From Thermoplasmatales archaeon (GTDB taxonomy: Archaea > Thermoplasmatota > Thermoplasmata > Thermoplasmatales > Thermoplasmataceae): a stretch of 64,000 nucleotides of DNA. The stretch covers positions 160,996-224,995 of the forward strand of contig DAIDBH010000017.1 of the NCBI GenBank assembly GCA_027310185.1. The letters run 5' to 3'. Both the position numbers and the translations under genes were made by a program. The stretch's first letter is position 1. Each line of letters starts with the position of its first letter. The notes beneath the pieces are model-generated. The model ran no database searches. It saw nothing but the letters and a program-made list of their open reading frames with translations, and was not told the DNA's origin. Positions 1 to 64,000 of the stretch are shown piece by piece.

Positions 1-44
1 TTATCTGAGTCGTAATATATATATAAGCATGTTCATTTAGTTTC

Positions 45-1181
45 ATGAATAGGAAAATAATAATTAGCACTTTAATGGCTACTATGTTTATAGTATCAGG
101 AATTGTAGTTGCTATGAATAGTTCGTTTGAAAACACAAATGAGCTAAATACAAGTGCACATAGAAGTTTAGCAAATTCCGAACTATTGAGCGCTAGATCT
201 GGCTCCATAGCCTTGCAGTTCGATAAGTGGTATAGAGAGACATATAATGGAAGGAATCCTAATTCTATGAAAAATTTTACAATAACACAAAGAGATATGG
301 TATTTTCTAATTTTATACATTATGACTCTGCAGGACGGAAATCTCTCATGATTAGGACCAATAGTGATATAAAAAAATTTGATACTTTAAATCTTAAACA
401 CGCAGAGGTTACATTATTCGATTTAATTCATGAAAATAAGGTCATTAATTATAGTAAGATAGAGAGTTTAAGTGCTGGAAATAAGAGAATGTCAATTTAT
501 TACAGTTCAAATTCAAGTAATTCATTCCTTGTACATATAGAAACAGAACTTCCTAAAGGTGTTTCTTTCGACAGTGGAGAGTGGATAATGGTATCAATAG
601 ATTATTTTGTTTATCACGCACCATGGTGGCTAGGTGGTTGGTCTGTTACATATGGTGAACAGGATCAATTCAATGAATTGTGGGCAGGATGTACGGCGCA
701 AACTAATTATAATAACTTTGAGAACACCGTAAATGTAGGTGGATTGACTAGTGGGGTTGCAGTTTCATCAATAACCGGTCTAATAACGGCCGGAGCGATT
801 GGTGGATCATGGGGTGGACCCATTGGAGTAATTGCTGGAGCAATTGTAGCAGTCATAGCTGGATTGGTAGTTATTCATTTAGATAATACAATGACTTCTC
901 TATATGAGTCCACCTATGCGAATGAACCTTCAGGCAACAAATATATTTGGATATATTTTGTAAATGACTATTATTATCCTTGGATCACTGTTGTCGGTTC
1001 ATTCTATTCAACGATTGGGATGTATGGATATCTTTCAAGTGGTCAGGTGGAAACATTCTTTGGTAACAACCCGTGGATCTCATATAATGGCATCCAAGCT
1101 GTCACAGTTTCAGCTTATTTTTCTTCATATGTTCATAGCATAGCAGATAATTATGGATCTGGAACTTGGGTGTACTCTTGA
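45..1181 (+). CDS. Secreted protein of unknown function with a long Gly-rich hydrophobic hairpin (candidate bacteriocin/pore-former precursor)
   Basis: N-terminal signal peptide (MNRK + hydrophobic stretch); charged N-terminal half; charge-poor, aromatic/Gly/Ser-rich C-terminal half with GGLTSGVAVSSITGLITAGAIGGSWGGPIGVIAGAIVAVIAGLVVIHL. No family recognised. Confidence 0.6.
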   Translation: MNRKIIISTLMATMFIVSGIVVAMNSSFENTNELNTSAHRSLANSELLSARSGSIALQFDKWYRETYNGRNPNSMKNFTITQRDMVFSNFIHYDSAGRKSLMIRTNSDIKKFDTLNLKHAEVTLFDLIHENKVINYSKIESLSAGNKRMSIYYSSNSSNSFLVHIETELPKGVSFDSGEWIMVSIDYFVYHAPWWLGGWSVTYGEQDQFNELWAGCTAQTNYNNFENTVNVGGLTSGVAVSSITGLITAGAIGGSWGGPIGVIAGAIVAVIAGLVVIHLDNTMTSLYESTYANEPSGNKYIWIYFVNDYYYPWITVVGSFYSTIGMYGYLSSGQVETFFGNNPWISYNGIQAVTVSAYFSSYVHSIADNYGSGTWVYS

Positions 1182-1191
1182 AGGTGTGAAA

Positions 1192-1527
1192 ATGATAAAT
1201 TCAATCTATATTATATATTATTATTTATTTTTTGTATTACTGGTATTATGGATTTACTTACTGGCATACTTCTTTCGGAGGTCGAAAAATGCTGGGATAG
1301 GAAAATACAGGTATTTTCTTCTAGTTGCTAGTCTTCTAGTTTTGTGCAATGATATAGCTATTATGGTAATTGGAAAGTTATATAAATTCAATGTGAATTC
1401 AATCACAAATATAATTCAAACACAGCTAAATGTAATAATTATTGCCTTTGTGTTTGAGTTGCTTGCATTTTTAACTTTGTTTATCTACATCAGCTACGCA
1501 ACGAATAGAAAGCAGACAAAGGTGTAG
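1192..1527 (+). CDS. Small membrane protein, about 3 TM helices (candidate immunity protein)
   Basis: ATG at 1192 preceded by SD-like AAGGTGTGA that overlaps the upstream stop codon, so it is preferred over the track start at 1153; three hydrophobic segments. Confidence 0.6.
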   Translation: MINSIYIIYYYLFFVLLVLWIYLLAYFFRRSKNAGIGKYRYFLLVASLLVLCNDIAIMVIGKLYKFNVNSITNIIQTQLNVIIIAFVFELLAFLTLFIYISYATNRKQTKV

Positions 1528-1671
1528 CCTATAATTACTTATCTTTTTGATCACCAAATCATATTATCTCTCTAATATCATGCAGTATTTGAAGGATCAA
1601 GATCAGGGTCGACCACGGTAAAGAATATGCTCGCAGTTCTTCCCTTAGGAAACCATAATACACCAGAAAAC

Positions 1672-1839
1672 CTTGACGGAAAGTCTGCAATATTATGCAC
1701 AGATCAGCCACTATCCGCTGAAGAGATAGCTTATATTTATCTGGAGAAGGACTTCGTTGAGAAGGTATTCCGCACCATGTAGAGTCGGGAAGAGATAGTT
1801 CCTGTGAGGCACAGACTTGAAAGAAGGGTACGGGTTTAG
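1672..1839 (+). pseudogene. IS1634-like transposase C-terminal remnant
   Basis: Frame from 1672 reads LDGKSAILCTDQPLSAEEIAYIYLEKDFVEKVFRTM*SREEIVPVRHRLERRVRV*, matching the VEKxFRxxK...PVRHRLExRVR motif of IS1634-type DDE transposases, with an internal stop. Confidence 0.7.
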
Positions 1840-1915
1840 AGACAATAATGACTTTGTAAAATAGTAAGTCTTCATATGTAAAATAGTTAGCACCAATATC
1901 CCTTAAGGAATAGCA

Positions 1916-2401
1916 ATGACACTGCTTTATGATAGAGATATAAGACTTAGATCTGTTGATTTAAAAGAGGATGTGAATTCATTCCTTTTATGGTATAATA
2001 CACCAGAGGTTATTTTTTACTCTGAAGGGCCGAAAGTAATGCCCTATGGAAGAGAAGTAATAGAGAGAATGATCAACGTACTTTCCGAAATCGGTGAGTG
2101 TTATTTAATAGAAGTTTTTAAGGAGGATACCTGGACCCCCATTGGCGATGCAAGTATAACAACGAAAAAGACCCCAATTACTATAGGCGTTAAGGAATAT
2201 TGGGGAAATGGATTTGGGACAAGAGTCCTTGCGTTGCTGATAAATCGTGCCAGGGAGATTGGATTGAAAAAACTTGTGGTAAGTGGCATTTATGAATATA
2301 ATGAAAGAAGTCTTCGCTTATACAGTAAAGCTGGTTTCACAGAAACTGATCGTTTTGAGGAAGATAGTTACAATTGCATAAAAATGGAGTTGAAACTATA
2401 G
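1916..2401 (+). CDS. GNAT-family N-acetyltransferase (RimJ/RimL-like)
   Basis: IGVKEYWGNGFGT acetyl-CoA motif A and NERSLRLYSKAGF motif B. Confidence 0.85.
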   Translation: MTLLYDRDIRLRSVDLKEDVNSFLLWYNTPEVIFYSEGPKVMPYGREVIERMINVLSEIGECYLIEVFKEDTWTPIGDASITTKKTPITIGVKEYWGNGFGTRVLALLINRAREIGLKKLVVSGIYEYNERSLRLYSKAGFTETDRFEEDSYNCIKMELKL

Positions 2402-2726
2402 TCTTCTTTGTAGCTATAAAATGATGTGTGCTTAAGTTGGCAAATTTCTTTCATCAATTTTCTGATGGTTTTGATTTAATTAGTTTAAACCAATTTATTC
2501 TGGCTGTCTTCTATCCACATATTAAAAAGTATTTTTACTCCGTAGTTACCAATCTTTCTACCATAGGAAGGTTGTGATACTTTTTTGATCTTGATTTTTA
2601 AGCTATCAACAATCTCTGAATGGATTGCCCCGTATTCACTGGCTATCAGAAACGTGTATGAGATATGATTAGTGGTAATATTTGTTAACTAAAACGTTAA
2701 GACAATTGGAATCATAATTATCAGTA

Positions 2727-3398
2727 ATGAGTTATTATAAAAGACAAGTCACTGTCAGTACAGATTCAGAATTCAAAAGAAGATCTGGCGATATCATTGA
2801 TTTGGGAAATAAGCTGTATTCAAGAGGATTGCTTAATGCTACGAGCGGTAATATAAGCTCTGTTCTGAATGAAGATCCCCTCGAGCTTGCAATTACTGCA
2901 AGTGGAGTGGATAAGGGAAATATGAATGCTGAGGATATCATTATTATTGATTCAGATGGAACTGTTACCGAAGGAAATGGAAAACCTTCTGCTGAAACAT
3001 TGCTTCATCTTGCTGTAATAAAAAATAGTGAAGCCAAATCGGTGATACATACTCACTCAATATGGTCTACTGTCCTCTCAAGAATATATTTGCCTGAAGG
3101 CTTCCTAAGCCTTAAAGGATACGAAATGCTTAAGGCCCTCGACGGAAATAAGACGCATGAAACTAATGAAGTGATACCTGTGTTTGAAAATACACAGGAC
3201 ATGAAGGGGTTATCTGAAAGAGTTTCAAAATATCTTAAGGAACATCCAGAAACGCATGGTTTTGTACTTAGCGGCCATGGACTCTACACCTGGGGAAAGA
3301 GCCTCAAGGAAGCTAAGAGATCTGTTGAAGCACTTGAGTTTCTGCTTGAAGTTAAGGGCAGGGAGTTAAGCCTATCGGAAATAAAAATACAAGGGTGA
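2727..3398 (+). CDS. mtnB: Methylthioribulose-1-phosphate dehydratase
   Basis: ATSGNIS, ITASGVDKG, KPSAETLLH, HTHS and GHGLYTWG motifs of the class II aldolase/MtnB family; YEMLKAL typical of MtnB. Confidence 0.9.
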   Translation: MSYYKRQVTVSTDSEFKRRSGDIIDLGNKLYSRGLLNATSGNISSVLNEDPLELAITASGVDKGNMNAEDIIIIDSDGTVTEGNGKPSAETLLHLAVIKNSEAKSVIHTHSIWSTVLSRIYLPEGFLSLKGYEMLKALDGNKTHETNEVIPVFENTQDMKGLSERVSKYLKEHPETHGFVLSGHGLYTWGKSLKEAKRSVEALEFLLEVKGRELSLSEIKIQG

Positions 3399-3402
3399 GT
3401 AA

Positions 3403-3963
3403 ATGGTTTCATTGAAGATATTAGAAAAGCATCAAGAGATTAATGATCCGCTGAAAGTGTCAAAAATTCTCAATGGGTATGGGATAAAGTATGAAAAGTG
3501 GAATTCAGATAAACTCCAATCTGAAAATGCATCTCCCGAAAAGATACTTGATGTATATCATGAGGAAGTGGAGAAACTAAAAAAAGAAGGGGGTTATGTG
3601 ACTGCAGATGTTATTGATATAAACGATAGCACTCCTGGACTTAATGAGATGCTGGCTAAGTTCAACAAAGAACACTGGCACGATGAAGATGAGGTTAGGT
3701 ACACGATAAAGGGTCATGGGTTGTTTCATATTTATCCAGAAGAAGGAGTTACCTTATCAGTAGAGGTTGAAAAAGGAGACCTTCTGAGAGTACCAAGAGG
3801 GACAAAACACTGGTTTGATCTCTGTAAAGACAGAGAAATAAGAGCTATAAGACTGTTCCAGAACAAAAGTGGGTGGACCCCGTATTATACAAACAGTGGA
3901 AACGAAAAGAAATTCGTTCCACTGTGCTTTGGTCCTTCATTTATTCCCCTCAGGAAGGATTAG
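3403..3963 (+). CDS. mtnD: Acireductone dioxygenase
   Basis: Cupin metal ligands EHWHDEDEVRY and KHWFD; IRAIRLF...GWTPYY tail typical of ARD. Confidence 0.9.
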   Translation: MVSLKILEKHQEINDPLKVSKILNGYGIKYEKWNSDKLQSENASPEKILDVYHEEVEKLKKEGGYVTADVIDINDSTPGLNEMLAKFNKEHWHDEDEVRYTIKGHGLFHIYPEEGVTLSVEVEKGDLLRVPRGTKHWFDLCKDREIRAIRLFQNKSGWTPYYTNSGNEKKFVPLCFGPSFIPLRKD

Positions 3964-3971
3964 GGCACACC

Positions 3972-4676
3972 ATGGCATGTAAAATTTATACAGAAAATAC
4001 TGTAATACTTGACATAGAGGGGACCACAACCCCAATAGATTTTGTGCATGTGACCCTGTTTAAGTATGCCAGAGATAACCTGACTGAATTCCTTTTGAAA
4101 AACAATAAAGGCAATGCACTGGAACAGATACTTCTAGAAATAGTTGAATATTCAAAAATTACTGAAAGAAGGGAACCTATCAGTGATGAACAGATTGTTG
4201 CGTGTATTGAGAACCTTATAGAAAAGGATAGCAAGCTTGGAGCACTGAAAAAACTTGAGGGACTCATCTGGCAGGAAGGTTATGAATCCGGAAAGCTGAA
4301 GAGTGAGATATACGATGATGTGCCAGAATCTCTCAAAGGATGGAAAAAATCAGGAAAAAAGATCTATATTTACTCATCAGGAAGCGTACTGGCACAAAAG
4401 CTCCTGTTTAGATACTCCATATTTGGGGATCTTACAGGATACATTGACGGTTATTTCGACACGGAAATAGGGTCCAAGAAGGAGATTGAAAGTTACAGGA
4501 ATATTTCCAAGAATTTGGAAGTTTTACCCGAAAGAATTACATTCATAACAGATTCCGAAGAAGAGATGAAGTCAGCACGAAATGCAGGTATTAATTCATT
4601 TCTCATCAAAAGGAATTATAATGAATCAGATGGTCAGCAGGTTGATTTCATCGTTGATTTTAAAAGCCTCTGTTGA
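3972..4676 (+). CDS. mtnC: Enolase-phosphatase E1 (acireductone synthase)
   Basis: HAD motif ILDIEGTTTPIDFV, GLIWQEGY, IYIYSSGSVLAQKLLF, GYFDTEIGSK. ATG at 3972 chosen over 3873 to avoid a long overlap with mtnD. Confidence 0.9.
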   Translation: MACKIYTENTVILDIEGTTTPIDFVHVTLFKYARDNLTEFLLKNNKGNALEQILLEIVEYSKITERREPISDEQIVACIENLIEKDSKLGALKKLEGLIWQEGYESGKLKSEIYDDVPESLKGWKKSGKKIYIYSSGSVLAQKLLFRYSIFGDLTGYIDGYFDTEIGSKKEIESYRNISKNLEVLPERITFITDSEEEMKSARNAGINSFLIKRNYNESDGQQVDFIVDFKSLC

Positions 4677-4681
4677 AAAAT

Positions 4682-5890
4682 CTAGTCGTATATTGTTAGG
4701 GAATCTGTGTCTTTTGGATAATATGTAATTACCTCGGGACCGTCCTCGTGCATCACAACTGTATCTGAATGCCTGAACCCACCCAGATCCTTGACATATA
4801 TTCCTGGTTCAACTGAAAATGTCATGCCTGCCCTGATTTTTTCCTTTTCCCCTATGTCCAGAAATGGTGCCTCATGCCCTTCGAGGCCAATACAATGACC
4901 TGAATGGTGCAACCTGTATTTGAGAATGTCATTCTTCTTAGCAAATTCAATCACCTTCCTGTCTACCTCACTGAACTCCTTTCCTATTTCCAGTGCATCT
5001 ATTGCAACCTCCTGCATTTCCACTGCCAGTTTATGAAATCTCCTTATCTTTTCGGCTGGTTCACCTAAAAATAGATTTCGCTCGATTTCGATGTGATATC
5101 CGTCAATCTCACCACTTGCTCCAGAACCCAGAATATCCCCTCTCTTTATCTTTCTATTCGTAAATAGTGAATGAGGGTAATATGAATGCTCTCCAACCTG
5201 CCCCCTGAATCCTGCACCTATTTCCATGGGAAAATTGACTGGTGGTCTTGTATCCATTCCAAATGCGTACATTGCCATTTTATTTGCTTCTGAAGAAGCT
5301 TTGTAGGAGACTTCAAAATCAAATTTACCTGGTTCGGTATACTCCTGTAAAAGATTGTGAGCCAGGTTTCCCCATTTGGAGCTTTCTCTCATTAGCTCTA
5401 TTTCCTCGTCTGACTTGATCTTTCTCATATTGTAAAGATCTTCTGATATGCCTGACAGTGAGAACTCATGTATAATTTCATCAACAGGGAGTGGCTTGAA
5501 TCCCCATCCTGAGCTGTAAAATGATAGATTATCTACACCAATTTTCTTTCCCTTCACAATGCCTTCGATCCACTCTCCAAAATACTTCAGTGGATGCTTT
5601 TCGCCGGGATAATCCGGATACCCGTAGGAGTCCTTTATGTTCGGACACTGACTCAGTACATGTTCTTTCTCCATGATGGGACCGAAGAAATGTATGTCCA
5701 GATTCCTGTCTATCAGAAATGCCGCTGGTCTTTCAGTTGCTATATAAAAGTAATCTGCAAAATACTTGAATGATGTGGTTCCTGAGATGTATACTGCGTC
5801 TATATCTTTTTCTTCCATTAATTTTCCCAGCTTCTCAGCCCTATGATTCAATTCCTTTTTAGAAACCCTGATCATGGAATTACAATCCAT
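4682..5890 (-). CDS. Xaa-Pro aminopeptidase/prolidase (M24 family)
   Basis: Creatinase-like N-domain (RKIKSDEEIELMR); HHSGHCIGLEGHE, VEPGIY and RHSDTV metal motifs. Confidence 0.9.
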   Translation of the reverse strand: MDCNSMIRVSKKELNHRAEKLGKLMEEKDIDAVYISGTTSFKYFADYFYIATERPAAFLIDRNLDIHFFGPIMEKEHVLSQCPNIKDSYGYPDYPGEKHPLKYFGEWIEGIVKGKKIGVDNLSFYSSGWGFKPLPVDEIIHEFSLSGISEDLYNMRKIKSDEEIELMRESSKWGNLAHNLLQEYTEPGKFDFEVSYKASSEANKMAMYAFGMDTRPPVNFPMEIGAGFRGQVGEHSYYPHSLFTNRKIKRGDILGSGASGEIDGYHIEIERNLFLGEPAEKIRRFHKLAVEMQEVAIDALEIGKEFSEVDRKVIEFAKKNDILKYRLHHSGHCIGLEGHEAPFLDIGEKEKIRAGMTFSVEPGIYVKDLGGFRHSDTVVMHEDGPEVITYYPKDTDSLTIYD

Positions 5891-5930
5891 GATAGAATTT
5901 ATACATTTCCGCTCAGGATATAAAATTAAA

Positions 5931-7447
5931 CCTTAACTCACCCTTTTTTACGTAATATGTCCAGATCAATATTCAGGTCTGCCACCAGATCTTTCGCTTT
6001 TTTCGGTATTTCACTCATGATCTCCCCTTTCTCCATCCCGTACATCTTGATCCTTGACAGTATGAGGAGTATATCCCTCACACTGTATTTCCCATCTATC
6101 ATGTTGAGTATCTGGAAGTGAAGGTACAGTGACAGCAGATTCAAGAACATGTAAGTGAATAGCATATGGTCATCCCTCAGGTATGATCGATCTGCCTCAA
6201 GATCATTCTTGTAAACATTGAATGCGTATTCCACATATTCACGCTGTTTGTATAATCCATATATTCTTTCAGGTTCCTCATTGAGATCCGAAAGAAGGTA
6301 CAGCTTTCCAAAGTTGATCTCATTTTCATCATACTGTTTTTTGCTTTTCTTATTCTCCTCAATACGGATGAGATAATCTTTTTCTTCCTCGCTCTTCAGC
6401 ACAGGATCCTCAAATATGTACACATCCTCATTCCTCTTCCAGTACTTCACAGGCTTGCCATCATACATGAACACACCCATGAAGTGATCCTGTTCAGGTA
6501 TGAGTGATGAGTTTCTCCTCAATGGTATGATGTAGCTGAGATGTTTTTTCTTCAGCTTATCCACATTATCTGAAGAGAAGAATCCATTATCAGCCACTAT
6601 GACACACTTCTCAATTCCTGCCATGTCAATTGTTTTTGACATAGCGGAAACATCCCTTATGGATCCTGGGAGTACCCTTACGAATGTTGGCAATGTCCTT
6701 GTTGATGAGAACAGCATCATGACATTGATCTGGGGTATGTGTATATTCCTTGAATTATGTCCAGGTTCAAGGAATGAAATATTCTCTGACCTGGAGAATA
6801 TGGCCGTTGAATCCATGAGGACATATTCACCCTTTTCTGTGAGTTTTCTCATGACACGGATGCTCTGATCTTCCGGAAGTGATGAGAGCATTCTGGATAA
6901 TGAATCCGGTGACATGCTCTCATCCATTATCCTGCACAGATATGTCCTCTCATACAGGTAGTGTACAGACTTCATTGGAAGTGGCTGTATATTCCTCAAC
7001 ATGACATATGAGATGATGCGTTCCCACATTGTTGGATATATCTCCTTCAGTACAGGTATCATGGTTTTTTCTGCTATTCCATGGAGTAAAGCTATGTTTC
7101 CATATTCATGATCTGATCTCACCATTCCCATGGATCTTGTCTTCACTATGCCATCATGTGTTACTACACCCAGGTACTTTCCGGTGATCTTGTCAGCCCT
7201 CTTCTTTTCCCTGTTCCATTTACTGGTCATCTCATAGGCATAATAACGATCTCCTGATTTTCTTATCTCGACACCCTTTGTCTTGTACTTCTTCACCCAT
7301 TCTGGAAGATCAACCATATTACATAGTATGTGTAATATGTATATAGAGCTATCGCAATAGAGAATAAATTCCATTAATATGGTGTTTCATGGAGATTGAA
7401 AGATGAGAATCTGTTCCTACTATTACACAAAAAACATGGAGTTAAGG
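5931..7447 (-). mobile_element. Intact insertion sequence, IS1634-like (IS4-type DDE)
   Basis: Terminal inverted repeats CCTTAACTC (5931-5939) and GAGTTAAGG (7439-7447); 6-bp target duplication ATTAAA at 5925-5930 and 7448-7453; one uninterrupted transposase ORF. Confidence 0.9.
5938..7317 (-). CDS. DDE transposase (IS1634-like)
   Basis: VLMDSTA, IVADNGFFS and Y..REYVEYAFNVYKN DDE motifs; likely start MVDLPEW at 7317; the stop codon overlaps the left IR. Confidence 0.9.
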   Translation of the reverse strand: MVDLPEWVKKYKTKGVEIRKSGDRYYAYEMTSKWNREKKRADKITGKYLGVVTHDGIVKTRSMGMVRSDHEYGNIALLHGIAEKTMIPVLKEIYPTMWERIISYVMLRNIQPLPMKSVHYLYERTYLCRIMDESMSPDSLSRMLSSLPEDQSIRVMRKLTEKGEYVLMDSTAIFSRSENISFLEPGHNSRNIHIPQINVMMLFSSTRTLPTFVRVLPGSIRDVSAMSKTIDMAGIEKCVIVADNGFFSSDNVDKLKKKHLSYIIPLRRNSSLIPEQDHFMGVFMYDGKPVKYWKRNEDVYIFEDPVLKSEEEKDYLIRIEENKKSKKQYDENEINFGKLYLLSDLNEEPERIYGLYKQREYVEYAFNVYKNDLEADRSYLRDDHMLFTYMFLNLLSLYLHFQILNMIDGKYSVRDILLILSRIKMYGMEKGEIMSEIPKKAKDLVADLNIDLDILRKKG

Positions 7448-7540
7448 ATTAAAATCTTTTATTAGTGCATATTATAACAAAATAGGTAAAGTAATACACA
7501 CATTACTTCAATTCAGGGAGCATTTTTTGGCTCCTGATGA

Positions 7541-8083
7541 TTATTCCTGAAGGATCATTTCTGCGTGAGCAGTGAATTTGATCTTACTTCCGACCATTAC
7601 CTTCCCTGCCTCTATTACCATGTTCCATTTCAGTCCGAATTCCTCCCTGACTATTTCCCCTGAAACAGTTATTCCTGCCCTTGTCTTTCCATATGGATCC
7701 TTTATTATTCCTTCCAGGTCTCCATGAAAGGATATCTCCCTGGTGACATCTCTGATTGTGAGATTTCCCTTGATAATGTACTCACTGTCCCCCTTCTTGC
7801 TTATAGAGGTGCTTTCAAATTTTATCTCTTTATATTTTTCCACGTCAAAAAAGTCAGGAGACTTCAGGTGATTGTCCCTGTCAGTTTCCCTTGTGCTAAT
7901 TGATGATGGATCAATTGTCACGCTTACCTTTGCATTTTCTGGAGCCTCATCAGATCCGAACGCCTTTATCTCAAACTTACCAAAATTACCCTTGACTGTT
8001 GATATCATCATATGCCTTGCTGAGAACTCAATTTCTGAATGCGCACTGTCAGATATCCATTTCATTTGCTTCTGTGTTTCCAT
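7541..8083 (-). CDS. YceI-family lipid/polyisoprenoid-binding protein
   Basis: DSAHSEIEFSARHMMISTVKGNF, RDNHLKSPDFFDVEKY, GNLTIRDVTR, REEFGLKWN. Confidence 0.92.
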   Translation of the reverse strand: METQKQMKWISDSAHSEIEFSARHMMISTVKGNFGKFEIKAFGSDEAPENAKVSVTIDPSSISTRETDRDNHLKSPDFFDVEKYKEIKFESTSISKKGDSEYIIKGNLTIRDVTREISFHGDLEGIIKDPYGKTRAGITVSGEIVREEFGLKWNMVIEAGKVMVGSKIKFTAHAEMILQE

Positions 8084-8141
8084 ATAGGGATATCAAAAAT
8101 ACATTAAAATACTTATAGTTACTTGCAATACATTAGATATC

Positions 8142-8486
8142 ATGATGAATACAATGAATAAAAGTGAGGAGATTTGCCCAATAGTTGAGACGATAAAGGT
8201 AATTGGGGGTAAATGGGAACTGACAATTATCAGGTATCTGGCGGATAAGCCAATGAGATTCAACGAATTACTTAGAAGTGCCCATGGAATAAGTTCCAGG
8301 ACTCTATCGAGAATCTTAAAAATTCTTATGGAGAAGGGACTTGTCAAGAGGGAACTGATTTCCCTTCAACCTGTAGTTGTTCTTTACTCGCTGACCGAAT
8401 CAGGCAGCGAGATCAGGCCAGTGATAGACGCGCTAAAGAAATGGGGAGAAAAATACATTACCACTGGCGAACACACCATATATTGA
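8142..8486 (+). CDS. HxlR-family winged-helix regulator (divergent from yceI)
   Basis: CPIVETIKVIGGKWELTII, RFNELLR, ISSRTLS, YSLTESG. Confidence 0.9.
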   Translation: MMNTMNKSEEICPIVETIKVIGGKWELTIIRYLADKPMRFNELLRSAHGISSRTLSRILKILMEKGLVKRELISLQPVVVLYSLTESGSEIRPVIDALKKWGEKYITTGEHTIY

Positions 8487-8549
8487 TTATTTTCAAACAT
8501 CTACCTTTGACAGATTATAATTTCAAAGCTTTCTTATAATATTTATACA

Positions 8550-9341
8550 ATGAGTAAATGCCTCATATGGTGGTTACTTGGAACAACGATGGAGGTTTTG
8601 GGCCTCGACTTCAGATATGACAATGGATACAAGGTTTTCAATAACATCAACATCAAGGTAGAGAAAGGAAAATTTGCTGCCATAGTTGGTCCATCGGGAG
8701 TTGGTAAATCTACACTCCTGAGATTATTCGGTGCTTTTTTGAAGCCAGAAAGCGGGACAGTATTGCTACATGGAAAACCGGTTCTGAGGCCTACTCCATT
8801 GATTTCCATGGTGCATCAGTCCATAGTCACTTTTCCATGGATGACGGCTGAGGAAAATGTGATGCTGTCGCTGAAAACTAAGAACCTCCCTAAAGATGAA
8901 TGCAGGGAACTGGCTTCTAAGGCACTGGAAATGGTTGGTCTCCAGGGATTTGAGAACCTTTATCCCAAGGAGATGAGTGGTGGAATGAGGCAAAGAGTTT
9001 CTGTTGCAAGATCTCTTGCTGCGGAACCAAAAGTGTTATTGATGGATGAGCCTTTCGCGCACCTGGATGAACTGACTGCAGAGGGTTTGAGGCAGGATAT
9101 ATACAATATACTTTTCAATCCGGATAGCCCTCTGGAATGTGTCATAATGGTTTCTCACAATCTAACAGAAGTTGTTGAACTCTCGGATACAGTGTTCGTT
9201 CTAAATAACAGTCCGGCAACAGTGGTGGGACAGATTGACATAGAGATGCCAAGACCGAGAAACAGCAGGGATCCCGTTTTTGACAATTACCTTGATACAC
9301 TTTACAGGCTACTGACAAAGAAGAAGGGTGGAACCAGATGA
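8550..9341 (+). CDS. ABC transporter ATP-binding protein, NitT/TauT family
   Basis: GPSGVGKST, MSGGMRQRV, LLMDEPF, VSHN; alternative start ATG at 8589. Confidence 0.9.
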   Translation: MSKCLIWWLLGTTMEVLGLDFRYDNGYKVFNNINIKVEKGKFAAIVGPSGVGKSTLLRLFGAFLKPESGTVLLHGKPVLRPTPLISMVHQSIVTFPWMTAEENVMLSLKTKNLPKDECRELASKALEMVGLQGFENLYPKEMSGGMRQRVSVARSLAAEPKVLLMDEPFAHLDELTAEGLRQDIYNILFNPDSPLECVIMVSHNLTEVVELSDTVFVLNNSPATVVGQIDIEMPRPRNSRDPVFDNYLDTLYRLLTKKKGGTR

Positions 9342-10960
9342 ATGTATATATCTTCATCATTCTTGCAGTGCTTGCAACTGGCGGTAGAGTTATTGGACTG
9401 ATTTTACTATCAATCCTTTCTGGATGGCTTCTTGCATATGCTGCCATTAAGAGCAAGATATTTGAAAATTTATTTATTTCATTTATCGAGGTGTTTGAAA
9501 GTGTTCCAGTAATTTCTTTTTTCCCCATTGTGCTCATAATATTTGTGGACAGAATAGGTGGTCCTCTTGGAGTTGAATTTGCAGCAGATTTCCTTGTTTT
9601 TACGGCAGTGGTATGGAATATATGGATGGGACAGTACCAGGCGTACAAGACAATTCCCAGTGAAATGGTTGAGGTAACTGAGAATTATAATTTCAGCCTG
9701 TGGATGAAGCTCAGAAGTGTGTATATCCCCTTCTCAATACCCAGGATTGTTGCAAATCTTTTCCCAAGCATCTCAGACGGTTTTTTTTACATAACAGTGA
9801 GTGAGGTCTTCACCATAGGAATAACATCGTACAGCACCTTTGGGGTTGGAAGTCCAATAGACAAATTCGCCGCTGACGGTAATTTCAGGATGCTGGTAGT
9901 TACATTTCTTGCCCTAGGAATTTTTGTAGTTCTACTTATAGAGTTAGTAAGGAGGGTGGGAAATCATGCAGTTGCAAAATATACAATAGATACAGATGCC
10001 CCTATCATTAAGAGAGGTAAACCGAGAATAAGGCAGACTTCAAGATTTTCTGCCATTGTTTCGCAGAACACCCTGGGTAAGCTTGCCTCATATACAAGGG
10101 TCAGAAAAGGACCTGAAGATCTGGAGGAACTCTATTCCAAGGAGAAGAAAAATGGAAAAATCGGCTTAATTGCAGGAGTTGTAGTTCTTGCTATTTTTGC
10201 TTATATCATATACTCCATTATAATTTTCATAATGTCTGTAAGTGGTGCTGAATGGTCATACCTTTTCTCAAAAACACCGTCTCTACTTTACGGATTGCTG
10301 ATCGATTACATAAGGGTGCTTATCATAACGGCTGCGTCCATTGCCTTCGCTTTCACACTGGGTTATCTTCTAGCAACAAGAAGGAAGGCAGAAGCCATAG
10401 GGGTTCCCATAATACAGACATTCAGTGCCTATCCAGTTCCTGCATACTTTCCATTTATATTCCTTGGCATTTATCCCATATTTGCTTCTGTTCTTGGGAG
10501 TCAGGCAGAGGAGGGAATTGTTCTACTTCTTGGATTCATAGCAACATTCTATTATGTTTTTTACAGTTTCTGGATGGGCATCAAGGCAATGCCGGCTGAG
10601 TACAACGAGATCATGAAGAATCTCGACATGGGATTCTTCAAGAAGATGAGATACGTGATTATACCCTCGACCTTTCCATACCTTATATCAGGCATTTCAT
10701 CAACCATTAACAGCGCATGGGGAGGCCTGGAAATAGGTGAATACTGGCCTGACATAGCTGGTGGAAAAACGCTGGAAATCCATACTGGACTGATGAAGAC
10801 GATTGACATAGCAACAAGAAGTGGAAATATTGCCCTGGCGGGATGGGCATCATTCCTGTTTGCAATCATAGTTGCAGTATATTCTATCCTGTTTACAAGG
10901 AAGATGATGGATCTTGCGAGAAAAAAATATGTTGCAGAGGAAGGTATTTACAGTGTCTAG
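9338..10960 (+). CDS. ABC transporter permease, NitT/TauT family, two fused TM domains
   Basis: Two repeats of the permease module (SVPVISFFP / AYPVPAYFP), each with an EAA-like loop. Confidence 0.85.
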   Translation: MNVYIFIILAVLATGGRVIGLILLSILSGWLLAYAAIKSKIFENLFISFIEVFESVPVISFFPIVLIIFVDRIGGPLGVEFAADFLVFTAVVWNIWMGQYQAYKTIPSEMVEVTENYNFSLWMKLRSVYIPFSIPRIVANLFPSISDGFFYITVSEVFTIGITSYSTFGVGSPIDKFAADGNFRMLVVTFLALGIFVVLLIELVRRVGNHAVAKYTIDTDAPIIKRGKPRIRQTSRFSAIVSQNTLGKLASYTRVRKGPEDLEELYSKEKKNGKIGLIAGVVVLAIFAYIIYSIIIFIMSVSGAEWSYLFSKTPSLLYGLLIDYIRVLIITAASIAFAFTLGYLLATRRKAEAIGVPIIQTFSAYPVPAYFPFIFLGIYPIFASVLGSQAEEGIVLLLGFIATFYYVFYSFWMGIKAMPAEYNEIMKNLDMGFFKKMRYVIIPSTFPYLISGISSTINSAWGGLEIGEYWPDIAGGKTLEIHTGLMKTIDIATRSGNIALAGWASFLFAIIVAVYSILFTRKMMDLARKKYVAEEGIYSV

Positions 10961-11424
10961 GCCATAGCCTGAAAAACATCATCATCTTTTTTTATCAATC
11001 CAGAGTAAACACCCCATTCAATGAGTGTTATTTCAAGATTATGCAATCCTGATGGATTATTATATTTCTGAATTCCGTTCTTTTCCAATTCTTCCATTAT
11101 ATCATCCAGTTCAAAATTTACCATCCTGAGTGCCGTTACAAATGGCTCCATTGTTATGAGCGATGCTTTCAGGATGCTCTTTCTTATCTTTGGGCTTGAC
11201 ACTAGAAAAGTCTTTCCCTTTTCTGTAATCCATATGTCTCCCTGATCAGTACCTACAAACCCAAGATTGGCAGCTGTATATACAATCGGCATTAGATCAT
11301 CAATATCAACTTCCATCTCCTTTTCAAGTTCGAAAAGATCAGTCCTGTCATTGAATAAATGGTTAAGCACATGAAGCAATCCCACTAAGTCTGCAATCCT
11401 TGCATCCGGGTCAACTGTTTCCAA
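10957..11424 (-). CDS. Stand-alone AAA-associated C-terminal domain protein (normally fused to NitT-type ATPases)
   Basis: GLLHVL...DLFELEKEMEVDIDDLMPIVYTAANLGFV...GDIWITEKGKTF...IEWGVYSGL pattern; TTG start. Confidence 0.7.
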   Translation of the reverse strand: METVDPDARIADLVGLLHVLNHLFNDRTDLFELEKEMEVDIDDLMPIVYTAANLGFVGTDQGDIWITEKGKTFLVSSPKIRKSILKASLITMEPFVTALRMVNFELDDIMEELEKNGIQKYNNPSGLHNLEITLIEWGVYSGLIKKDDDVFQAMA

Positions 11425-11448
11425 TTTCTATCATCTCTTTAGTATTTG

Positions 11449-11470
11449 CAGGTTATTAAGTTTTAACCTG
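11449..11470. promoter_or_regulatory. Perfect 7-8-7 inverted repeat, candidate operator
   Basis: CAGGTTA-N8-TAACCTG between divergent genes, next to a minus-strand TATA-like run (11471-11487). Confidence 0.35.
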
Positions 11471-11604
11471 AACTTTATATTTTAAAGTAAATATCCTGTA
11501 AATTAATTTGGAAAATCATTATTAACAATATAGTTTACATAAAAAACCTTTTCGAATGAATGATTTTTACATAAAGCTTATCTATTTATAAAAGTTATAA
11601 AGTC

Positions 11605-13209
11605 ATGGCAATCAGGGCAGTTTTCATAAGACCCAGTAACAAAACTGGAAGTGCCTATTTAACCAAGTGGGGATTTCTTCCCGCACCACTTGGGCTTCTA
11701 GCTCTGGCCGGAGAAATATTGAGGATTGAGAACAGTTCAGTTAAGATCATAGATATGGAGGGAGATGACCTCTCCCTGGATAAGGCAGTTGATCTGGCAG
11801 TGAGTTACAAACCGGATCTGGTTGGCATCACTCTTCATGCAACTGCTGCACATAATAATGCAGGTTATCTTGCAAAGGAAATCAAGAAAAGAGTGCCTTC
11901 AGCCATAATGGTCGCTGGAGGTCACCACGCAACATTTCTTCCTTATGAGGTCCTGAGATCAGGATTTGACATATCTGTGCTTGGGGAAGGGGATGAAACT
12001 ATTTATGATATTGGAAAAGCCATAGAAGACGGGAGCAGCATGCTCAAGATGCCGGGAATAGTTCTTAGGGACGGAGAAAAATTTGTTAGAACGGCACCAA
12101 GAAAACTCATCCACGATCTGGATTCGCTCCCAATGCCACCACTGGAACTTCTGGATGCATCAAAGTATACGTTCAAGGTATTCGGGAAGAATGAAAGGGT
12201 CATGTGCCTTGAAACTTCAAGAGGTTGTCCTTACGGATGTGATTTCTGTTCCGTTACACCAACCTGGGGAAATACATGGAGAAATAAGTCAAACGAGAGA
12301 ATACTCACAGAAATGGAAAGAGCAAGAGATGCAGGCTATGATTGGATATTCTTCACAGATGATATCTTTGTTGTTGAGCCAAATGTAAAGCACAGGGAAA
12401 ATCTTTTTAACAGCATCGAGAAAAGAGGATTGAAAATGAAATGGATTGTGCAGATGAGAGCAGACGTAACGGCAAGACATCCAGAACTCATAACAAAAGC
12501 TGCCAGAGCAGGCATGACCATATCGTTCCTTGGTGTTGAGTCCGGAAGCCCTGAAGTGCTGAAGAAAATGCATAAGGGAGAATTCACACCCCAATCGGTT
12601 GAAGCTGTAAAAATATTATCATCTAATGATATAATAGTACTGGTAGGCATGATGATAGGTGCTCCATATGAGAGAATCCGTGATGCACTGACAACGGTAA
12701 AATTCTCAAGGGAGCTGGCCAGAGCTGGTGCTGATGCGGTTCAGTTCTCAATATATACTCCTCTGCCTGGCACAAGGATTTTTGAAGAGGCTCTTAAAGA
12801 TAGTTCTCTTTTTACCCTGGATTGGGATAGGTATGATGTTCTCACTCCGGTCATGAGGACAAAGGTGGGACCGGTATTTGATCAGTTGCTTCAGTTCTAT
12901 GCTTCATATTCATTTTACATATACAAATTCATGAGAGGGAAAATTAAGGGCATACGACTTCCAGAGAGGAAGAATATTCTCATAGAAACTGGAACAAAGT
13001 TCATAATGAAAATGATGCCTGAGTATCTCAGGGACATAAAAAATTTTCCAAGGTTTCTTTTCCAGACATATGATATGTACAAGGAGGCTATAAAAAAGGG
13101 TTTCATTTCACAGAAAGATCACGAAGAAATATCAAACGACTCTGGAAGGATAATTTATGATCTGGAAAATGGAAGAAATCCATATTTCCTGATTAAAAAG
13201 GAGAACTGA
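11605..13209 (+). CDS. Cobalamin-binding radical SAM protein (substrate unknown)
   Basis: N-terminal B12-binding domain (PLGLLALAG, AGGHHAT, GEGDETI) and CPYGCDFC cluster motif, FFTDDIF, GVESGS. Confidence 0.9.
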   Translation: MAIRAVFIRPSNKTGSAYLTKWGFLPAPLGLLALAGEILRIENSSVKIIDMEGDDLSLDKAVDLAVSYKPDLVGITLHATAAHNNAGYLAKEIKKRVPSAIMVAGGHHATFLPYEVLRSGFDISVLGEGDETIYDIGKAIEDGSSMLKMPGIVLRDGEKFVRTAPRKLIHDLDSLPMPPLELLDASKYTFKVFGKNERVMCLETSRGCPYGCDFCSVTPTWGNTWRNKSNERILTEMERARDAGYDWIFFTDDIFVVEPNVKHRENLFNSIEKRGLKMKWIVQMRADVTARHPELITKAARAGMTISFLGVESGSPEVLKKMHKGEFTPQSVEAVKILSSNDIIVLVGMMIGAPYERIRDALTTVKFSRELARAGADAVQFSIYTPLPGTRIFEEALKDSSLFTLDWDRYDVLTPVMRTKVGPVFDQLLQFYASYSFYIYKFMRGKIKGIRLPERKNILIETGTKFIMKMMPEYLRDIKNFPRFLFQTYDMYKEAIKKGFISQKDHEEISNDSGRIIYDLENGRNPYFLIKKEN

Positions 13210-13308
13210 GCAGGTTCATTTTCCTTTCTCGGTTCCAATCAGGCATGATCCAAGATATGACAGGATGATGCAGATCAAAACACCGAATAAACTATTAAGT
13301 TTAAACTA

Positions 13309-15141
13309 TTGAACGGTGATATGACTGAAACCTCAGACAATAAGGGGGAACTGGAGAGACACCTCACTTTCAAGGACGTCTTCTTTCTTTCCTTTGGAGG
13401 GATGTCTCCACTTCTAAGTATATTGACATATGGAGCCTTTGCCATAACGCTGGCTGGAGATGACGCGCCCATTGTGATGATCATTGGGACCTTGCTTGTG
13501 CTAGTAAATGGACTGTCGGTTACGCAACTTTCAAAACGATTCTCAACTTCCGGTGGATATTACACCTATGCATTCCAGGCATTATCTGCAAGATTGGGCT
13601 TTGATACCGGCTGGATGTACATGTTTTATTCTGTATTATATGGTCTGGCTTATCTCGTAGGAGGACTCTTTATAATAACAACCGTGCTTGGAATTTCCAC
13701 TTATATCGCCTTCCTGATTATCATGGTTCCTTCAGTTACTTTCCTCATTATTGGAGTGACCATGTCTGCAAGATATGCAATAGTTGCAGTGATTATCGAG
13801 ATTGGACTCATGCTCTCCATAGCTTTCTACTCCTTCTATGTTACAAAGGGTGCTGCCTATATACCCAACCCTGCAGTTTACCCCATATCCGGTGGTGATT
13901 TTGTCCTCGGGATACTCTTTGCCATGGGAATACCAACGGGATATGGTTCAATTGCACCAGTTTCTGGCGAAATAAAGAATCCAAAGAAGGTTGTAGGAAG
14001 AAGTGTGATTACAGTGATCCTTGTGGGAGGATCACTGGCAACTTTCATGATATATGCAATCGCTAACCTCATACTCCAGAATCACCTATCCATACCACTA
14101 GCAGATAAATTACCGGTTATAGGCATTATACGCAATGATTTCGGCGGTGCTGGCAGATTTTTTTACTATGCCGTTGCAATCGCAACAATTAATGATTCCA
14201 TACTGGCCATACTCTCATTCGGAACAGCTGCAATAAGGACTCTGTTCAGGATGGGATACGATAAGACACTCCCAGGCATATTTTCTCATAAAGTCAAGGA
14301 AAAACCCATGATCGCAACACTTTTTATCAGTGGAATCCTGGTCATACTCCCATTGATAATTCTGAACTATATTTCAGCTGAAACTGCTTTCATTGTTCTG
14401 GGAACAATATCGGCCCTGGGAGGTCTATTCATCCACGTTAGTGCTAATTTTTCACTTCTGAGAATCGGGATAAGGAGAGGGAGAAGGCTGATGGTTCGAA
14501 CAAAAATGACGCTTAGGACAACTCTTTCTGATTTTAAAGAATTTTTCCTCGCGCTTACTGGCGCAGTAATAAGTTCTATTGTTCTAATATATTCTGCATA
14601 CTCCACAGTTCCTGTTTACACAACCGTTTTCCTTGTGTGGATTGTGATTGGGTTCATCCTCTCCGAGGTCAAGGGAATAATAGGAAAGACACCAAATGAT
14701 GTTGATATAAGCAAGGAAGGAATGATAGTGGCCCAGAATCTTATGAATGTTTCAGTATCGGATGTGGTAAAACCTGTTAAGGAAGCAATAGTTTCAATAA
14801 ACGATTCCCTGAAAGAAGTTTTGAGCGGTCTGCTTGCAAAGAACCTGCCTGGTGCAATTGTCATCGATAGCCAGAGCAGACCTGTAGGCAGGCTGGAAGT
14901 TGTGAATTTACTTCTCCTACCAAAGTCAAGCATAGATAAGGGAAAAGTAAGACAAATCCATCTTGAGAGAAGTGTTAACATAAATGAAAGAGAAAATGTT
15001 GCTGACGCCGTTAGGATACTGAAAGAAAACAACATCAACATACTCACAGTAATTGATCAGAATGGAAAGGCAAAAGGGGTTATTAGTGAACGGGATGTTC
15101 TGGCTAAGCTGAGTGAAATAGATAAACCTGACATAACGTGA
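13309..15141 (+). CDS. APC-family amino acid permease with C-terminal CBS pair
   Basis: GMSPLLS, SGGYYTY and GYGSIAPVSGEIKNPKK APC motifs; CBS repeats in the last ~130 aa (GVISERDVL). Confidence 0.85.
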   Translation: MNGDMTETSDNKGELERHLTFKDVFFLSFGGMSPLLSILTYGAFAITLAGDDAPIVMIIGTLLVLVNGLSVTQLSKRFSTSGGYYTYAFQALSARLGFDTGWMYMFYSVLYGLAYLVGGLFIITTVLGISTYIAFLIIMVPSVTFLIIGVTMSARYAIVAVIIEIGLMLSIAFYSFYVTKGAAYIPNPAVYPISGGDFVLGILFAMGIPTGYGSIAPVSGEIKNPKKVVGRSVITVILVGGSLATFMIYAIANLILQNHLSIPLADKLPVIGIIRNDFGGAGRFFYYAVAIATINDSILAILSFGTAAIRTLFRMGYDKTLPGIFSHKVKEKPMIATLFISGILVILPLIILNYISAETAFIVLGTISALGGLFIHVSANFSLLRIGIRRGRRLMVRTKMTLRTTLSDFKEFFLALTGAVISSIVLIYSAYSTVPVYTTVFLVWIVIGFILSEVKGIIGKTPNDVDISKEGMIVAQNLMNVSVSDVVKPVKEAIVSINDSLKEVLSGLLAKNLPGAIVIDSQSRPVGRLEVVNLLLLPKSSIDKGKVRQIHLERSVNINERENVADAVRILKENNINILTVIDQNGKAKGVISERDVLAKLSEIDKPDIT

Positions 15142-15352
15142 CATTAATCATACATCACTATTTCAAAAAAGAATTTTATATTCAAGCCAGGTTAGAAAAC
15201 TCCGGTTAAATACTAAAGAGATCAATTGTGCATTCCATGTTAATTTTTGCTGACATTTCCATGTGGTGAAATAGATTTGATGTTCACAGAATTACTGGAA
15301 CTAAATGAACAATTCATGGATAGGTTTATTTTTCTCTTTGACATAAAAAATA

Positions 15353-16174
15353 ATGACAGATGAGAATCCAAAAGAGCAGAAAGATGTAGACATAAGTATA
15401 AATCTGAAGGGTAGGGTGGCCCTTGTGACAGGGTCCAGTTCTGGACTTGGAATGGAAATTGCGAGATATATGGCAGAAGCTGGAGCATCAGTCGCAATTC
15501 ACTATCGTAATGAAATGGATCAGGCGGTTAAGCTTGCTGAAGAAATAAATAATAGTGGAGGGAAGGCAGCAGTATTTGGCGGGGACGTATCAAAGAGAGA
15601 TGAAGTGCAAAAGATATTCAGCGATATAGATAAGAAATTTGGACCAGTTGATATTCTGGTTAACAACGCAGGCATTGATGGAAAAAGAGAGTTGTGTGGG
15701 GAAGATGATCCGGATGACTGGGAAAGGGTTATTTCCATCAATCTTCTTGGTCCATACTACTGCTCCAGAGAGGCTGTAAAAAGAATGAAGAAATCTAGCC
15801 ATGGGGTAATTGTCAATATAACTTCTGTTCATGAATTTGTCCCATGGTCAGGATACACAGCATATAGCAGTGCAAAGGCTGGGCTGTCCATGTTTACAAA
15901 GACCCTCGCACAGGAAGTTTCAGATTTTGGCATAAGGGTAGTCTCGGTGGCACCTGGTGCAATCAAGACACCCATAAACAAGGATGTGTGGGGAAACCCA
16001 GAAACATACCAGGATCTGCTGACAAAGATCGCAATGCCCAGGATGGGAGAGACTAGAGATATTGCACAGGCAGTTACCTTTCTTGCCAGCGACATGGCTT
16101 CTTATATAACAGGTACTACACTTGTGGTGGATGGAGGCATGCTATTATATCCTGCATTCAAGCATGGTGGATAA
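15353..16174 (+). CDS. Short-chain dehydrogenase, glucose 1-dehydrogenase-like
   Basis: TGSSSGLG, VNNAG, YSSAK, PGAIKTPIN, VDGGMLLYP. Confidence 0.9.
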   Translation: MTDENPKEQKDVDISINLKGRVALVTGSSSGLGMEIARYMAEAGASVAIHYRNEMDQAVKLAEEINNSGGKAAVFGGDVSKRDEVQKIFSDIDKKFGPVDILVNNAGIDGKRELCGEDDPDDWERVISINLLGPYYCSREAVKRMKKSSHGVIVNITSVHEFVPWSGYTAYSSAKAGLSMFTKTLAQEVSDFGIRVVSVAPGAIKTPINKDVWGNPETYQDLLTKIAMPRMGETRDIAQAVTFLASDMASYITGTTLVVDGGMLLYPAFKHGG

Positions 16175-16294
16175 TTCTATAAGTTTATAGAGCCTCATTT
16201 CCTTTTCTTATATACACAAAATTTGTGCCGGATTAAGAGTATCATAGCAAATTTATCGTGTGAGAATTATTATACTTACTGATCATGGTTATCT

Positions 16295-17452
16295 ATGAAG
16301 ACCATAGCAATTGTTGGAGGTGGGAGCGGTGGAATGAGCGCTGCCAACCATCTTGCGTATAAATTGAGGGACAGAGTAAAAAGTGGAGACGTTAAGATTA
16401 TGCTAATTGAAGGGAGCCAGCAGCATTTTTATCAGCCAGGATTCCTTGAAATACCTTTTGATTTGATGACGCCTGCATCTACACATAAGCCCATTTCAAG
16501 AATGGTGGCAGATGGAGTGACTGTTGTTCAGGAATTTGCCACTGAAGTTGATCTGAAAAACAGGGTTATAAAAACAGAGAAACAGAAAATAAGCTATGAT
16601 TATATAGTTCTGGCAACCGGTGCAAGGTATGACTATGAATCCATACCTGGCCTTAAGGAGGGGACGGATAATTTCTATAGCCTTGAAAACGCCGTATCCC
16701 TGAAGAAAAAGCTGAACAGCTTCAAGGGCGGACGCGTCGTAGTTGGGGTAGCTTCCATGCCTTACAAATGCACTCCTGCCCCTCTCGAAGCTGTTTTCAT
16801 GCTGAATGATTATTTTACCAGAAGGGGTATAAGGGATAAGGTGGAAATTGAATATGTATACCCAATGCCCATGGCTTTCCCGGATAAGGGAATATCAGAC
16901 GCTGCCCTGAAGATGTTCGAAGAGAGAGGGATAAAGAGTAGTCTTGGATTTCAGTTGAAATCAGTTGATACAAAAACAAGGGAACTTATATCGAAGAATG
17001 ATGAAAAAATAGGTTACGATCTGGCTCTAGTAGTACCCCCTCACAGAGGAAACAGGCTTATGGAAAAATCAGAAGTGGTAGACCAGATGGGATGGATAAA
17101 TGTCGATGGTTATACGCTTAACATCAAGGGATACGAGAACGCCTTTGCCATTGGGGATTCAACAAACCTGCAGGTCTCTAAGGCAGGATCGGTTGCAGAT
17201 GCAGAGGCAATTGTTGTTTCTGAAAGGATTTTCCAGTCAATGGATGGGGAAGAGCCTGTTACTACCTATGATGGCACTGGAGGTGCCCTTATGCTCACAG
17301 GCATGGGAAAGGCCTCGATGATAACATCAGATTATTCTCACAGACCTGTAATGATGCCAGAAAGTTACTCATTCTACTGGTTAAAACTGATCTATAACAA
17401 TGTGTACTGGAACATGACCGCAAGACCGGTACTTAATGGGGTGATTGAATGA
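16295..17452 (+). CDS. sqr: Sulfide:quinone oxidoreductase-like flavoprotein (type III-like; only one Cys)
   Basis: GGGSGG FAD motif, HFYQPG, VLATGA, YKCTPAPLE, AIGD...SKAGS; the C-terminal Cys position reads Ala. Confidence 0.75.
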   Translation: MKTIAIVGGGSGGMSAANHLAYKLRDRVKSGDVKIMLIEGSQQHFYQPGFLEIPFDLMTPASTHKPISRMVADGVTVVQEFATEVDLKNRVIKTEKQKISYDYIVLATGARYDYESIPGLKEGTDNFYSLENAVSLKKKLNSFKGGRVVVGVASMPYKCTPAPLEAVFMLNDYFTRRGIRDKVEIEYVYPMPMAFPDKGISDAALKMFEERGIKSSLGFQLKSVDTKTRELISKNDEKIGYDLALVVPPHRGNRLMEKSEVVDQMGWINVDGYTLNIKGYENAFAIGDSTNLQVSKAGSVADAEAIVVSERIFQSMDGEEPVTTYDGTGGALMLTGMGKASMITSDYSHRPVMMPESYSFYWLKLIYNNVYWNMTARPVLNGVIE

Positions 17453-17898
17453 GCACAGATATAATGGAATTACTGAATAAAAAACTTGAGGACCCTGAAT
17501 CCAGAAAGTCCGCCGAATATATCCTTGATAATATTGGGACCGTTACTGGTTTGATGGAATGGATCAAGACCATGGAAGACACGGGTATGGCAGAATCGCT
17601 CAAAGGCTTGATATATCTCTTAGCCAATTTGCGTGGAGTCCTTACTGATGACATGCTTAATGGTATTTCTGCGATCCTGAACTCCCTGCTGGAAATTCTA
17701 TCAAAAGTTTCGGATCCACATGTGGTTGATGGTGTCGTTGCACTTCTCGATGGTATTTCTTCAGGAAAACTATCAAAAGAGCCAAAAATTCATGGAACCT
17801 TAAGCTTGTTGAGTGAACTGAAGGACCCGCAGGTGGAAGCTGGGCTTGCAGTTGCAATAAATGTATTAAAGGGCCTTGGAAAAGTAGGTAAGAATTAA
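17449..17898 (+). CDS. DUF1641-family protein
   Basis: C-terminal LLSELKDPQVEAGLAVAINVLKGLGK motif; overlaps the sqr stop codon (ATGA), the usual SQR-DUF1641 pairing. Confidence 0.8.
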   Translation: MSTDIMELLNKKLEDPESRKSAEYILDNIGTVTGLMEWIKTMEDTGMAESLKGLIYLLANLRGVLTDDMLNGISAILNSLLEILSKVSDPHVVDGVVALLDGISSGKLSKEPKIHGTLSLLSELKDPQVEAGLAVAINVLKGLGKVGKN

Positions 17899-17923
17899 TT
17901 ATATATCCAAAGTTTATTTTTTT

Positions 17924-18271
17924 TTAATTTTTACATCTTAAATGTTCCTGAATACCATTCAGTTTACTGAGTTCTGAAGAAGTATCAGGAAGAGAATTTA
18001 TGATATTCTTTAGGAGTGGAAGTTTTTCTGGATTAACTGAATAATAGACCCACTGTGCATGCTTCCTTTCCCTTACAAGACCTGCAGACCTCATTTTTGC
18101 AAGATGTTGTGAAACATTTGATTGTGATAAATCTAGAATGGCGGTCAACTCACAAACACATAGCTCCTGCTGATTTATTAATGAAAGTATATGCAGCCGG
18201 TTAGGATCTCCGAGAATCTTCATAATGTTAGCCACGGATGATATGTCGGACCTTATCTGATCCTGCATCAT
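17924..18271 (-). CDS. ArsR/SmtB-family regulator
   Basis: LGDPNRLHIL, ELCVCEL, SQSNVSQHL, WVYYS. Confidence 0.9.
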   Translation of the reverse strand: MMQDQIRSDISSVANIMKILGDPNRLHILSLINQQELCVCELTAILDLSQSNVSQHLAKMRSAGLVRERKHAQWVYYSVNPEKLPLLKNIINSLPDTSSELSKLNGIQEHLRCKN

Positions 18272-18272
18272 G

Positions 18273-18893
18273 TTACTGAATCACGTCCTTGAATATAATA
18301 TCCGTTCTTATTCCTTTATTGGCGTAGGGTACCTCCTTCCATGAGTACTCTATTCTTGATGAATGATAGTGCTCCTCTGGCCTGGTTTTTAAAAGTACAT
18401 TGCTTACCCAATCATCCTGTAAAGCTTTCAGGTTGTCAAGTTTTCCTGGTAATTCGTCTGCTTGAGCTAAGCTTAGTGAAGATTCTAATTCTATTATATC
18501 CTTATTAAAAAACCCCGCCTCTTCCTTTACTTCCACAGTTTCACCGGTCGAAATCCTTTGAACTATGTACCATACGCCTTCCTGGTTTCTCACATCCTGT
18601 GTCCCAAATCTAACCCTTGCGCCAGTAAGGTAGGATGCTGCATCTCCAAGACATGGGCTATTCCTTGAAATTGCCCTTAGGTCTGTTCTGTCAACTATAT
18701 AATCAGAGAACAGGGACTTTAATGCAACTGACAGTGCATATGCTCCTCTGTAGAGACCATCACAAGCATGTCCATGGAACTTGACAAGATCTTCAAACCC
18801 TATATCCTTGGGACTTTTTGAATACCTACCGTGACTGGATTCTGTATCCAGAACTTTGAATGATGGCATATTATTTTCATACATCAATCCCAC
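18273..18893 (-). CDS. FmdE-family metal-binding protein
   Basis: KFHGHACDGL and SPCLGDAASYLTG, the His-Gly-His-x-Cys...Cys-x-x-Asp pattern of FmdE. Confidence 0.8.
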   Translation of the reverse strand: MGLMYENNMPSFKVLDTESSHGRYSKSPKDIGFEDLVKFHGHACDGLYRGAYALSVALKSLFSDYIVDRTDLRAISRNSPCLGDAASYLTGARVRFGTQDVRNQEGVWYIVQRISTGETVEVKEEAGFFNKDIIELESSLSLAQADELPGKLDNLKALQDDWVSNVLLKTRPEEHYHSSRIEYSWKEVPYANKGIRTDIIFKDVIQ

Positions 18894-18899
18894 CTTTGC

Positions 18900-19259
18900 T
18901 CAGAAAGATATTACCGTATATCCTTCAACTGCATATCTGGAAAAGGCATCTCTTGCGAATTCTAGATTTATACCATTGCTGGAAAATATATCTTCCATGT
19001 TCCAGTTCTTTACCTGGTTTGAACATGCTTCTACTATAATTCCTGCCTCCCTCAACTCCTTTATTATATCCAATATTTCGATGTTATCCTGCCCTCTTTC
19101 AAGTGCCCTGACACCGCCTGTGAAAAGGAATACTTCCACTCGTTCTATACCATTTTGCTTCTTGGCTTCATCAATCCTCAGTGCCACATGAAGGCCTGCC
19201 ATTATTTTCGCTCTCTGATCCAGTCCTGAATTTATTACTATTGCTAGTTTTGCTCCCAT
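18900..19259 (-). CDS. DsrE/DsrF-like sulfur-relay protein
   Basis: VEVFLFTGGV, VEACSNQ (conserved Cys) and C-terminal GYTVISF. Confidence 0.75.
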   Translation of the reverse strand: MGAKLAIVINSGLDQRAKIMAGLHVALRIDEAKKQNGIERVEVFLFTGGVRALERGQDNIEILDIIKELREAGIIVEACSNQVKNWNMEDIFSSNGINLEFARDAFSRYAVEGYTVISF

Positions 19260-19270
19260 TATATTACCTT

Positions 19271-19294
19271 ATGAGTATATGCTAATATACTTAT
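19271..19294. promoter_or_regulatory. 10-4-10 inverted repeat, candidate ArsR operator
   Basis: ATGAGTATAT-GCTA-ATATACTTAT (9 of 10 pairs), 12-35 nt upstream of the dsrE-fmdE-arsR start. Confidence 0.55.
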
Positions 19295-19399
19295 TTAACT
19301 CATCGTACAACATGGTGAATATTGTTGCTGACTTCCTGTGCAGTATAGATATTGTTTAAATTACAGTAAATTTAACAATGTAACTTAGATTATATCCAT

Positions 19400-19753
19400 G
19401 TGGAAGCTACTTATCAAGTGATTAAGAAGCATGTTAAAAGCTATGATCCGGCTCCTTCTTTTAAAGCTGGCACACACTTCACGTTGGGAAGAAGGGATAA
19501 AATGTATAATTCATGGATCTGGTGCACTGACTCTATAGGACAAAGTGCCTGGGTTCCTGAGCAAATCCTTTCTTGCGAACATGGGAAAGATGCAGTATTG
19601 AAAGAGGATTACGATTCCAATGAACTCACGGTTGAAATTGATGAAACAGTTATTGGTTTAATGGTTGTGAACGGATGGATCCGGTGCAGGAATTTGATGG
19701 GTGAAGAAGGGTGGGTACCTGAAGATCATTTAGAACCATTTAATGTAAAATGA
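19400..19753 (+). CDS. Tandem variant-SH3 domain protein
   Basis: Two SH3-like repeats: WIWCTDSIGQSAWVPEQIL and GWIRCRNLMGEEGWVPEDHL; DYDSNELTV RT-loop; GTG start. Confidence 0.75.
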   Translation: MEATYQVIKKHVKSYDPAPSFKAGTHFTLGRRDKMYNSWIWCTDSIGQSAWVPEQILSCEHGKDAVLKEDYDSNELTVEIDETVIGLMVVNGWIRCRNLMGEEGWVPEDHLEPFNVK

Positions 19754-20025
19754 AGAACGTGAATATTTTAGAGAATACGAAGGATTTTTCGTAAAACTTA
19801 TTGAAAGAGCATTTCACTTCACAAATTTGGGTTTTTCCTATTCGAATAATAGATGTGCAATTCTGTATTCAAACAACTTATATTCAGAAACATTGTTCTT
19901 ATCTTAAATTGTGCCAACACAGTTAATAGAGTATATCTCCAATAAATCAGTGGCAATAAATTATCCTCCTATACGGGACCATTTTCTATTATTTCATTGA
20001 GATTCACAGCCAAGGTGCTAAAAAA

Positions 20026-20098
20026 TGGGGCTGCCCGGATTTGGACCGGAGTCTCAGGCTCCCAAAGCCCGTAGGATACCAAGCTACCCCACAGCCCC
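20026..20098 (-). tRNA. tRNA-Pro (anticodon TGG), no encoded CCA
   Basis: Reverse strand GGGGCTG...CAGCCCC-A acceptor stem; anticodon arm CGGGC-TTTGGGA-GCCTG; T-loop reads TCCAAAT (non-canonical C55). Confidence 0.9.
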
Positions 20099-20245
20099 AT
20101 AGTAAGGGAGAGTTTACAAATAAATAAAAAGTTAACTACCCGCGCTGGCAAATTTAAAAAAATTGAGAGGATTGCCGAAACATAATGGCTATTCATTGAT
20201 ATAATTTACAAAGTTTTTTCTTTAGTGCTAAAATAACCTTAGATT

Positions 20246-21472
20246 GTGCTTCCCCAGAATAGGATAGAGAGAGGTTTTAATTTTTTGCTGCTGTCAAGGG
20301 CAGTTAGAAGTGGTGCGCTTAGTTTTTCCGCGATTGCATATCCACTTTACCTGAAGGTTCTGGGTTTCAATAACCTTTATGTTGGTTTTCTTACTGGATT
20401 TGTTGTGGTATTTACAGTGATCCAGACAATGATCCTTGGTGTACTTGGAGATAGGATAGGCTATAAATATTCAATGATAATTGGCGAGGTTTTTCCTCTT
20501 ATTTCTACGGCTATTCTATTCTTTGTAACTTCCGGACCACTGATTTATCTTTCAGTGATCGGTGGAATTGCAGGTGGCCCCGGTGGCATGAGAGGTGCCT
20601 TTTCTCCAGGATCAACAGCACTTGTAGCAAAGAACTGGAGAGACCCAAATGACAGGGTAAAAAAACTTGGACTGATGACAACTGTTGGATCCATATTTGC
20701 AGTTGTAGGAGGGATGATGGTTATAAGCAGAAATGGAGTGTCATCTTATGTTGGAGATGCGGCTTCTTATAGAATCCTTTTTGGAATAAGTTTTCTTCTT
20801 ATCTTAATATCATTTATCTCCCTGTTCCTTGTTTTTGAAAGAGGTTCCGAAAAGAAAAAAACAGGCTTTGTTGGAAGGGGATCAGTGAAGCATATAGGAA
20901 AAACAGTCGTCGCTAATGCATTTAACGGTGCCGGGATAGGAATTTCAATGCCCATACTTTCCCTTTGGTTTTCTGAGATGTATCCATCATCCACCACAAC
21001 CACTATTGGCATTGTTTTCACCATATCATACATATCAACGGCCATGGGCTCATACGTTTCATCAAGATACAGGAAAAGAGGAGAGAAAGCGGCAAAAATA
21101 GGATCCTACGGAAGAATGCTTCAGGGGTTGCTAATGATTCCTCTTGCCCTTTCTCCATACTTCTACATTGCTGGCATTTTCTATATATTCCGTGCAGGAA
21201 TAGCAGGTTTTGGGCTTCCATCCAGAAGCAACATCAATGTGAGTGGCCTGAAAGAAGGGGATTATGGTGCGGGGACTGGATTGCAGGCCAGTGCAGCAAG
21301 AATTGCACAGACAACCTCCGGAGCGTCTGGAGCCTTGATGGATCTATATCTACCATTACCTGAAATTGTAGGAGGGGTAATTCAATTTCTTGCAGGCGTG
21401 GCATACTACGATCTTTTTGCGAGAAGAACCAAACCTGAAGTGGAAGAAGTGAACGCTAGTCCAGCAAAATGA
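20246..21472 (+). CDS. MFS transporter
   Basis: GVLGDRIGYK loop motif and about 12 hydrophobic segments; GTG start. Confidence 0.85.
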   Translation: MLPQNRIERGFNFLLLSRAVRSGALSFSAIAYPLYLKVLGFNNLYVGFLTGFVVVFTVIQTMILGVLGDRIGYKYSMIIGEVFPLISTAILFFVTSGPLIYLSVIGGIAGGPGGMRGAFSPGSTALVAKNWRDPNDRVKKLGLMTTVGSIFAVVGGMMVISRNGVSSYVGDAASYRILFGISFLLILISFISLFLVFERGSEKKKTGFVGRGSVKHIGKTVVANAFNGAGIGISMPILSLWFSEMYPSSTTTTIGIVFTISYISTAMGSYVSSRYRKRGEKAAKIGSYGRMLQGLLMIPLALSPYFYIAGIFYIFRAGIAGFGLPSRSNINVSGLKEGDYGAGTGLQASAARIAQTTSGASGALMDLYLPLPEIVGGVIQFLAGVAYYDLFARRTKPEVEEVNASPAK

Positions 21473-21718
21473 ATTATGAATTATGGGATGGTTAGTTGAC
21501 TTCTAAATGTCGGGAAATTTTGAAGTGCCTCAAGGTTCCAGAATTGTTTTTTCATGTGAATGTTCAAGTATCAAGACAGGAAATTTTGTATTTTAGAGGT
21601 CAATTCCTTATATAAACACCCATGTGAAAGGATACAAAGTGTTTCCCTGCTTAATTCCCACAGTTTTACGGTTGAACTTAGACCCTCAATAACATATAAA
21701 GGGAATTAATATGGTGAT

Positions 21719-23371
21719 ATGGATCCTTTTGAACCGGTGAATATAGGAGACTTGAGGATAAAAAATAGATTTGTTATGGCACCCATGATTTCTAATCTGG
21801 CTGATCCAGATGGTTTCACCAATGAAATTCACACTTCTTACCTTGAAGAGAGAGCACGTGGAGGATTTGGAATGATTGTTACTGAATATTCATATATCGA
21901 TGCTCCCCTGAGCAGGGGCTCGAGAAATGAACTTTCCTTTGCTTCCTATGACCAGGCACCAAGATTGAAGAGGCTCACAGAACGAATTCATTCTCATGAT
22001 ACACGAATTTTTGCACAGCTGGTGCATGCCGGGGGAAAGGCTCTTGCAGAATCTTCTGAAAGACCAGGAGCACCGACTTCCATGCCATACCTCGGCAGGG
22101 AAACTGATGAACTGACTATGGAACAGATAGAGGAGATTAAAAATTCCTTTCTTAAGGCAGCAAAAATGGCCGAAAAATCCAACTTTGACGGGGTTGAACT
22201 TCATGGCGCACATGCATACCTCATTCAGGAGTTTCTATCGCCTTCGCTGAATAAAAGAAAGGATCGCTATGGTAATGATTTTACTGGGAGATTGAGGTTC
22301 CCTCAGGAAATAATAGACCTTATAAGAAAGGAAACGGATCTAAAGATTGGCATCAGGCTAAGCCTGTATGAAGATGAACCCGATGGGTATGGACCTGAGT
22401 ATGGTCTTAAAATTGCCGATTCCCTGAAGAACATAGATTATGTTCATTTTTCTGCAGGTAGGACGGCTCCCCCAGGTTCTTCTGCCTCATATTATTCTGA
22501 AAGAAATCACATTGGAAATAGATTGATTAGAAAACCGGATGTAACAACAATAGTAGTCGGATCTGTAGTTGATCTTGATTCTGTTAAAAAAGCCCTGGAA
22601 AAAAGCGATTTAGTTGCTGTAGGTAGGGCCGCACTTGCTGATCCTTATTTTCCATTGAAACTAAAGGCCGGCATGAAGCCAAGACCATGTATTAGATGTA
22701 ACCAGGCATGCAGGGATTTCAGTTTTGGCCAGGTAAGATGCACTGTAAATCCACTAACAGGCAATGAAACATACTATACTGCCGAGCATGCAACAGGACT
22801 TGTTAAGATAGCGGGAGCCGGTGTGGCTGGGATGGAGGCTGCCATTTATCTTGCTAATGCAGGAATGGATGTTGAGATCAATGAAGCGGGAAACAGGATA
22901 GGTGGACAGATCAATGAGATAGATGAACCCACAAAGAGAAGAGAGTTTATGGCACTGGTAGATTTCTATAACCAGGAGGTTGAAAGACTCAGAATAAGAG
23001 TAAACTTCAGTACAAGGGTATCAGTAAAAGACGTGGATATCTTCCTGGCAACGGAAGATAGATATGAGAACCTGGATGAAGATAATGATATATTCGTTGA
23101 TTCAAATATTTACAAGAATCTTGATCAGGCACTAAAACTCGCAGAAAGATGCAGGATATATATGACAGAAAGGAGCCTCACTTCACTGGACAGGCATAGA
23201 CAGATGGTCTACAGGCATACGGCTGAGAATGATGGGATAGTTTTCGTAAAAGAACCTGATCAAAGATTCAGATCAAGCAGTATAGAAAGGGTACAGTACG
23301 ACATATATGGGGCAGCTATCAGGGGAATTACCGCTGCAAGGGACTATATACGTCTTAAATCAGTGCTTTAA
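21719..23371 (+). CDS. NADH:flavin oxidoreductase (Old Yellow Enzyme / 2,4-dienoyl-CoA reductase-like, with Fe-S motif)
   Basis: NRFVMAPM, ELHGAHAYLIQEFLSP..NKRKDRYG, CIRCNQAC...RCTVNP, GAGVAGMEAA. Confidence 0.88.
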   Translation: MDPFEPVNIGDLRIKNRFVMAPMISNLADPDGFTNEIHTSYLEERARGGFGMIVTEYSYIDAPLSRGSRNELSFASYDQAPRLKRLTERIHSHDTRIFAQLVHAGGKALAESSERPGAPTSMPYLGRETDELTMEQIEEIKNSFLKAAKMAEKSNFDGVELHGAHAYLIQEFLSPSLNKRKDRYGNDFTGRLRFPQEIIDLIRKETDLKIGIRLSLYEDEPDGYGPEYGLKIADSLKNIDYVHFSAGRTAPPGSSASYYSERNHIGNRLIRKPDVTTIVVGSVVDLDSVKKALEKSDLVAVGRAALADPYFPLKLKAGMKPRPCIRCNQACRDFSFGQVRCTVNPLTGNETYYTAEHATGLVKIAGAGVAGMEAAIYLANAGMDVEINEAGNRIGGQINEIDEPTKRREFMALVDFYNQEVERLRIRVNFSTRVSVKDVDIFLATEDRYENLDEDNDIFVDSNIYKNLDQALKLAERCRIYMTERSLTSLDRHRQMVYRHTAENDGIVFVKEPDQRFRSSSIERVQYDIYGAAIRGITAARDYIRLKSVL

Positions 23372-24115
23372 GTTATTCCTCTCCCCGAGAATTCTCCTTT
23401 CCCTCCTCTCCTTGTAATTTTCAACTTCCTCCTTTTCTTCCTGGGACAGGTCTACTTCCTCCTGCTCGATTGATAATATGAATTCCGGAGGAATTTCCGT
23501 TGTGAGATAAACCTCTCTTGAAGCCCTGTACACTGGTATTTTCTCCCTAAGCTCCTCGGTGTTGATCCCTATCACTACTGGATCGTCCACGTGGAACAGT
23601 CCTGTGACATATGCCTTCCTGAACGTTGATGAGAGATGGATATATGTCTTGTCAGATGGGTTGATTCCAGTTTCCCTGATCAGTGAGAACTCCTCTCCGG
23701 TAGTCTGGTAAAAAAGTATGTCAGGTATATCATCTACTGGAAGATCATCAAGGATTACTGGAATTGTGTGATCATACGTTGCCCTTATTTCCCCTCTATC
23801 ATTCACCTGGTATCTTCCCTTTTCATCTGTTTTACCAAGTGCCTCTATATGAAGTGGGGTTAACCATCCAAACCTTCTCCTCTGCGTCTTTATGGCTGGG
23901 ACAATAGAATATATTTTTGCGTAACCATTTTTTGATAACCTGATTCCATAATTTTCTGGGAAGTGCCTCAGCATTCCAGCAAGGATTCGACCAACAGCAT
24001 CCACCTCGTCTGGATACATGAGATTCCGTCCCTCCTGTCCACATTTTGGGCATTCAAAACCCCTGTAGAAACCATCAATTGGGCATATTCTCAGATTCTT
24101 TTCCAATCTAATCAC
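23360..24115 (-). CDS. kptA: RNA 2'-phosphotransferase (Tpt1/KptA)
   Basis: N-terminal CPxxG...CPKCG, LRHFP, KGRYQ, IRATYDH and YIHLS motifs. Confidence 0.88.
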   Translation of the reverse strand: MIRLEKNLRICPIDGFYRGFECPKCGQEGRNLMYPDEVDAVGRILAGMLRHFPENYGIRLSKNGYAKIYSIVPAIKTQRRRFGWLTPLHIEALGKTDEKGRYQVNDRGEIRATYDHTIPVILDDLPVDDIPDILFYQTTGEEFSLIRETGINPSDKTYIHLSSTFRKAYVTGLFHVDDPVVIGINTEELREKIPVYRASREVYLTTEIPPEFILSIEQEEVDLSQEEKEEVENYKERRERRILGERNNLKH

Positions 24116-24962
24116 CAGTTATGAAATATGATAGTTTCCGGGATACATTAATCTTGCTATAACCTGACTTGATAGTATCTGATACGGCCAGTTCTACACA
24201 CTCTGATGCTATTTTTCTGTCCACATTATTTATAAATAAGCCATGAGTTGCAGATACAAACACTGCTGATGCCCCTGAATTCTTAATGATTTCCATGGAC
24301 CTCAGTATTGTTCCACCCGTAGAAATGATGTCATCTACAAGTAATACCTTCATTCCTGAGGCATCTATATGATCCATGTTATATTCCACCGTAGTTGCGT
24401 CTATTCTCTTCTTGTTCATAAATCCGCTTTTGCATCCAAGAATATCAGCTACCTCCTTAGCCCTGAAGAATGCACCATCATCGGGAGCCATGACAAGATC
24501 AATATTTTTTTCCCTGAAATAATCTGCAATACTTCCAGATGCATGAAAATCCCTGCATTTCCTTTTTGAATACCTATATGAAGAGGTGTCATGAATATCA
24601 ACTGTAACGATTTCATCCGCATATTCTGATATGGAACTGATCAGGACTTTTGCTGATATTGCTTCACCTTTCTTATAGATCATATGCTGTCTCGCATATC
24701 CAAAATAGGGTATCACCGCAATTAATTTAGATGGATTGTCCTCCCGGACAGCGTCTAGCAGGAACAACAATTCAAGTATCTCAGAATCATTATTCGTATT
24801 TCCAACAACCGCAACTTCCTTCCCGCTCAGATCCTCCAGTATCCTGAAATATCTTTCCCCATCAGGAAATACCTTGCGTTCAACCCCCACTCCTTTCATC
24901 GAACTTCTGGTCATCATGTTTTTTGCAAATTCACTGGTTCTGGAAGTTGAAACTATGTACAT
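24108..24962 (-). CDS. prs: Ribose-phosphate pyrophosphokinase
   Basis: FPDGERY, IPYFGYARQH, APDDGA, LVDDIISTGGT. Confidence 0.95.
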   Translation of the reverse strand: MYIVSTSRTSEFAKNMMTRSSMKGVGVERKVFPDGERYFRILEDLSGKEVAVVGNTNNDSEILELLFLLDAVREDNPSKLIAVIPYFGYARQHMIYKKGEAISAKVLISSISEYADEIVTVDIHDTSSYRYSKRKCRDFHASGSIADYFREKNIDLVMAPDDGAFFRAKEVADILGCKSGFMNKKRIDATTVEYNMDHIDASGMKVLLVDDIISTGGTILRSMEIIKNSGASAVFVSATHGLFINNVDRKIASECVELAVSDTIKSGYSKINVSRKLSYFITGD

Positions 24963-25027
24963 ATGTGCTGAATGTCATTTTTTTATAAATATATATTTGA
25001 ATTTGCTATACTGCATGACTCAATATT

Positions 25028-25762
25028 CTATTTATTGAGAAAAGCTTTGAGAAGTTCCTTTGTGGTTATGTTCTGTGTCAATTTTATAAATGACTCTTCC
25101 TCTTCCTTCATATCATCTGCTGGATTTAAACCCAATGATCTGACCATTGATTTTTTAATTTCTATTATCGTCTGACTATCTTTTGAGGCAATTTTTCTTG
25201 CAATTTCAAGCATTTCTTCCTTTGAACCTACAGTTTCCTGTATAATTCCTCTTTCCTTTGCTTCCCTGGCTGAAAGTATATTACCAGTAAGAGCTAGGTA
25301 CATTGCGTTTTTATATCCTATTTCCCTTGGAAGGATAGTGTTCCCTCCAGCACCTGCATTTATTCCGATATTAACTTCAGGCTGCCCAATTTTTGACTTC
25401 TCTTCTGCTATAATCATATCTGACCATTGAGATATTTCGAAACCGCCTCCAAGAGAGAATCCAGTCAGATATGAGATGAATATTTTGTCTGAATTGATCA
25501 TGCTACTAACAATTGTGGACATTTTTTTTCTGAAGGATTTGGCAAGATCAATGTTCATCGCCAGAAGATCGTTTATATCTGCACCAACTGAGAAGTCACC
25601 GTTACTGGAATCAAATACAATTACTTTCAGATTCCTGTCCTCTTCCAGAGATTTAATGGCCTTGATCAGTTCTTCCAGCAGCTCCTGGTTAATCGCGTTC
25701 CTCTTTTCCTTTCTTGAAAGTGATATTTCCCCAATATTGCCATTTTTAGATATATCTATCAT
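25028..25762 (-). CDS. Enoyl-CoA hydratase/isomerase
   Basis: KRNAIN, FSVGADI, LGGGFEI, GQPEVNIGINAGAGG. Confidence 0.9.
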   Translation of the reverse strand: MIDISKNGNIGEISLSRKEKRNAINQELLEELIKAIKSLEEDRNLKVIVFDSSNGDFSVGADINDLLAMNIDLAKSFRKKMSTIVSSMINSDKIFISYLTGFSLGGGFEISQWSDMIIAEEKSKIGQPEVNIGINAGAGGNTILPREIGYKNAMYLALTGNILSAREAKERGIIQETVGSKEEMLEIARKIASKDSQTIIEIKKSMVRSLGLNPADDMKEEEESFIKLTQNITTKELLKAFLNK

Positions 25763-25807
25763 CTTGATCAGCTAAGGGAAACTATCATCTCAATGGCTTT
25801 AATCTTT

Positions 25808-26482
25808 TCACTCTGTCATTTCTCTTGCTTTCCTGAATAGTTCCACAAACTCTTCCATTGTGATTCTTCCAGTGTTCACGTTCCTGGGGCTTGGGTGAAA
25901 TATGCACATAACTTTGTATCCATCCATTTCATAGACTTTCCCGTTTCCAAATTTCCATCCTCTTACTGTGTTTCCAGATTCCCTCAGTGATTGAACTACA
26001 GCATCGAACGCTATCTTTCCCAGAACAACTATAATCTTCAGATTTTTCATCAAATGGATTTCCCTGAGTAGATATGGGTTGCAATTCATTATCTCACCTT
26101 TTTCCGGCTTGTTTTCTGGGGGGACACACCTTACAGCAAGCGATATATATGAATCAAAATACGCGAGGCCATCATCCCTGGAAAGTGATGTTTTCTGGTT
26201 TGTTATACCGGCTTCGTATAAGCAGGAGATGAGAAATTCCGAACTTTTATCTCCCGTAAATACCCGTCCTGTCCTATTTCCTCCAGATGCAGCTGGTGCA
26301 AGGCCCACTATCATCATTCTTCCATTTATATCTCCATATCCTGTTAGAGGCTTTCTCCAGAATATTTCTGATTCATATTTTTTTGACTTTTCAAGCACAT
26401 GCTCCCTGAAATCAACAAGTCTGGGGCATTTTTTGCAATCTGTAATTTCCTGGTTAAGGATAGAAATAGAATCTTTATCCAT
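25808..26482 (-). CDS. Uracil-DNA glycosylase, family 5 (UdgB-like, Fe-S)
   Basis: CKKCPRL, GLAPAASGGNRTGRVFTGD, AVRCVPPENKP, HPSPRNVNTG; start taken at ATG 26482. Confidence 0.9.
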   Translation of the reverse strand: MDKDSISILNQEITDCKKCPRLVDFREHVLEKSKKYESEIFWRKPLTGYGDINGRMMIVGLAPAASGGNRTGRVFTGDKSSEFLISCLYEAGITNQKTSLSRDDGLAYFDSYISLAVRCVPPENKPEKGEIMNCNPYLLREIHLMKNLKIIVVLGKIAFDAVVQSLRESGNTVRGWKFGNGKVYEMDGYKVMCIFHPSPRNVNTGRITMEEFVELFRKAREMTE

Positions 26483-26668
26483 GGAGCGACATGCTTTCTG
26501 ACTAAAAATAAACACCTTCCATAACACTTCATTATTTTTAAAACATGAACTAAGTCAGAATAATGAAAGGGATGGAGCAGGTCGTGGGATGTTTTTACGG
26601 TCTGTATTCAATATTGAAATCACCAATAGTTTAGAATAATATTAATAAATTGATTGAATTAAAGTGCC

Positions 26669-27127
26669 ATGAAACTTACATCAGTGCTGGGAGGTGTTGC
26701 CCTTCTTTCATTTTATATATTCATAGTAGTATATTATAGGTTTCTGTTATTTTATATTATTGACCTGATCCCGGTACTCGCCCTTGGAGCTTTTCTACTG
26801 GTAAGCGGTGCGCGATCAAAAAGTGTAAAGAATATAAAGAGAAAATCGGACCAGTCTATATTTGATGGTATTATGAACATAGGTCTTGAGAAGATAAGGA
26901 AAGGCGACCTTACGGTTGATGAGAGTACCTTTTCAGTCATAATGAATAAAATTAGCAAATTCATAGTTGAGCAGCATGAAGTCCCAGAATTTGGCTTCAA
27001 TTCCCTGTATCTCAAAACTGGCACTGAAATTGAGGCTGAAGATCTTGAGAATAAGATTAAAAACTTAGGTATATCCTGCAAAGTAATACAGGACCGTGGT
27101 AAATATTATGTAATGATTGAACTCTGA
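26669..27127 (+). CDS. Hypothetical membrane protein (2 N-terminal TM helices)
   Basis: Two hydrophobic segments followed by a soluble domain; no family recognised with confidence. Confidence 0.55.
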   Translation: MKLTSVLGGVALLSFYIFIVVYYRFLLFYIIDLIPVLALGAFLLVSGARSKSVKNIKRKSDQSIFDGIMNIGLEKIRKGDLTVDESTFSVIMNKISKFIVEQHEVPEFGFNSLYLKTGTEIEAEDLENKIKNLGISCKVIQDRGKYYVMIEL

Positions 27128-27171
27128 ATTACATGTAAGGAGAGTATATTATCCAGAATGGAATTATTATT

Positions 27172-27819
27172 GTGATGAGTGCCAACCTGTCGATGACGAC
27201 TGAGGATTATTTAAAATCAATATATGAATTGAATGAATACAAGGGATTTGCGACCCTGGCAGACATTTCCCAGATACTGGGAACCGCAAGACAGACTGTT
27301 TATGATGAGATTAAAATACTTCTTGATAAGAACTTTGTAAAAAGGAATGATAGGGGTAAATATTCTCTTACTGAAGATGGCGAAAGAGAGGCAAACCTGT
27401 TTTTGAGGAAGCATAGAGTTGCCGAGATACTCCTGTGGAAAGGGCTTAATATGAAGTGGTCCAAGCTTGATGATCAGGCAATGGGCATCGAGCATGGCAT
27501 GACAGAAGAGATTATTTCAGCAGCATGTAAGAAATTCGACTGCGAAAAATGTCCTCATGGAAATCCAGTACCGGATAGCAACGGCAGAGTTTCGGTTCCT
27601 TCAGACCTGAAATATAAAGAACTTGACATTGAAAGGAGGTATTTTTTGAACAGGGTAATTTTTGAAACTCCAGATATTCTAAAATTCCTGGAAGAAAATT
27701 CCCTTTTGCCTGATATCATGGTAATGAAGGAAGATAATCCAGGCAGGCTCAGATTGAATAATAACAGGACCGTTAGTATTCCAGATTACATACTTGATGC
27801 CCTGAGATTTAGAAAATGA
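27172..27819 (+). CDS. DtxR/MntR-family metal-dependent regulator
   Basis: TEDYLKSIYEL, RKHRVAEILL, IEHGM, CPHGNPVP. Confidence 0.9.
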   Translation: MMSANLSMTTEDYLKSIYELNEYKGFATLADISQILGTARQTVYDEIKILLDKNFVKRNDRGKYSLTEDGEREANLFLRKHRVAEILLWKGLNMKWSKLDDQAMGIEHGMTEEIISAACKKFDCEKCPHGNPVPDSNGRVSVPSDLKYKELDIERRYFLNRVIFETPDILKFLEENSLLPDIMVMKEDNPGRLRLNNNRTVSIPDYILDALRFRK

Positions 27820-27851
27820 AGTGCCATATTGGAGATTGATTTTTCAAATCA

Positions 27852-29189
27852 TCAGTCGTTTATGGGATCTTTCAGTCTGCTTGAACTCTCTTTTGATAGT
27901 AATAATCCTATGAGCAGGACAATTGTTCCAATGAAGAGGAAAATCAACCACGATTGACCGGTTGTGCCGAACAGATTTTTTGAAGAAAAGTATATGACCG
28001 CAGAAATTCCAAAGCTCGCAGGTATTGCTGCACCATTGTATATGAATCCAATGGATGTTGTCCTGTGTGACTTGCTGAAAACTTCTGATAGGAATGCAGG
28101 TATAGATGCAAATATTGCGGCCTCAATGAATGCCTGAACTGAAAAAGCTACAATGGTAAGTGTAAGGTTTCCAGAAAATACAAGGTAATAAAGCGGTATT
28201 AATGATATCAGGAATATTATGGAAAATATAGTCATGGTCAATTTTCTCCTGAATATCAGGAAGGCGAAAACTCCACCTATCCATACACCTACGAGTGATA
28301 TGAGATTTATGTAAGAATTGTAAAGATCATCGGCAGATCCGGATATCTTTGTGTACAACTCCCCAAGGAATGTAGGGTAGAAACTCAGTGTTATTGTGTT
28401 TAACAATAGCAGGCCAGCCACCAGCAAAAAAGCCGAAACAAGAATTCTTGTTTGCAATATTGTACCCTCTATGGGAACCTTTTCAATTTCGTTCCTGGAT
28501 TTCATTTCATCAAAGACAGGACTCTCGTGAGTGAATAGCCTGATGATGACGGCAACTATACCAGGAATAATGGTTGTTGCAAATATGACCCTCCATACAA
28601 GGTCGTCCGCCTGTGCCGGGCCATAATAAGACCTCACAAGAGATGCAACCAGCAAAAGGATGAAATATCCAACTCCGTAACCACTCTGTACAAAGGCTCC
28701 TACTGCTACCCTTTTTCTCTGCGGTATGGCTTCCATTGATAATGCTGTACCTCCAGAATATTCCGCACCTGCGAAGATACCAACTAAAAATAGGAGTATG
28801 TACAGTATTGCTGTTGCTGCATATCCTGCTGTCTGGTAAGTGGGTATGAAAGCTATCAGGAAGGAAAAGAATGAAAATCCTACAATGGAATATAGTAGCA
28901 TTTTCCTTCTACCGAGCTTATCTCCAAGAAAATTTCCAAGGGCGATTGATCCAACAAAACGTGCTAGAGCTCCAACTGCGAGACCGAGAAATGTGAGAAA
29001 GAGAGAATCTGAAAAATTTGAGGGAAAAAATACCCCGGATATGGTTACAGCAACAACCACGTATGCTATTGATGTATAACCATCCATAAGCCATCCAGAG
29101 AAGGCAGAAAGGATCTGAGCAACTTGAGTTCTATTAAGTTTTTCTGATTTCATTTGATTATTTTCACTTATAGCCATACAGATCTTCAC
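27852..29189 (-). CDS. MFS transporter (metabolite:H+ symporter-like)
   Basis: WLMDGY, GDKLGRRKM, GIFAGAEY, ESPVF, FLSEVF...RTTSIG. Confidence 0.88.
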   Translation of the reverse strand: MKICMAISENNQMKSEKLNRTQVAQILSAFSGWLMDGYTSIAYVVVAVTISGVFFPSNFSDSLFLTFLGLAVGALARFVGSIALGNFLGDKLGRRKMLLYSIVGFSFFSFLIAFIPTYQTAGYAATAILYILLFLVGIFAGAEYSGGTALSMEAIPQRKRVAVGAFVQSGYGVGYFILLLVASLVRSYYGPAQADDLVWRVIFATTIIPGIVAVIIRLFTHESPVFDEMKSRNEIEKVPIEGTILQTRILVSAFLLVAGLLLLNTITLSFYPTFLGELYTKISGSADDLYNSYINLISLVGVWIGGVFAFLIFRRKLTMTIFSIIFLISLIPLYYLVFSGNLTLTIVAFSVQAFIEAAIFASIPAFLSEVFSKSHRTTSIGFIYNGAAIPASFGISAVIYFSSKNLFGTTGQSWLIFLFIGTIVLLIGLLLSKESSSRLKDPIND

Positions 29190-29337
29190 CCATTCGTTTA
29201 TACTTGAATTTATTAAACTTTAATGATTTCAAAGGTTTTATTCAGATAATTCCTACAGACTTTGCACATATTTCTACTGTATTCACTTCATTGAATTCAA
29301 ACCTTTTCACTCAGCCTCTATGAGTCACTTATATATA

Positions 29338-29363
29338 TTTATATTCTTATTTTATATTCTTAT
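29338..29363 (+). repeat. 13-bp tandem duplication in an AT-rich intergenic region
   Basis: TTTATATTCTTAT twice in tandem. Confidence 0.6.
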
Positions 29364-29459
29364 TTTTGAAAACTGAGAAAGTTCTTTATTCCTCAACCAT
29401 ATAAAAGTCTTTGAATCAACTACAAAACTTTAAAATTCTCGTCATAATATAGGGATATT

Positions 29460-31208
29460 TTGAATGATAATAAAAAAAGTTTTTTGAAAAAAATAAAAGG
29501 AGTGTTTGAACCTCTACTCTTCTCAAGGGAATACCTCAAGAACAAGAAGTGGGTAATTTACCTGATAATAGGGTTTGCAGTATTATCTACTGCAACAAGG
29601 CTTCTTGTTCCTATTATAATAGGTGCAATTATTGATTCCCTGGAATCCAAGAATTTTAATGCAATCTATCTGGAAATTGAATACATTCTGCTTTTGGCTG
29701 TGCTATCCGCGGTTGCATCGTTCGTAGTTAACTTTGGGGCACAATACTCCAGCCAGATATATGCTTACAACCTGAGAAAGAAGGTTGTAAACAGCATGGT
29801 GAAGAAGAAGACAAAATTCTTTCAGGATAAAACATCGGGTGACCTGCTATCCAGAACAACAATGGATATTGATGCAAGCAGAAATTTCATCATGAATTCC
29901 CTTTCCCAATTAATTCCAACGATTTTAATAATAATATTCGCAGTAGGTTATCTCTTTTATATTAATGTTTTCTATTCGCTATTCTTTCTAGCAACGGTTC
30001 CAATTCTTATCTATATAGGCATAAAGTTTCAGAGGAAGCAAAGGCCACACTGGATGAAAATAAGGGAAACATATGGGGTCATGACTGAAAGCATTCAGGA
30101 GGACATTACAGGACAGAGGACTGTCAGATCTTACCTGCAGGAGGACCCACAGATCAACAGATTTACAGGAATAACAGATACATATTATGGAGAATATATG
30201 GAAGTGGCAAACCTGAGGGGTTTTTACAACAACCTTATGCCATTCATAATAAGTGCAGCTGCCACCGCTGTAATATTCTATGGAGGTTACACATCAATTA
30301 TAGCAAGAAGCGATGTGGGTGGGCTGGTTGCAGCTGTAAATATATTTACCATGGTAACTTTTCCAGTAAGTTTCCTGGGAAGACTGATTGCATTTTCAGA
30401 AAATGCAAGAGCCGGAATAGGCAGGATAAAGGGGGTGCTGGACAGGGATCTTGATGAGGATGTTCTAACAGGTGGTGATTTCCCGAAAGGAAACGGAATA
30501 AGCATGAGGAACGTCAGATACAAGCGTGGAGACAGGGAAATTTTAAGAAATATCGATCTGGAAATACCACCCGAATCATTTGTATGCCTTACAGGGGAAA
30601 CAGGTACCGGCAAGAGTTCCCTTGTTAATCTCATACCAAGACTTGAAGATCCATCAGAAGGGAGTATATTTATCGGTGGTGTCAACATAAAAGATATTCC
30701 GCTCTCTTCATTGAGAAAGAATATTGCCATAGTTCCCCAGGAAATAAGTCTTCTTTCAGGAACAATAAGTGAAAATATCATATTTGGCAGGAAAGAAATT
30801 ACAGAGGAGATGGCTAAAAGAGCCTCGAAGATTGCCAGGATTGATGATTTCATTGAGAGCCTTCCTGAAGGTTATTCAACTATCATTGGAGAAAGAGGGA
30901 TAACACTTTCAGGAGGCCAGAGGCAAAGAGTTGCCCTTGCGAGGGCAATAGCGTCAAACCCAAGAATACTCATACTGGATGATGCCACTTCAAGCGTTGA
31001 TCCAGAGACTGAGCTTGCAATTTTCTCAAGGATCGTGAAGAATATTGAGGGCATTACTGTAGTGCTCGTGTCTCTGAGATACTCGGCAATGAAATATGCA
31101 ACAACAGTGTATGAACTCGAGGACGGGGAGATAAGACAACTCGATAATATTGAAGAGTTGAACTACGCAATGGAAAAGGAGGGGTTCGAAAATGAAACAG
31201 ACCTATGA
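29460..31208 (+). CDS. Type IV ABC exporter, TMD-NBD half A
   Basis: GETGTGKS, LSGGQRQR, ILDDATS (degenerate Walker B), switch His missing (VSLR). Confidence 0.92.
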   Translation: MNDNKKSFLKKIKGVFEPLLFSREYLKNKKWVIYLIIGFAVLSTATRLLVPIIIGAIIDSLESKNFNAIYLEIEYILLLAVLSAVASFVVNFGAQYSSQIYAYNLRKKVVNSMVKKKTKFFQDKTSGDLLSRTTMDIDASRNFIMNSLSQLIPTILIIIFAVGYLFYINVFYSLFFLATVPILIYIGIKFQRKQRPHWMKIRETYGVMTESIQEDITGQRTVRSYLQEDPQINRFTGITDTYYGEYMEVANLRGFYNNLMPFIISAAATAVIFYGGYTSIIARSDVGGLVAAVNIFTMVTFPVSFLGRLIAFSENARAGIGRIKGVLDRDLDEDVLTGGDFPKGNGISMRNVRYKRGDREILRNIDLEIPPESFVCLTGETGTGKSSLVNLIPRLEDPSEGSIFIGGVNIKDIPLSSLRKNIAIVPQEISLLSGTISENIIFGRKEITEEMAKRASKIARIDDFIESLPEGYSTIIGERGITLSGGQRQRVALARAIASNPRILILDDATSSVDPETELAIFSRIVKNIEGITVVLVSLRYSAMKYATTVYELEDGEIRQLDNIEELNYAMEKEGFENETDL

Positions 31209-32976
31209 AGAAATCGAGGAAACTTATATAAAAACCCTGAGGGGAAGAACAGCCCTCAAGAGACTTATAAAGGACATGGCAAAAAACAGGAAGCAGATGA
31301 CTGTATTGATTGCCTCAGTCATGATCACTGCAATAGCTGCTACTTTCTCCCCCCTTGCAATTGGAGATGCTGTTAACGGAGTGGCCGACAGAAGTTTCAA
31401 GGTTATACTTGATTTCAGCCTGCTATTCATTGGACTGGCAATGATACAGTTTGCATCTAACAGATTCAGGGTTATAAGCTCAACCATACTTGCACAGGGT
31501 ACTGTAAAAAACCTTCGAGACAGATCATTCAAAAGCATACAGCACGTTCCAATTTCATTCTTCAGCAAGGTTAAGGCAGGTTTTCTGATCAGCAGAATGA
31601 CAAATGATGGGGAAACTCTGGGAGAGTTTCTTACTTTTCAGATCCCGTCAGTCGTCTCCGGAATGACCACCGTAATAATGTCCATAGCAATTATGCTGTA
31701 TCTCGATTTTAACCTGACCCTGTATGCTCTCATAGTGCTACCTTTCCTTTCATTGTTCACCATATCACTGCAGGGCAAAGTGAGGAGGAATTATCTAAGA
31801 ACAAGAAGAACAATTGCGGCAATCACCGGGAATCTTGCTGAAAATATATCATCCATAAGAAGCATAAAGGCGTTCAACGTGGAATCATATACAGAGGAAA
31901 AATTTGACGGCCTTAACAGTGATAATCTTAATGCAAATATCAAGGCATCAAGACTTTCCTCAATGTATGGTGCAATAGTAAGAGTGATCGAATATACTGG
32001 AATAGCTATTGTTGTACTGGCGGGAGCAATACAGTTAAGGGCTGGATTGATTTCAATCGGTATCCTTGTTTCATTCATATTTTACGTTCAGGAGTTTTTT
32101 GATCCTGTGATCCAGCTTTCACAGCTCTATAACTCCTATCAGTCATCTATTGTTGGGGTTGGAAGAATATACGGAATTATAGATAGTAAGAAGGAGGAAA
32201 AATCTGAAGGAGAGGTAAATGTTTCAACACTCAAGGACTCTATTGTCCTTAAAGATGTCAATTTCGCATACGACGATTCGGATGCCCTTAAAAATATTAA
32301 TCTGACAATAAAGAAAGGTGAGAATATAGGGATTGTTGGACATACTGGAGCCGGGAAGACGACACTTTCTAACCTCATAATGAAATTCTACACACCACAA
32401 ACAGGGGAAATACTTGTAGATGGGAGGAACCTTTCAGAAATTAACACAGAGTCTTACAGGAATCTCATCTCTCCAGTACTTCAGGAACCATTCCTTTTCA
32501 GGGGCACAATATATGAGAATGTTAAAATCGCGGCTCCAGACAAGTCGGAGGAGGAAATGGAAAAACTAGCATCTGATTTCAGCCTGAAAAGGATATTTGA
32601 CAAGCTCCCTGATGGCATGGAAACCAATGTCGGAGAACTTGGAAGAAGCCTATCAGAGGGACAGAAGCAGGCTATTGCAATTTTAAGGGCATTGTGCAGG
32701 AACCCTCAGATCATCATAATGGATGAACCAACATCGAATATTGATCCATATTCAGAGAAGTTCATCTTCCAGAGTCTGGAAAAATTCGCCCAGGATAGAA
32801 CACTTATCCTGATAACGCACAGGTTCTCAATGATATCCCTGGTAGATAAGATTATAGTTCTACAGGATGGTAAAATTGTTGAGTCTGGAACGTTCCCAGA
32901 GTTGAGGGAAAAGAAGGGAATATTCTCCCAGATGTATGATATTCTCTATGGAAATAGAGGAGAAAGCATAGAATGA
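31192..32976 (+). CDS. Type IV ABC exporter, TMD-NBD half B
   Basis: GHTGAGKT, LSEGQKQ, IMDEPTS, ITHR; heterodimer partner of the upstream gene. Confidence 0.92.
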   Translation: MKQTYEEIEETYIKTLRGRTALKRLIKDMAKNRKQMTVLIASVMITAIAATFSPLAIGDAVNGVADRSFKVILDFSLLFIGLAMIQFASNRFRVISSTILAQGTVKNLRDRSFKSIQHVPISFFSKVKAGFLISRMTNDGETLGEFLTFQIPSVVSGMTTVIMSIAIMLYLDFNLTLYALIVLPFLSLFTISLQGKVRRNYLRTRRTIAAITGNLAENISSIRSIKAFNVESYTEEKFDGLNSDNLNANIKASRLSSMYGAIVRVIEYTGIAIVVLAGAIQLRAGLISIGILVSFIFYVQEFFDPVIQLSQLYNSYQSSIVGVGRIYGIIDSKKEEKSEGEVNVSTLKDSIVLKDVNFAYDDSDALKNINLTIKKGENIGIVGHTGAGKTTLSNLIMKFYTPQTGEILVDGRNLSEINTESYRNLISPVLQEPFLFRGTIYENVKIAAPDKSEEEMEKLASDFSLKRIFDKLPDGMETNVGELGRSLSEGQKQAIAILRALCRNPQIIIMDEPTSNIDPYSEKFIFQSLEKFAQDRTLILITHRFSMISLVDKIIVLQDGKIVESGTFPELREKKGIFSQMYDILYGNRGESIE

Positions 32977-32995
32977 GCAAATGTGGGTAAAAAGA

Positions 32996-33922
32996 TCAAT
33001 TCTTTTTTTCCTTGAGTGCGTCTTCCATGGCAATATTGATGTCTGCAAACTTGATTTTATAACCAAGAGATTCCATTTTTTCCGATTTTATTAACTGGCT
33101 TTTGAGAACAAGATCAGAGGCCTTTCCGAAAAGAGATTTTATGATAAAACCAGGAATTGGTAGCCCAGATTTTTTCTTCAATACTTTCCCAACACTTTCA
33201 GAAAATATTCTTGAGGTACAGTTTCCGCCTACGCAGTTTATGGGACCGGAAAAGCCAGTATTTTCAATTGCAGACATTATTATGCCTATCTCATCATCCA
33301 TGTGAATCCACGGGAATATCTGGCTACCTGGTCTTACATATCCACCCAGTCCCTTCCTGAAATACGGTACCAGTGCGGCCAGCGCACCCTCATCATTTTC
33401 CAGTACAAGGGTTGTTCTTACAGTTACGACTCTCACACCGAGATCTTTGGCCTTATATGCCTCTTTTTCCCAGCTGGATACAAGGTTTGCCCAGAAATCC
33501 TTTCCTTCGGGAGAGCTCTCTGTTGCAGCTACATTTTCCGAATACCCATATATACCTGCTGCAGAACCATTGATCAGTACTTCTGGTTTCTTATCGCATT
33601 TTTCCATTGCACTTATTACGTACCTCGTTCCCTTTACCCTGCTTTCCACGACTTCCTTCTCGTAATTCCCTCTCCATTTTGAAAAAATAGGAGCTCCCGA
33701 GAGATTTACCACTGCTCTGATTCCGTTCATGAATTCAGAAAGTTCATCTGGTTTATTCATATTGTATTCAATATAACTTGTAGCATCTTGCAGGATTTCC
33801 TTCGCCCTCTTACTGTTTCGTGAAACTACATATATATCATAATCTTTCTCCTTAAGGGAATAGTAAAGCCTTTTGCCAATGGAGCCTGTTGCTCCAAGTA
33901 TCATGATTTTTTTATTTTCCAT
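32996..33922 (-). CDS. TIGR01777/YfcH-like NAD-dependent epimerase family protein
   Basis: GATGSIG, VVNLSGAPI, SRVKGT, SAAGIYG, FPWIHMDDE. Confidence 0.88.
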   Translation of the reverse strand: MENKKIMILGATGSIGKRLYYSLKEKDYDIYVVSRNSKRAKEILQDATSYIEYNMNKPDELSEFMNGIRAVVNLSGAPIFSKWRGNYEKEVVESRVKGTRYVISAMEKCDKKPEVLINGSAAGIYGYSENVAATESSPEGKDFWANLVSSWEKEAYKAKDLGVRVVTVRTTLVLENDEGALAALVPYFRKGLGGYVRPGSQIFPWIHMDDEIGIIMSAIENTGFSGPINCVGGNCTSRIFSESVGKVLKKKSGLPIPGFIIKSLFGKASDLVLKSQLIKSEKMESLGYKIKFADINIAMEDALKEKKN

Positions 33923-34074
33923 ATAGGTAAAATAGAATTCAGCTTAATAGGATTTATAAAAAAAATTATATGAACTACACGTTAAGCCAGCTTATTGAAT
34001 TTCAAATATTTCGAATGGCACTTATGATTTGCTATGAATGATAAGAGATAATTATTGGGACACTATTCTTAAAA

Positions 34075-35250
34075 ATGAATAGAGAATTACATGATGCTTA
34101 TGTAATTGAAAATTTGAGAACACCCTTCGGAAGGAGAAACGGGTACTTCAGGAATACACATCCTGTCAACCTCCTTGGATCACTGTCTCGTGAGCTGCTT
34201 GTCAGGATGAAGATAGAACCTTCAAACATAGATGATTTTATAGTTGGTAGCGTAGATCAGTTTGGAGAACAATCAGCAAACATAGCTAGAAATGCCTGGC
34301 TGTCAGCAGGTCTTCCAGAAACTGTTCCAGGAGTCACCGTGGACAGGCAATGTGGTTCAAGCCTTCAATCCATACAGTTTGGGTACAGTGGAATTGAATC
34401 TGGAATTTATGATCTTGTCCTTGCAGGTGGAGTTGAATCTATGACAAGGGTTCCAATGTTTTCAAGCATCCATAACGATTCCACGCCCATGACCAAAGAG
34501 CTCAGGCAAAGATATCCAATAGACGAGGACTGGTTCAGCCAGGCCAGAGCAGCATCAATTGTCGCTGAGAAATATGGTATAACAAGGGAAGAGATGGACA
34601 TTTTCAGTCTTGAAAGCCACAGGAAAGCCCATTCAAACATCAATGATATAAGATCGGAAATTTTCCCTGTAATGGGGGCAGACAGGGATGGAAACAATCG
34701 GGTTGTGGATAGTGATGAAGGTGTGAGAACTGATAGCACCATAGAAAAGTTATCAGGGTTGAAAAATGCATTCTATGGAGTAGATAATATTACTGCCGGA
34801 AACTCAAGTCAGATATCTGATGGTGCTTCCCTGACACTTATTGCTTCAGAACAGAAAGCCGACCAGCTAGACCTGAATAAAAGGGCAAGGCTGAGATCAT
34901 TCACCGTTGCAGGGGTGAATCCTGTAGAAATGCTAACAGGACCGATCGATGTTACAAAGAGGATGTTGAAGAAGGAAAATCTTACAATGGAGGATTTTGA
35001 TTATTTTGAGGTTAATGAGGCCTTTGCCTCGGTTGTGCTTGCCTGGATTAAATCCACAGGTGCAGACCCGGATAAAGTCAATATCAACGGCGGAGCCATA
35101 GCCATTGGCCACCCATTGGGAGCAACAGGATCGAGACTGGTTGGGACAATGCTTAATGTTCTGGAGAGAAAAAAAGCAAATCGCGGTCTTATTGCCATAT
35201 GTGAGGGTGGTGGAATGGCAAACGGTGTCATAGTGGAAAGGATAGAATGA
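34075..35250 (+). CDS. Thiolase (acetyl-CoA C-acyltransferase)
   Basis: VDRQCGSS, EVNEAFA, GGAIAIGHPLGATG, CEGGG. Confidence 0.95.
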   Translation: MNRELHDAYVIENLRTPFGRRNGYFRNTHPVNLLGSLSRELLVRMKIEPSNIDDFIVGSVDQFGEQSANIARNAWLSAGLPETVPGVTVDRQCGSSLQSIQFGYSGIESGIYDLVLAGGVESMTRVPMFSSIHNDSTPMTKELRQRYPIDEDWFSQARAASIVAEKYGITREEMDIFSLESHRKAHSNINDIRSEIFPVMGADRDGNNRVVDSDEGVRTDSTIEKLSGLKNAFYGVDNITAGNSSQISDGASLTLIASEQKADQLDLNKRARLRSFTVAGVNPVEMLTGPIDVTKRMLKKENLTMEDFDYFEVNEAFASVVLAWIKSTGADPDKVNINGGAIAIGHPLGATGSRLVGTMLNVLERKKANRGLIAICEGGGMANGVIVERIE

Positions 35251-35282
35251 GGAAATTACCAAAATTTGTTGGCTTTAGATAA

Positions 35283-36233
35283 TTAGATCTTCCTTAGCTG
35301 AATGTAATTTACCTCATGGTTTTCTCTCTTCCTGAGGATTAACTGCGCATGATATTTTGTTCTCTCTATATTCATTCTAAGGTTAAGTCCATTTATTCTC
35401 TCCCATATATCCAGACCTATCTTTATGGCAACTTCATCTGGAATGGATGCGTATTTCTTGAAATAAGAATTGGGATCCTTGAACGCTGTTTCCTTCAGTT
35501 TCAGGAATCTCTGGATGAACCATTCCTTTATGGTCTCTTCCTCAGCATCAACATATATGGAGAAATCGAAAAAATCTGAGACCATCAGATCATGAAAATT
35601 ATCATTTACCCTGTCAGAATGGGACTGGAGAACATTTAAACCTTCAAAAATTATTATGTCCGGATTCTCAATTTCAATTTCCTCTTCAGGAACAATGTCA
35701 TATTTCAAATGAGAATAGAAAGGCGCTTTTAAATGGCTTACTCCAGATTTGATCCTGTAAAGGAATTTGATCATGGATTTGAGATCATAGCTTTCTGGAA
35801 ACCCTTTTCTTTCGATTATGTTTCTTCTTTTCAACTCCTCATTTGGATAAAGGAAACCATCTGTGGTAACAATATAAACATTGAGTGAATTTTCCCATGA
35901 AGAAATAAGTTCCTTCATAATTCTTGCTGTTGTGCTCTTTCCCACTGCAACACTACCTGCAATCCCTATAATATAAGGCACCCTCTCGTTTTCCATCTCT
36001 AGGAAGGCCTTTCTTGTCCTGTTCAGACGCCTGTAATTGTCATAATATACCTTGAGCAACCTGGTCAATGGTGCATAAATCTCCTTTACCTCCTTCATGG
36101 ATATATTTTCATTTATACCTCTTATTTCCCTCAACTGTTCTTCTGTAATTGTAATTTTCTTCCTGTCTCTTAGTTTTCTCCACTTCTCCCTCTCAATGGT
36201 TACAAAGGGCGTTTCATAATCTGAGGTTTCCAT
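35283..36233 (-). CDS. coaA: Type I (bacterial-type) pantothenate kinase
   Basis: IGIAGSVAVGKSTTAR, TTDGFLYPN, KGFPESYD, YSHLKYD, IFEGLNVLQ, SDFFDFSIYVDA. Confidence 0.95.
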   Translation of the reverse strand: METSDYETPFVTIEREKWRKLRDRKKITITEEQLREIRGINENISMKEVKEIYAPLTRLLKVYYDNYRRLNRTRKAFLEMENERVPYIIGIAGSVAVGKSTTARIMKELISSWENSLNVYIVTTDGFLYPNEELKRRNIIERKGFPESYDLKSMIKFLYRIKSGVSHLKAPFYSHLKYDIVPEEEIEIENPDIIIFEGLNVLQSHSDRVNDNFHDLMVSDFFDFSIYVDAEEETIKEWFIQRFLKLKETAFKDPNSYFKKYASIPDEVAIKIGLDIWERINGLNLRMNIERTKYHAQLILRKRENHEVNYIQLRKI

Positions 36234-36361
36234 ATTTACACCAGATGTGAGATTGCTTGAAGAATTTAAACAATATCATAACAAAATAAACAATCTTACC
36301 ATATTTGAATATGAATCAACTATAACTGAGCCTCCCAGTATTCTATGTAATACTACTTTTT

Positions 36362-37414
36362 ATGGTTATACAAAACCAAATAGGTTATATAACACTGTTT
36401 TTTAATAGATTGATGGATTTGCGATTCTACATTCTGAGGAGGATAGTGATTATTATCCCTACGCTGTTCCTCCTGTCTCTCATTACTTTCATATTCGCAA
36501 GACCATTTCTGCCTGTTTATGGTAGTTTTACAAATGAATATATCTCATTCCTTTCCATGATATTTCATGGAAATTTTGGAACAATAAGCACTTCTATTTT
36601 CACCGGTCCTCTCATAATAGGTTTCGAACTTTATTTTCCAGTTACAGTTGAAATAGTAATCCTGACTGTGATACTGACACTTTTAATAGGAGTTCCTCTG
36701 GGTACATATATAGGGAACCAGGGCAGCAAAGCAGCGGATTATATGGCAAGGATAGCATCCCTCATATTTTATTCCATGCCACTTTTCTGGATTGCAATAA
36801 TTCTGGAATTCACTTTTGGCAGTGGAATAGGGGTTTTTGCAGGACTTTTTGGACATAATTCCGGACTGCCAGTCTATGGTCAGGGGTATTCATCTGGCGT
36901 GAATCCCCCATGGATTTCAGGCCAGGTGTCTTATCCCACCCACATGCTACTTTTTGACTCCATTCTCCACGGTGATTTTACTCTTGCATATATCTCATTT
37001 CTGCATCTTGTACTTCCTGTTATTGCACTCACCCTGAGCATCCTAGCCATTATCATCAGGTACATAAGGGCGGGTGTTATGGATTATTCCAGCTATAGGT
37101 ACTCCAGAAATGCGCTTGCCAGAGGATTAAGTCAGAAGAATGTTGTTATCAATTATTCAAGAAGGAACGGGTTCTTCCCGTCAGCTACAATGATTGGCCT
37201 TATAATTGCATATCTGTTAACTGGAAGCCTGCTTGTAGAGTATTTCTTCAGAATTCATGGACTTGGATTCCTTATTGTTGAGATAATAGGTGATATCCAG
37301 GCAAATGGCCTTGCCATGGCTTCACTTGTTCTTATTTTTGGCATTATTTTCATGATAGCAAATCTTGTGGTCGATCTTGTTTATGTGATACTCAATCCAG
37401 AGGTGAACTTTTGA
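36362..37414 (+). CDS. Peptide/nickel ABC permease (OppB/DppB-like)
   Basis: LRRIVIIIPTLF, YSMPLFW, ALARGLS, GSLLVEYFF; likely start ATG at 36413. Confidence 0.88.
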   Translation: MVIQNQIGYITLFFNRLMDLRFYILRRIVIIIPTLFLLSLITFIFARPFLPVYGSFTNEYISFLSMIFHGNFGTISTSIFTGPLIIGFELYFPVTVEIVILTVILTLLIGVPLGTYIGNQGSKAADYMARIASLIFYSMPLFWIAIILEFTFGSGIGVFAGLFGHNSGLPVYGQGYSSGVNPPWISGQVSYPTHMLLFDSILHGDFTLAYISFLHLVLPVIALTLSILAIIIRYIRAGVMDYSSYRYSRNALARGLSQKNVVINYSRRNGFFPSATMIGLIIAYLLTGSLLVEYFFRIHGLGFLIVEIIGDIQANGLAMASLVLIFGIIFMIANLVVDLVYVILNPEVNF

Positions 37415-37423
37415 GGTGCATTC

Positions 37424-38443
37424 ATGGTTAAATCAATTTCACTGTTTAAAAATGAAAAAAAGAGCATGAGTGACTTCGGATTCAAGCTCAGTTTCAGGAT
37501 GCTGCTCAAGAAGAAGGCATTTCTTGTGGGATTCATTATTCTTATGGTTTATTCCATAATAGCATTACTGGATGTGGCAGTTCCCCAATATCTTGGAGCA
37601 GGATACGGCTTAGTTTCCCAGCTAACAAGGTTTTCTTCAGTGACAGGATCAGGTCCTTTACCGCCAACTCTGAAACCATCTTCACTGTATGGGAATGGCC
37701 CAGCATGGTGGTATTATTTTGGCACAACTTATGCCGGCATTCCAGTTCTTCCTGCAATTCTTTCATCCCTGTATATAGATCTTGGATATACTGCACTGGT
37801 AATTCTAGTTTCTTCGCTTTCTGGATTGCTTATTGGAACAGTATCTGGATATTTTGGCGGTGCAACTGACGAGGCCCTTATGAGGATAATGGACACATTT
37901 ATCAGCATTCCTTTCTACGTTACCGCAATCGGCCTGGCAATTGTTTTTTCCATTTCACTGGAAGCAAGTGGAACATCATTTGATGGCCTTGATGTTGTGT
38001 CCGCTGCACTCATAATATCACTTTTCCCGATTTATGCCAGAATAAGCAGGTCAGCAACAATAAACGTAAAGAAGATGAGATACCTGGATGCGGCAAAAAC
38101 CAGTGGCATGACCCATATTAGGAATATGTTCAGCCATGTTCTCCCTGACGCCCTTTCTCCAGTGATTGTCCAGGCAACTCTTAATTTTGGAACTGTTATA
38201 CTTTTCCTTTCACTGATTGAATATCTCAACATTCAGAATGTATTTGGCATATCGGTGTTCCTCCCCGATCTGGGTAACCTAATAGCCCAGGGAAGCCTGC
38301 TTATTAGTTTAGTCCCTGGAGGTTTCTCCAACTGGTGGACAACAGTTATCCCAGTGTTCTTCCTGCTTCTCGTTGTCGTTGGGGTTAACATAATGGGAGA
38401 CGGCCTGAGAGATACACTAGATCCTGAAAGGAGGTGGAAATGA
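37424..38443 (+). CDS. Peptide/nickel ABC permease (OppC/DppC-like)
   Basis: GYFGGATDEALMRIMD, YLDAAKTSG, HVLPDALSP, GDGLRDTLDP. Confidence 0.9.
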   Translation: MVKSISLFKNEKKSMSDFGFKLSFRMLLKKKAFLVGFIILMVYSIIALLDVAVPQYLGAGYGLVSQLTRFSSVTGSGPLPPTLKPSSLYGNGPAWWYYFGTTYAGIPVLPAILSSLYIDLGYTALVILVSSLSGLLIGTVSGYFGGATDEALMRIMDTFISIPFYVTAIGLAIVFSISLEASGTSFDGLDVVSAALIISLFPIYARISRSATINVKKMRYLDAAKTSGMTHIRNMFSHVLPDALSPVIVQATLNFGTVILFLSLIEYLNIQNVFGISVFLPDLGNLIAQGSLLISLVPGGFSNWWTTVIPVFFLLLVVVGVNIMGDGLRDTLDPERRWK

Positions 38444-39982
38444 ATGGATAGACCTTCAAAGGGCGAAACACAGATTTCCCTGATGATCGATAATCTCATA
38501 ACAACCCTGAAGGTTAATGGCACCAGTTATAGGTCACTTGATAGTATCAGTCTTGGAATAAAAAGTGGAGAAGTCTATGGTTTAACCGGAGAGAGCAATT
38601 CTGGCAAAACGATACTTGCTGAGAGCATAATGAACCTGATTCCTGAAAATAGGGGAACGGTTGAGAGTGGAAGGGTGATATTCAACAAAATCAATATTGC
38701 ATACTATCTTGAAGGGAGTGCTAAAAAATCCTACTTTCCCATAAAAAAGGATGAAGACATATGCAAGAAGAAGCCAAAGAAATATGATAAGCTTATGGAA
38801 GAACTGAGAGGAAAGCGTATATCCTATCTTATGCAGGATACATTCCATTCCCTCAATCCATCAATAACCATTGGAGACCATATGGTAGAAGTACTGCTGA
38901 AGCACAGGATTTCCGAGATGGGGAGACAGATAGTAAAGAGATCCACAATAACAAAAGAGTCATTCATTGATTTCCTTGAGAAGGTGAAGGGTGTTGATGA
39001 CCTGGTGAAACGCGAATCCATGACTGTGGATTATTGCAAGTCTAATGGACTGGATTCCCATATTTCTGAAGTGATGGAAATTGTTGAAAAGGATGTGGAT
39101 TATGAGATGCCTGTTTCAAGACTGATAGAAAATGTCAAGCCAAAACTGAAAGAAAAACAGGTCAGCGAGATAGAAAAAATCTCTGATTATTATGATATGT
39201 GTTCCAGAATAAATCTTATGAAGCTTGAGCTTGACTCGTCAAATTCACCGGAACGTGAAGCCACGAAAGAGCAAATCAGAACCATGAAAAGGGAAAGTAA
39301 TAAGAAATACTTTGCCCTGAAGGTCTCTTTGTTATTTGGCAGAAGGTTCATGCTCAGGGAATTTTCCAGAGAAGCCGTGGCTTATTCCATAGAGACCATG
39401 AAATCAATCGGAATTGAAAGACCGGAGTCCATTGTTAATAAATATCACGATCAATTGCCACCAGGGTTAAGACATCTATGCCTTTTTGGACTGGCACTGA
39501 TAGGAGGCCCAGAGCTTATCATCCTTGATGAACCGACTTCATCAATGGACGCATTTACCCAGACAAAACTGCTTGATTCTATTCGCAAATTATCACGTTC
39601 AAATGGGATCACATTTCTTTTAATCACAAATGAGATTACATTGCTTGCAGGAATAGCAGGGAGAGTAGGCATAATCTACGCGGGTAACCTTATTGAAGAA
39701 TCCACAACCCTTGAAATATTCAATAATTCTAAACACCCGTTCACAATAGATTATCTCTCATCTTCAAAGGTGAATAAAGAAGGGATGGAAAGTAATGTTC
39801 CCCTTGAATTCATACAGGGTGAATCACCTGAAATTGTAAACCCTCCAAGCGGATGTAAATTCCACCCAAGATGTAAATTTGCAATGGATGTATGTTCAGT
39901 AAAAGTTCCGGGAATGATTGAAGTGTCAAGAAATCACAGGGTTGCCTGCTTTTTATATTCTGACAAGACGGAGGTTCAGTAG
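38444..39982 (+). CDS. Peptide ABC ATPase (OppD-like) with a large insertion
   Basis: GESNSGKT, ILDEPTS, C-terminal GCKFHPRC...C...HRVAC; degenerate signature LPPG. Confidence 0.85.
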   Translation: MDRPSKGETQISLMIDNLITTLKVNGTSYRSLDSISLGIKSGEVYGLTGESNSGKTILAESIMNLIPENRGTVESGRVIFNKINIAYYLEGSAKKSYFPIKKDEDICKKKPKKYDKLMEELRGKRISYLMQDTFHSLNPSITIGDHMVEVLLKHRISEMGRQIVKRSTITKESFIDFLEKVKGVDDLVKRESMTVDYCKSNGLDSHISEVMEIVEKDVDYEMPVSRLIENVKPKLKEKQVSEIEKISDYYDMCSRINLMKLELDSSNSPEREATKEQIRTMKRESNKKYFALKVSLLFGRRFMLREFSREAVAYSIETMKSIGIERPESIVNKYHDQLPPGLRHLCLFGLALIGGPELIILDEPTSSMDAFTQTKLLDSIRKLSRSNGITFLLITNEITLLAGIAGRVGIIYAGNLIEESTTLEIFNNSKHPFTIDYLSSSKVNKEGMESNVPLEFIQGESPEIVNPPSGCKFHPRCKFAMDVCSVKVPGMIEVSRNHRVACFLYSDKTEVQ

Positions 39983-39983
39983 G

Positions 39984-41435
39984 ATGGTAGATGGTAAAAT
40001 TGTGCTATACGCGTCACATATATCCATTGAAGTTGTAAAGAGTGATGTACCGGATCTTGAAAATTCACGTACAAGAATACTTGATGACATATCTTTCAAA
40101 CTTCATGAAGGGGAATCCATGGGAATCATAGGCGAATCCGGAAGCGGCAAAACTGCACTTCTTGATATTCTGTTATCCCTCATAAAACCCACCTCAGGAG
40201 AGCTATTCGTGGATGTAACTAAGGAGGCTGGAGAGGAGCTTGATGAGATTAACAGGAGAATTGAAAAGATAAATGAACTGTTCATCGAGAAATATGGCTA
40301 TAATCCAGATGAGGAGGAAATTGAGGGAAATGATGAACTGGACCTCCTTACTGAGAGATACGAAGAACTATGCAAGGGACTCTCAGTATTCAGGATGAGC
40401 AGCAAGGATATTATTAAAAATCGTGGGTATATTCAACCGGTATTCCAGGACGTCTACTCAACTCTTGACCCGAAAAAGGTTGTTATGGATTCCCTGTCAG
40501 AGACATTGAAGTATATCCAGCACCTCGATCGGGAGGAAATAGGGTACAGGTTGCAGAACCTGATGACTGAGATAGGAATTGATGAAAAGCTACTTTCTAA
40601 ATATCCTGTTCACCTTAGCGAGAGCGAAATGCAGAAGGTTGCAATTATGAGGGCACTTTCTGTGAACCCAAGGATAGTTGTAATGGATGATCCGACAGCA
40701 TATCTCGATGTTACAATGAAAATAAAGCTATTCAACCTCATAAACCAGAGAAGGTTGGAGAGTGGAACTTCCTTCCTCATAGCAAGTAGCAATCTAAGTT
40801 TCATCAGTAGCTTCACGCAGACTGTGGCAGTTTTATGCAGGGGCAGGATAGTGGAGATCGGTCCATCAATGGAAATTTTCTCCAATTCTTTTCACCCATA
40901 CACAAAAGCTTTGATTTCATCCATTCCAAGTTCTGATCCGTCAATTAAGATTGAGGGTATAGCTCTGAGGAAACAGGACCCTGACTATGAACAGATACCA
41001 AAGGGATGTGTTTTCCATACCAGATGCCCCAACGTTATGAGTAACTGTGGCTGGTCTGCAGAGGATATTGAGTCCGGTGTAAGAGAAATGATTGATGAAT
41101 ACAGGCTTGATGATCCAGCTTCCATACCTGAGATTGAAAATATAATTTCAGACGAAGGCGAAAACCTGATTGAGATTTCCTTCAGGGATGAGGAAAATTA
41201 TGATCAGAACCTTGTGAGACGCAAAATTGAGGAACTTATTGAAATAAGAAAGCAGAAACCAGATGGAATCAGGTTTGGTGCAATTGATTTCATAGAGTTT
41301 GAGGCAGAGAATAATAATCTTGTCCTGCAGTTGGTGAAGCCTGCTGTACCAAAAATGATCGAGGTTTCAGAAGGACATCATGTTTCCTGCTACATGTATG
41401 ATGTCAAGGAAGAAGAAAAAGAGTCACAGAACTGA
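39984..41435 (+). CDS. Peptide ABC ATPase (OppF-like) with two insertions
   Basis: GESGSGKT, LSESEMQKV, VMDDPT, GCVFHTRC...HHVSC; start ATG at 39984 after SD GGAGGT. Confidence 0.85.
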   Translation: MVDGKIVLYASHISIEVVKSDVPDLENSRTRILDDISFKLHEGESMGIIGESGSGKTALLDILLSLIKPTSGELFVDVTKEAGEELDEINRRIEKINELFIEKYGYNPDEEEIEGNDELDLLTERYEELCKGLSVFRMSSKDIIKNRGYIQPVFQDVYSTLDPKKVVMDSLSETLKYIQHLDREEIGYRLQNLMTEIGIDEKLLSKYPVHLSESEMQKVAIMRALSVNPRIVVMDDPTAYLDVTMKIKLFNLINQRRLESGTSFLIASSNLSFISSFTQTVAVLCRGRIVEIGPSMEIFSNSFHPYTKALISSIPSSDPSIKIEGIALRKQDPDYEQIPKGCVFHTRCPNVMSNCGWSAEDIESGVREMIDEYRLDDPASIPEIENIISDEGENLIEISFRDEENYDQNLVRRKIEELIEIRKQKPDGIRFGAIDFIEFEAENNNLVLQLVKPAVPKMIEVSEGHHVSCYMYDVKEEEKESQN

Positions 41436-41491
41436 CATTATATTTGGAAAAAGTCTATACTGTATTATACTAATTTTTAATTCTGCTGTAT

Positions 41492-42391
41492 ATGCATGAT
41501 CTCCTGTATATCATTCTTACAGAAATGCTGATGACACCATTCATCGTCTTTGTCGTACTTTACGTTTCTTCAAGGTTCAGCTCCATGACTGTAAGAAGCA
41601 TTTCCCTTACACTCTTCCTGCTTTCTATGATGTCGGGAATGCTGAATTCACTAAATTATTATCTCCTTTTTCCTCACGGGTTCCTCAATCAGGTGATGGC
41701 CATCAACATTTCAATGTTTGAGATGACCATTATTATTTCATATATTCTTGTTTCAGCTTTCAACGGGAATATTGGCAGGATGACCAGAACCCATGCAAAA
41801 TGGATAGGCATACTTGTTGGGTGGAATGAAGTCTCAATGGCTCTGTTCCTGTATTCACTTGCATATGGCTTTGGAACAAACGGGGAGCTGGTAAATACAA
41901 TGAATATACTTGGTGCTGGAGTCACCAATTACCTTTTCACAATTCCCATGATTATAGAAATGGTATCTCTTCTGTTCCTGAAGATCCATAGTGGACTGAC
42001 CCTGAGGATTTCCATTGGAATAATTGCAATGCAGGCCTCAGATCCTGGCCTATTCGGCGGCACCTATTCCATTCCGCTTATTATGGTATTTTCCATAGTG
42101 ATGATCGTTGTCCTCTATTATGTTCTCTCATATACATATAAGAACAGGAGGAACCTTGAAAACCAATGGAGAAAAATGCTGAATTATTTCATTTTTCTCA
42201 TACTCCTTTCGTCCATCGGCCTTGTAATGAGTGCTGTAATTCCAGGACCATTTGGAGTTAAGTGGATCATTTTTGCACTTTCCATGGCATTCTCAATGGT
42301 ATATTATTTCCTTATATCCTTCAGGTTTTTTGACTCGAACACACCGGTAGCAATCAGGAGGAAATTTATTGAAAGTGAGAGTACAGATTGA
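41492..42391 (+). CDS. Polytopic membrane protein, paralog of the N-terminal domain of the neighbouring ferredoxin protein
   Basis: About 8-9 hydrophobic segments; MMSGML, NEVSMAL and PMIIEM motifs shared with the 42426-44405 protein. Confidence 0.7.
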   Translation: MHDLLYIILTEMLMTPFIVFVVLYVSSRFSSMTVRSISLTLFLLSMMSGMLNSLNYYLLFPHGFLNQVMAINISMFEMTIIISYILVSAFNGNIGRMTRTHAKWIGILVGWNEVSMALFLYSLAYGFGTNGELVNTMNILGAGVTNYLFTIPMIIEMVSLLFLKIHSGLTLRISIGIIAMQASDPGLFGGTYSIPLIMVFSIVMIVVLYYVLSYTYKNRRNLENQWRKMLNYFIFLILLSSIGLVMSAVIPGPFGVKWIIFALSMAFSMVYYFLISFRFFDSNTPVAIRRKFIESESTD

Positions 42392-42425
42392 TTGGGATGA
42401 CTTACAATAATGACCTGCCAGTGTT

Positions 42426-44405
42426 TCACTCTTTCTTCATTACCTTTTCCTTCAGGAAGTTCCTGACGTCGTAGAAGAATATATTTTCGTAAGGGCAAGC
42501 CTCAACGCAATCCCCAACGCCAACACATCTTGAATTCTTGAACTGGCCTTCAGAGATGAAACTACCGGGCTGGGATGATAACCCAACTGGACATGCAAGG
42601 GCACAGTCCTTGGTCTTGCATGTAACGCACTGGCTAGGATCCTTGACCTTCAGTTTAAAAAGGCCATATTTTCCAACAAAGCGATTGAAGTTACCCCAGT
42701 GGCAGTAGCCGGTATTGATGCATCCGTAATTGCCAAAATATGGCATTGTAAGAAAAACAGCATACCACATTATATCAAAAATAATTATGTACATGAAAAA
42801 TAAAGGATCCGTTCCGTAAATCTGGTAATTTATGTAATGGTAATGATATAAAAAGGAAAATAAGGCTGCGACTGCAAGGGATATATAGATTGTGAATGAA
42901 ACTATCCTGTACACAACATTCCTCTCTCCACCAGTGCTCAATTTTTTCGCGGTGGGAGTTGTCCTGTTGAATTTCTTCATCGAATCGTAAAAAGTGCCCT
43001 GATACATCAGTGGAGCTGTACAGAAAACAGAACATAATTGCCTTGCTCCAAAGAGAAGTGATAATGAACCGCTTATAACATAGGTGAGAAGCATTGGTAT
43101 TATGAGTGCTGGTGCAAGACCTCCAGCCGTACCTATTCCCATTGACCACCCTATGAATGGGTATATCTGGGAATTTGTTACAAGGAAACTTGGGATAAGA
43201 ATTGAATAGATGCCATAGGCTACAATCATAAGTCCCAGCCTGATCCTGTTTTCAAGTTCCCTCGTCTTCATTATTTTGAAGACTACCAGTGAACCCATTT
43301 CAAAACCCATCATTATGAGAAACCATGAGGAACCTGTGATGCCACCTACGAATACAACTGTATTATAGGAGAATTCTGTAATTACATTGAAGATATTTCC
43401 AGAAAAGACTGCAAGATGGAGGCTGTTTATGAAGAATGACGTCCCATAATATTGAAAATCAAAGGTTGCCCCCATTGCAAATTCCGCAATGAAAACATCC
43501 ATGAGGAAGAAAGTTGACCACTTCCTATCTGCAAGCCAGTAAACTTTTCCCTTGCCGGAGAAATAATTCTTTCTTAGAATTGCATTGATATAAATGATCA
43601 TTTCAAGAAGAAATGCAATTGATACAATCATTACTGTTGAATCATATTGAAAGACCATTACACCAATCATCATGATGCCATAAATCAGGAGTATCTGCAA
43701 TAGATATCGTGAGAAATTCTTCCTGACATAATTTTCCCTGTAGAGGCTCTCGAAAACGAATATGAGAAGAGCGGTCATTACAGCACCTCCAGAGAACACT
43801 GAAACACTGACCCATATATTTCCAGGAACAGCAGTTGGTATGAAAAACATCACCACAGACTGGAACATTATGAAGATGAATGGCAACTTCTCCTCCTTTC
43901 TTATTGTGAAAATTGCAGTTAAGCCCATTTCAAGTGCCATTGGAAAGATGAACCAGAATGATGAAACTGTTCTGGAGATCAATTCTACATAATTTGTTCC
44001 ATAAACCATCAGTATTGTTTTTGATAGAATTATGGAATTGAAGTCAAGACTCATAAGAAATTCATCCAGTAATGTGAGGATGATTATGACCGGGATGCTT
44101 ATCCTTATTTCAATATCTTCCTGTTCTATTGATCGTACAAAGAGGATCAGGGGATAGATGATCTCTATGGCCATAAATCCGGCTGAAATAACAACTGCAT
44201 CCTCCAATGAAATTACGATAATTCCTGATAGATATATTGCAGGACCAAGCAACATTCCATTCATCATTGCCAGTAATATATATGTGATAATTCTTCTCAG
44301 GGGATTTTCAGCAGTTCTAGACATATACAGAATATATGAGGTAAATATACCCATGAGAGTGGCAATAAGTCCCAGTAACCACATCTCATAGTTCATCAGA
44401 ATCAA
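42426..44405 (-). CDS. Large membrane protein with a NapH/FixG-like 4Fe-4S C-terminal region
   Basis: RQLCSVFC, GCINTGYCHWG, CVTCKTKDCALACP and CVGVGDCVEACP motifs after many TM segments. Confidence 0.8.
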   Translation of the reverse strand: MILMNYEMWLLGLIATLMGIFTSYILYMSRTAENPLRRIITYILLAMMNGMLLGPAIYLSGIIVISLEDAVVISAGFMAIEIIYPLILFVRSIEQEDIEIRISIPVIIILTLLDEFLMSLDFNSIILSKTILMVYGTNYVELISRTVSSFWFIFPMALEMGLTAIFTIRKEEKLPFIFIMFQSVVMFFIPTAVPGNIWVSVSVFSGGAVMTALLIFVFESLYRENYVRKNFSRYLLQILLIYGIMMIGVMVFQYDSTVMIVSIAFLLEMIIYINAILRKNYFSGKGKVYWLADRKWSTFFLMDVFIAEFAMGATFDFQYYGTSFFINSLHLAVFSGNIFNVITEFSYNTVVFVGGITGSSWFLIMMGFEMGSLVVFKIMKTRELENRIRLGLMIVAYGIYSILIPSFLVTNSQIYPFIGWSMGIGTAGGLAPALIIPMLLTYVISGSLSLLFGARQLCSVFCTAPLMYQGTFYDSMKKFNRTTPTAKKLSTGGERNVVYRIVSFTIYISLAVAALFSFLYHYHYINYQIYGTDPLFFMYIIIFDIMWYAVFLTMPYFGNYGCINTGYCHWGNFNRFVGKYGLFKLKVKDPSQCVTCKTKDCALACPVGLSSQPGSFISEGQFKNSRCVGVGDCVEACPYENIFFYDVRNFLKEKVMKKE

Positions 44406-44446
44406 TGTAGTAGAAAACTTTGGTATTTAAGATATGCCAGAAAAAC

Positions 44447-45751
44447 TTAGAGAATGATAAAACTTTCCAGATATAGTGTCATCAATGTGATGAACAGGAC
44501 AGGAATGCCAACTATAAGACCCAGTTTCATATATTCAACTGTATTGATTTTGATCTTTGCCTTGCGATCTAGCATGTATAGCCATACCAGGGTTGCCAGA
44601 GAGCCAATTGGTGTGAACTTTGGCCCAATATCGTTACCAATTGCGTTTGTCAGTAGAATGATACCTGATATATGAAGGTGCTGCAATGTAAGATCGCCCA
44701 GCAAAACAGATGGTAGATTATTCATTATGGAAGCTGTAAGTGCAAACATGAATCCTGTCATCACAAAATTCATACCGAATGGGAATGACTGGAAATATCC
44801 AACTGCCTTTGCCATGTAAAAAACCATTCCATTTGTTGCGAGTGCGTAAACTACTATATACATACCGAGAGAAAAGAGGATGATCTGCCATGGTGCTTCT
44901 TTTACAGGTTTGACATAATCAATCTTTTTGCCTTTCCTGGCAAGAAGCAACATGAAAACTGCTGCAGGCATGGCCACTATCGAAACAGGAATGTTGTAAA
45001 TTCCACCCACTGAATAAAGTACCACGAGACTGATGATTACCGGGAAAAAAAGCTTAAAAATTACCGGGTCCTTGATATCTTCATTCCTGAACTCAATTTT
45101 TTCTGGAATTTTTGCAGGTATTGACTTTCTAAAATAAAGTGAGAGGAACAGGAGACTTGCAATTATGCTCACCAGATCAGGAATTATCATTATCTCCATA
45201 TAGGGAAAGAAATCTATTCCAAAGTATGTGGCTGCTATAATATTTACAAGGTTGCTTACCAGAAGAGGTATGCTGGCGGAATCTGCTATGAAGCCAACTG
45301 CCATTATATAGGCAAATATAGCTTTCTTATCGAGTCCGATCCTGTACAGAAGTGCCACTATCACAGGTGTTAACACAAGCGCAGTGCCATCATTGGCAAA
45401 AAAAGCGGATATAAAAGCACCCACAAGGATGACCAGTACGAATAGTCTTTTTCCGGACCCTCCTGAATAATTAAGGATCTTTGTCGCAAGATATTCAAAA
45501 ACGCCAGCTTCATCGAATACCAGTGCAATTATCACAACAGATACAAAAGTCAGGGTTGCGTTCCAGACAATCGATACAACATTGTAGAAATCCACAAGTG
45601 TTGTGAAGCCTGCCAGAACTGTTATAATTGCTCCTATTGATGCAGAATATCCTATTCCAAGACCCTTTGGTTTGTATATCACCAGGAAAAGTGAAAATAT
45701 GAATATCGCGAGTGTTGCGATGAAAAAGTAATTATTCAAACGCCAGTTCAC
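44447..45751 (-). CDS. arsB: Arsenite efflux pump ArsB
   Basis: KPKGLGIGYSA, WNATLTF, FANDGTALVLTP, SNLVNII, MNNLPS, GPKFTPIGSLAT. Confidence 0.93.
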   Translation of the reverse strand: MNWRLNNYFFIATLAIFIFSLFLVIYKPKGLGIGYSASIGAIITVLAGFTTLVDFYNVVSIVWNATLTFVSVVIIALVFDEAGVFEYLATKILNYSGGSGKRLFVLVILVGAFISAFFANDGTALVLTPVIVALLYRIGLDKKAIFAYIMAVGFIADSASIPLLVSNLVNIIAATYFGIDFFPYMEIMIIPDLVSIIASLLFLSLYFRKSIPAKIPEKIEFRNEDIKDPVIFKLFFPVIISLVVLYSVGGIYNIPVSIVAMPAAVFMLLLARKGKKIDYVKPVKEAPWQIILFSLGMYIVVYALATNGMVFYMAKAVGYFQSFPFGMNFVMTGFMFALTASIMNNLPSVLLGDLTLQHLHISGIILLTNAIGNDIGPKFTPIGSLATLVWLYMLDRKAKIKINTVEYMKLGLIVGIPVLFITLMTLYLESFIIL

Positions 45752-46130
45752 TTACCTTTCTTTCTATCTCATCCCTTATCTTCCTTACCTTCTCGATATC
45801 CTGGTTCTTTGGATCATCCAGTCCCCAGTCCACTACCTTCTTTTTCATGGCCCTGGCCAGTGGTGCCGGGCATGACTCCTCAACTGAGCAACCCATTATA
45901 ACAATCAAATCGGCATTGTCAATCATTTCCCTGGAGAGGACCCTTGGATTCCCTGTGTCAATTGGTACACCCTTTTCTTCCATAACTTTCATTACTACCG
46001 GATTGACTTCCCCTGCTGGAACTGTACCTGCGCTTTCGCAGTTTAGTCCCATATTCTTACCAAAGGCCTCCGCCATCTTGCTTCTTCCCGCATTTTCAAC
46101 ACATAGAAATAGAATCTTATCATACTTCAT
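45732..46130 (-). CDS. arsC: Arsenate reductase, thioredoxin/LMW-PTP type
   Basis: FLCVENAGRS P-loop, distal Cys pair GCSVEESCP, WGLDDP. Confidence 0.88.
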   Translation of the reverse strand: MKYDKILFLCVENAGRSKMAEAFGKNMGLNCESAGTVPAGEVNPVVMKVMEEKGVPIDTGNPRVLSREMIDNADLIVIMGCSVEESCPAPLARAMKKKVVDWGLDDPKNQDIEKVRKIRDEIERKVSELAFE

Positions 46131-46464
46131 TTATCAGCATCTCCGGGTTAATATTGCTCAATGGCTTTGCGGTGTAATAAGACCACTTGCCTTCCTTTCT
46201 CCTGTTTATGAGTTTTGCATTGTATAGCTCCTTAATACACCCTGAGACGGTTGACTGTGGTATGCCTAGCAGATCAGAAATCTCACAGACACACAGTTCA
46301 GTTATGGACAGGGTGTGATAGATTTCAATTCTTTTCATGTCTGAAAGTGCTTTAGCCCTTTTTTCCAGTTCCTGAAAATAACCATTGCTGTGGTTCTTCC
46401 TCAAATTCACTTTAATCTTCGTTTTTGTTGCCATATCCATGGTTCTGCATTCTGATGCTGACAT
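46120..46464 (-). CDS. arsR: ArsR-family repressor of the ars operon
   Basis: KALSDMKRIEI, ELCVCEI, QSTVSG, GKWSYY; first gene of arsR-arsC-arsB. Confidence 0.85.
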   Translation of the reverse strand: MSASECRTMDMATKTKIKVNLRKNHSNGYFQELEKRAKALSDMKRIEIYHTLSITELCVCEISDLLGIPQSTVSGCIKELYNAKLINRRKEGKWSYYTAKPLSNINPEMLINEV

Positions 46465-46469
46465 AATAC

Positions 46470-46487
46470 GTCAAATCGGAATATGAC
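46470..46487. promoter_or_regulatory. Candidate ArsR operator
   Basis: GTCA-N10-TGAC between the arsR start (46464) and a minus-strand TATA-like box (46496-46505). Confidence 0.35.
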
Positions 46488-46687
46488 AATCTGATATTTA
46501 TATGTGACCTGAAAATAGGTGAAAAGAGAAAAATCTTCACGACTGTATTATTTTGTTTGTAGTATAAGGATCATTGTTGAAAGATATAATTAATCAAACG
46601 GGTTGCGATGAAATGTTGGTAGGAGAGAATACCTATGGTTGATTATGTAAAGTTTATAGTGGTAAAAAATCCGAAAAGCTAGAAAAG

Positions 46688-46771
46688 CGCTGGGAGGGAG
46701 ATTCGAACTCCCGAGCTACAGGAGCACAAGCTTTCCAGACTTGCGCCTTACCAGGCTAGGCTATCCCAGCT
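46688..46771 (-). tRNA. tRNA-Ser (anticodon GGA), long variable arm, no encoded CCA
   Basis: Reverse strand GCTGGGA...TCCCAGC-G acceptor; anticodon arm CAAGT-CTGGAAA-GCTTG; T-arm GGGAG-TTCGAAT-CTCCC. Confidence 0.92.
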
Positions 46772-46885
46772 TGAACCTCAATTGTTTTAACATATTTATT
46801 ACTTTAGAGAATTAAGACTGTGTATAGGATAACATATATGGTATTCTATTTATATATCCTGAGATTATGATATAATGGTGGTTAC

Positions 46886-47338
46886 ATGACACAATTAAAA
46901 ATTAAAAAGATCCTGTGTGCAGTTGATTTTTCTGACGAATCAAAAAAAGCGCTGGAATTTGCTTATTCACTCTCTTCCCAGATTCCTGGGTGCGAACTAG
47001 TGGTTATAAGCGTGATGAGACCTATACCAACCCCCATTGGAGATTTTACCGGGGCAAATGAGACACTAATAGATGATGATCAGGATAACCTGAAAGCGGT
47101 CAGTGAAAAACTCAACAACCTTGTGCATGATACCAAGGGAGACTGTATGGCAAAGATTACAGACAAGGCGGTACTCGGAAACCCTGTCGAGGAGATACTC
47201 AGGAACATAAACGAAGAAAAACCGGACCTGGTTGTAATGGGGAACAGGAAACACGGATTCAGGAAAGGCATTTTTACTGGTTCAGTTTCAGAGAGGGTAT
47301 CAGCGGATTCTCCTGTGTCTGTATTGATTGTAAGATAA
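46886..47338 (+). CDS. Universal stress protein (UspA family)
   Basis: ILCAVDFSDESKKAL, GNPVEEI, LVVMG, GSVSERV...SVLIVR. Confidence 0.93.
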   Translation: MTQLKIKKILCAVDFSDESKKALEFAYSLSSQIPGCELVVISVMRPIPTPIGDFTGANETLIDDDQDNLKAVSEKLNNLVHDTKGDCMAKITDKAVLGNPVEEILRNINEEKPDLVVMGNRKHGFRKGIFTGSVSERVSADSPVSVLIVR

Positions 47339-47595
47339 TCCCTTTCCCTTTTCCAATAATAAAAATATACATTTTGATCTATAATGATTGGTTAGATCGG
47401 TTTCTGGTTTTAGGGATGTTAAACATCATGCGTAATAGGGTAGTTTTTCAGTAATAAAAAGAATCCAGCATTGATTGAATATGGAGACCTATTTTCCTGC
47501 CTATGACCTTAGGAATCTAATTAGTGAAATATCCATCTCCATAATCAAGATATAAGCTTTTGAAATGCTTTTAATTGAGTTTGCAATATCAATAT

Positions 47596-48960
47596 ATGTC
47601 AAGAATAGAAAAGGATGTAATAGGTGACGTAAAGATTGAAGATGATGAATATTATGGAATAAACACGTTCCGGGCCAGGAACAACTTCCAGATTTCCGGG
47701 ATCGTTGAGGACAGAGACCACATTAAGGCAATGACTATTGTGAAGAGATCCGCCGCAATTGCCAACAACAAGCTTAAGGCTCTCCCTGACGACAAGAAGG
47801 AGTATATTGTAAAGGCAGCTGATGAAGTCCTCAAGGGAAAATATGACACGCAGTTTGTAATTGACGTTTATCAGGCCGGAGCTGGAACTTCGTTCAACAT
47901 GAATGCAAATGAAGTGATCGCAAATGTTGCACTTGAATTGTGGGGAAAGAAAAAGGGAGAATACCAGTATCTCCATCCAAATGATCATGTTAACATGAGT
48001 CAATCAACAAATGATTCCTATCCGACTATGATGAGGATCAGCGCCATAATGAAGGCGGAAAGATATGTAGAAGAAATCAGGAATCTTATAAAGTCAATGG
48101 AGAAGAAGGCTGAGCAATTTAAAAATAGCAAGAAGCCAGGAAGGACACATCTTCAGGATGCTGCACCTGTTACGCTTGGAATGGAATTTTCTGCATATGC
48201 CTACACTTTGAAGAAAAACCTGAAGGATTTCGAGAACTCAATGGATTTCATTCTTGAACTCAACATCGGCGGTACAGCAACGGGTACAGGGATAAATACA
48301 CCAAAGGGATACAAGGAGGAGATTGTTAAGGAAATTTCTAGTTTTACTGGATTTAACTTCAGGACAAGTGATAATCTGCCAGGGATAATGGAATTCCAGT
48401 CAGATTTTGCAAGGATGATGAATGCAATTGCAGTCAACGCACTCGATATAAACAAAATGGCAAATGACATAAGATTGATGTATTCTGGACCTGGAGCTGG
48501 GCTCCACGAGATATTTATTCCGGCGGTGCAGCAGGGATCCTCAATCATGCCAGGGAAGATAAACCCTTCAATAGCAGAGGCAATGAACATGATATGCCAT
48601 TCAACCATAGGAGCCCAGCAGGCACTGAACATGTCAGTCCAGGCAGGACAGCTTGAACTTAATGTGATGATGCCAAACATTGATTATGAACTATCAAGGT
48701 CCCTTGAGATCATGACGAACGGAATGAAGATGTTCAGGACATTGTTGATTGATGGTATAAACGTGAATGAAGAAGCATGCAATGAACATCTCTCAAAGAG
48801 CTTCGGATCAGCAGCACTGTTGAACCCCGTTCTCGGGTACGATACAGTGGCAAAGGTGGTGAAGGAGGCACTTGATACACACAGATCAATAAAGGAAATA
48901 GCACTTAAAACTGGAAAGATAACTGAGGAACAGTATACAAAGATAATGACAGGAAAGTGA
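47596..48960 (+). CDS. Class II fumarate hydratase / aspartate ammonia-lyase superfamily enzyme
   Basis: GAGTSFNMNANEV, HPNDHVNMSQSTND, GRTHLQDA, GSSIMPGKINP; FumC and AspA cannot be told apart from these motifs. Confidence 0.9.
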   Translation: MSRIEKDVIGDVKIEDDEYYGINTFRARNNFQISGIVEDRDHIKAMTIVKRSAAIANNKLKALPDDKKEYIVKAADEVLKGKYDTQFVIDVYQAGAGTSFNMNANEVIANVALELWGKKKGEYQYLHPNDHVNMSQSTNDSYPTMMRISAIMKAERYVEEIRNLIKSMEKKAEQFKNSKKPGRTHLQDAAPVTLGMEFSAYAYTLKKNLKDFENSMDFILELNIGGTATGTGINTPKGYKEEIVKEISSFTGFNFRTSDNLPGIMEFQSDFARMMNAIAVNALDINKMANDIRLMYSGPGAGLHEIFIPAVQQGSSIMPGKINPSIAEAMNMICHSTIGAQQALNMSVQAGQLELNVMMPNIDYELSRSLEIMTNGMKMFRTLLIDGINVNEEACNEHLSKSFGSAALLNPVLGYDTVAKVVKEALDTHRSIKEIALKTGKITEEQYTKIMTGK

Positions 48961-49013
48961 TTCGAAAGCACAAAAATGGCAATCCATCACTTCATGTAAA
49001 TAATGAAGTTACC

Positions 49014-49622
49014 CTATTTATTCAATTTCAGGATGTAATTCATATATACGTGGTTTTTAGGTTGATAAGTTTTCATTTCCATAATTTCAAAGTGGGTCCC
49101 ATCCAGTAAAGCCCCTATCTTATTTTCGGTGAACATTTCAAAATATCTGATGTAATTTGAATCACCCAGCTTTCTTTCTTCATTTCTTTCTCCCCTGATC
49201 ACACCGAGTAGCATTATTGTGCCATTCTTCATGTTTTCAGATAGCTTCATGAGAAGTTTTCTTGATTCCTCAAAGGAAATATGTATCAGGGACGAGTATG
49301 CCCAAACTCCTTCGTAGTCTGAAAGATCTATGTTAAGGTCCCTTATGTCTGAGATGATAGTGGTGAATCCTTTCTTCCTTGTCTGTTCTGCCATCTTTTC
49401 GGATGCATCCACACATAGTACCTCCAGCCCTGCATCTCTTAGAATTATGGCGTCCCTGCCTGGGCCACTTCCCAGGTCAATAACCCTGTTCCCGTTTAAA
49501 TTCCTTGTAAAATCTTGAACTATATCCTCAGGAAAACCATCCCAGAAATCTGAGGTTTCTGCATCGTATACATCACTATATACATCGTATGCTTTGATAG
49601 TCCTGTCATCTTTCATCTTCAT
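49014..49622 (-). CDS. Class I SAM-dependent methyltransferase
   Basis: VIDLGSGPGRD, VDASEKM, GVWAYSSLIH. Confidence 0.88.
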   Translation of the reverse strand: MKMKDDRTIKAYDVYSDVYDAETSDFWDGFPEDIVQDFTRNLNGNRVIDLGSGPGRDAIILRDAGLEVLCVDASEKMAEQTRKKGFTTIISDIRDLNIDLSDYEGVWAYSSLIHISFEESRKLLMKLSENMKNGTIMLLGVIRGERNEERKLGDSNYIRYFEMFTENKIGALLDGTHFEIMEMKTYQPKNHVYMNYILKLNK

Positions 49623-49749
49623 GATATTTGATCCTTCATAGAAATTAGAGATATATATTTTAAAATGACCTTATTTTTCTGCCTCCATCGTATATTATAA
49701 TTTCGTGACCTGCGATAATATTAAATCTATTAGTCTCATCCCATAAAAT

Positions 49750-50883
49750 ATGAAAGCAGTAAAGGCAAATTTGCTCTATGACGGAAAGGCATCGCAGAAA
49801 GATGTGTATATCGAATTTGATGGAAACACAATAAAAAATGTTTCACAGAAGAAACCCGAGTGTGATATTGTAGCAGAGGGCATTGTTACGCCAGCATTCA
49901 TAGATCCACACAGCCATATAGGCCTTGACAGGGCAGGAGAACCAGGATCAGAAAGTGAAGCCAATGACAAGCTTGACTCGATGATTCCACTGGGGAGAGC
50001 TGTGGATGGAGTGTACATGGATGATCATGCATTCAGGGAATCCGTAGAAAGTGGTGTTTTGTACTCTGTTGTTCTTCCTGGAAGCGGAAACATAATTGGT
50101 GGAATGGGGTCGCTCCTAAGAAATTTCTCTTCAAATATAAAGGATGCTTTTGTAAATGACATTGGCGTAAAGATGGCGCTTGGATATAATCCAAGGAGCA
50201 CCACTGAATGGAAGGGAAAAAGACCAACTACAAGAATGGGTGTTGGAGCGATAATCAGGGAAAAATTTACAATGGCTCAAAAAACATCAAACCTCCTGGA
50301 TCAGGGAAAGAAGACAATTGATGAAATTGATGTAGAGACAGAATTCCTTATCAAGCTCATAAAGGGTGAATACAGGATAATGTGCCACCTTCACAAGGAA
50401 GATGATGCCCTCTTCCTGATGTCGCTTGTTGACAAATTCGGCATCAAGCCAATAATCAATCATGGAATGGATTTTCACAGCAAGGACATATTTGAGGAGA
50501 TAAAGAGGAGAGACCTCTCTCTGGTTTACGGTCCGCTTGATTCACACCCATACAAGGTAGAGCTGAAACATGAATCATGGAGGAATGTTGGACTCGTCCA
50601 GAATTCTGGTGTGAGATTTTCCCTCATTTCCGATCATCCCGTTATACTCCAGAGAACGCTCTTCCTGACCACAAGACATTTCATGAGATTTGGGGCAACG
50701 AAAGAGCAGTGTGTTTCCTATGTTTCATCACGCCCTGCAGAAATCCTTGGCCTGAATGACCTTGGAACTGTTGAAAAGGGAAAGCTTGCCTCATTTTCGG
50801 TGTGGAACAAGGATCCTTTTGAACTGGATGCCTACCCGAAATCTGTATTCGGTGAGGGCAAACTGGTTCATGAAGAGAACTGA
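49750..50883 (+). CDS. Amidohydrolase superfamily protein
   Basis: TPAFIDPHSHIG, HLHKEDD, INHG, SDHPV, GTVEKGKLA. Confidence 0.88.
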   Translation: MKAVKANLLYDGKASQKDVYIEFDGNTIKNVSQKKPECDIVAEGIVTPAFIDPHSHIGLDRAGEPGSESEANDKLDSMIPLGRAVDGVYMDDHAFRESVESGVLYSVVLPGSGNIIGGMGSLLRNFSSNIKDAFVNDIGVKMALGYNPRSTTEWKGKRPTTRMGVGAIIREKFTMAQKTSNLLDQGKKTIDEIDVETEFLIKLIKGEYRIMCHLHKEDDALFLMSLVDKFGIKPIINHGMDFHSKDIFEEIKRRDLSLVYGPLDSHPYKVELKHESWRNVGLVQNSGVRFSLISDHPVILQRTLFLTTRHFMRFGATKEQCVSYVSSRPAEILGLNDLGTVEKGKLASFSVWNKDPFELDAYPKSVFGEGKLVHEEN

Positions 50884-50961
50884 AATTGTGGTCGTTCATA
50901 ATTCCACAAAACTTATTTTTAAATGAAAACTTTTAACTGTAGTTAAAATTCCCATAGGTAG

Positions 50962-52179
50962 ATGTCAAGGAAGATTTATGTTGAATCATATGGCTGCACT
51001 CAGGAAAAATCTGAGACGGGGCTTTATGTCAACAGGATAATGGAAGATGGAGATAGAATAACACAGGACCCTGAGGATGCGGATCTGAGGGTGATTGGAA
51101 CATGTGTTGTTATCAAGAAATCAGAAAATAAGATGCTGGAAAGAATCGGTTATCTTTCAGAGCTTGGGCAGACTACAGTTATTGGGTGTTTACCTCCCAT
51201 ATCATCTGGAACACTTGTGGAAAAAAACGTGAATGTGATCAGTCAAAGTGAGTTCAGGGAACTGTATAAAGGTGGGATGGATGATATAGAAATAAAGGAG
51301 CCTTCCATTCTTGACGGAGTGCCGATCAACCAGGGTTGCACCGGTAACTGCAATTTCTGTATTTCAAGGGTGGCAAGAGGGAAACTACTTTCCAGAGCCC
51401 CTGAAAAAATATGCAGCCAGATAGGAATGATACTTGAAAGAGGTAAGAAGGAGATAAGAATAAGTTCTCTAGATACTGCAGCATATGGAAAGGATATTGG
51501 CGTCAGGCTTCCGGATCTTGTTAAGAAAATTACATCCATAGATGACTTTTTCAGGTTGAGAATAGGGATGATGGAACCCAAAAATACTGAGGAAATACTT
51601 GATGAACTGATCAGCTCATACAGAAATGAGAAGGTGTTCAAGTTCCTTCACTTACCTGTACAGGATGGGGATGATCGCATACTTGAACTCATGAACAGGG
51701 AATATTCAGTAAGATCATATTTTGATATAAATGAAAAATTCAGGCACGCTTTCAAAGACAGTGTTTTTTCCACTGACATAATTGTTGGCTACCCTGGCAG
51801 CGATGAAGAGTCTTTTCAAAAAACATGCGAATTGCTTTACAGGAGCAGGCCGGATATAGTTAATATCACAACCTTTTCTCCCAGACAGTACACGAGGGAT
51901 TTTAACAAGAAGATGCCACAATCAAACCTCATAAAGAAGTGGAGTGGAGAATATACGGGGATTCATAAGGAAATTTTGAGTGACAATCAATCGAAATTTA
52001 TTGGACAGGAAAGGAGGATATTTGTCACCGAGGTTGGAAAGACTGGAACTGTTATTGGAAGGGATGAGTCATACAGGCCTGTTGTCGTGAAGAACGAGAT
52101 TCCTCTTTATTCCATGATAGATGTAGAAATTGTTGAAACCGGACCAACTTATTTAATAGGAAAACAACTCAGGGCATAG
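50962..52179 (+). CDS. tRNA t6A methylthiotransferase (archaeal e-MtaB/CDKAL1-like radical SAM with TRAM domain)
   Basis: YVESYGC, GTCVV, IGCLP, CTGNCNFC, HLPVQDG, TDIIVGYP, C-terminal TRAM. Confidence 0.85.
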   Translation: MSRKIYVESYGCTQEKSETGLYVNRIMEDGDRITQDPEDADLRVIGTCVVIKKSENKMLERIGYLSELGQTTVIGCLPPISSGTLVEKNVNVISQSEFRELYKGGMDDIEIKEPSILDGVPINQGCTGNCNFCISRVARGKLLSRAPEKICSQIGMILERGKKEIRISSLDTAAYGKDIGVRLPDLVKKITSIDDFFRLRIGMMEPKNTEEILDELISSYRNEKVFKFLHLPVQDGDDRILELMNREYSVRSYFDINEKFRHAFKDSVFSTDIIVGYPGSDEESFQKTCELLYRSRPDIVNITTFSPRQYTRDFNKKMPQSNLIKKWSGEYTGIHKEILSDNQSKFIGQERRIFVTEVGKTGTVIGRDESYRPVVVKNEIPLYSMIDVEIVETGPTYLIGKQLRA

Positions 52180-53179
52180 TATCAACATTTACTATCTCAT
52201 CCATGATATATTTCCCGTTTCCCTTCTTCTTGAATATCATGTTGAATTCCTGTACTGTCAGTATGGGGCTCTTGTACCTGTCAAAATCATCGGTTGCCAC
52301 CCTTGGACATCCTGTGAAGATTATGCAGTCTGCCATCATGTTTTCGAATTCCACTGGTGATGATTCATTGGAATATGCAAGCACGGCACTTTTCCCCATA
52401 TCCTGAACCTCTTTCATCATTTTTTCTGCGAGTTTCATCCTGTACTGGCCTACCTTTGTGTCAACCACTATCACAAACTTTTCTGCCTCGAGTGCCCTGG
52501 CCATGTTAGCATATCTTCTTCTTATATGCCTGTCAGCCTCATCTTTCATTGATCTGAGCTTGAATGGTTCACTCATGTCCAGTATGAATACCTCTTTTTC
52601 GACAGATAGTTGAGCTCCAAGGGCATGAAATACCCCTGTAGATACAATAATATGGCAATCAACCCTGCTTTCCTGATCATGTAATGGGCTAAAATTACAA
52701 CCAAGCAACTGCCCATCATATTTCAGCCTGCTGTCATGCTTTCCCATGCTAACATTAAATCCCTTTTCCTTAAGGAATTTAGAAAATTCCTCTGCACTCT
52801 GCCTGTACTGTATGGAATATGCCAGATCAATGTTTTTATAGTTCTTGTTTTCTAATTCTACCAGGTCGAGGTCGTTAAAGCTTCTGTGATCCTCGTTTAC
52901 ATATTCCTCAAAAATTACCGGGACCTTATAATTTACATTTGGTATTTCCGTGTGTCCCAGTTGAACTACTGCGTCCACATTCTTCCATTCATCCATTGTT
53001 CCGGTGTCACAGGCTCCATAAAAACCAGATGAGCTCACCACCACGTTAAAATTCTTTGAAAGTTCGTTGAAATATTCGAACACATGGGGTTTCAGTCCAT
53101 CCGGTAACTGCAATAATATCCTCCTGGCATTTATTTCCTTTAGTTTGTCTATGACCCTTCCTGGGTCCATGTACGTCAA
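52169..53179 (-). CDS. dph2: Diphthamide biosynthesis protein Dph2
   Basis: LQLPDGLK, YGACD, QLLGCNFS, FTGCPRV (three Fe-S Cys). Confidence 0.92.
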   Translation of the reverse strand: MTYMDPGRVIDKLKEINARRILLQLPDGLKPHVFEYFNELSKNFNVVVSSSGFYGACDTGTMDEWKNVDAVVQLGHTEIPNVNYKVPVIFEEYVNEDHRSFNDLDLVELENKNYKNIDLAYSIQYRQSAEEFSKFLKEKGFNVSMGKHDSRLKYDGQLLGCNFSPLHDQESRVDCHIIVSTGVFHALGAQLSVEKEVFILDMSEPFKLRSMKDEADRHIRRRYANMARALEAEKFVIVVDTKVGQYRMKLAEKMMKEVQDMGKSAVLAYSNESSPVEFENMMADCIIFTGCPRVATDDFDRYKSPILTVQEFNMIFKKKGNGKYIMDEIVNVDTMP

Positions 53180-53194
53180 TGGAATGATATTTGA

Positions 53195-54445
53195 TCAGGG
53201 TTTAATGCTTTTTCTCATAAATTTTTTCATGTCCATAATCCTGCCTCCCTGAATGATCGTAATCTGTGTGTTTGCCCAGTCATAAAATATGTCCCTGATA
53301 TCCCTTGCGGAAATAATCAGCAGATCTGCGTCTGCTCCATGATGTAAATTTCCCTTGACGCCATCCAGTCCCAGGGAATGGGCCGGTATGGTTGTGAGTC
53401 CATTGAACAATTCCTCAGCACTCATATGGCAGTTACGTATGGCAAGATTTCCATGAAACTTGATGTCGGTGACTGGATTGAGAGGTGATATGTCAGAAGC
53501 GACCGCAACAGGTATGTGCCTGTTAGTCCACTCCCTGCTGTCAACATATTTCTCACCCAGTGAGAATGCTGTTCCCGGTAGAATTGTCGCCACAAGGTCT
53601 TTGCCTTTTACCCTTTCCATATTTTCACTGGATGTGTGAAGAAGGTGATCTGCAGATTTTACAGGAAACTCATCAGTGAGCTCCAGTGCACCCACATCAC
53701 TGATTTCATCGGCGTGAATCCTGAGACCAATACCAAGCTCAGCTGCCTTCCTGAAGAAGATAGAGGTTTCTTCCTTTGTGAATGCCCCTTCATCACAGAA
53801 TGAGTCCACGAAATCTGCTCTTTTATAAAGTTCTGGAAGTATGATTTCAGTGCTTTCCCTGACGTATTCATCCTTTTTTCTATCTGGCGGCATCGCATGC
53901 AATGGTAATAGTGTCTTCACTATGTGAACTGGTAAATTTGATGCCATTATATCCATGGCATCCAGCAATTTTCTCTCATTTTCAAGATCCAGGCCGTAAC
54001 CTGTTTTCACTTCTATGGTTGTTACCCCATTTTCAATGTGGTTCAGTAACCTTTTAGTAGATTGCATAACGATCTGTTCTGTTGAGCAGGCTCTTGTATC
54101 CCTTACTGTTTTCAGAATCCCATTCCCACTTTTCAGGAGGTCTATATATTTTGTCCCCATTGCCCTCAGCACAAATTCCTCGCTCCTCTCCCCACAGTAT
54201 GCGAGATGTGTATGACTGTCGACAAAGCCTGGTGTAACAATCATTCCAGTGGCATCTATAATTTCATACCCTTCATTTCTGCCTGATATACTCCCCGTGG
54301 AAACTATGGAATCTATGTGTTTTCCATTCAGCATTATGGAACTGTCCTGAAATATGGTTACGTTTTCCTGATTCCCATTTCTAACTGACCCAATTGGTTC
54401 TGGAACATAGATCTTATCAGGATTGAATATGACCTTATTCTTCAT
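53195..54445 (-). CDS. hutI: Imidazolonepropionase
   Basis: PGFVDSHTHL, GILKTVRDTR, EVKTGYGL, DSFCDEGAF, HADE, SADHL. Confidence 0.9.
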   Translation of the reverse strand: MKNKVIFNPDKIYVPEPIGSVRNGNQENVTIFQDSSIMLNGKHIDSIVSTGSISGRNEGYEIIDATGMIVTPGFVDSHTHLAYCGERSEEFVLRAMGTKYIDLLKSGNGILKTVRDTRACSTEQIVMQSTKRLLNHIENGVTTIEVKTGYGLDLENERKLLDAMDIMASNLPVHIVKTLLPLHAMPPDRKKDEYVRESTEIILPELYKRADFVDSFCDEGAFTKEETSIFFRKAAELGIGLRIHADEISDVGALELTDEFPVKSADHLLHTSSENMERVKGKDLVATILPGTAFSLGEKYVDSREWTNRHIPVAVASDISPLNPVTDIKFHGNLAIRNCHMSAEELFNGLTTIPAHSLGLDGVKGNLHHGADADLLIISARDIRDIFYDWANTQITIIQGGRIMDMKKFMRKSIKP

Positions 54446-54451
54446 AATTAC

Positions 54452-55153
54452 TCATATCACCACCGATAATGAAACAGATAGAACAGTCAGCATAAAAGCT
54501 ATGGTTATGAATACCATGAACGGTATGTTATAAGATACATATTCATTGCCCTTAATTGTGATTCTCCTGAACTCTATATCGCTTAGGTTTATCGTGTCGT
54601 TCACCCCTGCGCGGTAAGAAAATTTTCCAGTTTTCATATATGTGTAATAGAGTGAAAAAACCAGCGCAACAACAGAGCTTAATCCGAGATTCAAAAAGAA
54701 TATAATTGAAAAAGGTAGCCTTATTAATGAGTACGAAACCGTAAGATAAAAATTAGCAGTCGAAAATATTATGAGAACCAGGCCCTTTATGTCCCCAACT
54801 CCAAAAAGAACCTCCCCTATTACCATGTTTGCAAATATAATTTCTATAATCCATGGAATTATGAGATCAGGTTCCCAAAGTATGATCATGGCAGAGCCTG
54901 CTATTGATATGATTATAGATAGTGTGATGAACAAACGGGTTTTCTTGGCAAAAAACAGCAGGGCAAACATCATAGTGCTCAAAACAGAGAACAGTTCTAT
55001 TTTGAAAAATATGACATTGATTATGATGCTTATTAAAAATGCTGGCACAAATATTAGATACCAAATCCTCCTTTTCTTCAGGTCATAATAGGAAGAAATG
55101 ACCAGTGAGAGAATAAGAATGAAATATAGTAGACTGCTTAAAATTTCATTCAT
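54452..55153 (-). CDS. A24 prepilin/preflagellin peptidase-like protein
   Basis: SSYYDLKKRRI and FGVGDIKGL aspartate motifs, IPFMVFI C-terminus; start taken at ATG 55153. Confidence 0.75.
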   Translation of the reverse strand: MNEILSSLLYFILILSLVISSYYDLKKRRIWYLIFVPAFLISIIINVIFFKIELFSVLSTMMFALLFFAKKTRLFITLSIIISIAGSAMIILWEPDLIIPWIIEIIFANMVIGEVLFGVGDIKGLVLIIFSTANFYLTVSYSLIRLPFSIIFFLNLGLSSVVALVFSLYYTYMKTGKFSYRAGVNDTINLSDIEFRRITIKGNEYVSYNIPFMVFITIAFMLTVLSVSLSVVI

Positions 55154-56006
55154 TTTTCTTCTTTGTATAGAAGAGGGAGACTGCACTCATATCATCTTGG
55201 CCGTGTTCACCCATTTCAATTGAGTATATGCTTTTGGATATTGCACCCAGGAACGATGGTATTCCAAGCTTGCTCTGCTCTTCCAGTGCATAATTAAGGT
55301 CCTTATATTGATGAGCAAGTAAGAATTGTGGAGAAAAATCCTGCTCCTGCATCTTTCTTGCCTTCAAATCAAGTATTTTTGATGCTGCTCCACCTGCCTG
55401 TACCGCCTCCGTGAAGACATCATCATTTATCCCTAGTTCTCTTGCAAGACACATTCCTTCGGAGACAGCAATCATATTTATTCCCATTATAAGGTTATTC
55501 ACCAGTTTCATGGCTATTCCCTTTCCAGAATCTCCTGCATATATCTGTTTTGATGTGAATGTTTTCAGCATTGGGACAACTCTGAGAAACGAATCCCTTG
55601 AACCACCACAGGAAGCGGCCAGAGTTCCAGTTTCTGCAGCTGGAACACTTCCGATTACAGGGCAGTCAAGGTACTCAAACCCGGAATCCGTGCATAACTT
55701 GTGATTATTAAGACTTTGCTCCATGGATATTGTTGACATATCAACTATCAATTTGTTCTTTCCGTTGTGAGTTTCCACTATTTCGCTTAGTACTGAAGCA
55801 GATGCTGCAGAGTCTGTTACTATCATGAAAATGATGTCAGAACTGCTAACAACGTCTGAAATTGTTTTCGCCGCTATTTTCCTGATTTCCTGTGGAATCT
55901 TCGATTCTGTCCTGTTGTACACCGACACAAGTGAGAATTTCTCTCCTATCCTCCTTGAAATTGGAATGCCCATTCTTCCCATTCCAATAAATCCTATCTT
56001 TTCCAT
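55146..56006 (-). CDS. 3-hydroxyisobutyrate/6-phosphogluconate dehydrogenase family oxidoreductase
   Basis: GFIGMGRMG, YNRT, DMSTI, LDCPVIGS, MKLVNN. Confidence 0.9.
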   Translation of the reverse strand: MEKIGFIGMGRMGIPISRRIGEKFSLVSVYNRTESKIPQEIRKIAAKTISDVVSSSDIIFMIVTDSAASASVLSEIVETHNGKNKLIVDMSTISMEQSLNNHKLCTDSGFEYLDCPVIGSVPAAETGTLAASCGGSRDSFLRVVPMLKTFTSKQIYAGDSGKGIAMKLVNNLIMGINMIAVSEGMCLARELGINDDVFTEAVQAGGAASKILDLKARKMQEQDFSPQFLLAHQYKDLNYALEEQSKLGIPSFLGAISKSIYSIEMGEHGQDDMSAVSLFYTKKKNE

Positions 56007-56010
56007 TTAA

Positions 56011-56784
56011 CTACACCTCAAATATAGACGACCCGTAAAGTTGTCTTGCACATTCTATTCCCTTATACTTAATATTTCTATTGTCCAGGAAATCTCTTAT
56101 GGTTAGATATGCAATTTCCTGTGTATTATTTTCATCAGAAAGGTGAAGCAGGATAATCTGTGACTTCTGTTCACTCAGTTCTCCAAGTGCCAGTGCACAC
56201 TGATCGTTGGAAAGGTGTCCGTAGTTGCTCATGATTCTCTTCTTCAAGCTTTCTGGATATGGACCTGTTTTCAGCATGTTTGTGTCGTGGTTGGCCTCTA
56301 TTGCAAGTATATCAGAACCTCTTATGAGGTCAATATTCTCCATTGGAAAGTATCCAAGGTCAGAGAAAAGCGAGATTTTTCTCCCTCTGTTTTCTATGAC
56401 ATATCCAACCGGGTCCACTGCATCATGAGATACGGAGACACTCCTTATGAAAAAATTACCTATGGTGAGTTCATCCCGTATAGTAAAAGCGCTATCGAAA
56501 CCCATCTTTAGTTTTGCCTTCTCACGGAGATATATATCTGCCTTCATTTTTCTTGAAGCCGCTCCAAGACCGGAACTGTGATCACTGTGTTCATGTGTAA
56601 TCAAGACTGATAAGGGAACTTCCCCAATATTTAATTCTTCAAACCTCTGTCTGAATCTCTTTACAGAAATGCCGAAATCCACTACCAGTGCATCGCATTC
56701 GTCCCAGATAATTGTTGAATTTCCCTTGCTTCCACTTGATACAACATTCATGAACAGGTTTGACAATATTTCAGAATACTCCAC
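56011..56784 (-). CDS. Metallo-beta-lactamase-fold hydrolase, YycJ/WalJ-like
   Basis: SSGSKGNS, THEHSDHS, SHDAVDPVG, SDLG, EANHD, GHLSN, HLSDENN. Confidence 0.88.
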   Translation of the reverse strand: MEYSEILSNLFMNVVSSGSKGNSTIIWDECDALVVDFGISVKRFRQRFEELNIGEVPLSVLITHEHSDHSSGLGAASRKMKADIYLREKAKLKMGFDSAFTIRDELTIGNFFIRSVSVSHDAVDPVGYVIENRGRKISLFSDLGYFPMENIDLIRGSDILAIEANHDTNMLKTGPYPESLKKRIMSNYGHLSNDQCALALGELSEQKSQIILLHLSDENNTQEIAYLTIRDFLDNRNIKYKGIECARQLYGSSIFEV

Positions 56785-56921
56785 TCACACTTAAATTTTA
56801 AGTGATATTCAACCTTTCAACGAGAATTGCTAACAAGTTCAAATTGTTTCTTAATAATTTTCATGAACAAACGAAAAAAGAATAAATCTGTTTGAACATC
56901 TAATCACGTGAATTAATGCGT

Positions 56922-57497
56922 CTATTGACGATTAAACTTGAGATTATCTCTTATCGCATCAAGAACTTTCTTCGGCTCCGGCATTGAACCTTTCTTCTTT
57001 GTTCCATTGCTTGAAGTTATTTCCTCTTTGTCAGGTTCAACAATTACGTGCCCAATGCTCTTGAGTTTTTCAATATTGCCCTGCACGATCCTGTTGCCTC
57101 TCATCTTTTCATTCATGTTTGGAACGAAAATCATTGGCCTTTCATAGGCAATAAATGCTGTCGATAGAAGATCGTCACCTATCCCGCTAACTGCTTTTGC
57201 CATAGAGTTTGCACTCGCCGGTGCAACTATGAAGACATCAGCAATTTCTGTCAATTCAACGTGTGGTATCCTGATATTCCCCTCCTGATGGAACATGTCA
57301 GTGAATACGTGATTTTTAGTTTTTAATTCTACAGAATATGAAGATATGAATTTTTTTGACGCCTCTGTCATAATGGTCATAATCTGACAGTTCAGATTAC
57401 TCATCACATAGGTCATGTAATCAGAAATGTTCATGGAGCCAAGTGACCCTGTAATTCCCCACAATATGGTAACTTTCCTGTCCTCTTCTTTTGCCAT
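56922..57497 (-). CDS. HFCD-family flavoprotein, LanD (EpiD/MrsD)-like cysteine decarboxylase
   Basis: GITGSLGS, PHVE, APASANSMAK, PNMNEKM; the clamp segment EITSSNGTKK has no Cys; stand-alone 191 aa with no CoaB domain. Confidence 0.75.
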   Translation of the reverse strand: MAKEEDRKVTILWGITGSLGSMNISDYMTYVMSNLNCQIMTIMTEASKKFISSYSVELKTKNHVFTDMFHQEGNIRIPHVELTEIADVFIVAPASANSMAKAVSGIGDDLLSTAFIAYERPMIFVPNMNEKMRGNRIVQGNIEKLKSIGHVIVEPDKEEITSSNGTKKKGSMPEPKKVLDAIRDNLKFNRQ

Positions 57498-57537
57498 ATT
57501 TAAGTATTGTTAAGTGATATTAAACTTCTTTAATACT

Positions 57538-57831
57538 TTAGATAAAGATATAAGATAAAGCAGTTAATCCTGCCAAGGATACTATTGTCTTATTCACAGA
57601 AAAAATTAATGTTGCTGGTGTTTCTCCCATATGGGAAAAGAAACTACCATTTGTCTGTATTTTGAAATTTCTTGATATTTTTTCCGGGCTTTCTCCATTT
57701 TCTTCCACGAAAATTTTGAATGCTGGTACATCTAGACTTGACTCTTTTTTGTGAAATAGATATGGCATATTCTCACCCTTCCATATCCATGAAACGTTAA
57801 TTTTACTACATTCATATATTATATTTGTCAT
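57538..57831 (-). CDS. Small hypothetical ORF
   Basis: 97-codon AT-rich ORF on the same strand as, and just upstream of, the flavoprotein; coding status uncertain. Confidence 0.3.
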   Translation of the reverse strand: MTNIIYECSKINVSWIWKGENMPYLFHKKESSLDVPAFKIFVEENGESPEKISRNFKIQTNGSFFSHMGETPATLIFSVNKTIVSLAGLTALSYIFI

Positions 57832-57887
57832 GCTGTATACCTATTGATTAACTTAATTTACCACTTTCTTATTTCCATGGGAAAACA

Positions 57888-58412
57888 GTGCGGAAAAATA
57901 TAGTAAGAGTTGGTTTAATTCTAATTGTTCTCGGTATCATACTTGTGGTTGCTGGAATAGGTTTGACATCGGATTATCTCACTGTTAGCCATACATTTGT
58001 GAAGGATAAATATTATTATGCGTCACACGAGATTAATATTACAAGTGATGGACTGGTTGCTCTGGATGGCAATACAACATTCTATCTTGTTAATGCCAAC
58101 AATGTTTCACTTGTTAATCAGACAAATGTACAGGATTATTCAATAGCACCAACTGGACCCACTCATGATGGTTATGGAACAGAATTTCTTGTGGGTTCCG
58201 GTTCTTACTATTTGGTTTCATTCCTGGCACCCTCAACAGGACTGGTTTATTCCTATACAAGTCATTTCAGCACATTTACCGATCTCGGGATAATTCTTCT
58301 TATTGGCCTCTTCCTCATAGTTGTTTCAATTATCATGCTGGTTATTGGATTCTTACTCAAGGGGAAGAAGAAAGATACAGAGGAAGATTTTTTGAAAGAC
58401 GAAATACAGTAA
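57888..58412 (+). CDS. Membrane protein with N- and C-terminal TM anchors
   Basis: GTG start; two hydrophobic segments flanking an Asn/Thr/Tyr-rich loop; charged tail. Confidence 0.65.
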   Translation: MRKNIVRVGLILIVLGIILVVAGIGLTSDYLTVSHTFVKDKYYYASHEINITSDGLVALDGNTTFYLVNANNVSLVNQTNVQDYSIAPTGPTHDGYGTEFLVGSGSYYLVSFLAPSTGLVYSYTSHFSTFTDLGIILLIGLFLIVVSIIMLVIGFLLKGKKKDTEEDFLKDEIQ

Positions 58413-58426
58413 AATAGGTACAATTT

Positions 58427-59266
58427 ATGATTGAAATCAAAGACATAAGAAAGGTATACAAAGGTGGAAAAGTAGCTGTCGACGGAATTACCGAAACCAT
58501 GGACAAAAGAGTCACAACACTGATAGGTAGAAATGGTGCAGGAAAGACCACGCTGTTGAGAATGCTTTCAACACAGCTTTACCCTACCTCAGGGACTGCC
58601 CTAATCAATGGGCTTGATATTGTCAGTGATGCAATTAAAATTAGAAAAATAGTGGCAAGCATACCACAGGAGGCTTCTCCCCTGGGAATACTTTCACCAT
58701 ATGAACAGGTTAACATGTATCTACTGGGCAGAAAATTCAGTTTCCCTGATGCGAGGAAAGCTGCGAATGATGCCCTGGAGACAGTTGGACTCTGGGATGT
58801 TAGAAATAAGCCCTCTGATACGCTGAGCGGGGGGATGAAGAGGAAGATGTTCGTTGCACTTGCACTCGCATCAAATGCAGAACTTGTATTTTTGGATGAG
58901 CCAACAACAGGTCTTGACCCACTTTCCAGACTTGAGATATGGTCAGCCATTAAAAAACTGTCAGGCAATGTCCTGCTGACTACCCATTATATGGAAGAGG
59001 CAGAAAATCTGTCAGATGTTGTGTATCTTCAGGACAGTGGCCATATTATAGACAGGGGGACTGTAAAGAAACTGCTATCCAGGTTCTCGGGGAAGGTGAG
59101 GGTTGAATCTCAGACAGAACTTTCAGATTCATTCAAGGTAGGTGGGATTTACGTCAAATATGATGCAATTGAAAATTCTGAAACATACATACGGGAGGGC
59201 AAGACTGTGAAGAAAATCACTCTTGACGATCTGTTCATAATGAGGGGTGTTGATCTTGAATCTTAA
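58427..59266 (+). CDS. ABC-2/DrrA-type ATP-binding protein
   Basis: GRNGAGKTT, LSGGMKRK, FLDEPTTGLDP, TTHYMEEAE. Confidence 0.92.
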   Translation: MIEIKDIRKVYKGGKVAVDGITETMDKRVTTLIGRNGAGKTTLLRMLSTQLYPTSGTALINGLDIVSDAIKIRKIVASIPQEASPLGILSPYEQVNMYLLGRKFSFPDARKAANDALETVGLWDVRNKPSDTLSGGMKRKMFVALALASNAELVFLDEPTTGLDPLSRLEIWSAIKKLSGNVLLTTHYMEEAENLSDVVYLQDSGHIIDRGTVKKLLSRFSGKVRVESQTELSDSFKVGGIYVKYDAIENSETYIREGKTVKKITLDDLFIMRGVDLES

Positions 59267-60005
59267 ATTCATCTTTACCTTTGCATGGTATTATGGTGTA
59301 AAGGTAATTGTCAGGGGCCCATCCTATATCATAGCATCACTTGTAACACCACTTACGCTCCTGTTTGTTGTTTATGTACTTACTCAGGGTGCACTTGTGC
59401 AGTATGCAGTAGTCGGTGGAATGATAACGCTGATAGCATCCATAGGTCTTCAAAGTGCAGGAGATGCCACATTCATGAGACTTCAGCTGAGAATACAGGA
59501 AATGTATGTGGCCAGTGAGGTTACGCCAATAGATTATATGCTCAGTATGACCCTGAGTTTCCTGGCCTTCTCCATTCCTGGAATAATAGTTTACAGCTTC
59601 CTGGGCTCATATTATCATTTATACAACATTTTTACAGCACTTTACATGCTATTTCTTATCTTCATCCTTATTCTTTCTACATCTGCAATTTCCTTTATCA
59701 TATCAAGCCTGGTGAACCACGTCAGGAATATATGGGGAATCACTTCGATCCTTTCCATAGTAATGACTGTAATACCTCCTACATTCTATCCATACACGTA
59801 CCTTCTTGGGAAGTTCGGGCAGAACGGACTGATATATGCACTTTCACTATCACCCGCAACACCTGCAGCAGTATCTGCCCAGATATTCTTTGGCCTTGAA
59901 CCATGGAACTATTCTGAGTTCATAACAATGGTTGTAATCATGCTGGTTGAAACGGCTGTGTACTTTGCCATTGCAAAATATCTCACAAGATGGAGAGAGC
60001 ACTGA
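59247..60005 (+). CDS. ABC-2-type permease
   Basis: About six TM segments; overlaps the ATPase gene. Confidence 0.8.
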   Translation: MLILNLKFIFTFAWYYGVKVIVRGPSYIIASLVTPLTLLFVVYVLTQGALVQYAVVGGMITLIASIGLQSAGDATFMRLQLRIQEMYVASEVTPIDYMLSMTLSFLAFSIPGIIVYSFLGSYYHLYNIFTALYMLFLIFILILSTSAISFIISSLVNHVRNIWGITSILSIVMTVIPPTFYPYTYLLGKFGQNGLIYALSLSPATPAAVSAQIFFGLEPWNYSEFITMVVIMLVETAVYFAIAKYLTRWREH

Positions 60006-60123
60006 TCAGGTAATATAATACCTCACTTTTTATTCTTTCAAGAATATATTTCCTGGTTTAAGGGTCACTGATCTCCATACACATTTGGCAACAACTAAAT
60101 ATAATATAAAAATAATATTAAGT

Positions 60124-61273
60124 GAGGATTTCTAATAACCCTCGAAGAAACACCGTAACATTTATTCATGAAACACGCATGTTACAGCATGAGTGACCTG
60201 CTTGATCATGCGTTGAAGGAGAAATACAATTCAATGAAGATAAATGATCCATTAACATTCGTAAAGAATGCCATTGACTGGGATGCACTCACACCATTAT
60301 TGAGTGATCTGTACCACAATGATACAGATAATGGTGGAAGGCCAAACATACCTGTAAAGACCATGATCAAGGTACTGTTCCTGCAGAGCATGTTCAACAT
60401 GGTTGATGAACAGGCTGAAACACTTATAAAAGATAGAATTTCATTCATGAACTTTCTTGATTATCCTGATCAGTATCCAGATGCAAGAACCATATGGTTA
60501 TTCAGGGAAAGATTATCTAAGACCGGACGTGACAGGATCATATGGAATGAATTGCAGAGACAGCTTGAATCCAAGGGCATCAAAGTTAAGAAGGGATCTG
60601 CACAGGATGCAACATTCATCACATCTGATCCTGGACATGTGAAACATGAGGAAAAGAGATCAGAAGGAAAGACAAGAAGATCAAAAGATGGATCATTCAC
60701 TAAGAAAAATAACAAAACATTCTTCGGATACAAGGGTCATACAATTGTTGATGACAACATTCCTGTTCCAGTAATAAGATCCTATGCTGTATCAACAGCA
60801 AGGGATCATGACTCAACAATCGATCTTTCAAAAACAGGAATCACAGTGTACAGGGATAAGGGATATTTCGGGCATGATCCAAAGGGCATTGATGGTACCA
60901 TGGACAGATCAGTAAGGAATCACAAACTATCCATGGAATCCATACGAAGAAATCTGAGGATATCAAGGAAGAGATCACTTGTGGAATATCCATATGCGAT
61001 CATGAAGAGAATGTTTCATTTTTCACATGTCATGGTTACAACATTAAGAAGAGTGAGGGTGAAGTTCATGTTTGCATGTTTTGCTTACAATGTACATGCA
61101 TTGAAGATCGTCAACGGATAGCGTGAGCTATCAATTATTTAAGAAATTTCAGTGAAAGTAGAGGGAAAAAGAGCATAACACTGGAAGTAAAAGGTAGAAA
61201 TTGTCATATTTTCTAAGAAAATTATCAGGTTATGGTATTTCGATAGCAAATCAAGAGGAAATTAGAAAACCTC
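60124..61273 (+). mobile_element. Intact IS5-family insertion sequence
   Basis: IRs GAGGATTTCTAAT (60124-60136) and ATTAGAAAACCTC (61261-61273; one mismatch); 4-bp target duplication AAGT at 60120-60123 and 61274-61277. Confidence 0.9.
60168..61121 (+). CDS. IS5-family DDE transposase
   Basis: GGRPN..VKTMIKVLFLQ, PDARTIWLFRERL, QDATFI, FFGYKGH, YRDKGY, RSLVEYPY. Confidence 0.93.
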   Translation: MKHACYSMSDLLDHALKEKYNSMKINDPLTFVKNAIDWDALTPLLSDLYHNDTDNGGRPNIPVKTMIKVLFLQSMFNMVDEQAETLIKDRISFMNFLDYPDQYPDARTIWLFRERLSKTGRDRIIWNELQRQLESKGIKVKKGSAQDATFITSDPGHVKHEEKRSEGKTRRSKDGSFTKKNNKTFFGYKGHTIVDDNIPVPVIRSYAVSTARDHDSTIDLSKTGITVYRDKGYFGHDPKGIDGTMDRSVRNHKLSMESIRRNLRISRKRSLVEYPYAIMKRMFHFSHVMVTTLRRVRVKFMFACFAYNVHALKIVNG

Positions 61274-61275
61274 AA

Positions 61276-63663
61276 GTGAATGCAACTGTAGATAAATATT
61301 CTTTGTCACTGAATTTTTTGGATGATAATGAGTTCAGTGGAGTGTGCAATATCCACCTCAAGACTGAGGAGGAGAAATTGATACTTGACTCCAGAGAACT
61401 GGATATAGAAAAAATGCTCGTTAATGGCATCGGAGCCCCTTTTGCCTATGATGAACGAAAGAGAAAGGTGATTATAGACAAAATAAAACCCGGGGAAGTT
61501 GAACTGGAGATTTCTTATAGGAGAAAATATGGTGAAGGACTGGCTGGTTTATACAGGGCCGGGAAGGGAGTTCAGTCCATGATAACAACTCAGTTTGAAT
61601 CCAATGATGCCTCTTCTGCTTTTCCGTGCCTCGATAATCCATCTGTTAAATCGAAATTTGAAATTACCCTCGTAGTAAAGGAGGGGCAGGATGCAATTAG
61701 CAATATGCCTCAGATATCCAACAGGAAGATAGCTGATGGTTCAATGGAAATAAAATTTGATTCAACACCCCCCATGTCAACGTATCTTCTATACATCGGT
61801 GTTGGAAAATTCATTACAAGATCAAGAAACCACGGAAAATGCGAGCTTATCCTTGCAAGACCCGGGAATGAGATGAGATCTGATGACTTCCCACTCGAAG
61901 TCGCTGATAAGTGTATCACTTTCTATGAAGACTATTTTGGAATTCCATATGCTCTTCCAAAGATGCATTTGATAGCCGTTCCTGATTTTGCCGCCGGAGC
62001 AATGGAAAACTGGGGTGCCATAACATTCAGGGAAGATGTCCTGTTAAACAATGAGAATACAGATTCCGAAGGAAGAATACTGATTGCAGTTGTAATTGCT
62101 CACGAGATAGCACATCAGTGGTTCGGGAACCTTGTAACAATGAAATGGTGGAATGATCTGTGGCTGAATGAGAGTTTTGCCACATTTATGTCTTCCCTCT
62201 GCGTAAATAGGCTTTTCCCTGAATATGAAGAAGAAAAGACATATTACCTGAATGAAACGGTAGGTTCCATGGTAAGCGATGCACTCGTGAGTTCCCATCC
62301 AATTAATGTAGAGGTGAAGGAACCGGAGGATATAGAACAGGTGTTTGATGATATAAGCTATGGAAAAGGGGGAAGTATTCTCAGGATGATACATCATTAT
62401 ATGGGTGATGAAAAATTCAGGGCAGGACTTACCTCCTACCTTGAAAAATTTCAATATGGAAATGCTGAAGGAAATGATCTCTGGACTGAACTTGAAAGAA
62501 GTTCTGATTTGAAGATATCCTCAATTATGAATAACTGGATTAATCAATCAGGATTTCCAATAATAGAAGTGAATTATGACCGAAATACACTGAAACTGGA
62601 ACAGCAGCAGTTCCTCCTATCTGGTGCGAAGAGTGAAAAGTTATGGAAGATCCCTGTTTTCATCCAGACAGAAAAAGGTGAAATAAAAATCCTGATGGAA
62701 GATAAGAATATTGAAGTGGAGATCGAAGGAATTGAAAAGATAAATTTCATGGGAACCGGATACTACCAGACAAACTACGGAGATAAGATGCTGGACAGTT
62801 TGAAGGAAAAAATGGAGAAGATGGACGCAATGGATAAGGTTGAGATTGTGAGCGATAACTATTTCCAGCTGGTATCCGGTAGAATGACCATTGAAAAATT
62901 CTTTGCATCTGCACGTGAGGCGGCAAAATCTTTCTCAACACCTTCTTCTCTTCTCCTGGTTAATAACCTTGACAGATTAAATGGTATACTGTATGACAGG
63001 CATGAATTTTTAAGGTCCAGCAGTGAAATACTTCAGACAATAATTGAAAATGGATCAACCAAAAAAAGTGATTTGTCCCTGCTTGATCAGATTACCATCC
63101 AGAAGGCGAAGATTGCATATGCTAAGATAAATCACGAATTTGCAATGAAAGGGTCTGAAAAATTCAACGATTATTTCAACCTGAAACCTGATGAACGGGA
63201 GCTGGTAGCCGTGTCTAAGGCTGTAGTTTCAAGGGACCTGGCTGAAATGGTAGGCAAACTGGAGGAGGCAGAAGACGATTCCGATAGAGAAACTCTCATA
63301 ATGGCAATGGGCTGGATAAGTGGGAAGAAGAATCACAAAAAAATAATCAGGCTGCTTATACAGGGAAAGATCAAGAAACAGGATGCCCCATCTGCTGTAA
63401 TAACAATGATGAGGAACCCGGAATCAAGAAAGTATGTCTCTGGCATACTTCTTCCACTTCTTAAGAATATGAGTAAGGCCTTTGGAAATACTGGATTGCT
63501 ATCAACGGCAGCATTCATTTCAATACCCTTACTTGGCCTTCAGAATGAGAAAAAGGTCAGGAAGGTGATGTCCAAACTAAATTATAATGAGATAAGAATG
63601 GGATATGAAAAAGGATTTGAAATGCTGGAAGTTTACAAGAAATTAAGGAGTACTGTCAACTAG
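61276..63663 (+). CDS. M1-family zinc aminopeptidase (tricorn-interacting factor F2/F3-like)
   Basis: TTQFES, AFPCLD, GAMENWG, HEIAHQWFGNLVTM..W..LWLNESFAT, YGKGGSILRM. Start moved to GTG 61276 because 61201-61273 lies inside the IS. Confidence 0.92.
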   Translation: MNATVDKYSLSLNFLDDNEFSGVCNIHLKTEEEKLILDSRELDIEKMLVNGIGAPFAYDERKRKVIIDKIKPGEVELEISYRRKYGEGLAGLYRAGKGVQSMITTQFESNDASSAFPCLDNPSVKSKFEITLVVKEGQDAISNMPQISNRKIADGSMEIKFDSTPPMSTYLLYIGVGKFITRSRNHGKCELILARPGNEMRSDDFPLEVADKCITFYEDYFGIPYALPKMHLIAVPDFAAGAMENWGAITFREDVLLNNENTDSEGRILIAVVIAHEIAHQWFGNLVTMKWWNDLWLNESFATFMSSLCVNRLFPEYEEEKTYYLNETVGSMVSDALVSSHPINVEVKEPEDIEQVFDDISYGKGGSILRMIHHYMGDEKFRAGLTSYLEKFQYGNAEGNDLWTELERSSDLKISSIMNNWINQSGFPIIEVNYDRNTLKLEQQQFLLSGAKSEKLWKIPVFIQTEKGEIKILMEDKNIEVEIEGIEKINFMGTGYYQTNYGDKMLDSLKEKMEKMDAMDKVEIVSDNYFQLVSGRMTIEKFFASAREAAKSFSTPSSLLLVNNLDRLNGILYDRHEFLRSSSEILQTIIENGSTKKSDLSLLDQITIQKAKIAYAKINHEFAMKGSEKFNDYFNLKPDERELVAVSKAVVSRDLAEMVGKLEEAEDDSDRETLIMAMGWISGKKNHKKIIRLLIQGKIKKQDAPSAVITMMRNPESRKYVSGILLPLLKNMSKAFGNTGLLSTAAFISIPLLGLQNEKKVRKVMSKLNYNEIRMGYEKGFEMLEVYKKLRSTVN

Positions 63664-64000
63664 GCTTTCCTTAACACAGAAATGAACTCGTCCATATTTC
63701 TGCATATAAAGTCAGGATTGTGCTCCCTCAGAATTTCTTCTATTCCACTTCCCCACGTTGCCCCTACACTTCTTATTCCTGCAGCTCTTGCAGCGATGAT
63801 ATCATAGGGCTGATCACCCACATATATGGTGTTTTCCCTGCTAGCACCTATTTTTTCTATGCATCTGTTTATTGGATCAGGCTCGGGTTTATGGTATACC
63901 GTGTCTTCCTGGCCTACAACTGCATTAAAATAATCTATCAGGCCAGTCATTGTTAACAATAGATATGCTGTATCACGGTGACTTGACGTTACCACTGCCA
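63660..64000 (-). CDS. HAD-superfamily hydrolase (phosphoglycolate phosphatase-like), 5' end outside the window
   Basis: HKPEPDPI, YVGDQPYDI..ARAAG, GATWG; the frame stays open to the window edge. Confidence 0.85.
   Translation of the reverse strand, partial: AVVTSSHRDTAYLLLTMTGLIDYFNAVVGQEDTVYHKPEPDPINRCIEKIGASRENTIYVGDQPYDIIAARAAGIRSVGATWGSGIEEILREHNPDFICRNMDEFISVLRKA

What the first reader, a model, noticed from the sequence alone, without database searches (positions are those of the whole stretch)
45..1527. Candidate archaeocin (pro-toxin) and immunity gene pair
Seen: a 378-aa protein with a signal peptide, a charged N-terminal half and an almost charge-free C-terminal half. That half carries a ~48-aa Gly-zipper hydrophobic hairpin (GGLTSG...GAIGGSWGGPIGVIAGAIVAVIAG). 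Its stop codon overlaps the SD of a 111-aa, ~3-TM protein. The region is visibly AT-richer than its neighbours and is followed by an IS remnant. Known: colicin-type pore formers and many bacteriocins use such hairpins and have a small coupled membrane immunity gene; halocin C8 is cut from a larger precursor. Inference: an uncharacterised antimicrobial system of an acidophilic archaeon.
Basis: partly seen in the sequence, partly recalled or inferred. Interest (0 to 1): 0.7.

Follow-up and report, generated by a model that had tools for sequence, protein, structure and literature searches.

The report
Hairpin protein with matched membrane partner
Two co-transcribed genes, found only in some acid-loving archaea of the class Thermoplasmata, encode an exported protein with a greasy glycine-rich hairpin and a small membrane protein whose type always matches that hairpin; this looks like a new toxin-and-antidote (or cell-recognition) pair, but nobody has tested it.

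Summary

The pair is a real two-gene module.
- **Distribution:** the family is tiny (47 clusters at 50% identity among 1.84 billion proteins) and was found only in Thermoplasmata assemblies.
- **Synteny:** every intact short homologue is followed within 35 nt by a 100-146-aa 3-4-TM gene.
- **Expression:** one metatranscriptome contig spans both genes.
- **Key result:** alleles are mosaics, and the hairpin type and the small-protein type change together. This holds even where the segment between them has another ancestry (partial Mantel r=0.37, p=0.002). One out-of-sample locus fitted the prediction.
- **Partner-less copy:** the one copy that lacks a partner is a pseudogene.

No sequence or fold relative exists in Pfam, NCBIfam, PADLOC, PDB or BFVD, apart from a probably compositional PHROG hit on the hairpin. 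It is therefore not a colicin or a halocin.

Against a simple secreted toxin: a Sec signal plus a hydrophobic hairpin should anchor the protein in its own membrane. Long homologues carry extracellular-type repeats, and two of three lack the partner.

Best reading, at about 0.4: a membrane-active toxin with a cognate intramembrane immunity protein.

The parts
45..1181 (+). Large gene, 378 aa plus stop: exported hairpin protein. It belongs to a small family found only in Thermoplasmata.
   Evidence: ORF. 26 homologues among 5.8e9 proteins and 47 clusters among 1.84e9. No Pfam, NCBIfam or PADLOC family; one probably compositional PHROG hit on the hairpin.
45..113 (+). Predicted Sec signal peptide (aa 1-23, cleavage after VVA).
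   Evidence: Sequence. The n/h/c pattern and Ala at -1 recur across the family. No signal-peptide predictor was run.
177..428 (+). Variable, charged helical N-terminal domain (aa 45-128).
   Evidence: AF2 helices 45-128, pLDDT 76-89. 23.6% charged residues. It is the least conserved folded part of the protein.
453..728 (+). First half of the conserved Trp/Tyr-rich alpha/beta core (aa 137-228). It includes the motif YFVYHAPWWLGGWSVTYGEQD (nt 603-665), where one recombination breakpoint falls.
   Evidence: Invariant columns. AF2 strands with pLDDT up to 94. The L022/L024/L025 breakpoint lies at aa ~190-195.
729..887 (+). Charge-free Gly-zipper helical hairpin (aa 229-281) with a tight SWGGP turn. 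This is the polymorphic segment.
   Evidence: composition, periodicity. (two helices, pLDDT below 50). (cassette exchange and co-variation with the small gene).
897..1178 (+). Second half of the conserved core (aa 285-378): LYESTYANEPSGNKYIW, DYYYPWITVVGS and a C-terminal helix.
   Evidence: Invariant and near-invariant columns. AF2 strands and helix with pLDDT 84-92.
1181..1185 (+). Shine-Dalgarno-like AGGTG that shares one base (nt 1181) with the stop TGA of the large gene, 6 nt before ATG 1192.
   Evidence: Sequence. In homologues the two genes overlap or lie at most 35 nt apart.
1192..1527 (+). Small gene, 111 aa: 3-TM partner. Predicted N-out/C-in topology, with a basic loop after TM1 and a basic tail.
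   Evidence: TM segments. Family alignment with no invariant residue but a shared topology. hmmsearch finds it after every intact short homologue.
70..1710 (+). Extent of one metatranscriptome contig that covers both genes.
   Evidence: Run X24, contig of 1,664 nt, depth 25. Flanking intergenic stretches have depth 0, and the DNA run is continuous. Contigs carry no strand information.
1660..1833 (+). IS1634-family transposase C-terminal remnant, with an in-frame TAG at 1780-1782.
   Evidence: tblastn against plasmids: 21 records, best 1e-7, annotated as IS1634 family transposase. Translation.

Best explanation
The two ORFs form one operon-like module, probably horizontally acquired.

Gene 1 is exported through Sec. 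It folds into a variable helical N-domain plus a conserved aromatic-rich alpha/beta ectodomain, from which an uncharged Gly-zipper helical hairpin protrudes. Gene 2 is a 3-TM protein that recognises that hairpin inside the membrane in an allele-specific way.

Most likely the hairpin is the membrane-active element. Gly-zipper helices would oligomerise into an ion leak, which would be lethal where the proton gradient across the membrane is several pH units. The small protein would be the cognate immunity protein that binds the hairpin helix-to-helix and blocks it. In that case this is a bacteriocin-like toxin-immunity pair used between related archaea, most of which lack a cell wall. Delivery could be by release, by membrane vesicles or by direct membrane contact.

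Shown:
- strict gene pairing;
- a single RNA contig covering both genes;
- rarity and atypical composition;
- mosaic alleles;
- co-variation of hairpin and partner;
- decay of the partner-less copy.

Inferred:
- export and topology;
- physical contact between hairpin and partner;
- toxicity, protection and the delivery route.
For: 1. Pairing. A 100-146-aa 3-4-TM gene follows every intact short homologue, overlapping it or at most 35 nt away. This holds in the window, L007 copy 1, L008-L014, L016, L020, L022, L025, L027, L029, L032 and L037, and also in one distant high-GC long form, L036.

2. One RNA contig covers nt 70-1710.

3. Specificity.
- L011 and L029 copy 1 are 93-98% identical in DNA over the N part and 90-98% over the C part. 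They are only 40-60% identical in the hairpin and 30-45% in the small gene.
- L011's hairpin is 90-98% identical to L029 copy 2. Its small protein groups with those of L027 and L032, whose large proteins have that hairpin type.
- L024 is the 5' part of L022 (about 100%) joined to the L025 hairpin, C part and small gene (93-100%).
- Mantel test of small-protein identity against hairpin identity: r=0.55, p=0.0002. Partial test given the flanks: r=0.37, p=0.002.
- Out of sample, the type-A hairpin of L037 has a small protein whose four best matches are the four other type-A loci.

4. The only copy without a partner (L029, L007, L019 copy 2) lacks its signal peptide. It carries the same in-frame TGA in three assemblies and has mutated invariant residues.

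5. Accessory character. There are 47 clusters among 1.84e9 proteins and 10 species genomes in GTDB. Genomic contexts differ, with VapBC/ParE, HEPN-NTase, R-M, IS110, IS605 and integrase genes as neighbours. The region has the lowest GC and GC3 of the window.

6. The hairpin has no charge, a tight Pro/Gly turn and non-random Gly-zipper periodicity.

7. The small proteins have no invariant residue, only a shared topology.

8. Precedents exist for Gly-zipper depolarising toxins neutralised by polytopic membrane immunity proteins: EsxX/ExiCD (PMC12744356), CDI ionophores/CdiI (PMC11630599) and TelE (10.1101/2022.09.07.506920).
Against: - No toxicity or protection data exist.
- No homology or fold match to any toxin was found. 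Foldseek best E is 0.48 with a core model whose 10-residue blocks reach pLDDT 94.
- A Sec signal plus a hairpin helix of Kyte-Doolittle 2.7 should leave the protein anchored in the producer's own membrane, next to its partner. How it would reach a target is therefore unexplained.
- The most conserved part is the ectodomain, not a toxin tip. Only about 55 aa are polymorphic.
- Long homologues (582-1,270 aa) continue with extracellular-type repeats, and two of three (L034, L035) have an intact hairpin but no adjacent partner.
- No orphan small genes were found, although orphan immunity genes are typical of bacteriocin and polymorphic-toxin ecology.
- Co-variation proves matched specificity, not antagonism.
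- Simple linkage explains part of the L024 mosaic.
Confidence: 0.4

Rival explanations
1. A non-toxic surface complex. The hairpin is simply a re-entrant membrane anchor for an exported ectodomain (adhesion, envelope organisation, or the base of a longer surface protein). The 3-TM protein is a structural partner or assembly factor that packs against the anchor.
For: A Sec signal plus a hydrophobic hairpin predicts retention in the cell's own membrane. Sequence on both sides of the hairpin is modelled with high confidence as one compact domain, which implies that both ends lie outside the cell (inference). Long homologues append 200-900 aa of repeats of the GLPxGTSWSV type, typical of archaeal surface proteins. 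One of them lies next to glycosyltransferase and polysaccharide-synthesis genes, and two lack the partner. The C half has very few K/R, as expected for protein exposed at pH ~1. There are five N-x-S/T sequons in the N half. Trp/Tyr-rich motifs suit a membrane interface.
Against: A plain anchor would not need allele-specific partners. In L011 and L029 the flanks are 93-98% identical in DNA while the hairpin is 40-60% identical, so the hairpin was exchanged rather than drifting, and the partner type changed with it. The module is rare, absent from named cultured species among the hits, multi-copy with different types in one genome (UBA567: L010 and L016), and sits in mobile or defence-gene contexts. 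No structural match to any adhesin or S-layer protein was found.
Confidence: 0.3
2. A self/non-self identity system without intrinsic killing. The exported protein's hairpin meets the partner protein of a neighbouring, membrane-touching cell. Matching or non-matching types then decide compatibility, for example for cell-cell fusion, DNA exchange or aggregation in wall-less archaea.
For: The polymorphism is concentrated in membrane-embedded segments of both proteins and is matched by type. Discrete allele classes persist across species, while the flanks are homogenised by recombination. Many Thermoplasmatales lack an S-layer, so membranes can touch directly (PMC6524685). From my own knowledge, Proteus IdsD/IdsE identity proteins also carry their specificity in variable membrane-proximal subdomains.
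Against: There is no evidence of trans interaction. The partner is encoded in cis and is translationally coupled, which fits cis protection or assembly better. The partner-less copy decayed, which recognition alone does not require.
Confidence: 0.12
3. A membrane-tethered extracellular enzyme (for example an acid-stable hydrolase) whose catalytic residues lie in the conserved core. The hairpin tethers it and the small protein is an accessory subunit.
For: Acidic and polar residues are invariant or nearly so in the core (E205, D207, Q219, N223, E288, S289, T290, N293, K299) across 20-29 sequences. The core is modelled as a compact alpha/beta domain.
Against: No match to any enzyme family by sequence or fold. 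This reading does not explain the hairpin/partner cassette exchange or the mobile, patchy distribution.
Confidence: 0.07
4. Cargo of an integrated virus or plasmid, such as a virion or vesicle membrane protein or a superinfection-exclusion pair.
For: An integrase gene lies 1.2 kb upstream in L037. An integrase N-part is fused to the family C-part in P0018. GC3 is atypical. A PHROG of unknown function hits the hairpin at E=2.8e-5.
Against: No relative was found among 2.9 million IMG/VR contigs, in plasmid records or in BFVD structures. Most loci have no other viral or plasmid genes nearby. The PHROG hit covers only the low-complexity Gly/Ala hairpin.
Confidence: 0.05

Closest known systems
Pore-forming colicins with E1-type or A-type membrane immunity proteins (colicin E1/Cei, colicin A/Cai)
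   Same: An uncharged helical hairpin is the membrane-inserting element. A small 3-4-TM immunity protein is encoded beside the toxin. From my own knowledge of colicin E1, 5 and 10 work, immunity specificity resides in intramembrane helix-helix recognition of the hairpin region. That matches the hairpin/partner co-variation seen here. The colicin hairpin is described in PMC11630599.
   Different: No sequence or fold similarity: the conserved part here is alpha/beta, not a 10-helix bundle. The hairpin sits in the middle of the protein, not in a C-terminal domain. Export is through a Sec signal peptide rather than a lysis protein. The partner is co-directional and translationally coupled. The host is an archaeon without an outer membrane.
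Gly-zipper membrane-depolarising effectors with polytopic membrane immunity (S. aureus EsxX/ExiCD, S. gallolyticus TelE, CDI ionophore CdiA-CT/CdiI, T6SS Tse4 and Ssp6)
   Same: A Gly-zipper motif lies in hydrophobic helices. The cognate integral-membrane immunity gene lies immediately downstream. The cassettes are polymorphic and recombining (PMC12744356, PMC11630599, 10.1101/2022.09.07.506920).
   Different: Those toxins are C-terminal tips delivered by T7SS, T5SS or T6SS, and some have orphan immunity genes in non-producers. Here there is a Sec signal, no such secretion system, an internal hairpin flanked by a conserved ectodomain, and no orphan partners.
Sulfolobicins SulA/SulB of Sulfolobus
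   Same: Protein antimicrobials of a thermoacidophilic archaeon, encoded by two adjacent genes, membrane- or vesicle-associated and active against close relatives (PMC6524685).
   Different: From my own knowledge, both sulfolobicin proteins are exported toxin components and no immunity gene has been identified. Here the second gene is a polytopic membrane protein. Searches seeded with this family returned only Thermoplasmata proteins.
Halocin C8 (ProC8 precursor)
   Different: From my own knowledge, HalC8 is a small Cys-rich peptide cut from a Tat-exported precursor whose N-terminal part is the immunity protein. The mature protein here has a single Cys (C216), a Sec-type signal and a separate membrane partner, with no similarity detected.
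VARTIG and other hypervariable surface-protein modules of Thermococcales
   Same: A signal-peptide protein is followed by small predicted membrane proteins whose subfamily follows that of the large protein. It is interpreted as a conflict or recognition system in archaea (PMC8416519).
   Different: VARTIG large proteins are Ig-domain proteins of arCOG07710, with variable arrays of several downstream genes. Here there is a fixed two-gene unit of a different, unassigned fold.

Membership tests
Pore-forming colicins (Pfam Colicin, PF01024) and their immunity proteins | C-terminal 10-helix channel domain with a buried hydrophobic helical hairpin. | tested here: not met
   No Pfam hit. AF2 shows an alpha/beta core with the hairpin as an excursion. 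Foldseek against PDB has no hit with E below 0.4. Profile against PDB sequences finds nothing.
Pore-forming colicins (Pfam Colicin, PF01024) and their immunity proteins | Adjacent small integral-membrane immunity gene (3-4 TM). | tested here: met
   A 111-aa 3-TM gene lies 10 nt downstream and is conserved in all intact short homologues. Its orientation is co-directional, unlike most pore-former colicin operons (my own knowledge).
Pore-forming colicins (Pfam Colicin, PF01024) and their immunity proteins | Killing by depolarisation, with specific protection by the cognate immunity protein. | not testable with these tools
   Only indirect evidence: hairpin/partner co-variation.
Polymorphic toxin systems (general definition) | Conserved N-terminal part, variable toxin part after a conserved junction motif, and cassette exchange by recombination. 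| tested here: inconclusive
   The L024 breakpoint lies at the WWLGGW motif and the hairpin cassette was exchanged in L011. However, the variable part is only about 55 aa, it is followed by a conserved C part, and the N-domain is itself variable.
Polymorphic toxin systems (general definition) | Cognate immunity gene immediately downstream that varies with the toxin type. | tested here: met
   Mantel r=0.55 (p=0.0002) and partial r=0.37 (p=0.002). Out-of-sample locus L037. That the gene acts as an 'immunity' gene is assumed, not shown.
Polymorphic toxin systems (general definition) | Orphan toxin-tip/immunity cassettes or orphan immunity genes. | tested here: not met
   The HMM of small proteins hits only genes that follow a large gene in 37 loci plus the window. 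The database search finds six clusters, whose lengths match the partner genes already seen. The extra large-gene copies lack small genes.
Gly-zipper depolarising effectors of T7SS, CDI and T6SS | Delivery domain of a specialised secretion system (LXG, CdiA, PAAR/VgrG-linked). | tested here: not met
   The N-terminus is a Sec-type signal peptide, and no such Pfam or NCBIfam domains are present.
Gly-zipper depolarising effectors of T7SS, CDI and T6SS | Gly-zipper motif in the membrane-active helices. | tested here: met
   GxxxG 6 against 2.4 expected; triple small-xxx-small 10 against 3.7 (P=0.002). The Gly/Ala-rich character is conserved in all hairpin types.
Halocin C8-type archaeocins | Small Cys-rich mature peptide cut from the C-terminus of a precursor whose N part confers immunity. 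| tested here: not met
   The mature protein has a single Cys (C216), so it is not Cys-rich. No similarity was found in any search. The candidate immunity function lies in a separate gene. Processing itself cannot be tested here.
Archaeal surface or S-layer-type membrane-anchored glycoproteins | Exported protein with a stable membrane anchor and an extracellular-type composition. | tested here: inconclusive
   Signal peptide, hydrophobic hairpin, low K/R in the C half and five sequons. Long homologues carry surface-type repeats. There is no fold match to known surface proteins and localisation is untested.
Archaeal surface or S-layer-type membrane-anchored glycoproteins | Core, lineage-wide presence as an envelope component. 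| tested here: not met
   Only 10 GTDB species genomes, 26-28 protein clusters among 5.8e9 proteins, variable context and pseudogenised copies. The genome scan used two peptide patterns, so divergent members could be missed.

The most novel reading that the evidence does not exclude
The module is an allele-specific membrane-compatibility system of largely wall-less archaea. The exported protein inserts its Gly-zipper hairpin into the membrane of a touching neighbour. There it is either neutralised by a matching 3-TM partner (kin) or opens a proton leak or blocks membrane fusion (non-kin). A few ancient hairpin/partner types, kept by balancing selection and shuffled by gene conversion, would then decide who may fuse, exchange DNA or coexist in acid-mine biofilms. 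This would be the first contact-dependent kin-discrimination system described in Archaea that needs no secretion machine, and it would use a fold with no known relatives.
Probability: 0.12. Interest if true: 0.9.

Novelty: new variant of a known kind. Interest (0 to 1): 0.62.

Why it matters
Protein-based antagonism in Archaea is known from only a handful of systems: halocins, sulfolobicins, SSV toxins and one contractile injection system. A paper search linking Thermoplasmatales with archaeocins returned only one unrelated review, although these organisms dominate the most acidic habitats on Earth.

A pore-former plus intramembrane immunity pair with a new fold would have three consequences:
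- It would extend the colicin-like logic to a second domain of life.
- It would offer a natural experiment in helix-helix recognition inside tetraether membranes at pH ~1.
- It would give a genetic marker for strain-level competition in acid-mine communities.

Even if it is not toxic, the allele-matched exchange of a transmembrane hairpin and its partner is an unusual evolutionary pattern, and a testable one.

Tried and rejected
**Family libraries**
- Pfam, NCBIfam, PHROG and PADLOC scans of both proteins gave nothing significant.
- The RTX N-domain hit (E=0.62) and the phrog_32251 hit (2.8e-5) cover only the Gly/Ala hairpin and are probably compositional.
- Ost5/TMEM258 hits to the small protein (Pfam E=0.035; PDB profile E=0.089) were rejected. 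Only 1 of 16 family members hits Ost5; the others hit unrelated TM families.
- The 'immunity protein Sip4' NCBIfam hit (14 bits against a cut-off of 240) was rejected.

**Structure**
- Foldseek of the full-length model (pLDDT 61) and of the better core model (pLDDT 74) against PDB, and of the full-length model against BFVD, gave no hit with E below 0.28.
- Sequence profiles against PDB gave nothing.

**Virus and plasmid origin**
- No relatives in IMG/VR or PLSDB.

**Wider collections**
- The metagenome-contig scan added only three loci.

**Strain variation and the IS remnant**
- The search for a strain lacking the pair found no joints or deletion variants in four DNA runs. Read laying does not accept the upstream contig L001.
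- The IS remnant is not detectable by Pfam or by comparison with transposases in the window. It was found only by tblastn against plasmids.

**Long homologues**
- Pfam found no named domain in the C-terminal repeats.

**Literature**
- No paper links Thermoplasmatales to archaeocins.
Full report
**1. Observation**

The window holds ORF 45..1181 (+, 378 aa) and an ORF ending at 1527 that can start at ATG 1153 or ATG 1192.

- **Signal peptide and charge.** The large protein starts with a typical signal peptide (MNRK, a 19-residue hydrophobic stretch, VVA|M). Residues 1-190 are 20% K/R/D/E. Residues 191-378 are 5.9%, with one Lys and no Arg.
- **Hairpin.** Residues 227-279 are entirely uncharged and contain the quoted Gly-rich segment. 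Its small-xxx-small spacing exceeds shuffles of the same composition (P=0.002-0.012).
- **Coupling.** The stop TGA (1179-1181) abuts AGGTG, and ATG 1192 follows 6 nt later. From there the product is 111 aa with three hydrophobic segments. Homologues begin at the equivalent position.
- **Composition.** The pair has the lowest GC of any 1.5-kb stretch of the window (33.9% against 39.6 +/- 1.8%). The large gene has the lowest GC3 of 46 genes (0.266, z=-3.75). The low GC of the small gene comes mostly from its amino-acid composition.
- **IS remnant.** Downstream, nt 1660-1833 read through one TAG match IS1634-family transposases.

All parts of the observation are confirmed.

**2. The family**

Neither protein matches Pfam, NCBIfam or PADLOC, and the only PHROG hit covers the low-complexity hairpin.

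- The large protein has 26 relatives among 5.8 billion clusters and 47 representative clusters among 1.84 billion.
- Every hit that carries a name, and every genome hit, is a Thermoplasmata assembly: Cuniculiplasma sp., Thermoplasmataceae, Ferroplasmaceae UBA567, E-plasma and others.
- The samples are mine drainage, tailings and a microbial fuel cell.
- The alignment shows a variable N part and a conserved motif NYFVYHAPWWLGGWSVTYGE(H/Q)D. A hydrophobic Gly/Ala hairpin of several sequence types follows, then the conserved LYESTYANEPSGNKYIW...DYYYPW(V/I)TVVGSLASS block.

**3. Structure**

AlphaFold2 on the full protein gave pLDDT 61. On residues 130-378 with 29 sequences it gave pLDDT 74, with 10-residue blocks of the core reaching 94.

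- The model has a helical N-domain (45-128).
- Next comes a beta-rich core formed by segments on both sides of the hairpin, with two flanking helices.
- The hairpin itself is two helices of low confidence.

Foldseek found nothing in PDB (best E 0.48) or BFVD (best E 0.28). The protein is therefore neither colicin-like nor similar to a known adhesin. Because the two flanks are modelled as one domain, both ends of the hairpin should lie on the same (outer) side of the membrane; this is an inference.

**4. The pair is conserved and expressed**

- An HMM of the small proteins finds a hit directly after every intact short homologue in the fetched loci, and nowhere else (details).
- The gap between the two genes ranges from an overlap to 35 nt.
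- The small proteins share no invariant residue. They share only a layout: TM1, basic loop, TM2, loop, TM3, basic tail. By the positive-inside rule this predicts N-out/C-in.
- A database search with their profile returns only six clusters, whose lengths (100-124 aa) match the partner genes already seen; their genomic context was not checked.
- In a metatranscriptome, one 1,664-nt contig (depth 25) covers window 70-1710. Intergenic stretches further on have no coverage, and the DNA run of the same sample is continuous. The two genes are therefore very probably one transcript.

**5. Mosaic alleles and co-variation (the main new result)**

- **L024.** It is about 100% identical in DNA to L022 from upstream until codon ~190. 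From there on, including the small gene, it is 93-100% identical to L025.
- **L011 against L029 copy 1.** Identity is 93-98% in the N part, 40-60% in the hairpin, 90-98% in the C part and 30-45% in the small gene.
- **Origin of the L011 hairpin.** The L011 hairpin tract is 90-98% identical to a second, defective copy in the L029 genome. The L011 small protein resembles those of L027 and L032 (52-56%), whose large proteins have the same hairpin type.
- **Conclusion from the mosaics.** Hairpin type and partner type travel together, although a segment of different ancestry lies between them.
- **Statistics.** Over 16 loci, small-protein identity correlates best with hairpin identity (Mantel r=0.55, p=0.0002). 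It correlates less with the mid core (0.39) and the C part (0.38), and not significantly with the N part (0.20). The partial correlation given the flanks is 0.37 (p=0.002).
- **Out-of-sample test.** L037 was fetched afterwards. Its type-A hairpin is followed by a small protein whose four best matches are the four other type-A loci, including the window.

**6. Copies without a partner**

- The second copy in L029, L007 and L019 has no small gene and lacks the signal peptide.
- It carries the same in-frame TGA in three independent assemblies, and invariant residues are mutated.
- In E-plasma (L015) the large gene is broken by several stops, while the small gene is intact.
- In contrast, long high-GC homologues (582-1,270 aa: P0025, P0035, P0066, P0067, P0044, P0047) have the same N-terminal module followed by repeats of an extracellular type.
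- Of the three long homologues whose downstream sequence is available, L036 has a 117-aa 3-4-TM gene 35 nt downstream. L034 and L035 have none.

**7. Genomic context**

- Upstream of the window's pair (contig L001) lie a RibD_C gene and then several VapBC, PIN and ParE modules.
- Other loci lie next to IS605 TnpB, IS110, HEPN/NTase, an R-M pair, DDE transposases or an integrase.
- Still others lie among housekeeping genes.
- No relatives occur in IMG/VR or in plasmid records.
- Some genomes carry two copies of different type (UBA567: L010 and L016).

The module is thus accessory and probably moves by recombination between chromosomes rather than on a recognisable element.

**8. Interpretation**

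*What is shown.* The evidence establishes a specific, co-evolving relation between a membrane hairpin and a small polytopic membrane protein, in a rare and probably horizontally acquired module.

*Best reading (about 0.4).* The best-precedented explanation is a membrane-active toxin with a cognate intramembrane immunity protein. Precedents are pore-forming colicins and Gly-zipper depolarising effectors (PMC11630599, PMC12744356, 10.1101/2022.09.07.506920). In an organism that holds a gradient of several pH units across a single membrane, a small proton leak would be lethal; this is an inference.

*Weaknesses.*
- The delivery step is unexplained. Sec export of a protein with such a hairpin should leave it in the producer's own membrane.
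- No orphan partner genes were found.
- The ectodomain is conserved.
- Some long, surface-protein-like homologues lack the partner.

*Rivals.* These weaknesses give weight to a non-toxic anchored surface complex (about 0.3) and to a recognition system (about 0.12). An enzyme (about 0.07) or a viral or plasmid role (about 0.05) is less likely.

**9. Comparison with known systems and novelty**

The pair works most like colicin E1/Cei-type or EsxX/ExiCD-type pairs, but it is a member of none of them. The defining channel domain, the delivery domains and the orphan immunity genes were tested and not found (see the membership table). Halocin-C8-like processing has no support. Sulfolobicins are the nearest archaeal analogue in ecology but differ in architecture (PMC6524685).

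I rate it a new variant of a known kind (a toxin-immunity-like polymorphic pair) built on a fold with no detectable relatives, with a real chance of being something not yet described. Interest is 0.62: the evolutionary signal is strong and testable, but function is not demonstrated.

Noticed in passing
window 5931-7447: A 1,517-bp IS (DDE_Tnp_1 transposase, 5938-7374, minus strand) is present in the window but absent from the otherwise 99.5% identical metagenome contig L001. The two flanks overlap by 6 bp, which looks like a target-site duplication. The ends, CCTTAACTC.../...GAGTTAAGG, are inverted repeats. In DNA run X19 the same IS ends are joined to window 2483/2491, so the element sits at another site in another strain and is probably active.
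   Followed up: partly
window 1660-1833: A remnant of an IS1634-family transposase C-terminus with an in-frame TAG (1780-1782). The RNA contig that covers the gene pair runs into it, up to nt 1710.
   Followed up: yes
window 2727-4676: Three adjacent genes with Aldolase_II, ARD (acireductone dioxygenase) and HAD hydrolase domains. This looks like a methionine-salvage cluster. It is transcribed in run X24.
   Followed up: no
L022 329-631; L024 5638-5937; L029 13294-13596 (-); L007 11177-11500 (-); L016 ~7751-8041: A conserved ~100-aa protein (MNGTMILFHFPEGTDHGTINKFMQKFYGQD...) with no Pfam, PHROG or NCBIfam match lies next to the module in two unrelated contexts and 7 kb from it in a third. It is not present in the window.
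   Followed up: partly
L029 12103-13239 (also L007 9986-11122 and L019 2608-3744): A second, partner-less copy of the large gene carries the same in-frame TGA in three assemblies and lacks a signal peptide. Its hairpin tract appears intact in the functional gene of another MAG (L011), which suggests that defective copies serve as donors for gene conversion.
   Followed up: yes
L017 36-2094: A divergent locus. The large gene is followed by a 193-aa 5-TM protein made of an internal repeat. Next comes a fragment in which a piece resembling that repeat is fused to the large protein's LYESTY...DYYYPW part, followed by transposase-like ORFs. It looks like a recombination scar.
   Followed up: no
P0018 (541 aa); L037 391-1020 (-): A phage-type integrase is associated with the family twice. 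In one metagenome protein an integrase N-part is fused in frame to the family's C-terminal 280 aa. In L037 an integrase gene lies 1.2 kb upstream of the pair.
   Followed up: partly
L001 156-4373 (upstream of the window's first base): A cluster of toxin-antitoxin genes (VapB, PIN/VapC and ParE modules) begins about 2.7 kb upstream of the large gene, beyond a RibD_C gene and two unknown ORFs.
   Followed up: no
window 20026-20098 and 46688-46770 (both minus strand): Two tRNA genes are the only Rfam matches in the window.
   Followed up: no

Follow-up and report, generated by a model that had tools for sequence, protein, structure and literature searches.

The window analysed here is a 64,000-nt stretch of DNA from a Thermoplasmatales archaeon (Thermoplasmataceae; assembly GCA_027310185.1, contig DAIDBH010000017.1, positions 160,996-224,995 of the forward strand). 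On the minus strand of the window lies an operon of three genes in the order dsrE-like, fmdE, arsR, and an ORF check found all three where the initial annotation had placed them. The dsrE-like gene (18900-19259) encodes a protein of 119 aa with one cysteine, C79, in the invariant motif ACSNQ and with a second invariant motif, EFARDAFSRYA. The fmdE-subfamily gene (18273-18893; 206 aa from a GTG) carries a His2Cys2 site (H40/H42/C44/C81) and lacks a zinc ribbon. Because identical database proteins of FmdE have 203 aa, its true start is probably the ATG at 18884, which gives this length; the spacing between dsrE and fmdE is 6 nt when counted from the GTG and 15 nt from the ATG. Only 1 nt separates fmdE from the last gene of the operon, arsR (17924-18271; 115 aa), which combines an ELC38VC40EL motif with a conserved C-terminal C113 and is likely autoregulatory.

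A perfect palindrome, AGTATAT-N4-ATATACT (19274-19291), is found 15-32 nt 5' of the dsrE ATG and is a candidate ArsR operator. Directly 5' of it on the minus strand we read a TATA-box-like TTAAATA (19292-19298), a putative promoter element. At the other end, 25 nt lie between the arsR stop and the stop of a convergent DUF1641 gene at 17898, as had been claimed; this T-rich gap (17899-17923) is a probable bidirectional terminator region. The DUF1641 gene (17449-17898, plus strand) overlaps the gene of an SQR-like flavoprotein with one Cys (16295-17452, plus strand), and we regard this pair as a neighbour of the trio and at most as a candidate member of the module. Further along the minus strand, an arsR-arsC(LMWP)-arsB operon (44447-46464, with arsC at 45732-46130) has its own CVC ArsR, no copy of the palindrome and the only ArsB of the genome.

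Orthologs of the trio genes occur at 45-100% identity in more than 100 protein clusters each, and the gene order is kept in 9/9 related genomes that carry fmdE. We therefore consider the three to be real genes and not chance ORFs, and the conserved order likewise bears out the earlier view that they form one unit.

The DsrE-Like and FmdE Proteins

Against Pfam DsrE (PF02635) the DsrE-like protein of the window scores 22.0 bits, just below the cut-off of 22.7, and its Alicyclobacillus ortholog scores 20.9. Its AF2 model (pLDDT 96) matched the structures 2fb6, 1jx7, 2pd2, 1l1s, 3pnx and 2hy5_C in Foldseek at a TM of about 0.7, which corresponds to the DsrE/YchN fold. C79 is invariant in 22/22 sequences and is located in the model where strand 75-79 passes into helix 80-85; we take it to correspond to Cys78 of DsrE/TusD. 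The fold suggests that the protein may carry sulfane sulfur as a persulfide. Against such carriage count the missed Pfam cut-off and the nearest structures, which are all uncharacterised proteins. The relay partners TusA, DsrC, DsrF/H and Hdr are absent from the Pfam-annotated gene lists that we inspected and from the recurrent clusters. The constant partner of the DsrE-like protein is FmdE, and this DsrE-like subfamily is restricted to the same two acidophile clades as cytoplasmic FmdE.

Structures of the FmdE family (PF02663) have been available since 2006, and we know of no function assigned to it. The window protein is clearly a member (E=7e-15, 55.7 bits against a cut-off of 22.9) and shows the motif FHGH42xC44 plus the distal C81. 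H40, H42, C44 and C81 are invariant in 35/35 FmdE sequences across three phylogenetic groups. The window FmdE has exactly two Cys, both ligands of this site and surrounded by many invariant Arg and Asp, and its C-terminus is helical, Cys-free and devoid of a zinc ribbon. A classical As(III) site usually consists of three thiolates; a His2Cys2 site is not of that type, which counts against arsenic chemistry on FmdE. In Foldseek the protein matched only the FmdE structures 3d00, 2glz and 2gvi, and these were recovered by fold search only, since querying the PDB by sequence, with the single FmdE or with a profile, returned nothing significant. None of roughly 85 loci contained fmd/fwd genes. The His2Cys2 site was assigned by homology to the structures of Axelrod 2010 (PMC2954224). 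The crystal sites of these FmdE relatives hold Zn or Ni, and a metal-handling role was proposed for the relatives, which are mostly encoded beside metal transporters (PMC2954224). In an Acidiplasma transcriptome, an FmdE gene was expressed most strongly on Fe2+, its level on sulfur, pyrite and arsenopyrite being 12- to 16-fold lower (PMC12524180). We rejected this as expression evidence, since the gene has an IS3 transposase on one side and a gene for an AMP-binding protein on the other and is apparently a different FmdE gene.

The ArsR Repressor and Its Candidate Operator

The trio ArsR scores 104 bits against the NCBIfam metalloregulator ArsR/SmtB model (cut-off 55) and contains the ELCVCEL site that the initial annotation had described. 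Both CVC cysteines are retained in all orthologs. The third cysteine, C113 in the C-terminal tail, had been overlooked and is conserved in nearly all full-length orthologs, so that C38, C40 and C113 may form one As(III) site. The sequence has neither the N-terminal Cys of the CadC type nor the alpha-5 His/Asp site. The protein resembles the BigR model and SqrR/BigR structures weakly; with 50 bits against a cut-off of 155 it is not a BigR member by score, and the structural alignments stopped short of the C-terminal Cys. The statement that the CVC site excludes persulfide sensing was too strong, since the conserved C-terminal Cys leaves room for a thiol switch.

The window contains no perfect match besides the palindrome at 19274-19291. 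A candidate operator occupies the same position in 18/19 archaeal loci, and TTTAATT is found at the TATA-like position in at least 17 related loci. A divergent arsB is present in 8/23 archaeal loci, and in all eight a second copy of the palindrome lies 78 nt away in front of it, so that both promoters carry the same palindrome. We also considered a wider palindrome regulon in this genome and rejected it: the sole other perfect core match (C18:306010) belongs to a different and longer palindrome flanked by unrelated genes, and matches with one mismatch were not in excess over the control count.

Genomic Context in Archaea and Bacteria

The context of fmdE was surveyed at 78 loci, comprising 23 archaeal (Thermoplasmatota), 23 acidophilic Bacillota and 32 diderm loci. 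ArsR is present at 23/23 archaeal loci and the DsrE-like gene at 19, the remaining four contigs ending at fmdE; the trio is thus complete wherever the contig of a related Thermoplasmatota locus spans it. A variant arrangement reads dsrE <-> arsR-fmdE-tauE. All 23 Bacillota loci encode the DsrE-like protein, and ArsA, ArsD or ArsB is found at 20 of them. At 20/23 the dsrE-fmdE pair is embedded in arsR-arsD-arsA-arsB operons, such as those of Sulfobacillus and Alicyclobacillus. In Bacillota the pair lies directly between arsA and arsB, and ArsD is encoded in the same operons. The independent RefSeq annotation of plasmid p1 of Alicyclobacillus sp. SO9 gives the order arsD-arsA-arsA-hypothetical(DsrE-like)-FmdE-ArsR-arsenic transporter-ArsC-ArsC-trxB, with an ArsR-CDF pair nearby. 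In the FmdE tree the archaeal sequences are nested within Bacillota, and the archaeal module appears to stem from Bacillota by horizontal transfer.

The placement of the trio in arsenic biology, first proposed from the window, is upheld by the operator in front of divergent arsB in relatives and by the embedding of the pair in arsRDAB operons of Sulfobacillus and Alicyclobacillus; on this comparative evidence we regard the arsenic link as strongly supported. A shared operator or co-transcription with an arsenite pump was found in relatives (8 archaeal loci; 20/23 Bacillota loci) and not in the window. Two observations count against the link. The window trio has no adjacent arsenic pump, the sole ArsB being encoded 26 kb off under a different ArsR and without the operator, and ars genes do not accompany the pair, or the solitary FmdE, of S. 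thermosulfidooxidans and a Sulfuricella plasmid. The initial annotation had further called the trio separate from the arsRCB efflux operon. This holds for the window, where the latter is a distinct operon at 44447-46464, but not for its evolution, in which the trio is the regulatory half of an arsB locus in many relatives.

In relatives an orthologous SQR co-occurs with the trio: the ortholog is present in 8/9 genomes with the trio versus 1/32 without it, figures for which common descent and synteny are confounders. Adjacency of the SQR-like gene was seen in 11/23 archaeal loci and in about 3 bacterial loci, and is not systematic in bacteria. The neighbour in the window reaches 320 bits against NF049943 (type III SQR; cut-off 525), and its single Cys lies in YKC159TPAP, the redox cysteine pair being absent. 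Co-regulation of SQR through the ArsR operator found no support: no palindrome occurs near SQR, DUF1641 or SDR in the window and the 23 archaeal loci, and the units are convergent. Judged by these comparisons, the SQR link to the trio appears weaker than the arsenic link.

Distant FmdE Relatives and Their Thiol Partners

The FmdE relatives of diderms possess signal peptides and are exported. These distant proteins are encoded in islands with ArsR/Acr3/ArsP/thioredoxin/DsbD; an ars-type gene (ArsR, ArsP_1 or Acr3) lies within 6 kb of fmdE at 25/32 diderm loci, and ArsP_1 together with Trx3/ArsE at 22/32. We also found rhodanese-FmdE fusions, whose CX4R loops CRSGNRS and CRSGQRS are of the sulfurtransferase type, as well as thioredoxin-FmdE fusions, both located in ArsR-Acr3-Trx3-ArsP_1-DsbD clusters. 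With the DsrE-like protein in the trio and rhodanese or thioredoxin in the fusions, the partner of FmdE is always a reactive-cysteine domain, and the fusions argue that FmdE functions with such a partner. The sulfur or thiol flavour that had been ascribed to the trio agrees with these relatives, which have sulfurtransferase-type rhodanese, thioredoxins and TauE as fusion partners or neighbours. An extra C-terminal Cys is present in 10/15 exported relatives; its meaning is ambiguous, since it might serve as a third arsenic ligand in cis, and further Cys in these proteins could simply make periplasmic disulfides. The cytoplasmic versus periplasmic location across lineages counts against one simple chaperone role. 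In Thioalkalivibrio, DsrE/F-like and rhodanese genes respond to As(III) (PMC6620896).

Discussion

Gene order and conservation across genomes indicate that dsrE-fmdE-arsR is a conserved add-on to arsenic-resistance operons of acidophilic archaea and bacteria. The overall best explanation is an ArsR-controlled accessory arsenic-resistance module, and taking its two layers together we hold this to be probable, if some way from assured. The first layer, of which we are rather confident, joins module membership, established by comparison of loci, with an As(III)-responsive switch that we infer. An ArsR homodimer would occupy AGTATAT-N4-ATATACT, which separates the TATA-like box from the dsrE start, and repress dsrE-fmdE-arsR. 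Binding of As(III) or Sb(III) to C38/C40, with C113 as a probable further ligand, would release ArsR from the DNA. The divergent arsB of many relatives would stand under the same operator, and in acidophilic Bacillota dsrE-fmdE would be transcribed within arsR-CMD-arsD-arsA-arsA-...-arsB operons.

The second layer, which we put forward tentatively, is chemistry on arsenic by FmdE and the DsrE-like protein. The solvent-exposed His2Cys2 site of FmdE and the one reactive Cys of the DsrE-like protein, as thiol or persulfide, would make or break As-S bonds on arsenite, either by sulfane-sulfur transfer that interconverts arsenite and monothioarsenate, or through a hand-over complex of three thiolates. 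Free As(OH)3 would fall and an exporter would be fed (ArsB here; TauE, a SLAC1-like protein or ArsP_1 elsewhere), while the co-occurring SQR-like flavoprotein could take up persulfide or sulfide by-products. Most likely the trio is an As(III)-induced accessory detoxification module with thiol or persulfide chemistry on arsenic; a thioarsenic role is a hypothesis.

FmdE and the DsrE-like protein have exactly three Cys between them, and C44/C81 with C79 might instead make a three-thiolate site for sequestering arsenite or, in the manner of ArsD, for passing it on to ArsB/ArsA, without any sulfane sulfur. Such an As(III) metallochaperone or buffer would suit a pair encoded directly between arsA and arsB in Bacillota, and FmdE relatives in general lie beside metal transporters, with metal handling proposed for them (PMC2954224). 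However, the same operons already have ArsD, the exported diderm relatives with their signal peptides cannot serve the cytoplasmic face of a pump, and the recurrent sulfurtransferase-type rhodanese, TauE and SQR-like partners would be left unaccounted for, so that we judge this alternative unlikely.

A broader reading, which strikes us as rather improbable, makes the FmdE family sulfur-inserting ('sulfurase') chaperones for metal and metalloid oxo-centres and brings the arsenic-island and methanogen versions together. In arsenic islands, a persulfide carrier (the DsrE-like protein here, rhodanese elsewhere) would give up its sulfane sulfur to FmdE, which would interconvert arsenite and monothioarsenate. 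The product of this enzymatic thio-arsenic detoxification would exit via the anion exporters TauE, SLAC1-like or ArsP_1, and the one-Cys SQR-like flavoprotein would supply or remove sulfur. The methanogen FmdE/FwdE would, by analogy with FdhD, install a sulfido ligand at Mo or W.

Detoxification of reactive sulfur is distinctly improbable. Here ArsR would be a persulfide switch like SqrR/BigR (C38 or C40 with C113), the DsrE-like protein and FmdE would serve SQR-DUF1641, and the arsenic neighbours would be secondary. The same operator in front of arsB in 8 loci, the position of the pair inside arsRDAB operons at 20/23 Bacillota loci and the lack of an operator near SQR all oppose this, as do the BigR score of 50 bits against a cut-off of 155 and the retention of both CVC Cys in all orthologs. 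In its favour speak the conserved C-terminal Cys alongside the helix-3 Cys, the weak similarity to the BigR model and SqrR/BigR structures, the SQR that is adjacent in 11/23 loci and co-occurs across genomes, and the TauE, CoA-disulfide-reductase-like and rhodanese neighbours that resemble cst/sqr operons.

We give very little credence to a thiol-based arsenate reductase replacing ArsC, in which FmdE would form an As(V)-thioester to be resolved by the DsrE-like Cys, as the many invariant Arg and Asp around the two Cys and an electron supply from thioredoxin, TrxR and CoADR neighbours and the DsbD relay might suggest. It is rejected: the trio and ArsC do not replace each other across genomes, as an LMWP-type ArsC-like gene (scoring under the family cut-off) is found in 8/9 trio-bearing relatives; moreover, this genome has its own ArsC gene (45732-46130), the Alicyclobacillus plasmid operon has two arsC plus the pair, and the fused rhodanese loop is CX4R, not the CX5R of Acr2-type reductases. 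Equally far-fetched is a general soft-metal (Zn/Ni/Cd/Cu) chaperone, or protector of metal cofactors from thiol-reactive stress, hitch-hiking in resistance islands: it would fit Zn and Ni in the FmdE crystal structures, the many FmdE genes beside metal transporters (PMC2954224) and the ArsR-CDF pair near the plasmid operon, but neither the specific association of this FmdE subfamily with ArsA/B/D, Acr3 and ArsP nor an ArsR without the CadC N-terminal Cys and alpha-5 His/Asp site.

Few detoxification systems have been studied as thoroughly as arsenic resistance operons. Two conserved genes in the ars operons of bioleaching and acid-mine organisms have nonetheless been nameless and without assigned function; the literature that we searched, full-text searches included, held no description of a dsrE-fmdE arsenic module, and DsrE-like and FmdE genes do not figure in two reviews that cover ars gene content (PMC2963123, PMC6205960). 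With the accessory arsenic-resistance module that we favour, the FmdE family would gain a testable job, in a predicted arsenic-inducible version of two proteins and three cysteines in the culturable Cuniculiplasma, Alicyclobacillus and Sulfobacillus. If the module does form or cleave As-S bonds, it would be the first enzyme system dedicated to thio-arsenic species that we know of, and would bear on arsenic mobility in mine waters and arsenopyrite biomining. The case also appears to document transfer of a resistance module from bacteria to archaea, and offers a defined candidate archaeal ArsR operator.

Comparison With Known Systems

The closest parallel is provided by the extended ars operons (arsRDAB/arsRBC) of acidophiles and Firmicutes, with which the module shares the CVC ArsR and, in its bacterial relatives, ArsD/ArsA/ArsB in one transcription unit and extra thiol-redox genes (CoADR-like, CMD/AhpD-like, OsmC, TrxR). 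TnAtcArs of Acidithiobacillus caldus is such an operon, enlarged by NADH-oxidase-like and CBS genes. The described ars genes, in contrast, do not include those for the DsrE-like protein and FmdE, and the window module has no pump of its own. ArsD, the As(III) metallochaperone of ArsA, is similarly a small Cys-dependent accessory beside a pump, and the pair, too, probably deals with As(III) via thiolates. However, ArsD has an unrelated fold and is encoded alongside the pair in the same operons, and the pair consists of two proteins, with a His2Cys2 site and one Cys in trans, and has distant periplasmic relatives.

In the thiol-relay islands of the ArsEFG/ArsP type, distant FmdE relatives (35-44% identity) stand beside ArsP_1, Trx3/ArsE, ArsF-like and DsbD-like genes; the names ArsE (Trx3-like), ArsF and ArsG (DsbD-like) are those of NCBIfam. 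The biology of ArsEFG islands was reportedly treated by Chen, Zhang and Rosen in 2019. Unlike these, the window version is cytoplasmic and linked to ArsB, not ArsP_1, and the DsrE-like protein replaces thioredoxin, rhodanese or DsbD. With the DsrE/TusD/DsrE3 sulfur-relay proteins the DsrE-like protein shares the fold and an invariant Cys at a strand-to-helix junction, whereas it scores below the Pfam cut-off, lacks TusA/DsrC/DsrF/H/Hdr, is partnered by FmdE and has its nearest structures among uncharacterised proteins of the YchN/BT1422/ST0148 type.

FmdE/FwdE of formylmethanofuran dehydrogenase operons and the JCSG structures 2glz, 2gvi and 3d00 (PMC2954224) have in common with the window FmdE an alpha+beta core, FHGHxC plus distal Cys and a tetrahedral His2Cys2 site. 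Compared with these, the window subfamily adds an N-terminal DTESSHGRY strand and a helical C-terminal extension of roughly 70 residues. It is also specific to arsenic islands and comes without fmd/fwd genes, methanogenesis or a treble-clef zinc finger. Finally, in Synechocystis suoRSCT, as related in PMC6620896, an ArsR-type repressor controls an SQR and sulfide or arsenite induces the operon. To the extent of that account, both systems place an arsenic-type ArsR and an SQR-like flavoprotein in one neighbourhood, the SQR-like gene of the window differing in being convergent, operator-less, restricted to one Cys and below the type III SQR cut-off.

Comparison across genomes places the trio in ars operons

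The genome containing the window (1.88 Mb, Thermoplasmatales) carries the dsrE-fmdE-arsR operon claimed in the initial annotation, and its three open reading frames on the minus strand were confirmed. They encode a DsrE-like protein of 119 aa with a single cysteine (18900-19259), an FmdE protein of 206 aa (18273-18893; Pfam FmdE, E=7e-15) and an ArsR of 115 aa with the motif ELCVCEL (17924-18271; NCBIfam ArsR/SmtB, 104 bits). NCBIfam offered a model for neither the DsrE-like nor the FmdE protein. Since database entries identical to the FmdE protein are 203 aa long, translation more likely starts at the ATG at 18884. Depending on this start, the gap between dsrE and fmdE is 6 or 15 nt, and only 1 nt separates fmdE from arsR. 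The trio indeed converges on the DUF1641 gene, with 25 nt between the arsR and DUF1641 stop codons.

The same gene order was found in 9/9 related genomes with this FmdE. FmdE homologs with 52-61% identity also occur in Sulfobacillus, Alicyclobacillus and Ferroacidibacillus. The DsrE-like/FmdE pair of S. acidophilus and A. curvatus lies inside the arrangement arsR-CMD-arsD-arsA-arsA-[DsrE-like]-[FmdE]-(OsmC or arsR)-arsB-(CoADR, or ArsC and TrxR). We surveyed 78 loci from species-representative genomes, using HMMs that were built from recurrent neighbour clusters and named via Pfam and NCBIfam, and obtained three architectures. Architecture A (Thermoplasmatota, n=23) contains ArsR in 23/23 loci and the DsrE-like gene in 19/23, the remaining four contigs ending at fmdE. 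Of these loci, 8/23 also have a divergent ArsB and 11/23 a convergent SQR-DUF1641 pair. Architecture B (acidophilic Bacillota, n=23) has the DsrE-like gene throughout (23/23), together with ArsA (18), ArsD (17) and ArsB (16). Architecture C (diderms, n=32; Acidobacteriota, Desulfobacterota, Verrucomicrobiota, Nitrospirota and others) comprises ArsR-Acr3-thioredoxin-DsbD-Trx3(ArsE family)-FmdE-ArsP_1 clusters, with ArsP_1 and Trx3 in 22/32 loci; here FmdE is 35-44% identical and bears a signal peptide, and the DsrE-like gene is absent. By comparative genomics, the trio is shown to belong to ars operons.

Independent annotation of plasmid p1 of Alicyclobacillus sp. SO9 (NZ_CP066340) confirms architecture B. 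It reads IS1380, FAD oxidoreductase, CMD, arsD, arsA and arsA, followed by a hypothetical (DsrE-like) protein, an FmdE family protein, ArsR, an arsenic transporter, ArsC, ArsC and trxB. This ars operon (locus L098, 4803-13281) adjoins the IS1380 transposase; in this strain a plasmid thus carries the complete dsrE-fmdE ars operon beside a transposase gene. In several relatives (L014, L015, L018-L020) a block of an Lrp-type regulator, a long CMD/AhpD-like protein and a SLAC1/TehA-like anion channel flanks arsB-dsrE-fmdE-arsR. The same block is found on another contig of the window's genome (C18:79886-82276); possibly it serves the ars island as its arm for anion export.

In a maximum-likelihood tree, archaeal FmdE is nested inside the acidophilic Bacillota (support 100/99 and 96/96) and diderm FmdE falls outside. 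This nesting suggests a bacteria-to-archaea transfer in acid-mine communities. In this tree the FmdE of the window clusters with that of other Thermoplasmata, apart from two sequences of the same genus (L035, Cuniculiplasma sp. SKW4; L036), which together with the nesting points to inter-domain plus repeated intra-archaeal transfer.

A candidate operator is common to the trio and arsB

A TATA-like TTAAATA is immediately followed by a perfect palindrome, AGTATAT-TAGC-ATATACT (19274-19291), which is located 15-32 nt before the ATG of dsrE. We found the palindrome at the same position in 18/19 archaeal loci that cover the region, and all 8 loci with divergent arsB have a second copy 78 nt away, by the arsB start. 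Comparison of these loci shows a conserved candidate operator common to the trio and arsB. In genomes with divergent arsB the trio's ArsR is the sole ArsR at the arsB locus; the strongest evidence that it acts as an arsenic-operon repressor is that the palindrome also fronts arsB. Both CVC cysteines and a third cysteine near the C-terminus are kept in nearly all full-length orthologs, which fits a three-thiolate As(III) site and is also compatible with a thiol switch.

The palindrome is effectively unique in the window's genome, where it is absent from the SQR region and from the arsR-arsC-arsB operon at 44-46 kb. Some 220 nt upstream of arsR in the latter operon is a tRNA-Ser(GGA) gene (46687-46770, minus strand), which might be an integration hotspot for that operon. 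We also noticed a long perfect palindrome, AAATAATGGTATATGTACATATACCATTATTT, in the same genome (C18:305995-306040), flanked by two divergent genes without known function; it shares the GTATAT-N4-ATATAC core, yet is a clearly different, longer site.

FmdE is paired with reactive-cysteine domains

The AF2 model of FmdE (pLDDT 93.8) matched only the FmdE crystal structures 3d00, 2glz and 2gvi in a fold search. These structures contain a solvent-exposed tetrahedral His2Cys2 site, formed by FHGHxC and a distal cysteine, with Zn or Ni bound (Axelrod et al. 2010, PMC2954224). By homology, the putative ligands in the window's protein are H40, H42, C44 and C81. All four are invariant in 35 FmdE sequences from three phylogenetic groups, as are D16, T17, D45, D68-R69-T70, D84, R93 and D198. 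The protein lacks a zinc ribbon and has instead an N-terminal strand (DTESSHGRY) and a C-terminal extension that is helical. Cytoplasmic FmdE proteins nearly always have exactly two cysteines, both of them ligands of the site. The subfamily is small, with 70 clusters at E<=1e-30 in an exhaustive profile search of 1.84 billion representatives.

The DsrE-like protein scores slightly below the Pfam DsrE cut-off (22.0 versus 22.7 bits). Its AF2 model (pLDDT 96.1) matches BT1422 (2fb6), YchN (1jx7), ST0148, MTH1491, a putative DsrE (3pnx) and DsrH (2hy5_C) at TM ~0.7, indicating that the modelled protein has a genuine DsrE fold whose nearest structural neighbours are all uncharacterised. C79 and the C-terminal motif EFARDAFSRYA are invariant. 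This subfamily (118 matches, every one at least 45% identical) is limited to the two acidophile clades that also have cytoplasmic FmdE. Its gene is invariably a neighbour of fmdE; in one variant it is divergently oriented (dsrE <-> arsR-fmdE-tauE-CBS).

Rhodanese-FmdE fusions carry the rhodanese at either end. Their active-site loops (CRSGNRS, CRSGQRS) belong to the CX4R type of sulfurtransferases, whereas Acr2-type arsenate reductases have CX5R. Thioredoxin-FmdE and acetolactate-decarboxylase-like-FmdE fusions were also among the profile-search matches, and fusions with examined neighbourhoods lie within ArsR-(Acr3)-Trx3-ArsP_1-[fusion]-ArsF-like-DsbD clusters. Judged from sequence, the partner of FmdE across lineages is a reactive-cysteine domain, which has one of three unrelated folds (DsrE-like, rhodanese or thioredoxin). 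Two of these folds are classical persulfide carriers. On Bacteroidota-like contigs (L095-L097; proteins P0248, P0388, P0407) FmdE frequently occurs as a fusion with an alpha-acetolactate-decarboxylase-like domain (AALD, PF03306), in one case as AALD + rhodanese + FmdE (552 aa), and the AALD-FmdE gene lies directly 3' of an ArsP_1 permease gene.

The SQR-like flavoprotein co-occurs with the trio

The SQR-like flavoprotein (16295-17452) has one cysteine (C159) and scores 320 bits where the type III SQR model requires 525. Orthologs (at least 52% identity) were present in 8/9 trio-bearing genomes versus 1/32 others among 41 relatives (Fisher p = 8e-7, the genomes being phylogenetically non-independent); this one-cysteine ortholog is almost wholly restricted to genomes with the trio. 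In two trio-bearing genomes it lies on a separate contig. The link to SQR drawn in the initial annotation is supported by genome co-occurrence. A functional link is rated as possible; against it speak the convergent orientation, the lack of an operator, and the missing adjacency in 12/23 archaeal and most bacterial loci. The first gene of the operon on Alicyclobacillus sp. SO9 p1 encodes a distant SQR-like protein, with 24% full-length identity to that of the window and Cys159 aligned. A further FmdE-TauE-SQR grouping lies just downstream of the ars operon in S. acidophilus (L010, 12649-15562), where a second FmdE, a divergent paralog of 212 aa, precedes TauE and an SQR-like gene. The window's genome has a second SQR-DUF1641 pair (C12:155061-156687).

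A possible role in arsenic-sulfur chemistry

We propose that ArsR would be released by As(III) or Sb(III), and that FmdE and the DsrE-like protein might cooperate via C44, C81 and C79 in a reaction that forms or cleaves As-S bonds. We favour a sulfane-sulfur transfer that would interconvert arsenite and monothioarsenate, the products being handled by anion exporters and SQR-like enzymes. This idea is speculative; it builds on the pairing with rhodanese and DsrE, on neighbouring TauE and SQR-like genes and on the analogy of monothioarsenate with thiosulfate, which is published and discussed in PMC6620896. The main rival is a plain three-thiolate chaperone. A reductase that replaces ArsC is unlikely, because ArsC is found together with the pair.

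In Acidiplasma sp. YE-1, transcripts of an FmdE gene in an unrelated context (WMT55891) and of two 'peroxiredoxin' genes fall 12- to 57-fold when sulfur replaces Fe2+ (PMC12524180, supplement); the text of that paper gives all three as down >14-fold on sulfur, pyrite and arsenopyrite. A full-text literature search linking FmdE or DsrE to arsenic or ars returned nothing relevant, and reviews of ars gene content (PMC2963123, PMC6205960) mention neither family. New relative to these accounts are the cytoplasmic pairing of a DsrE-like protein with FmdE in acidophiles, the candidate operator common to the trio and arsB, the fusions that present rhodanese and thioredoxin as equivalent FmdE partners, and the co-occurrence of SQR with the trio.

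What the first reader, a model, noticed from the sequence alone, without database searches (positions are those of the whole stretch)
56922..57497. Orphan LanD-type (EpiD/MrsD-like) peptidyl-cysteine decarboxylase in an archaeon: sign of an undescribed RiPP pathway
Seen: a stand-alone 191-aa HFCD flavoprotein with PASAN, PNMNEKM, the active-site His (PHVE) and clamp EEITSSNGTKKKGSMP. Its only Cys (C37) is far from the clamp. Known: CoA-pathway PPC decarboxylases (CoaC/Dfp) need a clamp Cys (ACG) to reduce the enethiol, while LanD enzymes lack it and leave the enethiol for AviCys ring formation. As I recall them, MrsD (GICGSISS...SYLLY; PNMNDLMW...NIEQLRKDGHIVIEP...FEIATGTRK) and EpiD (PASAN, PNMN, FEISSG) match this protein segment by segment. 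Inference: not CoaC, but a decarboxylase for a C-terminal-Cys peptide or another Cys-ended substrate. No Cys-terminated precursor or dehydratase was found in the window.
Basis: partly seen in the sequence, partly recalled or inferred. Interest (0 to 1): 0.78.

Follow-up and report, generated by a model that had tools for sequence, protein, structure and literature searches.

The report
Leftover peptide-cysteine decarboxylase of a decayed cassette
This archaeal gene encodes a flavin enzyme of the type that removes the carboxyl group from a peptide's last cysteine; it is the still-expressed survivor of a small peptide-modification gene cassette (precursor peptide, radical SAM enzyme, exporter, decarboxylase) that is intact in related acid-loving archaea and appears not to have been described.

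Summary

It is LanD-type rather than CoaC-type:
- The best solved-structure hits by sequence and by fold are MrsD and SpaF.
- It scores below both CoaBC/CoaC NCBIfam cut-offs.
- In a bootstrapped tree it groups with MrsD, apart from all 72 CoaBC-length proteins (92 %).

The strongest evidence is genomic context. Its Ferroplasma orthologs (57 % identical) end a four-gene cassette: a 34-aa precursor ending ...N-x-x-Cys, an NxxcB-like radical SAM maturase, an MFS exporter, then the HFCD. Across 12 archaeal cassette types, 6 of 6 with an intact HFCD have a Cys-terminal precursor and 0 of 6 without do.

In the window the cassette has decayed. The "97-aa ORF" upstream is an untranscribed remnant of the MFS gene, and the rSAM and precursor genes are gone. 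The HFCD is still under purifying selection (dN/dS 0.11-0.17) and is transcribed. It carries an Arg found only in the orphans at a conserved aromatic motif position. Its present substrate is unknown.

Two caveats: absence of the clamp Cys is not diagnostic, because true CoaBCs without it exist; and I could not verify a separate coaBC in this genome.

The parts
56922..57497 (-). HFCD flavoprotein gene, 191 aa, LanD-type (peptidyl-cysteine decarboxylase-like). It has His79, PASAN, PNMNEKMR and a clamp without Cys. It is the intact, expressed survivor of the cassette.
   Evidence: ORF and motifs. PDB sequence hits MrsD 2.7e-25 and SpaF (7cfu) 7e-23, against human PPCDC 9e-17. Tree and bootstrap. 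Foldseek. dN/dS 0.11-0.17. RNA contig covers the gene.
57517..57524 (-). TATA-like box (TTTAATAT, preceded by AAAGAAG), about 23 nt upstream of the ATG. Probable promoter of a leaderless HFCD mRNA, embedded in the last codons of the dead MFS gene.
   Evidence: The block AAAGAAGTTTAATATCAC is conserved in window, L002 and L009 while the flanks diverge. The RNA contig stops at 57483 and there is no RNA upstream. The promoter role is inferred from the usual archaeal TATA-to-start spacing (my own knowledge).
57510..57579 (-). Remnant of the 3' end of the cassette's MFS exporter gene (codons about 383-404 plus the stop), with a frameshift.
   Evidence: LSKVLKKFNIT* against Ferroplasma LSKELKKFNTT*, and SLAGLTALSYIFI against AFAFITAVSYILS. 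The same tail survives in C. divulgatum L002 and in L009. Coordinates.
57601..57705 (-). Remnant of the 5' end of the MFS exporter gene (codons about 3-37). About 345 codons between the two remnants are deleted.
   Evidence: tblastn: 47 % identity, E 4e-6 against window plus two loci; 51 % identity, E 2e-10 with the second Ferroplasma MFS.
57538..57831 (-). 97-aa 'ORF' that is not a gene. It is the fused, frameshifted MFS remnants read through.
   Evidence: ORF. No family hit. Zero RNA depth over 57484-57919 in two metatranscriptomes, with full DNA coverage.

Best explanation
The gene encodes an FMN-dependent, LanD-type peptidyl-cysteine oxidative decarboxylase. The window is a Cuniculiplasma-like (Thermoplasmatales) genome.

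The enzyme family serves a compact RiPP-like cassette found in acidophilic Thermoplasmatota. The cassette has four genes. The first is a 34-36-aa precursor with a conserved acidic leader (D-[DE]-[YFH]-G-R-[IT]-[FY]) and a core ending in Asn-x-x-Cys-COOH, or close variants. The second is an NxxcB-like radical SAM/SPASM maturase, a family whose streptococcal member makes an Asn-C-beta to Cys-S thioether. The third is an MFS exporter. The fourth is the HFCD.

Inferred mechanism in intact cassettes: the HFCD oxidises the free C-terminal Cys thiol to a thioaldehyde, and loss of CO2 gives an aminoenethiol(ate), as in EpiD and MrsD. The radical SAM enzyme supplies the thioether link, possibly joining that enethiol sulfur to Asn C-beta. 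That would give an aminovinyl-thioether ring with the i, i+3 spacing of classical AviCys rings, made without a dehydroalanine. The MFS protein exports the product.

In the window lineage the cassette decayed. The precursor and rSAM genes are gone and the MFS gene is reduced to two untranscribed fragments. Its last codons survive because they carry the HFCD promoter. The HFCD itself is kept under purifying selection and is transcribed, so it still does something. Most likely it acts on a Cys-terminal substrate encoded elsewhere in the genome, or on a new substrate. The orphan-specific Trp-to-Arg change in PxMNxxM[W/Y/F] may reflect that shift.

Shown: gene, motifs, grouping with LanDs, cassette context of orthologs, HFCD versus C-terminal Cys association, MFS remnants, selection, transcription. 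Inferred: enzyme activity, order of steps, ring structure, present substrate.
For: - HFCD fold and motifs.
- Closest solved relatives are peptidyl-Cys decarboxylases, by sequence and by fold.
- The protein is below both the CoaBC and CoaC equivalog cut-offs, and a protein named mersacidin decarboxylase scores the same way.
- NJ tree: the family lies in a clade of short, clamp-Cys-less HFCDs with EpiD, MrsD and SpaF. Bootstrap support is 92 % with MrsD and 80 % with all three, excluding all 72 CoaBC-length proteins and human PPCDC.
- Orthologs P0004 and P0005 (57 % identical) follow the peptide, rSAM and MFS genes, with a 9-bp gap between MFS and HFCD.
- The rSAM is nearest to RiPP maturase families: Clo7bot 144 bits, TIGR04463 134, PapB 116. 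Its homologs include S. mitis loci whose peptide ends ...NNLVCGAGC. NxxcB chemistry is described in PMC9389541.
- Second-type HFCDs occupy the same cassette position in a Cuniculiplasma sp. MAG and other Thermoplasmatota.
- Cys-terminal precursor in 6/6 cassette types with an intact HFCD, against 0/6 without. This includes a sister pair...NFLC* with HFCD and ...NFLCH* where the HFCD is a 75-aa stub.
- Two of three bacterial rSAM+HFCD loci have small ORFs ending ...NYGC* and ...NCVC*.
- MFS remnants lie directly upstream in the window.
- dN/dS is 0.11-0.17 among the three orphan lineages at dS 0.8-1.1.
- Transcription.
Against: - No activity was measured for any member.
- The window has no substrate gene, so the present role of this copy is open.
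- A separate coaBC in this genome was not demonstrated.
- IMG names the C. divulgatum ortholog as PPC decarboxylase/synthetase.
- Long retention and apparently good expression of an orphan would also fit a housekeeping role.
- The tree is distance-based, built on about 190 columns of 25-40 % identical sequences.
- Foldseek scores of PPC decarboxylases are only slightly worse than those of the LanDs.
- The precursor ORFs are predictions.
- The 12 cassette types are not phylogenetically independent. Collapsed to 4 lineages against 6, my own hypergeometric arithmetic gives about 0.005.
- In bacteria, Cys-terminal NxxC-type peptides also occur without an HFCD.
Confidence: 0.72

Rival explanations
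1. It is the organism's housekeeping phosphopantothenoylcysteine decarboxylase (a stand-alone CoaC) of CoA biosynthesis. Its adjacency to a RiPP-like cassette in Ferroplasma is then either coincidental or reflects dual use.
For: The best NCBIfam matches are CoaBC (130.7 bits) and CoaC (108.2 bits). IMG names the C. divulgatum ortholog that way. The gene is kept under purifying selection and transcribed long after the cassette was lost. Clamp-Cys-less proteins that pass the CoaBC model exist, so lack of the Cys does not exclude PPC decarboxylation. I could not show another HFCD gene in the genome.
Against: Both NCBIfam scores are far below the equivalog cut-offs of 219.7 and 261.4, and are the same as for a named mersacidin decarboxylase. 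The family groups with LanDs and away from every CoaBC-length protein. It has the LanD-like PNMN rather than P[AS]MN. The family is tiny and patchy: five clusters in 5.8 billion proteins, nothing above 41 % identity among 1.84 billion representatives, and one contig in the JGI metagenomes. That does not fit an essential enzyme of an order whose other members must also make CoA. The 9-bp spacing after the MFS gene and the co-variation with the precursor C-terminus argue against chance adjacency.
Confidence: 0.1
2. The orphan has been neofunctionalised. After the cassette was lost it was kept for a different substrate or role, for example another thiol-carboxylate metabolite, a Cys-terminal protein, or a non-catalytic Hal3-like regulatory role, rather than for an NxxC peptide.
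For: All four orphan sequences, and no other among 167 aligned HFCDs, carry Arg at the aromatic position of PxMNxxM[W/Y/F]. The in-cassette Ferroplasma orthologs keep Trp. The gene appears co-transcribed with unrelated downstream genes, an MBL-fold hydrolase and a beta-hydroxyacid dehydrogenase. No precursor is found in the 64 kb.
Against: His79, Asn129, PASAN and the FMN-binding N-terminus are all intact. dN/dS is no lower or higher than between the in-cassette copies, 0.18. A substrate peptide elsewhere in the genome cannot be excluded. Another Cuniculiplasma sp. carries a complete second-type cassette.
Confidence: 0.13
3. The gene is a functionless leftover that has simply not yet accumulated disabling mutations.
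For: Its cassette partners are deleted. It evolves about six times faster at non-synonymous sites than the neighbouring MBL gene, dN 0.134 against 0.020. A conserved motif residue is changed.
Against: It has an intact reading frame in three lineages separated by dS 0.8-1.1, with dN/dS 0.11-0.17. Over the same time the adjacent MFS remnant has become almost unrecognisable. The catalytic residues are kept. The gene is transcribed while the remnant is silent.
Confidence: 0.05

Closest known systems
MrsD (mersacidin decarboxylase, PDB 1p3y) and EpiD (epidermin, 1g63): LanD peptidyl-cysteine decarboxylases of lanthipeptide pathways
   Same: Same HFCD fold. Active-site His, PASAN and PNMN motifs. 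A substrate clamp without the reducing Cys. About 190 aa and stand-alone. MrsD is the best hit by sequence and by structure. Same clade in the tree. Orthologs act next to a Cys-terminal precursor. The N-x-x-C* spacing equals, as I recall, the S-x-x-C* spacing of the epidermin AviCys ring.
   Different: Only about 30-32 % identical. The host is archaeal. The partner enzyme in relatives is a radical SAM maturase, not LanB/C/M. The cores of the three Ferroplasma (window-type) precursors have no Ser or Thr, so a dehydroalanine acceptor is not available there. In the window there is no partner at all. Arg replaces the motif's aromatic residue.
SpaF (PDB 7cfu), TvaF (6jls) and CypD (6jdd): cysteine decarboxylases of thioamitide and linaridin pathways
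   Same: LanD-like HFCDs recruited to non-lanthipeptide RiPP classes. SpaF is the second-best hit by sequence and fold.
   Different: Those pathways, as I recall, make the AviCys acceptor by phosphorylation-elimination or from Cys. No radical SAM thioether synthase is involved. CypD is very distant (15.5 bits).
NxxC RaS-RiPP system of streptococci (NxxcA precursor, NxxcB radical SAM; PMC9389541)
   Same: The cassette rSAM retrieves S. mitis loci whose peptide carries D-Y-G-I...N-L-V-C. Archaeal precursors share the D-x-[YF]-G leader element and an N-x-x-C core.
   Different: About 33 % identity to the archaeal rSAM. None of the papers I read on this system mentions a decarboxylase. The archaeal cassettes add an MFS exporter and, in half of the types, an HFCD with a Cys-terminal core. 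Whether the archaeal enzyme makes the same Asn-C-beta thioether is untested.
CoaC / CoaBC (Dfp) phosphopantothenoylcysteine decarboxylase
   Same: Same superfamily, same FMN chemistry up to the enethiol. The highest-scoring NCBIfam models.
   Different: Below the equivalog cut-offs. No CoaB domain fused, and none anywhere in the window. No ACG-type clamp. PNMN instead of P[AS]MN. Separated in the tree. Patchy distribution.

Membership tests
HFCD flavoprotein superfamily (Pfam PF02441) | Match to the family model above the gathering score; Rossmann-like flavodoxin fold | tested here: met
   92.1 bits against a cut-off of 22.7, residues 10-185. AF2 model pLDDT 86.5, and all top Foldseek hits are HFCD proteins.
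LanD-type peptidyl-cysteine decarboxylase | Active-site His (EpiD His67) and the Asn of PxMNxxMW that holds the Cys carboxylate | tested here: met
   His79 and Asn129 are invariant in the family alignment and align with MrsD and EpiD. The final aromatic residue of the motif is Arg in the window protein.
LanD-type peptidyl-cysteine decarboxylase | No reducing Cys in the substrate clamp, so the enethiol is released | tested here: met
   No Cys within 3 columns of the human PPCDC clamp Cys; the only Cys is C37. Not diagnostic on its own: 13 of 72 CoaBC-length proteins also lack it.
LanD-type peptidyl-cysteine decarboxylase | Groups phylogenetically with characterised LanDs rather than with CoaC | tested here: met
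   NJ tree, with bootstrap 92 % (with MrsD) and 80 % (with MrsD, EpiD and SpaF), excluding all CoaBC-length proteins and human PPCDC.
LanD-type peptidyl-cysteine decarboxylase | Encoded in a RiPP gene cluster with a precursor peptide ending in Cys | tested here: not met
   Not met in the window: no precursor and no maturase. Met for the orthologs in Ferroplasma. The window keeps remnants of that cluster's MFS gene.
LanD-type peptidyl-cysteine decarboxylase | Removes CO2 and 2 H (46 Da) from a C-terminal Cys of a peptide | not testable with these tools
   Needs an enzyme assay.
CoaC / CoaBC phosphopantothenoylcysteine decarboxylase | Scores above the curated equivalog cut-off (TIGR00521 or TIGR02113) | tested here: not met
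   130.7 against 219.7, and 108.2 against 261.4. True CoaBCs score 363-439.
CoaC / CoaBC phosphopantothenoylcysteine decarboxylase | Fused to, or accompanied by, the CoaB (PF04127) ligase domain | tested here: not met
   The protein is 191 aa with a single domain. No CoaB-domain hit in the six-frame translation of the window or of the held Thermoplasmatales loci.
CoaC / CoaBC phosphopantothenoylcysteine decarboxylase | Is the only HFCD decarboxylase of the genome, and so essential | not testable with these tools
   Whole genomes could not be fetched. The literature and homolog searches gave no answer.
NxxC-type radical SAM RiPP cassette (precursor, NxxcB-like rSAM, exporter) | Adjacent NxxcB-like radical SAM/SPASM maturase and a leader-bearing N-x-x-C precursor | tested here: not met
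   Absent from the window. Only MFS fragments remain. Present next to the orthologs.

The most novel reading that the evidence does not exclude
Thermoplasmatota, and a few bacteria (Catenulispora, a Bacillota MAG), make a RiPP class in which an NxxcB-like radical SAM enzyme and a LanD-like decarboxylase cooperate on a core ending Asn-x-x-Cys-COOH. Together they would build an S-aminovinyl thioether ring on Asn C-beta: an AviCys analogue made by radical chemistry instead of Michael addition to dehydroalanine. It would, as far as I know, be the first AviCys-type chemistry in archaea. The window's copy would be a survivor of that system, kept and retuned (Trp to Arg) for a new substrate.
Probability: 0.3. 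Interest if true: 0.85.

Novelty: new variant of a known kind. Interest (0 to 1): 0.62.

Why it matters
LanD-type decarboxylases are known from lanthipeptide, linaridin, thioamitide and related bacterial pathways. In all of those, as I recall, the enethiol they make adds to a dehydro-amino acid.

Here the same enzyme type is repeatedly coupled, in archaea and in a few bacteria, to a radical SAM thioether synthase and to precursors whose last four residues are N-x-x-C. That predicts a new way to build an aminovinyl-thioether ring. It also gives a directly testable three-gene system of about 2.6 kb (precursor, rSAM, HFCD).

The finding gives a practical rule for genome mining: an HFCD next to an NxxcB-like rSAM predicts a Cys-terminal core.

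It also corrects a common shortcut, that absence of the clamp Cys means LanD. And it is a clean example of a tailoring enzyme outliving its gene cluster, which matters for how 'orphan' biosynthetic genes are read in genome scans.

For the window itself the message is more modest. There is no active RiPP cluster here, only its expressed last gene.

Tried and rejected
- Separate coaBC: three literature searches and one paper's supplements gave nothing on Thermoplasmatales CoaBC. Kupke & Schwarz 2006 is not held. The last homolog search, with the best CoaBC-length hit P0010, returned only an unnamed or bacterial lineage. Cluster look-ups of clamp-Cys-less CoaBCs gave bacteria and plants, no Thermoplasmatales. 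An HMM for the CoaB domain found nothing in the window or in the held Thermoplasmatales loci.
- rSAM remnant: none is detectable upstream of the MFS fragment.
- Precursor in the window: tblastn, the leader regex and N..C* frames gave only chance-looking hits. The three ORFs of 60 aa or more that end in Cys look unrelated.
- The family in JGI metagenomes: one contig only, identical in arrangement to C. divulgatum.
- Fold comparison does not separate LanD from CoaC sharply, so I give it little weight.
- I considered that the ABC transporter divergent from the gene (57888-60005) belongs to the system. I rejected this because it is absent from all intact cassettes, which use an MFS exporter instead.
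- Published rSAM+LanD combinations: none found. This is absence in the held library only.
Full report
**1. The observation**

The ORF listing and the raw sequence show an ATG-to-stop ORF of 191 aa at 56922-57497 on the minus strand. It matches Pfam PF02441 (Flavoprotein, HFCD superfamily) at 92.1 bits over residues 10-185. All quoted motifs are there: PHVE with His79, PASAN, PNMNEKM and the stretch EEITSSNGTKKKGSMP. Cys37 is the only cysteine.

**2. The organism**

The closest homologs are 98, 79 and 76 % identical. The 76 % one is named 'flavoprotein [Cuniculiplasma divulgatum]', and a 57-58 % one is from Ferroplasma sp. Type II. The C. divulgatum locus is syntenic with the window over at least 20 kb. 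The neighbouring MBL-fold gene is 95 % identical at the protein level. The exact sequence is held by a 'microbial fuel cell metagenome' sample, and near-identical sequence by many mine-drainage and tailings metagenomes. The window is therefore from a Cuniculiplasma-like acidophilic archaeon (Thermoplasmatales).

**3. LanD-type or CoaC-type?**

- By sequence, the best solved relatives are MrsD (E 2.7e-25) and SpaF (7cfu, 7e-23). They are ahead of human PPCDC (9e-17), EpiD (1e-15), M. smegmatis CoaBC (2e-15) and AtHAL3a (5e-14).
- The best NCBIfam models are CoaBC (130.7 bits) and CoaC (108.2 bits), but the cut-offs are 219.7 and 261.4. A protein that sources name mersacidin decarboxylase scores 141.7 and 100.0 on the same models, while real CoaBCs score 363-439. 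That hit therefore says only 'HFCD decarboxylase'.
- An exhaustive HMMER search of 1.84 billion representatives found nothing above 41 % identity.
- I aligned the 150 best representatives, the family, and reference segments of MrsD, SpaF, EpiD and human PPCDC taken. In the NJ tree, the family sits in a 43-leaf clade made only of short proteins with no clamp Cys, and that clade contains all three LanD references.
- With five more cassette HFCDs added and 200 bootstrap replicates, a clade of the family plus MrsD that excludes all 72 CoaBC-length proteins and human PPCDC appears in 92 % of replicates. With all three LanDs it appears in 80 %.
- The x in PxMN is Asn in all 22 sequences of the LanD-like kind, and Ala or Ser in nearly all CoaBC-length proteins.
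- An AlphaFold model (pLDDT 86.5) is closest to MrsD and SpaF, but PPC decarboxylases follow closely.

Of the 72 CoaBC-length proteins, 13 lack a Cys at the clamp. Two of them, P0019 and P0020, pass the CoaBC equivalog model. Others are the CoaBC of cultured Coprothermobacter proteolyticus and Trichococcus species. Absence of the Cys does not by itself make a LanD.

**4. Context in relatives is the decisive evidence**

In Ferroplasma Type II and a second Ferroplasma lineage, the ortholog is the last gene of a tight four-gene unit:
- a 34-aa ORF,
- a 314-aa radical SAM protein,
- a 404-aa MFS transporter,
- then the HFCD, 9 bp after the MFS stop.

The small ORFs read as follows:
- MELDEYGRTFGVDEEIGEFFDDVNAHCPVVNFVC
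- MEIDEYGRTFGVDEEIGEFFDDVNGNCPVVNFIC
- MELDEHGRIFGVDEEIGEMLAGDNEKCTIRNYAC

Each has an acidic leader-like half and a core that ends in Cys.

The radical SAM protein is nearest to RiPP maturase families: Clo7bot 144 bits, TIGR04463 134, PapB ranthipeptide 116, CefB 112. All are below their cut-offs. It belongs to a large family of 1432 hits. A genome scan with it retrieved, among others, Streptococcus mitis loci whose upstream peptide is ...EQDYGIEFNNLVCGAGC. That is the NxxC type. The streptococcal NxxcB enzyme makes an Asn-C-beta to Cys-S thioether (PMC9389541). The archaeal peptides share the D-x-[YF]-G leader element and an N-x-x-C core.

**5. HFCD presence tracks a Cys C-terminus**

I collected every distinct archaeal cassette type that the look-ups allowed.

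With an intact HFCD:

| Source | Loci | Precursor end |
|---|---|---|
| Ferroplasma II | L005/6/8 | ...NFVC* |
| Ferroplasma | L007 | ...NFIC* |
| Ferroplasma | L010/11 | ...NYAC* |
| Cuniculiplasma sp. MAG | L013/14 | ...NFKVFC* |
| Thermoplasmatota | L099/100 | ...NFLC* |
| MAG/metagenome contig, taxonomy not shown | L107/108 | ...GNMC* |

Without an HFCD:

| Source | Loci | Precursor end |
|---|---|---|
| Ferroplasma sp. | L015/16 | ...NFICKIYK* |
| Thermoplasmata | L019 | ...NISCM* |
| Pyrobaculum | L026 | ...NIFCKIT* |
| MAG/metagenome contig, taxonomy not shown | L103-105 | ...LVPCM* |
| MAG/metagenome contig, taxonomy not shown | L109/110 | ...NIECRIKPPKSKTKD* |
| MAG/metagenome contig, taxonomy not shown | L101/102 | ...NFLCH* |

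The last case is a natural experiment. Its precursor is otherwise like the ...NFLC* one, but its HFCD is reduced to a 75-aa stub. Only the first 40 or so residues of that stub are homologous to an HFCD.

The tally is 6/6 against 0/6. Fisher's exact test on the first ten gave p = 0.008. For twelve, my own arithmetic gives 2/924 = 0.002. Collapsing the three Ferroplasma types to one lineage gives 1/210 = 0.005.

Two different HFCD subfamilies fill this position: the window/Ferroplasma type, and a PSMN type that is 34-36 % identical to it. The association is therefore functional and not merely inherited.

Three bacterial loci also pair a related rSAM with an HFCD. Two of them have small ORFs ending ...LDNYGC* and ...GDDNCVC*. 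The converse does not hold in bacteria: Cys-terminal peptides also occur without an HFCD.

**6. What is in the window**

tblastn with the Ferroplasma cassette proteins finds no precursor and no rSAM. The MFS protein, however, hits the window directly upstream of the HFCD, on the same strand:
- Codons 3-37 lie at 57705-57601 (47-51 % identity, E 4e-6 and 2e-10).
- Codons about 383-404 plus the stop lie at 57579-57510 (LSKVLKKFNIT* against LSKELKKFNTT*), with a frameshift.
- About 345 codons are missing between the two fragments.

The '97-aa ORF' 57538-57831 is this wreck read through. The last dozen MFS codons also survive in C. divulgatum and in a third Cuniculiplasma-like contig, although the rest of the spacer has diverged beyond recognition. 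That conserved block, AAAGAAGTTTAATATCAC, holds a TATA-like box at 57517-57524, about 23 nt before the ATG.

Two metatranscriptomes from the very sample that holds the window show the following:
- An RNA contig covers the HFCD gene and the genes downstream of it, and stops at 57483.
- There is no RNA at all over 57484-57919.
- The DNA run covers everything.

So the HFCD is transcribed, probably as a leaderless mRNA from a promoter buried in the dead gene's tail, and the MFS remnant is silent. Two caveats apply: contigs carry no strand, and depth is a poor measure of expression.

**7. Is the orphan still functional?**

Among the three orphan lineages, dN/dS is 0.11-0.17 at dS 0.8-1.1. That is the same range as between the two in-cassette Ferroplasma copies (0.18). 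The gene does evolve faster than its MBL neighbour (0.03). The catalytic residues are intact.

One change stands out. At the aromatic position of PxMNxxM[W/Y/F], the counts among 167 sequences are W 74, Y 68, L 9, F 8. The four orphan sequences, and only they, have Arg. This may mark a change of substrate after orphaning, or it may be neutral.

**8. Mechanism**

The following is inferred from the established EpiD/MrsD chemistry and from NxxcB (PMC9389541).

In intact cassettes the HFCD oxidatively decarboxylates the free C-terminal Cys to an aminoenethiol. The rSAM makes a thioether to Asn C-beta. The MFS protein exports the product. If the enethiol sulfur is the one that the rSAM couples, the product carries an aminovinyl-thioether ring with the i, i+3 spacing of classical AviCys, built without dehydroalanine. 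The three Ferroplasma cores contain no Ser or Thr.

For the window copy, the substrate is unknown. Either a Cys-terminal peptide is encoded elsewhere in the genome (another Cuniculiplasma sp. does carry a complete second-type cassette), or the substrate is new.

**9. What remains open**

- Whether the genome has a separate coaBC. None of my routes reached a Thermoplasmatales CoaBC.
- An indirect argument against a housekeeping role is the tiny, patchy distribution of the family.
- I found no paper describing an rSAM plus LanD-type combination, or AviCys-type chemistry in archaea, in the held library. This is absence of evidence only.

**10. Verdict**

This is a real, expressed LanD-type decarboxylase gene. 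It is the relic of a precursor-rSAM-MFS-HFCD cassette that is intact in relatives and appears undescribed. It is wrong in one premise (the clamp Cys), and in expecting the pathway to be present in this genome region and to be lanthipeptide-like.

Noticed in passing
window 57102-57104 (codon for Arg133 of the HFCD protein); compared with P0001-P0005: All four orphan (Cuniculiplasma-type) HFCDs have Arg at the aromatic position of PxMNxxM[W/Y/F]. None of the other 163 aligned HFCDs does, and the in-cassette Ferroplasma orthologs keep Trp.
   Followed up: partly
window 60168-61121 (+): A DUF772/DDE_Tnp_1 (IS5-like) transposase sits between the ABC-2 permease and the M1 aminopeptidase. In C. divulgatum those two genes are adjacent, so this looks like a lineage-specific IS insertion. 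Intact cassettes in relatives are also flanked by transposases, an integrase or a group II intron RT.
   Followed up: partly
window 57888-58412 (+): The RNA contig of the divergent 174-aa membrane-protein gene begins at 57920, with adaptor sequence before it. That is 32 nt inside the ORF's GTG start at 57888, so the real start codon may lie further downstream.
   Followed up: no
L101 5339-5566 and L102 about 3100-3740: A 75-aa stub of an HFCD gene lies after the MFS gene. Its first 40 or so residues are homologous to the L099 HFCD. It is paired with a precursor whose Cys is followed by one extra His (...NFLCH*). This is a second, independent case of cassette decay.
   Followed up: yes
P0019, P0020, P0045 (Coprothermobacter proteolyticus cluster), P0105 (Trichococcus cluster): Full-length CoaBC proteins that lack the clamp Cys (for example GHLADGE, GKLATGK). 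P0019 and P0020 score above the equivalog cut-off. How these enzymes reduce the enethiol intermediate is unclear.
   Followed up: partly
L017 4550-5518 and L018 4505-5473 (Bacillus spizizenii): A 42 %-identical homolog of the cassette rSAM lies inside a prophage-like region (replication, integrase and terminase genes), with only tiny unannotated ORFs beside it.
   Followed up: no
L034 4722-7042 (Catenulispora pinistramenti), L042 1808-3811 (Bacillota MAG), L037 4641-8396 (Bryobacterales MAG): Bacterial loci pairing a longer (447-477 aa) relative of the rSAM with an adjacent HFCD. Two have small ORFs ending ...LDNYGC* and ...GDDNCVC*. No precursor was found in L037.
   Followed up: partly
L005/L006 10767-12593 (-): The gene convergent on the Ferroplasma cassette is a tetraether lipid synthase Tes (678 bits). 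It is unrelated to the cassette but easily mistaken for a second RiPP rSAM.
   Followed up: yes
L109/L110 3683-7178: Here the rSAM homolog has a 101-aa leader-bearing ORF upstream (DDLGRI...NIEC...). It is followed by two polyprenyl synthetase genes instead of an MFS exporter, a different cassette architecture.
   Followed up: no
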